IMG/VR virus record: IMGVR_UViG_2534681675_000024
Strand: one strand, 5' to 3'
Length of the DNA stretch: 16,949 nucleotides
Source of the DNA: a virus
Lineage: Duplodnaviria > Heunggongvirae > Uroviricota > Caudoviricetes
The translations under genes and the position numbers were made by a program. The notes beneath the pieces were generated by a model, which was given only the letters and a program-made list of their open reading frames with translations, was not told where the DNA came from and ran no database searches. This document shows positions 1 through 16,949 of the stretch, piece by piece (the first letter of the stretch is position 1; each line of letters starts with the position of its first letter).

Positions 1-1269
1 ATGCCAAAACTCACAGATATGCAGATCCGCGCATGGATAAAGGCGGGAGACAGATTTGATGGCAAGGCAGACGGCAACGGCCTTTATATTTGCTACCCCA
101 AAAACTACACAGTCCCGTTCTGGCGATTCCGATATAAGCTCGCAGGAAAACAGCGGGCTATGGTTATCGGCTCTTACTCCGAACTGTCACTATCAAAAGC
201 CAGAGAAACAGCAAAAGAGCTGTCAGCCAGAGTTGCTCTTGGCTATGACGTAGCAGCAGAAAAACAGGAACGAAAAGCTGAAGCACTGGCAAAAATGGAG
301 GCTGAGAAAAACGCCATGCGCGTTTCAGATCTGGCCTCCGAATACTTCGAGCGCCAGATACTTCCGAGATGGAAACATCCCGATATCCTTCGCCGGAGAA
401 TTGATAAGGATATTAACCCCTGCATTGGGCATATGAAGGTAGAGGACGTTAAGCCACGCCACATTGACGACATGTTGAAAGGTATCGTTGACCGAGGAGC
501 ACCAACGATAGCAACAGATGTATTACGCTGGACACGCCGTATCTTTGACTATGGGATAAAACGCCACGCTCTGGAGATAAACCCTTGTTCAGCGTTTGAA
601 GTATCTGATGCTGGTGGTAAAGAGGTTTCCCGCGACCGTTGGCTAACTCGCGATGAGCTTATCAGGCTATTCGAGGCTATGCGCACCGCAAAAGGATTCA
701 GCCGCCAGAACGAACTGACATTTAAGCTATTGCTGGCACTATGCGTTCGTAAGATGGAGTTATGCGCCGCACGATGGGAAGAGTTTGATTTAGATGGTGC
801 GGTATGGCATTTGCCGGAAGAACGCAGCAAAAACGGAGACCCTATTGATATACCTCTACCTTCCCCAGCCGTTGAATGGTTGAGAGAGCTACACACCTTT
901 TCATGTAATAGCGCATGGGTGCTTCCAGCCAGGAAGATGCAAAACAGAATGATCCCACATATTCAGGAAAGCACTTTACCCGTAGCACTGGCTAAGGTTC
1001 GCGCCGAAATGCCGGATGTGCCTAATTTCACGATTCACGACTTCCGGCGTACCGCACGTACTCATTTAGCAGCATTGGGTGTTGATCCTGTCGTGGCGGA
1101 ACGATGCCTCAATCATCGCATTAAGGGTGTGGAGGGGATTTATAACCGCCATCAGTATTTTGATGAGCGTAAAGCTGCGCTGGCACAGTGGGCTGATCTG
1201 CTGGTGGCACTGGAAAGCGGGAAAGACTACAACGTAACGCCATTCGATAAAGCCCGGAGGCAAATGTGA
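1..1269 (+). CDS. int: Tyrosine site-specific integrase (P4 / CP4-57-like phage integrase family)
   Basis: 422-aa ORF starting at window position 1. The C-terminal region carries the tyrosine-recombinase catalytic pattern (HDFRRT, then HRIKGVEGIYNRHQY with the presumed nucleophilic Tyr). Size and N-terminal arm-binding region fit P4-type integrases. The att site and any tRNA lie upstream, outside the window. Confidence 0.93.
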   Translation: MPKLTDMQIRAWIKAGDRFDGKADGNGLYICYPKNYTVPFWRFRYKLAGKQRAMVIGSYSELSLSKARETAKELSARVALGYDVAAEKQERKAEALAKMEAEKNAMRVSDLASEYFERQILPRWKHPDILRRRIDKDINPCIGHMKVEDVKPRHIDDMLKGIVDRGAPTIATDVLRWTRRIFDYGIKRHALEINPCSAFEVSDAGGKEVSRDRWLTRDELIRLFEAMRTAKGFSRQNELTFKLLLALCVRKMELCAARWEEFDLDGAVWHLPEERSKNGDPIDIPLPSPAVEWLRELHTFSCNSAWVLPARKMQNRMIPHIQESTLPVALAKVRAEMPDVPNFTIHDFRRTARTHLAALGVDPVVAERCLNHRIKGVEGIYNRHQYFDERKAALAQWADLLVALESGKDYNVTPFDKARRQM

Positions 1270-1916
1270 ACAACATCTTGAGAAAATCGCCAATCGAACG
1301 GCTTTGTTCATCTGTATCGATTACCCCTCATGAAATGGCTGTGGCCTTGGCTGGCCTAAACCCATCTATGCGCATTAGCGATGTGCCTGAGGAAAATTTC
1401 GAATATGTCGATTTTGTCAGAACTCATCTTGCCAGAGCTATCAAGGTGTACAGAGGTGAAAAAACTAGTAAAGACGAGCCTTGCCATGCCCTTGATATTT
1501 TCTTAGCTTCTTACCCATTTATTGACACAAATACACCAGAAATAATTGTTCAGAAAATATCAGAAGCGATTGATGATTTGCGTGGCACCAAGGGCTGGGA
1601 AGAAAAAGCCCGAAACCTTGGAGGACTCCAGTTAGTAAACTACATCAAAGAAACCAACCGCAGCGGACGTGGGCAGCATAGAAAGCAGGATGAGGAAAAC
1701 GGGACAATGAAAATGATGGGGTTGATAGTACATCTGCTGATAAAAAAATCAGGCTCATCTTCCTACATCCAAAATGGGAAACCTAATCGCACAGCTATAT
1801 ACCGTGACATAGAAACCTTAATCAAGGATGAAGGGATATCCCATAAAGGAATAGCAAAAGCCACATTCCTAGAAAAAATCTCACGGGCTTTATTAGCTGT
1901 CCACGATCTCGACTAA
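1266..1916 (+). CDS. Hypothetical protein (216 aa), AT-rich orphan gene between int and alpA
   Basis: ORF begins at GTG 1266, overlapping the int stop (ATGTGA), with an SD-like CGGAGG about 5 nt upstream. The first in-frame ATG is at 1335, so the start is uncertain. I recognise no domain. The gene is visibly more AT-rich than int and is followed by a long AT-rich intergenic region. Confidence 0.6.
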   Translation: MNNILRKSPIERLCSSVSITPHEMAVALAGLNPSMRISDVPEENFEYVDFVRTHLARAIKVYRGEKTSKDEPCHALDIFLASYPFIDTNTPEIIVQKISEAIDDLRGTKGWEEKARNLGGLQLVNYIKETNRSGRGQHRKQDEENGTMKMMGLIVHLLIKKSGSSSYIQNGKPNRTAIYRDIETLIKDEGISHKGIAKATFLEKISRALLAVHDLD

Positions 1917-2273
1917 TCACTTTTCACGCCCCTCCAAAGCAATGGCGGGGCATTACCTGTTTACCCATCTCCACCAGCATAGATAATTCTCGCCCAGCTA
2001 TTGCTATATCTGTTCGGCTTAGTTCATCTGTAATCACCCCATCTCTAAAAGATACGCCAGCTATCATTAGCCATTTTAAGCCATCATGAGCCATTATAAA
2101 CCGACTCAACCAATTGAATAATAAAAGATAAAAAGAAATGTAAAAACATGATGAATGACGATGAAAGATATAACTCTTTGATAAAACAATGATTTTTTAA
2201 ACTGGTAACTAATTGAAAATAAAGAAAATAATTATCCCACCTGCATTTGCAATCTTTCAGTGGATCGGCATTT

Positions 2274-2306
2274 TTTCAATAGATTTATAATTTCTTTCAA
2301 TAGATT
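2274..2306 (+). promoter_or_regulatory. Candidate promoter/operator upstream of alpA: TATAAT flanked by two TTTCAATAGATT direct repeats
   Basis: The 12-bp motif TTTCAATAGATT occurs at 2274-2285 and 2295-2306 (21-bp spacing), bracketing a perfect TATAAT hexamer at 2286-2291, about 95 bp upstream of the alpA ATG. No good -35 hexamer is evident. Confidence 0.4.
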
Positions 2307-2386
2307 CTAGTCTTAATAGAAATACTGTATGGGCAACCACTAAACTTTAAGTAACTTCATGAGCTATCAGAGAGGTTACTAGAGAT

Positions 2387-2605
2387 ATGACAGCACACAA
2401 GCCAGCATCATCAGCTATCCCAACAACTGGATACATCCGTCGCTTTCGCATGCCGGAATTGCTAGGTGTTTCACTGCCTACTATTGATAGATGGGTTAAA
2501 AATGGCACTCTTCCACGCCCAGTGAAGCTAACAGATAACGTGACTGCGTTTGATGCGGTGGAAATTAATAACTGGCTGGCAGAACGCCGCGGGAAGGTGG
2601 CCTGA
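2387..2605 (+). CDS. alpA: AlpA-family helix-turn-helix transcriptional regulator (phage excisionase/activator-like)
   Basis: 72-aa ORF with the AlpA-type HTH segment RMPELLGVSLPTIDRWVKNGTLPRPVKL. Its stop overlaps the next gene's start (TGATG). Position just downstream of int is typical of AlpA in P4-like and PICI-like elements. Confidence 0.85.
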   Translation: MTAHKPASSAIPTTGYIRRFRMPELLGVSLPTIDRWVKNGTLPRPVKLTDNVTAFDAVEINNWLAERRGKVA

Positions 2606-3036
2606 TGGAAAAGAAAAACCGCCCATTACAGGCGGCTAATTCAGATATTCGCGTATCTGATATTACGCCCCTTACAAAATCCCTTCAAGCACCAAAGCGC
2701 ACACCGAAAAAGCATCGTGCCCGAGTCTATATGCTGCGTACTGGTATAGAGGGATGGACAGAAAATGACATTCTTCGCTACTGCCGTCTGTCTTCTGGTC
2801 GTAACTATGCAACAGAGTTAGAACGCCAGCTTGGAATCACTCTGGAGCGTATCGACGAAAAGAATCCTGATGGTATCGGAACACACCTTCGCTACCGTTT
2901 CTCCTGCCGTGGTGATGTTCTGAAAGTGATCACTCATGTTAACCATCTTGCGAGCATAAATGATCACAACGGACTTTCTCAGCAGGAAATTGCCGACATT
3001 CTGAAACTCTACCCGGACGCGTTTAACGCCGCCTAA
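2605..3036 (+). CDS. Hypothetical protein (143 aa), basic N-terminus, co-transcribed with alpA
   Basis: Start is translationally coupled to the alpA stop. Composition looks protein-like and the N-terminal region is basic (KRTPKKHRARVY). No recognisable domain. Confidence 0.65.
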   Translation: MEKKNRPLQAANSDIRVSDITPLTKSLQAPKRTPKKHRARVYMLRTGIEGWTENDILRYCRLSSGRNYATELERQLGITLERIDEKNPDGIGTHLRYRFSCRGDVLKVITHVNHLASINDHNGLSQQEIADILKLYPDAFNAA

Positions 3037-3048
3037 CGGAGACTGAAA

Positions 3049-3882
3049 ATGAACATCGAAAAAAGCAGATTAATTTCTGAGGCCGCCCCTCATCTGAACG
3101 CCTCTCTGGGCACAATTAACGGTAATGAATTTGCCGCAATTGTCCCGGTTATTCCTGGTCATATCGGTGGGCGTGAAACCAATATTGTTAGCGCAAAAGC
3201 GTTACACAAAGCGTTGGGCGTGGGAAAAGACTTCTCTACATGGATCACTGATCGCATCTCTGAATATGACTTCACCATTGGGCACGATTACTCAGTCCAT
3301 AAAACAATTTCCCCAAATTTGGGGAAAAGCCCGAATGGCGCGGCTTACAGCAAGATTAAGCACTCTGGCAGACCCGGCAAAGACTATCTGTTAAGTGTCG
3401 GAATGGCGAAAGAACTGGCAATGATCGAACGCAATGATCAGGGTCGCGCTATCCGTCGTTATTTCATCCAGTGCGAGGAAGAATTACAGCGTACCGTGCC
3501 TGAAATCGCCGCCCGCTATCGTCGCCAGCTAAAAGCCCGTATCAGTGCCGCAAACAACTTTAAGCCAATGTGCGATGCGCTGAACATGGCCCGTGCCGAG
3601 CAGGGGAAAACGACGCAGCAACACCACTACACAAACGAGAGCAATATGATTTCTCGTATCGTTCTTGGTGGGCTAACTGCTAAGCAGTGGGCGCGGATAA
3701 ATGGCTATTCTGGCGAACCTCGCGACCATATGAACGCAGAACAGCTTGAACACCTCTCATATCTCGAAAGCACCAATATCACGTTAATTGATATGGGCAT
3801 GGAATATGAGCAGCGCAAAGGAGAACTCACCCGCCTGTCGCAACGCTGGCTCGCCAAGCGTCTGGAGGCGGTCCATGTTTAA
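3049..3882 (+). CDS. Phage antirepressor-like protein (AntA/AntB-type N-terminal domain, Rha/KilAC-like C-terminal region)
   Basis: 277-aa ORF with GGAG about 8 nt upstream. The N-terminal segment SAKALHKALGVGKDFSTWITDRISEYDFTIGHDY matches the AntA-type antirepressor signature. The central segment YLLSVGMAKELAMIERNDQGRAIRRYFIQCEE resembles KilAC/Rha-type regulatory domains. Confidence 0.78.
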   Translation: MNIEKSRLISEAAPHLNASLGTINGNEFAAIVPVIPGHIGGRETNIVSAKALHKALGVGKDFSTWITDRISEYDFTIGHDYSVHKTISPNLGKSPNGAAYSKIKHSGRPGKDYLLSVGMAKELAMIERNDQGRAIRRYFIQCEEELQRTVPEIAARYRRQLKARISAANNFKPMCDALNMARAEQGKTTQQHHYTNESNMISRIVLGGLTAKQWARINGYSGEPRDHMNAEQLEHLSYLESTNITLIDMGMEYEQRKGELTRLSQRWLAKRLEAVHV

Positions 3883-4054
3883 GCCGACAGGAACACCACA
3901 ACCACAAAAACGCTACAAAGATGCCCACGGAGCACTCGTTACTGTCGAAAGCGTGTCTCACAACCGAGTGACGTTTTATCGCGACGGGTATCAATCGCCA
4001 TGCGTACAACCGCTGGCGCGTTTCATGAAGGAGTTCGCGGAGGTTAACCAATGA
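3875..4054 (+). CDS. Small hypothetical protein (59 aa)
   Basis: ATG at 3875 overlaps the antirepressor stop (ATGTTTAA), and its own stop overlaps the ATG at 4051. No domain recognised. Confidence 0.45.
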   Translation: MFKPTGTPQPQKRYKDAHGALVTVESVSHNRVTFYRDGYQSPCVQPLARFMKEFAEVNQ

Positions 4055-5082
4055 TACCCGTCCAGAAGAAGACATTTTCACTGGCTGGTATGTCTCCAAA
4101 ATCCAGCAATATGACGGCAAAGTCAGGCATTAATACAGCAGATACAAGCAAAGTTTATCATTTGCTGGTGGTCGGAACGGATGCCTTAACCATGCCAGAA
4201 ATCTCGGGCGATGATATTAGCGTTGAGAAGGTCAGCGGCTGCGCCAGAGAATTTCTGGTCGTAGATGACCTGTTCTGCTCGCGTAGTGACTCCACAAAAA
4301 TCTTCGTCCACGCGCGTGACGTTAACGAAATGAGCGCGATGTACTGTGCTTCTGGTGCTTCCAATAGCGAGTTTTCGGAGTCCATAAAAAAGAGCTTGCC
4401 GTTATGCGGCAACACGGTTTATGGTTATAAGGCACCTCATAAAACGGGTGCCGGGATTGGCCTCCCGCTGGAGTTATCGGCGATACATGACGCGCCAGCG
4501 TCTTTTTTTGTATCGGCGCACACGCACACCTTATCAATGGTGGGCTGTATGGGGCTACCTTCGGGTAGGCTGGTTTCCGATAACGCCAGTAAGGCCAACT
4601 CCGTACAGTCCACCGCCAGCAAGATTGGTCTCTTCTGCGGTGGTTATAACAAGCCAACGTTATCGGAGGATGCCACATGCTGGCTACTACCCCTACCCAA
4701 AAACCGCAATTTATCTGGATTATCGCCGCAGTTCGCCGCGATTGCCCGACAATTACCGCCAAAATTCATCATATTGCTGCCGAGTCTGAACGCGATGCTC
4801 GCCGTTCTCTGGTGCGCGATCACGTCTGCTTTTTTGCTGGTCGTATCCGCATGGAGGTGGCACATGATTAAAACCTACGATGTGCATATGGACCCCCTCG
4901 AACGCACAAGCCAGATCATCACACTGACAGAAGTGATTAATGACATTCTGGTGAGCAACTCTCCCTCACGAGACGAAAAACTGAAGGCGTTACTCGCGAT
5001 ATTGGATCTCGCCGTTCGTGACGTTCATTTCCTGCTGGAAGGTGGCGAAATGCCAGTAAAACGGGGGGCAACCAATGAATAA
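4051..5082 (+). CDS. Uncertain long ORF (343 codons); possibly several short genes or a partly non-coding leader
   Basis: The frame is open for 343 codons and has a good SD (GGAGG, 7 nt before ATG 4051). However, the first ~270 residues are unusually Ser/Cys/Trp-rich, the frame contains a terminator-like hairpin plus T7 run (4489-4509), and two internal starts have strong SDs: 4677 in another frame (GGAGGA) and 4864 in-frame (GGAGGTGG). Confidence 0.35.
4489..4509 (+). terminator. Terminator-like hairpin (GACGC-GCCA-GCGTC) followed by T7
   Basis: A 5-bp GC stem with a 4-nt loop is followed immediately by TTTTTTT. The stem is short, so function is uncertain. It lies inside the dubious 4051-5082 ORF. 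Confidence 0.3.
4864..5082 (+). CDS. Small hypothetical protein (72 aa), alternative in-frame start within the 4051-5082 ORF
   Basis: A strong SD (GGAGGTGG, 4853-4860) sits 3 nt before ATG 4864. The downstream sequence has ordinary helical-protein composition, and its stop overlaps the next start (ATGAATAA at 5075). Confidence 0.4.
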   Translation: MIKTYDVHMDPLERTSQIITLTEVINDILVSNSPSRDEKLKALLAILDLAVRDVHFLLEGGEMPVKRGATNE

Positions 5083-5269
5083 CTCAATTAATACCCCTCG
5101 CCTTACGTCCGCACTTCAATTAATCGAGCAAGCAGCGGCTGTCCTGGTTGCTGTCAGTCTTTCGGCTGAAGAAATGGACGCTACTGATGTCGTGGATGCG
5201 ATTAAAGCGTGCTCATCTTTGGTTAACGATGCCCGTGCAGAGCTGGTAATTCTTGGGGGTGAAAAATGA
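5075..5269 (+). CDS. Small hypothetical protein (64 aa)
   Basis: G-rich SD-like stretch upstream. Overlaps the upstream stop and the downstream start (ATGA at 5266). Ala/Leu-rich helical composition. Confidence 0.55.
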   Translation: MNNSINTPRLTSALQLIEQAAAVLVAVSLSAEEMDATDVVDAIKACSSLVNDARAELVILGGEK

Positions 5270-5529
5270 ATATCAACTTAATTTATCGTCATCCGTGTGA
5301 GCTGGAAATTGAATCATTGCTGAGCCGTGAAGAGCCATATCCAGACACATTCACTCTTGCAGATCGCACGACTGAACGGCTTACCAGAGCGCGCACAGGT
5401 CTGGTTCATGTGATGAATGAGATTCTTCCATCGGTGGGAGGGGAACAGGCGACAGTAATCACTAGCTGGCTACAAAAAGTTACCTCTCTGATAGATATCA
5501 GTTTAATCGATGCGGAGAGTGCGAAATGA
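5266..5529 (+). CDS. Small hypothetical protein (87 aa)
   Basis: SD GGGGGTGA before ATG 5266; ATGA overlaps at both ends (translational coupling). Confidence 0.6.
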   Translation: MNINLIYRHPCELEIESLLSREEPYPDTFTLADRTTERLTRARTGLVHVMNEILPSVGGEQATVITSWLQKVTSLIDISLIDAESAK

Positions 5530-5747
5530 CCAACATCCAGCTCATCGAAGCGCAATGTCGCATCGAACAGGTTCAGACTGTTTTAGGGTTCTGGCTTGAA
5601 GGGGCCAGCCCCAGCAACAGAGACAAGTTAATGATTGGCGCGGTTATGTCACTGCTCAATGGCGTACCAGAAGCTATTCAGGAAGCGGACGAATTGTTGG
5701 GCAAATATGAGTTACAGAATCATTCAGGCGAGGCGAAACATGAATAA
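5526..5747 (+). CDS. Small hypothetical protein (73 aa)
   Basis: Coupled to its neighbours at both ends (ATGA overlap upstream, ATGAATAA overlap downstream). N-terminus (MTNIQLIEAQ) resembles that of the 5075 ORF ([20 protein letters not shown]), suggesting possible paralogy. Confidence 0.6.
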   Translation: MTNIQLIEAQCRIEQVQTVLGFWLEGASPSNRDKLMIGAVMSLLNGVPEAIQEADELLGKYELQNHSGEAKHE

Positions 5748-6342
5748 TTTCTTAACATTCCATGCAGAAGCAACGCCTGACGGCGTAAACATCATGCACC
5801 GCAGCAACGATGGCATGACAGAACGCGTTGAGACCGTCTCATATATTGATGCCGTAAATCGTCTGGATGCCGGGGATTATGACGATAAACCAGATGAAGG
5901 CATGTTTATACATCTCGCTATTGCCAGTGGCGGCAACCAGGGATATTTCGATTACACATCACAGCATCACGTGATTATGTGGCGCTGGCTGATAGCAACA
6001 GCATTCATCAATGAAATGAGAAAGGAAAACGGCACCGTCAGCATTATTGATGACAGTGGCAATCATTCCGTGGTTTCTGTTTATTCCAATGGCATCGTCG
6101 CCATGCCGCTGTATCCAGTAGCAGAGCGCCTCGCTATGGCAAACAACATTGAGGGCGCAATGATCGAGAAATATGGTGTTGATGTCGGAACAAAGAATGC
6201 CATCATTTTTTACAGCAACATGTTCGATGTCGAACAGGGAGCACTCACTTCGTTTGGGCGAGAAGTGCTTGCCGATCTTCACAACAGCTTTATTGCCGAA
6301 CTAAACGAAAACGGCATCCCAGAAGCACCAGTGACGCACTAA
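5740..6342 (+). CDS. Hypothetical protein (200 aa), immediately upstream of the primase
   Basis: ATG 5740 overlaps the upstream stop (ATGAATAA). The ORF track's longer 5635 start is probably an over-extension. No domain recognised. Confidence 0.65.
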   Translation: MNNFLTFHAEATPDGVNIMHRSNDGMTERVETVSYIDAVNRLDAGDYDDKPDEGMFIHLAIASGGNQGYFDYTSQHHVIMWRWLIATAFINEMRKENGTVSIIDDSGNHSVVSVYSNGIVAMPLYPVAERLAMANNIEGAMIEKYGVDVGTKNAIIFYSNMFDVEQGALTSFGREVLADLHNSFIAELNENGIPEAPVTH

Positions 6343-6354
6343 ACGGGGGCCAGA

Positions 6355-8706
6355 ATGCGAAACATTGATCTTATCCGTCAGGTTATCAGTGCGTCTGAAA
6401 ACAACTGGCCTCATGTGCTGGGCTGTCTGAACATAAATGTCCCTGACTCTCCGCGCCGTCATGCTCCCTGCCCTGCATGTGGGGGCAAAGATCGATTCCG
6501 GTTCGACGACAACGGGCGCGGTAGCTTCATCTGTAATCAGTGCGGCGCTGGTGATGGGCTGGATTTAATTAAACGCGTAAATAACTGCGACACAACAGAG
6601 GCGGCGCTTCTTGCCGCTGATGTTCTGGGTATTGATTACCGGACAACGGAAACACCAGAAGCCACCAGCCAGAAACGGGAACAACTGGAAACCGAGCGCC
6701 AGCGACGCGAACAGGAGCGCCTGAAAAGGGCAGAGAAGGACGAACAACAAAGACGGGATACGTTTTCCCGTCAGTTTGATGACATGCGCAGAAAGGCTGT
6801 AAACGGCAAATCTGATTATCTGGTTGCGAAAGGGGTAGGTGATTTTACATTCCCCGTGTTGCCAGATGGATCTCTGTTGCTGGCGCTGGTGGATAAATCC
6901 GGCGCAGTCACAGCAGCACAGACTATTACCTCACATGGTGAAAAAAGACTCCTGACAGGTTCAGCAAAGCGGGGGGCGTATCACGCCATAAACGCACAGA
7001 AACGACCTCACAGCATCATAATTGCTGAGGGTGTGGCTACCGCCCTGTCGTGCCATTTAATTCGCCCTGACGCAATGACAGTGGCAGCAATCGACGCTGG
7101 CAACCTGTTGCCAGTAGCGGAAGTCATGCGCAGAACATATCCACAGGCACAAATCATCATTGCCGCAGATAACGATCACCAGCAAGGAAACTCCGAAAGT
7201 GGAGGGATCAACACGGGGAAAGATGCCGCAGAGAGGGCCGCTATTTCCGTAGCTGGCTGGGTGTCTCTGCCACCGACTGACTATAAAGCCGACTGGAACG
7301 ACTATCACCAACAACACGGGCTGGCGGCAGCCACAGCAGCATTTAAAGATTCGATGTACCAGCCACGGGGGAAAGGGGCGCAGGTGAAAAATCACAAACA
7401 GTCAGTCGGGGCGCTTAATGAGATCAGTTCTGGCGAGGTGTTAAGCGATGATGAAATTGCTGTCCTCAAAGAAATCAACCGGACGTTTACGCATGTCACC
7501 ATCGGCGGGAAACACAAGGTGGTGTCGCTAAAGCCTTCTCAAACCGGCGGTGTATCGCACGTTTTCGAGGATTTATCACAATTTCAGCATTATTTTCATC
7601 ATAAACCGAGAGTCGCCAGAAAGCTGGCGGGATCGGCGTGGCTGTCATGGAGTGGGAAGAACTACAAGCCAGGAGGCGTAGGATTTTATCCAGTACCAGA
7701 CAAATGCCCTGACGATGTTTTTAATCTGTATGAGGGGCTGGCACTGGAACCAATTGAAGGAGATTGCACGGTATACCTTAATCACCTGTTGCAGGTTGTC
7801 TGTGCCGGTAATGAAGAGGCATACCAATATCTTATCCAGTGGATGGCGCACATTATCCAAAAGCCTGATGAAAAACCGTCCGTGGCAATCGTGATGAAAT
7901 CTGTCCCGGGCACAGGGAAAGGCACAACGGTTAAACCGCTGCTGCAAATACTGGGGCAGTACGCCGCCCACATTAACGGGGCGGGACATATTTCAGGGCG
8001 CTTCAATTCAATACTTGCTAACAAGCTACTGGTATTTGCTGACGAAGTGACGATCCACAAGCCGTCTGAAGCTGACAGACTTAAAGCGATTATTAGCGAA
8101 CCGACGTTTAACCTTGAGCGCAAGGGAATTGATGCTGAACCAATGCCGAATTTTGCCCGGTTGATATTTGCCAGTAACAGCACACAGGTATTACAGGCGG
8201 GGATAAGAGAGCGCCGCTATCTCGTGCTTGAGCCATCTCCTGAAAAAGCACAGAGCCGGGAGTATTTTGATCGGCTGTACAGTTGGCTTAATGATGGCGG
8301 TGCCGCAAAGTTGCTTTGGCATCTTAAAGGGGTGGATCTCTCAGGTTTTGACCCTCAACGAGCGCCACAGACCGATGCCTTACGTGAAGAAATCTTGCTG
8401 GGGCTGTCTGGCGTTGAATTGTTTCTTTATGGCGAGCTAATCAATGAACCTCCGTTTAATGGCGAAGTCCGTTTGTTTGCAAAGGATATGGTTAGTCGAT
8501 TTGTAGCGTGGTCGCTTGAGCGTGGGGAAAAGCTTAAAGAGCCAGCAGCCAGATCACTACTGGGTAAATCACTTGCACAAATGGGGCTGGTGAAGCATGG
8601 AAGACCAGACCGAGGGAATGGCGTGTTCTACGAACTACCAGAGGTCGGAGTTCTACAGGCTGCGTTTGCCCGTCTGATCGGTATGGGGGGTTATGATGTT
8701 TTTTAA
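6355..8706 (+). CDS. Replicative primase-helicase (zinc-finger + Toprim primase domain, C-terminal P-loop NTPase; P4 alpha / D5-like)
   Basis: 783-aa ORF with a G-rich SD. It has an N-terminal zinc-binding pair (CPACGG ... CNQCG), a Toprim-like acidic core (IIIAEGVATALS and AADNDHQQGN), and a C-terminal Walker A-like loop (VPGTGKGTT) with a Walker B-like hhhhDE (LLVFADEV). Size is close to P4 alpha. Confidence 0.9.
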   Translation: MRNIDLIRQVISASENNWPHVLGCLNINVPDSPRRHAPCPACGGKDRFRFDDNGRGSFICNQCGAGDGLDLIKRVNNCDTTEAALLAADVLGIDYRTTETPEATSQKREQLETERQRREQERLKRAEKDEQQRRDTFSRQFDDMRRKAVNGKSDYLVAKGVGDFTFPVLPDGSLLLALVDKSGAVTAAQTITSHGEKRLLTGSAKRGAYHAINAQKRPHSIIIAEGVATALSCHLIRPDAMTVAAIDAGNLLPVAEVMRRTYPQAQIIIAADNDHQQGNSESGGINTGKDAAERAAISVAGWVSLPPTDYKADWNDYHQQHGLAAATAAFKDSMYQPRGKGAQVKNHKQSVGALNEISSGEVLSDDEIAVLKEINRTFTHVTIGGKHKVVSLKPSQTGGVSHVFEDLSQFQHYFHHKPRVARKLAGSAWLSWSGKNYKPGGVGFYPVPDKCPDDVFNLYEGLALEPIEGDCTVYLNHLLQVVCAGNEEAYQYLIQWMAHIIQKPDEKPSVAIVMKSVPGTGKGTTVKPLLQILGQYAAHINGAGHISGRFNSILANKLLVFADEVTIHKPSEADRLKAIISEPTFNLERKGIDAEPMPNFARLIFASNSTQVLQAGIRERRYLVLEPSPEKAQSREYFDRLYSWLNDGGAAKLLWHLKGVDLSGFDPQRAPQTDALREEILLGLSGVELFLYGELINEPPFNGEVRLFAKDMVSRFVAWSLERGEKLKEPAARSLLGKSLAQMGLVKHGRPDRGNGVFYELPEVGVLQAAFARLIGMGGYDVF

Positions 8707-8730
8707 TATAGTCTTTTTACAAGAAGATCG

Positions 8731-8840
8731 TTTTTACCTGTACCACCTATACCACTTTGCTAATTCAGTATTAAAAACAGTGCGTTATAGTGGTACAGGT
8801 CAATATCTTACCTATACCAGACCTGTACCACCTATACCAT
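8731..8840. repeat. Iteron-like repeat cluster 1, immediately 3' of the primase-helicase gene (candidate ori)
   Basis: CCTGTACCACCTATACCA occurs at 8737-8754 and 8822-8839. An inverted copy TGGTACAGGT lies at 8791-8800 and an extra CCTATACCA at 8811-8819. The same core family recurs in cluster 2. Confidence 0.6.
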
Positions 8841-8882
8841 TAACAAACGCATTTCTTCTGGCTGGCTGAGAGGAAACAACCA

Positions 8883-9113
8883 ATGATGAGCACACCATTT
8901 TACAAAGTGCGCCAGTTAGCTTCTTCCTCTGGCTGGCAGCTGCGGTTTGAGGGGCGTTCAGACTGGCTACCCATTGCGGCATGGGCGAATGTTGAAATGT
9001 GTATTGACGGCGATACCGTTGAAATCATTATTCCCTGCGTGGCAAGTCGGGACGGCTGTATAGAGCCAACAGATATGGCAGCAGAAATCAGAGAGGTAAA
9101 ACATGAACAATAA
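8883..9113 (+). CDS. Small hypothetical protein (76 aa)
   Basis: SD GAGAGGA upstream of ATG 8883; its stop overlaps the next gene's start. No domain recognised. Confidence 0.6.
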   Translation: MMSTPFYKVRQLASSSGWQLRFEGRSDWLPIAAWANVEMCIDGDTVEIIIPCVASRDGCIEPTDMAAEIREVKHEQ

Positions 9114-9840
9114 CTATTGCATACCGCAGGGAATGACCAGAACGGAGCGCGAAGAATTAAAAAGTTTCGCTACACAGTGCGGGAATGCTGGCGACATCCA
9201 AAGTCTGGAACGCACTTTAATTATGATTGCGCACTGGATGCGTCAGGGGCAAAGGGTTTCATTTACTGAATATGCCAGCCAGTGGACAGAGGCACAGCGC
9301 GAACGGAGCGACGGTAATCACTCAACACCCGAAATGGCGAAGCAATGGCCTTTCAGTGGTAAACGCTGTATCAGTCCCGGTGGTTCAGATTATTACCCTG
9401 CTGGTGTGGGAGATGAGCCATGTTGTGACGAGACTGAAATCCGCCACGCAGTGACAGTAATTACCGCTGAATACCCACAATTTAACCTTGACGGACTGGC
9501 GCTCCACAACCGGAATGCGGACTGGGAAAACCCGCTTGATAACCCGTCATTTATCGTATCGGCGAAAAGCTGCCTGAGATGGATCAGAGACAACGGGATG
9601 AGTAATGCCCAGATTGAGAGCTTCCCGCAGGATAACCCCACATCTGACACGTTGAAGCATGAAGTGGAGCGATATAACCAGATAAACCACCAGCACAGTG
9701 ATCACCCGCACTATATCCCCAACGGAGCATTTATTGCGGCGATGGTGGCAAGCGGCTACAAGGTTAAGCCAGCGGGAAGAATGAACGCATTTTTCAATAT
9801 TTCAAAAAAGGGATTATGTGCTGCTATGGGTAAAAATTAA
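9103..9840 (+). CDS. Hypothetical protein (245 aa)
   Basis: SD GAGAGG before ATG 9103, coupled to the upstream gene. Protein-like composition, no recognisable domain. Confidence 0.7.
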   Translation: MNNNYCIPQGMTRTEREELKSFATQCGNAGDIQSLERTLIMIAHWMRQGQRVSFTEYASQWTEAQRERSDGNHSTPEMAKQWPFSGKRCISPGGSDYYPAGVGDEPCCDETEIRHAVTVITAEYPQFNLDGLALHNRNADWENPLDNPSFIVSAKSCLRWIRDNGMSNAQIESFPQDNPTSDTLKHEVERYNQINHQHSDHPHYIPNGAFIAAMVASGYKVKPAGRMNAFFNISKKGLCAAMGKN

Positions 9841-9845
9841 ATAAA

Positions 9846-9949
9846 TGGTACAGGTCTGTACAGGTGGGGAGAGGTCATTTTTACCCACCTGTACCACCTA
9901 CAGGCCGCGTCACACAAGGGTTTGTGACATGGTGGTACAGGTGGTACAG
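9846..9949. repeat. Iteron-like repeat cluster 2 (same family as cluster 1) plus a GTCACA-N8-TGTGAC palindrome
   Basis: TGGTACAGGT at 9846-9855, CTGTACAGGTGG at 9856-9867, ACCTGTACCACCTA at 9887-9900, and tandem inverted GGTGGTACAGGTGGTACAG at 9931-9949. A palindrome GTCACACAAGGGTTTGTGAC lies at 9909-9928. TTTTTACC precedes the repeat in both clusters. Confidence 0.6.
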
Positions 9950-10314
9950 CAAAAACAGCGATTTTCTTTATAAGGTATGTTTTGCTCATCTGGCAGGCGG
10001 AGGTATTCGCTGCGGTTTGGCACATAGCCCAGAACAGCAAAGAGTTTTACGAGACTTTTGTAAAATCCAGTGTACAAGGGCGTGACGTTTTTGAAGGAGA
10101 GACCTACGAAATTTTCGTAGTTCAAAAAATAGCCTCTGAGATGTTGTTATGCCTGTTCAGCAAACCATCCGCATAGCTGATCGCGAATCAAATTACCAAT
10201 GGAGCCAGAAGCAAGGGCAGAACTGGAAAGCGCCTGCCGTGAAGAGTAATGCGACATCGTAAATATAGTTTTTAGAGTCCATAAAAAACCTGTCAAAACC
10301 TGACATACAGAACG

Positions 10315-10347
10315 ATGCCACCAGCTACTGAGCGGTGGCATTTTTTT
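10315..10347 (+). terminator. Rho-independent terminator
   Basis: An 8-bp stem (ATGCCACC / GGTGGCAT) with an 11-nt loop is followed by TTTTTTT. Confidence 0.7.
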
Positions 10348-10391
10348 GTGCTATTTGTTTCATATTTTGCAATCACAATGATGAATGTTGC

Positions 10392-10433
10392 GTTTTATGA
10401 AACTATAATGACTGTTGTTTTATACAGTTATAA
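10392..10433 (+). promoter_or_regulatory. Candidate promoter/operator for the 10443-14192 operon
   Basis: Two imperfect 17-bp direct repeats (GTTTTATGAAACTATAA at 10392-10408 and GTTTTATACAGTTATAA at 10417-10433) overlap a TATAAT hexamer at 10404-10409. No good -35 is seen. Confidence 0.3.
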
Positions 10434-10442
10434 GGGGGCGTT

Positions 10443-10616
10443 ATGGCTATTTCAGTAAAGCCAGTATTGATAAGTGAGAAGCAAATGGAAGCGATAAAGA
10501 AAATTCAGGAGGAGCAGCGTAAAAAATCAGAGGTAGGAGTTGCGCCAACGATCCACGAAATTGCTCGGGGATTAATGGATAAGGCGCTGGCTTACACTTT
10601 AACTGGACGTGGGTAA
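10443..10616 (+). CDS. Small hypothetical protein (57 aa), first gene of a three-gene operon
   Basis: Not in the supplied ORF track (below its length threshold). ATG 10443 is preceded by a strong SD (AAGGGGG). The stop at 10614-10616 lies 4 nt before the next ATG (10621). Helical composition; a regulatory role is only a guess. Confidence 0.5.
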
Positions 10617-10620
10617 ATTT

Positions 10621-12087
10621 ATGGCTACTTGGCAACAAGGAATCAACTCAGGCGGTTTTCTGGCTGGCATCGGTACGCAAAATGAGAATGCGCCAAAGGC
10701 AAGCGACATTAACGCAACGCTTGGTCTGATCCGCGAAAACAATGAACTGGCTCGCTCAGGTGCAAATAACGTTGGTCTGACCGCGTTACGTGGTCTGGCT
10801 GGAGTTGCTGATATTTATAAGCAGGAACAGCAACAGAAAGCGATTAATGCGTTCAATAAGGTTCACGCTGATGCATGGGCTTCTGGTGATCCATCGGGAC
10901 TATTTAAGTTTGCCCAGGAAAATCCAGCGTTTGTTGCACAGGTACAACAGGCGTTTTCTGGTCTTAATGATCAGCAACGCAACGATATGGGCGATTTAGC
11001 CATGAGGGCTAACGTCGCTCTTTCTCAGGGACCGGAAGCCTACAGTAAATTCATTACTGACAACAAGGACAGGTTAAATCGCGTTGGTGCTAATGCTGAC
11101 TGGATGATTCAGACAGGTATCCAGAATCCAGAGCAGCTATCACACATGCTGACTACTATGTCTCTCGGTGCGCTTGGACCAGAAAAGGCGTTTGCTGTTC
11201 AGGATAAGATGGTTGGTCGTGAGATTGACCGAGGCCAGCTGGCAGAGACAATCCGCAGCAATAAGGCTGGAGAGGCACTTCAGGCGAGAGGGCAGGATAT
11301 TAGCCGAGCAAATGCGTTAACGTCAGCATATGCACCAACAGCCGCAATGCAGAATTACAATCAGTACGCGCAAATGTTAAAGGCGGACCCAGAGGGGGCG
11401 GCGGCATTTGCGGCAGCGGCTGGAATTAATACAAACGCCAAAAAATTAATGAGTGTTAGAGAAAACGATGATGGCACTGTCACAAAATACTACACAGACG
11501 GAAGTGAAGAGCAGGGAAAACTAAACCAGCCAATATCTGGAGATGGGTTTCGTCCAATAGCTTTGCCAACAGCCCAAAAGATCATGGAAAAGTCGCCAGA
11601 AGGGGCTAAAAAAGCTGCTGGATTTGCATACAGGGTTAGGGATGCTCTTGATTCAATAGATACACTGAAAGACCAGCTTAGCCCACAGCGAGTGGCGATC
11701 ATTAATAATGCTTTGGGTAATGGGACGCTGGCTAACTTAACGCTCAGCCCAGCAGAGCAGCAATACGTTGTTAATGCTAATGACGCAATAATGGCAATAC
11801 TCCGTCAGGAAACAGGGGCATCTATCCTACCAGCTGAAATGTCCAAATATTATCAAATGTATTTCCCTCAGCCTGGTGATTCCACAAAAACCATTGATAC
11901 CAAGCGCCGGAAGATGGAAAACCAGTTCAATTCGCTGAAAGCTGCTTCTGGTCGAGCTTATGATGCTTTGCGGGTTATTTCAGCAGTTGACAGAGGAACT
12001 TCTTCTTCGTCGCAGACATTGCCGCAATCTGAGCAGGTATCACAGCCAGCAGCCAGCAGTAATTTTTCTTCACTATGGGGTGATTAA
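10621..12087 (+). CDS. Large hypothetical protein (488 aa), Cys-free, Ala/Gln/Asn/Gly-rich, predicted mostly alpha-helical
   Basis: ATG 10621 chosen over the track's 10609. No Cys, few aromatics, Q/A-rich low-complexity stretches, and no enzymatic motif I can identify. Its stop overlaps the next start (TAATG). Confidence 0.8.
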
Positions 12088-14192
12088 TGGCTAAAGCATG
12101 GAAAGATGTTATCGCTTCTCCACAGTATCAGGCGTTAGCACCAGAACAAAAAGCGCAGGCTCAGGAGCAATACTTCAATGAAGTCGTGGCCCCGCAAGCC
12201 GGAGAAAGTGTAGAGCAGGCTAAGCAGGCTTTTTATGCTGCCTATCCACTACCATCAACGAATGAAATAAACCGATCCCAATCAGCAACTCAAAATATTC
12301 AACATACATCATCTGATAATTCTCTTGCGTCAGGGTATGCAAAGTTAGCTACTCAGCAAAGAGAGGGGCTTGAGCGTTCAGCAGAACAGGGAGCCAGTCT
12401 TGGGGCTGCGATGCGCGATGCTATAACAGGCGAAAGCCGAATGACTCCAGAGATGGAGAGACTGCAAAATGTCGACCTTGCCCCAGAGTTAACCTCACTC
12501 AGCATGGATGCTCTAAAAGCTCGATGGTCTCAACTTTTCGGCTCTGACGCATCTCAGGAAAAGATTCTTCAGAGCATGGGAGCGAAATTAAGGCAGGATG
12601 AGAAGGGTAACACTATCGTTTCCCTGCCATCCGGTGATTATGCTCTGAACAAGCCGGGTTTATCGCCGCAAGACGTGGCATCGTTTCTGGCTAATGCGCT
12701 GGCGTTTACACCAGCGGGCAGGGCTGGAACGGTGCTTGGTGCCATAGGAAAATCAGCAGCTACAGATTTAGCACTACAGGGAGCCACCAGCCTTGCTGGT
12801 GGAGAAGATATTGATCCGTTACAAACGGTAATTTCTGCTGGCATTGGTGGTATTGGTAAGGGGCTGGAAAATACAGCGAGTGCGGTTTCGAGGGCTGTTC
12901 GTGGTGATATGTCGCCTGAAGCAAAGGCTGCTGTCGACTTTGCATCGGAAAGAAATCTGCCGTTAATGACCAGTGACATGCTGAAAGATAAAACCTTTAT
13001 GCAGAGTCAGGCTCAGACATTAGGCGAAAGAGTTCCTTTTTTTGGAACCGGTAAGAATCGGCTGAATCAACAACAAGCACGAGAAAATTTAGTCAGAACA
13101 TTTAGCGATGGTCTGGGGGGAATTTCAGATAAACAGCTTTATGAGTCTGCGACTAAAGGGCAGCAAAAATTCATTGAGGCAGCAGGAAAGCGATATAACC
13201 GCATAATTGACGCTATGGGGGATACCCCTGTCGATCTCTCAAACACGGTAAAAACTATCGACAATCAGATTGCCGTGTTAAGCCGCCCTGGCAAATCTCA
13301 GGATAGAGCCGCGGTAAAAGTCTTGCAGCAATTTAAAGACGATATCACCAGCGGACCAAATGACCTGCGTCTGGCGAGGGAAAACAGAACCGATCTTCGA
13401 AAGCGATTTATAGCGTCATCTGACACTGTTGATAAAGATACGCTCCAGAAAGCCAGCGATATTATCTACAAGGCATATACGGCGGATATGAAAAAAGCCG
13501 TAGCCAAAAATCTTGGAGCAGACGAAGCCATTAATATGGCAAGGGTTGATCGCTCATGGTCTAAATTCAATGACATGATGGGAAGAACGCGCGTTCAAAA
13601 GGCAATAGCCAGCGGCAAGGCCACGCCTGAGGATGTAACAAAACTCGTTTTTAGCCAAAGCCCATCAGAACGTTCTCAGCTTTACAGGCTTCTGGATGAC
13701 AATGGTAGGCAAAACGCACGAGCAGCTATAGTTCAGAATGCTGTAGATAAGGCGACTGATCCGTCTGGAAATATCAGTGTTGAGAAGTTTATTAATGCGT
13801 TACACCGGAACAGGAAGCAATCAGCAACTTTCTTTAAAGGCGTACATGGAAAGGAACTGGACGGCGTTATTAAATACCTCAACGATACAAGACACGCGGC
13901 AAAAGCGAACGTTCAAAACTTAAATGGTCAGCAGCTTTATGGATTGTTAGTTGGTGGTGGCATCATAAACGCAGCAGTATTAGCGGGGATGCTAAAAACG
14001 GCTGCGTTTGTTGTTCCTGCTGCTGGTGCCGTAGGCGGAGCAGCGAAGGCATACGAAAGCCCTGTTATACGAAATGCCTTGTTACGTCTGGCAAATACGC
14101 CAAAAGGTAGCACAGCATATGACAGAGCGATCAGTACGGTCACACAATCGCTCACCAGAGTCGCACAGGCATCACAAAAAGAATCTCAATAA
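12087..14192 (+). CDS. Large hypothetical protein (701 aa), Cys-free, helical, with a C-terminal Gly/Ala-rich hydrophobic hairpin
   Basis: Long uninterrupted ORF coupled to the upstream gene. The segment LYGLLVGGGIINAAVLAGMLKTAAFVVPAAGAVGGAAKAY (about nt 13934-14056) looks like a membrane-insertion hairpin. GIGKG and GAIGKS do not fit true Walker A spacing. Confidence 0.85.
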   Translation: MAKAWKDVIASPQYQALAPEQKAQAQEQYFNEVVAPQAGESVEQAKQAFYAAYPLPSTNEINRSQSATQNIQHTSSDNSLASGYAKLATQQREGLERSAEQGASLGAAMRDAITGESRMTPEMERLQNVDLAPELTSLSMDALKARWSQLFGSDASQEKILQSMGAKLRQDEKGNTIVSLPSGDYALNKPGLSPQDVASFLANALAFTPAGRAGTVLGAIGKSAATDLALQGATSLAGGEDIDPLQTVISAGIGGIGKGLENTASAVSRAVRGDMSPEAKAAVDFASERNLPLMTSDMLKDKTFMQSQAQTLGERVPFFGTGKNRLNQQQARENLVRTFSDGLGGISDKQLYESATKGQQKFIEAAGKRYNRIIDAMGDTPVDLSNTVKTIDNQIAVLSRPGKSQDRAAVKVLQQFKDDITSGPNDLRLARENRTDLRKRFIASSDTVDKDTLQKASDIIYKAYTADMKKAVAKNLGADEAINMARVDRSWSKFNDMMGRTRVQKAIASGKATPEDVTKLVFSQSPSERSQLYRLLDDNGRQNARAAIVQNAVDKATDPSGNISVEKFINALHRNRKQSATFFKGVHGKELDGVIKYLNDTRHAAKANVQNLNGQQLYGLLVGGGIINAAVLAGMLKTAAFVVPAAGAVGGAAKAYESPVIRNALLRLANTPKGSTAYDRAISTVTQSLTRVAQASQKESQ

Positions 14193-14211
14193 CTGGTTAG
14201 CCATGGATGGC

Positions 14212-14826
14212 TTAAATATCTCTGCTGTCTCCATTAGGAAATAAAAGATAATATGGATTTGCCTTTCTTGCTCTCCTTGCTTCACCTGGATACCTGTTAG
14301 TCAGTAGCTTGCATAATGAGCAGAGAACAACACTCAAGAAAATTCCGAATGAGAAGATCAATATCTCACCAAAAATCAATGGCGATATTAAATTTTCAGG
14401 ATTTAATGATAAGTCAATGTTAAAAACATATTGAGCAATACCAGTAAGTATCAATAATATAATCCCTATGGAATACATTGCTGTTTCCCAAACATCAGAC
14501 AGTCTATTTTTGAATTTTTCGCTGGAGTAGTAGTTTGTTATAAAGTCAGAAAAATCACTCTCATATGCATCATCTTTAGGTGATGTTAGAAATCCTCTGT
14601 CTCTCCATACCTTCTCCCAATTAGTCGATTCTTTTTTTAAGGAAAAATAAATATGTATTGCCAAAAGGATAGCCAAAATTGGTGTTAGCTCTAAAAAATA
14701 GAATGTTATGGAATAAATAATACTGCCATGTTCAAACTCATCTGGGACTATCATGTATGCACAAAAATAAATTGAAAAGTACACCATGCAGATAGTTAGC
14801 AATTCTTTAGTATCTTTTCTGCTCAC
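14212..14826 (-). CDS. Integral membrane protein (about 204 aa, four predicted TM helices), strongly AT-rich
   Basis: Four hydrophobic stretches of about 20 residues each, with a basic C-terminal tail (RRARK). GTG start at 14826 is preceded by SD AAGGGGG; an alternative ATG is at 14787. The gene is markedly AT-rich relative to its neighbours and converges on the 701-aa gene with only 19 bp between stops. Confidence 0.8.
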   Translation of the reverse strand: MSRKDTKELLTICMVYFSIYFCAYMIVPDEFEHGSIIYSITFYFLELTPILAILLAIHIYFSLKKESTNWEKVWRDRGFLTSPKDDAYESDFSDFITNYYSSEKFKNRLSDVWETAMYSIGIILLILTGIAQYVFNIDLSLNPENLISPLIFGEILIFSFGIFLSVVLCSLCKLLTNRYPGEARRARKANPYYLLFPNGDSRDI

Positions 14827-15007
14827 ACCAACCCCCTTTAGCGTTGTTTAGAATGGCAATCATCATATATCCAAGACATGGCATTTGGTACATAGCTTGG
14901 GTCGGGATTTCAAATCCGCTCCCAGTTGATGGGGCCGTTACATTACGCGCATATCCGCTTTATGTGAAACAGGAAGATTTTTCTGATATCACTGCCACAG
15001 CAAACAC

Positions 15008-15036
15008 CAATTTCGTGACCAGTACGCGCGCGAGGG
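15008..15036 (+). repeat. Repeat family copy 1 (CAATTTCGTGACCAGTACGCGCGCGAGGG)
   Basis: About 29 nt with a CGCGCGCG core; matches copy 4 (16904-16933) at roughly 23 of 29 positions. Confidence 0.6.
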
Positions 15037-15041
15037 GTATC

Positions 15042-15063
15042 AGTTGCAAAAAATTTTGCAACT
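15042..15063. repeat. Near-perfect palindrome AGTTGCAAAAAATTTTGCAACT between repeat copies 1 and 2
   Basis: 9-bp arms GTTGCAAAA / TTTTGCAAC. A related palindrome GTGCAAATTTGCAC lies at 16746-16759. Confidence 0.5.
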
Positions 15064-15065
15064 AC

Positions 15066-15094
15066 GTCCGACCAGTACGCGCACGATGGAGGGG
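15066..15094 (+). repeat. Repeat family copy 2 (GACCAGTACGCGCACGATGGAGGGG)
   Basis: Shares GACCAGTACGCGC-CGA---GGGG with copy 1. Confidence 0.55.
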
Positions 15095-15295
15095 AGTACC
15101 ATAAAACTGTTCTCTACATGAGACAGAGTGGTGGTGATGTGTTGATTATCGGCGTATATGCGCACAGGACGCGCTATGACGATGTTTTATGCGGGTACAC
15201 CAATCACATGTATCTGGTGTGATAAATCGCGTTACATGACATCTCATGTTGTGCTGGTGATTATCACGACGTTCTGAATCTGGCCTTTGCCTGAT

Positions 15296-15322
15296 ATTTT
15301 GCGACAAGTACGCGCGCGTAGC
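15296..15322 (+). repeat. Repeat family copy 3 (TTTTGCGACAAGTACGCGCGCGTAGC)
   Basis: Same GAC-AGTACGCGCGCG core. A weaker partial copy (CATTTTGTGACCAATGCG) lies at about 15349-15366. Confidence 0.55.
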
Positions 15323-15346
15323 ATCAACAGCATACACATTGGATAT

Positions 15347-15547
15347 TCATTTTGTGACCAATGCGATAAGTAGCGGGATAAGAATTGATAAAATCAACAG
15401 GACGATGATCCACTTTTGATTCTCGTCCATCTTATCTGCTAGGCGACGCTCCATTCCGTGCATATCACCGCGAATGGCAATCATCTCATTGCGAACATCC
15501 GAGAAGTGGTTGGCTTGATGTTCAATGTGTGGCGTTCTGCCTTTCAT
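15347..15547 (-). CDS. Small C-terminally anchored membrane protein (66 aa), XhlA/holin-like topology
   Basis: ATG at 15547 with SD GAGGA about 7 nt upstream. Polar, charged N-terminal half followed by a single C-terminal TM helix (WIIVLLILSILIPLLIALV). The family call is tentative. Confidence 0.6.
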   Translation of the reverse strand: MKGRTPHIEHQANHFSDVRNEMIAIRGDMHGMERRLADKMDENQKWIIVLLILSILIPLLIALVTK

Positions 15548-15626
15548 GTCTGATCCTCACCTATCGTCACCACCTGCTGGTGTATAAAGGTATTAGCCCA
15601 AGCAGCTTTCCAATGGGCACTCATGT

Positions 15627-16082
15627 TTATACGCTGACCTTACAATCAATCACCGCTTTTAACTTTTCAGCATTGCTTCCCTGACGCTTCCACGCGCTGT
15701 AAATATCTTTATCCCACGCTTTACCAGCTTTTGTTTGATAGCCTGCTTCATTGATCCGTTCAGCTATCACACGCCCATTATCAAATCCCTGTTGGATGGT
15801 ATCGGCAATGATCTTTATAACTGCCGTTTCGTTATATGGTTTTGGTGGGATGTTCGGCTTTCCGGCAATAAGCGACGCAGCGGCTTTTTCCATGCGCTCC
15901 ACCAGCCCAAGCATTCGTGAATCAATAGACTTTTCCGGCTGCCCCAGCTTCATGCGAATCGCATCAACAAGCCAAGAGGTTTTATCTCCTCCAGAAGCGA
16001 GAACAGACCGATTAAACTCATCCTGCAATTCAGATGGGATGCGGAACGCGATCAGATTAGATTTGCTCATTGCAAAGACCAT
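15627..16082 (-). CDS. Ribbon-helix-helix (Arc/CopG-like) DNA-binding protein with a C-terminal recombinase-like helical domain (151 aa)
   Basis: The N-terminus has a classic RHH pattern (LIAFRIPSELQDEFNRSVLASGGDKTSWLVDAIRMKL). The C-terminal segment GRVIAERINEAGYQTKAGKAWDKDIYSAWKR resembles the recombinase-domain motif of serine recombinases, but there is no catalytic domain. Start could be 16082 or 16070; no clear SD. Confidence 0.7.
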   Translation of the reverse strand: MVFAMSKSNLIAFRIPSELQDEFNRSVLASGGDKTSWLVDAIRMKLGQPEKSIDSRMLGLVERMEKAAASLIAGKPNIPPKPYNETAVIKIIADTIQQGFDNGRVIAERINEAGYQTKAGKAWDKDIYSAWKRQGSNAEKLKAVIDCKVSV

Positions 16083-16183
16083 ATCAGTGAGTAATATCCA
16101 TACAGTATACCACTGTATAACACTGTTATACGCTCAAATATCAGCCAGAAAATAACAGACCAATCACAAATCTATCGCTGTGT

Positions 16184-16306
16184 TGTTGGTTCAGAGCTGG
16201 GCTGTGTTGGTTCAAAATGAGTTGATGTTGGTTCAATATTTTAGAAAAAACACAATAAAAACAACGCTCTTTACAAATTGAACCAACTGAACCAACTGAA
16301 CCAACA
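16184..16306. promoter_or_regulatory. Operator/iteron array: three TGTTGGTTCA direct repeats at 21-bp spacing plus three tandem inverted TGAACCAAC copies
   Basis: Direct copies at 16184-16193, 16205-16214 and 16226-16235. After an AT-rich spacer, TGAACCAAC repeats sit at 16279-16287, 16288-16296 and 16297-16305. A TATAAT hexamer at 16323-16328 and SD GAGAGG precede the perC-like ATG. Confidence 0.7.
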
Positions 16307-16341
16307 CCTTTTTGCTTATCTATATAATCTGAGAGGCAGAA

Positions 16342-16629
16342 ATGATAAAGGACAGGAAAGCTGAAGAGCTGGAGTCAAAAGGGCTATACCGGAGAGCTGC
16401 CGCGCGATGGGCAGAAGTCATGATGCTGGCAGATGGCGATAAAGAACGTGAACATGCAGCAAACAGACGCTCTGAATGTATCCGTAAGGCGGCACGCCCA
16501 CCAGCAACTACAGACAGATTCGGAGATTTAAGACAGGCAGTTAAGCGGACTCATTCGGCTCTTGGTATGGATGAGGAAGCGAGAGGGTACTTCAGGCGTT
16601 ATCGCGATAAAGATTGCCAGAGACAGTAA
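16342..16629 (+). CDS. PerC-family transcriptional regulator-like protein (95 aa)
   Basis: Size and the N-terminal motif ESKGLYRRAAARWAEVM resemble PerC/Pch-family regulators known from EPEC/EHEC plasmids and prophages. TATAAT and an SD lie upstream. Confidence 0.7.
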   Translation: MIKDRKAEELESKGLYRRAAARWAEVMMLADGDKEREHAANRRSECIRKAARPPATTDRFGDLRQAVKRTHSALGMDEEARGYFRRYRDKDCQRQ

Positions 16630-16903
16630 TGCTCTCTCTGTTTTGGCAAATTACCCCTCACTTTGAAGGGATCGGAGCTATAAAAATGGTGTTATCCGGC
16701 TTCCTCAAATTGAGGATTGTGGAAGAATCAATGGGTTAGGTCATCGTGCAAATTTGCACTCTGCCAGCCAACGCAATTTCTCGTTGGCGGAAATATCAGG
16801 TATTTACTGAACGAACGGTCTACCAGTCTGTTCAGTTACCAGTTGCACATGGCTGTTTCATGTGAGAACGGAGGTTTTTTTCGGACATCGCTATTGGGTA
16901 CAG

Positions 16904-16933
16904 CAATTTCACGAGCAATACGCGCGCGCAGGA
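16904..16933 (+). repeat. Repeat family copy 4 (CAATTTCACGAGCAATACGCGCGCGCAGG)
   Basis: Close match to copy 1 at 15008-15036. It sits at the window edge, where a short minus-strand ORF appears to start at 16949. Confidence 0.55.
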
Positions 16934-16949
16934 CAACAAGCCTGAACAT

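Follow-up and report, generated by a model that had tools for sequence, protein, structure and literature searches.

The stretch of DNA analysed here, referred to as the window, comprises 16,949 nucleotides of a virus record assigned to the Caudoviricetes (IMGVR_UViG_2534681675_000024). Its right part carries three minus-strand ORFs followed by a small gene of the PerC/Pch family, hereafter perC, which is the last gene of the window. The interval between perC and the divergent gene upstream of it contains two distinct sets of short repeats. The features of this region are as follows.

15627 to 16082, minus strand: divergent gene for a protein of 151 aa with a possible Arc-like ribbon-helix-helix N-terminus (no match in Pfam)
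16104 to 16131: three related 9-10-mers, ACAGTATAC, ACTGTATAAC and ACTGTTATAC, by the start of the 151-aa gene
16185 to 16235, plus strand: three GTTGGTTCA iterons at 21-bp spacing (16185-16193, 16206-16214 and 16227-16235)
16236 to 16278: AT-rich spacer between the iteron sets, in which 9 of 43 bases are G or C
16279 to 16305, minus strand: three head-to-tail iterons, which read on the plus strand as TGAACCAAC three times over
16306 to 16341, plus strand: conserved 36-nt leader with TATAAT at 16323-16328, the presumed perC promoter region
16331 to 16336, plus strand: Shine-Dalgarno sequence GAGAGG, 5 nt ahead of the perC ATG, as read from the sequence
16342 to 16629, plus strand: PerC/Pch-family ORF of 95 aa, with ATG start and TAA stop, the final gene of the island before attR

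The original prediction had assigned the 95-aa ORF to the PerC family and had suggested a profile search, which bore the assignment out. The Pfam PerC model PF06069, whose gathering score is 22.6 bits, matched with an E-value of 3.1e-33 and 114.3 bits, and protein residues 1-89 were aligned to model positions 1-89 of 90, that is, over the full length. The ORF is also matched by phrog_994 (E=2.7e-37), and near-identical copies are labelled 'PerC family transcriptional regulator' in RefSeq. Among characterized relatives, identity to the window protein amounts to 56% for PchE of O157:H7 Sakai, 53% for EcCIMP1_025 and 43% for PerC of the EPEC plasmid pMAR2. A 104-aa plasmid-encoded PerC homologue, with an NleG effector gene 2.2 kb downstream of its own gene, is about 50% identical. 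In an alignment of 20 sequences (the window protein and 19 relatives, including EPEC PerC), the motif KAE-LE-KGLYRRAA-RW is invariant or nearly so; it falls within the N-terminal 50 residues, and the C-terminal half is variable. A scan of species-representative genomes with the single protein found nothing, and an alignment-based scan of such genomes returned 13 PerC-like loci.

An AF2 model of the PerC-like protein, built on 22 sequences, exhibits five helices, with a pLDDT of about 90 at residues 1-50. A sequence search of the PDB found no relative, and Foldseek found no PDB match to the model better than E=1.2, the best partial matches being TPR-like helical hairpins. The model weakly suggests that the protein acts through protein contacts rather than through a classical DNA-binding domain. 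ANR (AraC negative regulator, Aar) proteins are likewise small and helical, and they match the N-terminal 50 residues weakly: the ANR model NF033650 covered only residues 5-52 (E=5e-6, 26.2 bits), which is under the NCBIfam cutoff of 32. In contrast to the 54 positions of that model, the window protein is about 40 residues longer.

With regard to the remainder of the window, it begins at the ATG of the integrase gene, which is followed in order by AlpA-like, AntA-family, Ash-family and primase-helicase genes and by two homologues of P22-type DNA-ejection proteins (10609-14192). The integrase, AlpA-like, AntA, Ash and primase genes all share one transcription direction. The features of this part that bear on the interpretation of the repeats are as follows.

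1 to 1269, plus strand: tyrosine integrase with an arm-binding domain (Pfam), at the left end of the island
6355 to 8706, plus strand: primase-helicase of 783 aa, with a Zn-ribbon and Toprim N-terminal half and a DUF5906-type C-terminal half (Pfam)
7377 to 10192: block without nucleotide similarity to the island of strain ISHS7 (blastn against L001), comprising the primase C-terminal half, the origin and two ORFs
8736 to 8839: probable own origin, with six copies of ACCTRTACCA arranged as two direct, one inverted and three direct around an AT-rich stretch

The two ejection-protein homologues are the sole virion-related genes, capsid, tail and lysis genes being absent from the island, and PADLOC gave no matches among its cargo proteins. 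Judged from gene content and attachment sites, the island is a phage satellite (PICI) of the EcCIMP1 type, about 18 kb long, whose integration site is the 3' end of yicC. In L001, L080 and L086 it is flanked by yicC and dinD (strains examined: ISHS7, 19451123 and ET761; L numbers denote the loci compared). The 8-bp att core, CAGATTCA, is located 13 bp before the yicC stop and is repeated to the right of perC, where the attR core lies about 190 bp past the position matching the window end, i.e. outside the window; in L080, the core was found at both island ends. A 12,152-bp circular record from strain Z1323CEC0013 contains the joined core with the order perC-attP-int, and the chromosome record of this strain matches the circle's 821-bp primase-origin segment at 100%. 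Given this order and an attR beyond perC, the PerC-like gene is the last gene inside the island and not a neighbour, which corrects the original prediction that it sits next to the element. The carrier of perC is a mobile element of the PICI type that has att sites and occurs in circular form.

The right-end segment (15300-16949, 1650 bp) is 99.6% identical in several genomes, and something similar to it is carried by 1195 of 5426 complete genomes. The hosts of near-identical islands include commensal isolates, animal isolates (from cat, pig, chicken and frog) and O6:H16 strains. EcCIMP1 of E. coli MP1, after which this type of satellite is named here, is a PICI that undergoes excision and transfer only with the helper phage Kapi1 (PMC11773190).

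The gene had also been predicted to be under the control of a dedicated operator array. The repeats on which this claim was based are real: the window contains seven copies of TTGGTTCA against 0.69 expected, a count of seven was reached in 0 of 200 shuffles, and six of the seven copies fall inside 121 bp (16185-16305). They form two sets of a short repeat on either side of an AT-rich core. Several observations would fit an operator read by a perC-specific regulator, for which the divergent 151-aa Arc-like protein is the candidate: perC and the 151-aa gene are divergent with the repeats between them, and in many loci the array and the 151-aa gene occur together. Ribbon-helix-helix proteins such as MetJ and omega bind sites like these head-to-tail repeats cooperatively, which also counts in favour of an operator. 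Nevertheless, the distribution of the repeat in other satellites makes this very improbable.

In L001, L002, L003 and L086, a 3+3 array of the same 9-mer is found 25-30 bp past the stop of a gene for a 918-aa primase annotated 'TOPRIM and DUF927'. In these sibling origins, seen in ISHS7, EcCIMP1, the circular record and ET761, an AT-rich core separates three tandem copies from three spaced ones. An example of the DUF927-type primase is WP_016238271.1. Gram-negative PICI origins have been described as iteron sets around an AT-rich region, located directly 3' of the pri-rep gene, and for EcCICFT073 initiator-dependent replication was assayed by plasmid maintenance (PMC6092414). By blastn, window positions 16203-16312 align with the opposite strand of the ISHS7 (L001) origin at 78.5% over 121 bp, and a global alignment of the window array with the inverted sibling origin has 112 of 152 columns identical. 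The spaced iterons of the window are homologous, in inverted orientation, to those of the origins in L001, L002, L003 and L086, and in alignments aaaacaacgNtctttacaaat, the 3' part of the spacer, falls on the AT-rich core of the sibling origin. Relative to the PICI origins of Fillol-Salom et al. 2018, the perC-proximal copy differs in being inverted, in lying 7.5 kb from the primase gene and in being non-cognate.

An exact scan of IMG/VR with the 27-mer formed by three TGAACCAAC copies identified 61 loci. Nineteen occurrences abut primase 3' ends and others precede PerC-like, SSB-like or other small genes; only four are without further copies nearby. The occurrence of an identical array by primase stops and ahead of SSB-like and other genes is not what would be expected of an operator for perC. 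A stretch resembling 'cacNNtttNtgNttat' likewise comes after tandem iterons ahead of other genes. Nor is the array tied to the 151-aa gene: EcCIMP1 exhibits the same array and the same 36-nt leader before its PerC-like gene but has no homologue of the 151-aa gene, and in L012, which also has a GTTGGTTCA array at the origin position beside the initiator gene, the 151-aa homologue is 6.5 kb from the array. In Enterobacter adelaidei, a perC-like gene directly follows a DUF927-type primase gene, with 11 exact core copies and one degenerate copy between them.

The sequence of the repeat, moreover, tracks the C-terminus of the primase rather than PerC or the product of the divergent gene. Loci of the same layout from Shimwellia, Enterobacter asburiae and one further Enterobacterales genome (L010, L011 and L015) have TGAGACAAC at every position, and the E. 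albertii locus (L007) has TGGGACAAG. In an alignment of 25 primase C-terminal halves (21 in the TGAACCAAC group, three in the TGAGACAAC group), 13 columns separate these two groups, and 12 of the 13 are confined to the final 96 of 566 residues (binomial 6e-9); this figure is to be read with the knowledge that most TGAACCAAC loci were chosen via the repeat itself and that the other iteron types are represented by few loci (3 + 1), which cluster phylogenetically. Within the TGAACCAAC group, identity across the last 100 residues goes down to 66%. The motif reads SGRGYQ[RQ]KSPRI..GRQxNVYV in the TGAACCAAC group and SGRGYQGRV-RE..GRQIRVYV in the TGAGACAAC group, and the three iteron types pair with three primase C-terminal motifs. 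We infer that the 9-mer changes together with a motif of about 12 residues at the extreme C-terminus of the DUF927-type primase, which is probably the iteron reader. In sibling satellites, the C-terminus of this primase-helicase would thus recognize the GTTGGTTCA 9-mer.

Given its origin position in siblings, its inverted alignment with their origins, the other genes downstream of it and its covariation with the primase C-terminus, the array before perC is, as far as sequence comparison indicates, an inverted copy of a sibling satellite replication origin and not a private operator. The proposed dedicated operator array is not supported by these comparisons, in which the same repeats lie by primase genes, before unrelated genes and, in EcCIMP1, in the absence of the 151-aa gene.

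Two other identities of the array were considered and rejected. Integrase arm sites were discarded on the grounds that the EcCIMP1 integrase is 29% identical and its att lies at thrW, yet the array is the same; the att flanks of the island carry different repeats, GTGTACATA. The island's own origin was discarded since a different canonical origin, composed of ACCTRTACCA, sits right after the resident primase gene. The idea of an origin was revived in modified form once the 27-mer scan had located the array where sibling islands have their origin.

The resident primase differs from those of the siblings. It resembles the 918-aa DUF927-type primases only over residues 1-351, and no similarity to their C-terminal half was found in the window primase or among the other window ORFs. 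The ACCTRTACCA array, which starts 30 bp past the primase stop, is probably the island's own origin, and the same set of six comes after each DUF5906-type primase gene inspected (window, L080, L082, L083, L084 and L087). Each primase-origin query, of either type, matches about one in ten complete E. coli genomes. Similarity to the ISHS7 island ends at 7376 and restarts at 10193, the two islands being otherwise 95-99% identical. This break, together with the DUF5906-type half and the separate origin, points to an exchange of the replication-specificity module, and the exchange in turn would leave the perC-proximal array without a matching primase in the window island. In such an ancestral swap, one primase half and the adjacent origin would have been replaced by the DUF5906 type with its ACCTRTACCA iterons, and the array before perC would have been left mismatched. 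We therefore regard it as probable that perC is an accessory PerC/Pch gene at the right end of an EcCIMP1-like PICI and that the repeats in front of it represent a non-cognate inverted origin copy.

It is also conceivable that the perC-proximal array still works in replication, serving as a second cis element in the siblings and as a trans site here, where it would titrate, or be fired by, the primase of a rival DUF927-type satellite. The P4 primase-helicase reads short iterons through its C-terminal part, and the two iteron regions used by this phage, ori and crr, are about 4.5 kb apart. The satellite family resembles P4 in that a single small replicon has two iteron regions separated by kilobases, and differs from it in the iteron sequences. 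Every element of a PICI origin as described in PMC6092414 is present in the array, with two iteron sets around an AT-rich core; of P4, that paper mentions only alpha and its site. The window and L080 retain the full set of six intact iterons, so the array could still be functional here, and strain ET761 holds one DUF927-type and one DUF5906-type island, which means that a DUF927-type primase can be present in trans. Against such a role, neither the AT-rich core nor the tandem copies survive in two of the six DUF5906-type islands, and copy number varies among others; we consider the role rather unlikely.

The counts behind this variation are 3, 3, 4, 2, 0 and 0 perC-proximal tandem copies among the six DUF5906-type islands, compared with three tandem copies in all four DUF927-type islands that were found independently of the repeat. 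The two islands without copies (of the L084/L087 type) share a deletion of the AT-rich core, the tandem copies and the TATAAT, and have kept the ribosome-binding site and the gene. Small as these numbers are, they suggest relaxed constraint on the perC-proximal array in DUF5906-type islands. A related proposal is that the mismatched origin copy has been kept as a functional device, either to titrate the primase of rival DUF927-type satellites as a decoy or, as a sensor, to tie perC transcription to the presence of such a primase; we hold this to be decidedly doubtful. If the decoy were real, it would amount to satellite-against-satellite incompatibility within one cell.

As the upstream gene is divergent, the perC promoter must fall within 16083-16341, and a scan for sigma-70 consensus promoters and terminators found nothing for perC. 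The TATAAT at 16323-16328 is not accompanied by a recognizable -35 box, the corresponding position being occupied by the last iteron, and a start from it would leave almost no leader before the ribosome-binding site. The GAGAGG Shine-Dalgarno sequence is retained even in relatives without the tandem repeats. Transcription of perC presumably starts in or beside the origin copy. In the sibling islands, occupancy of the array by the primase may influence perC transcription; in the window island, such an influence through the array would require a DUF927-type primase supplied by a co-resident satellite.

The divergent 151-aa protein has 354 homologues, of which the named ones are from several Enterobacterales genera and one is labelled 'Arc-like DNA binding domain' by its source; its AF2 model, with a pLDDT of 54.6, was too poor for use. 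Its gene has distinct repeats of its own at 16104-16131, which further weakens the case for the perC-proximal array as the operator of an Arc-like regulator. This set includes a palindrome, GTATAACA-c-TGTTATAC, at 16115-16131, is conserved in L003, L080, L083, L084, L086 and L087, and represents a separate, candidate operator of the 151-aa gene.

With regard to function, the relatives of the PerC-like protein diverge considerably. Pch activates LEE1/ler by displacing H-NS-containing silencing complexes, and thereby relieves the silencing that H-NS imposes on AT-rich acquired DNA (PMC4764244). EPEC PerC, encoded by perABC on the EAF plasmid, and EHEC PchA/B/C share the Pfam family and the N-terminal motif with the window protein. 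Their genes, unlike that of the window, follow perA/perB in an operon or lie on lambdoid prophages or plasmids, and their products activate ler (PMC4764244). The closer relatives behave differently. PchE opposes the group-1 Pch proteins, repressing curli and adhesion and supporting flagella (PMC7369912), and it is reported without LEE1 activation (PMC11773190, PMC7369912). EcCIMP1_025 silences LEE1-lux in Citrobacter rodentium, for which its authors suggest ANR-like behaviour (PMC11773190), and the PerC-like proteins of EcCICFT073 and EcCIEDL933 are stated to leave LEE1 fusions unaffected (PMC11773190). According to Fillol-Salom et al. 2018, some of the PerC homologues that PICIs encode are activators of LEE (PMC6092414). 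PMC11773190 and PMC6092414 summarise the LEE1 test of PICI PerC homologues by Porter 2005 differently.

The genetic surroundings of these closer relatives are informative as well. PchE (ECs_1588 of Sakai, in OI-51 / Sp7 / CP-933C), with 90 aa and 56% identity over 89 aa, is encoded like the window protein on a P4-like satellite downstream of a primase gene, and an SSB gene also lies upstream of it (PMC3378721). In contrast to the window gene, pchE belongs to an operon in which it comes after the SSB gene, and no iteron array directly precedes it; OI-51 differs from the window island in possessing capsid and terminase genes. EcCIMP1_025 belongs to the same satellite family, shares the GTTGGTTCA array and the leader, and is near-identical to the window protein in its first 30 residues. 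EcCIMP1 differs from the window island in its thrW site, its different integrase, the lack of a 151-aa neighbour, and the retention of a cognate DUF927-type primase and origin.

The window protein could in principle be an LEE activator like EPEC PerC or EHEC PchA/B/C, given its membership of the same Pfam family, its 43% identity to PerC and the LEE activation credited to some PICI-encoded homologues (PMC6092414). This is most improbable in view of PchE and EcCIMP1_025, which are closer to it and either have no effect on LEE1 or repress it (PMC11773190, PMC7369912), and in view of the commensal, animal and O6:H16 hosts of near-identical islands; in ISHS7, one of these hosts, the selC site was inspected for LEE and the island there is not LEE. 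For the same reasons, LEE activation is unlikely to be a conserved function of the satellite-encoded PerC-like proteins. The original prediction that mobile PerC/Pch proteins act on chromosomal regulons is therefore supported in one respect, as EcCIMP1_025 acts on LEE1-lux (PMC11773190). The activating direction that it assumed is not, the closest relatives being non-activating or repressing. Crosstalk of the satellite PerC-like protein with host loci is plausible by analogy with these relatives.

By the same analogy, and with the mechanism extrapolated from Pch proteins that are 43-56% identical, a protein that is small and helical and has no recognizable DNA-binding fold would most likely remodel H-NS-type silencing complexes, or partner regulators, through protein contacts. 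The outcome would be an altered expression of host genes or of other horizontally acquired genes. Such activity could also serve the satellite cycle itself, with the PerC-like protein unsilencing the island or a helper prophage, or acting with the replication module. PerC-like genes are conserved just after the primase-origin(-SSB) module in several genera, including in OI-51/Sp7, and the H-NS that Pch-type proteins counteract is a silencer of AT-rich acquired DNA (PMC4764244), both of which speak for a role of this kind. It remains an unlikely one, as the presence of a PerC-family gene varies among EcCIMP1-like elements and Pick et al. described no life-cycle role for EcCIMP1_025 (PMC11773190). 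A role in the satellite cycle is compatible with perC being an accessory gene beside a non-cognate origin copy, and the two are not exclusive.

PerC-like genes on E. coli satellites have already been published, and one has been tested; the gene of the window adds a variant. The duplication of the origin, its mismatch with the resident primase and the C-terminal specificity motif are modestly new for this satellite family. That repeats with the appearance of an operator turn out to be origin iterons is a caution against over-reading layouts in which divergent genes are separated by repeats. The comparisons indicate that an abundant satellite family carries two inverted origin copies bracketing the cargo region, with a short C-terminal motif of the primase as the probable iteron reader, and that sibling satellites swap replication-specificity modules and retain mismatched iterons afterwards. 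If these leftover iterons interact with co-resident satellites, they would have a bearing on satellite competition.

To the left of the PerC-like gene, the window has the following features:

10609-14192, satellite cargo, two large proteins homologous to DNA-ejection (injectosome) proteins of the P22 type
14212-14826, (-) strand, predicted membrane protein of 204 aa
15627-16082, (-) strand, gene of a 151-aa protein
16104-16131, triple repeat and palindrome belonging to the 151-aa gene itself and adjoining its start

The first ejection-protein homologue was found to match the Pfam family Inj_translocase (E=3.6e-118). The cargo genes of EcCIMP1, the published PICI of E. coli MP1, have been reported to be similar to proteins of its helper phage Kapi1 (PMC11773190), and the ejection-protein cargo of the window fits this likeness. 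An unexplained superinfection immunity has also been reported for EcCIMP1 (PMC11773190). The 204-aa predicted membrane protein could be related to this immunity; it weakly matches a PHROG of SieA-like superinfection exclusion (E=2e-4) and gave no hit in PADLOC.

The search for relatives of the 151-aa protein gave 354 homologues; where a source is named, it is one of several Enterobacterales genera. No Pfam family covers the protein, one source applies the label "Arc-like", and the predicted structure was too poor for use. Directly to the left of its gene lies a variable cargo slot: the closest whole-island match to the window, the island of strain 19451123 (L080), exhibits an Abi-family gene at 18229-19191 in place of the 66-aa ORF region of the window.

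The island of strain 19451123 also provided the integration features, which lie outside the window:

L080 2496-2503 and 20818-20825, att core CAGATTCA
L080 ~2620-2650 and 20735-20757, paired GTGTACATA repeats near both island ends

The att core is situated within the 3' end of yicC, for which the island provides a replacement end, and the paired repeats look like integrase arm-type sites. A sibling island, L003 (NZ_CP148430.1), is a circular record of 12,152 bp that was deposited as a plasmid and is the excised circular form; it is devoid of the ejection-protein cargo. The chromosome record of the same strain matches the circle at 100% in a primase-origin segment of 821 bp.

With regard to the array in front of the PerC-like gene, the tandem iterons number four in L082 and two in L083, both islands with a DUF5906-type primase. 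Two further islands of this type share a deletion (L084 17806-17856, L087 18683-18733), which leaves the perC ribosome-binding site fused to the second spaced iterons and has taken out the TATAAT along with the AT-rich core and tandem iterons. The genome of strain ET761 harbours two sibling satellites, each with a PerC-like gene of its own: L086, an island of the DUF927 type, sits at yicC/dinD, and L087, of the DUF5906 type, at thrW. The sole match of the array region in the phage collection was to positions 100970-101087 of the 106-kb genome of Klebsiella phage P12620-1 (PQ569648.1), at 74% over ~120 bp and at a site without annotation. The protein cluster P0096 (107 aa) has only its last ~30 residues in common with the PerC-like protein of the window, its N-terminus being unrelated; it is probably a fusion or a miscall from a rearrangement.

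A comparison of primase C-termini from L003, L010, L011, L015, L007 and 20 further loci revealed that, in DUF927-type primases, a motif of ~12 residues at the very end of the C-terminus tracks the iteron 9-mer, with the variants KSPRI..N, RV-RE..R or RTPRLKHMKGARLR. This motif is a candidate DNA-reading element.

The window also possesses a probable resident origin:

8736-8839, canonical PICI-type origin, directly 3' of the primase stop

Its ACCTRTACCA copies are arranged as two direct, one inverted and three direct, with an AT-rich stretch between, and it differs from the GTTGGTTCA array. Similarity to the ISHS7 island is absent across 7377-10192, whereas elsewhere the two islands are 95-99% identical. 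The C-terminal half of the primase, the origin and two ORFs, which make up this block, have been swapped as one unit, so that replication-specificity modules are traded between sibling satellites.
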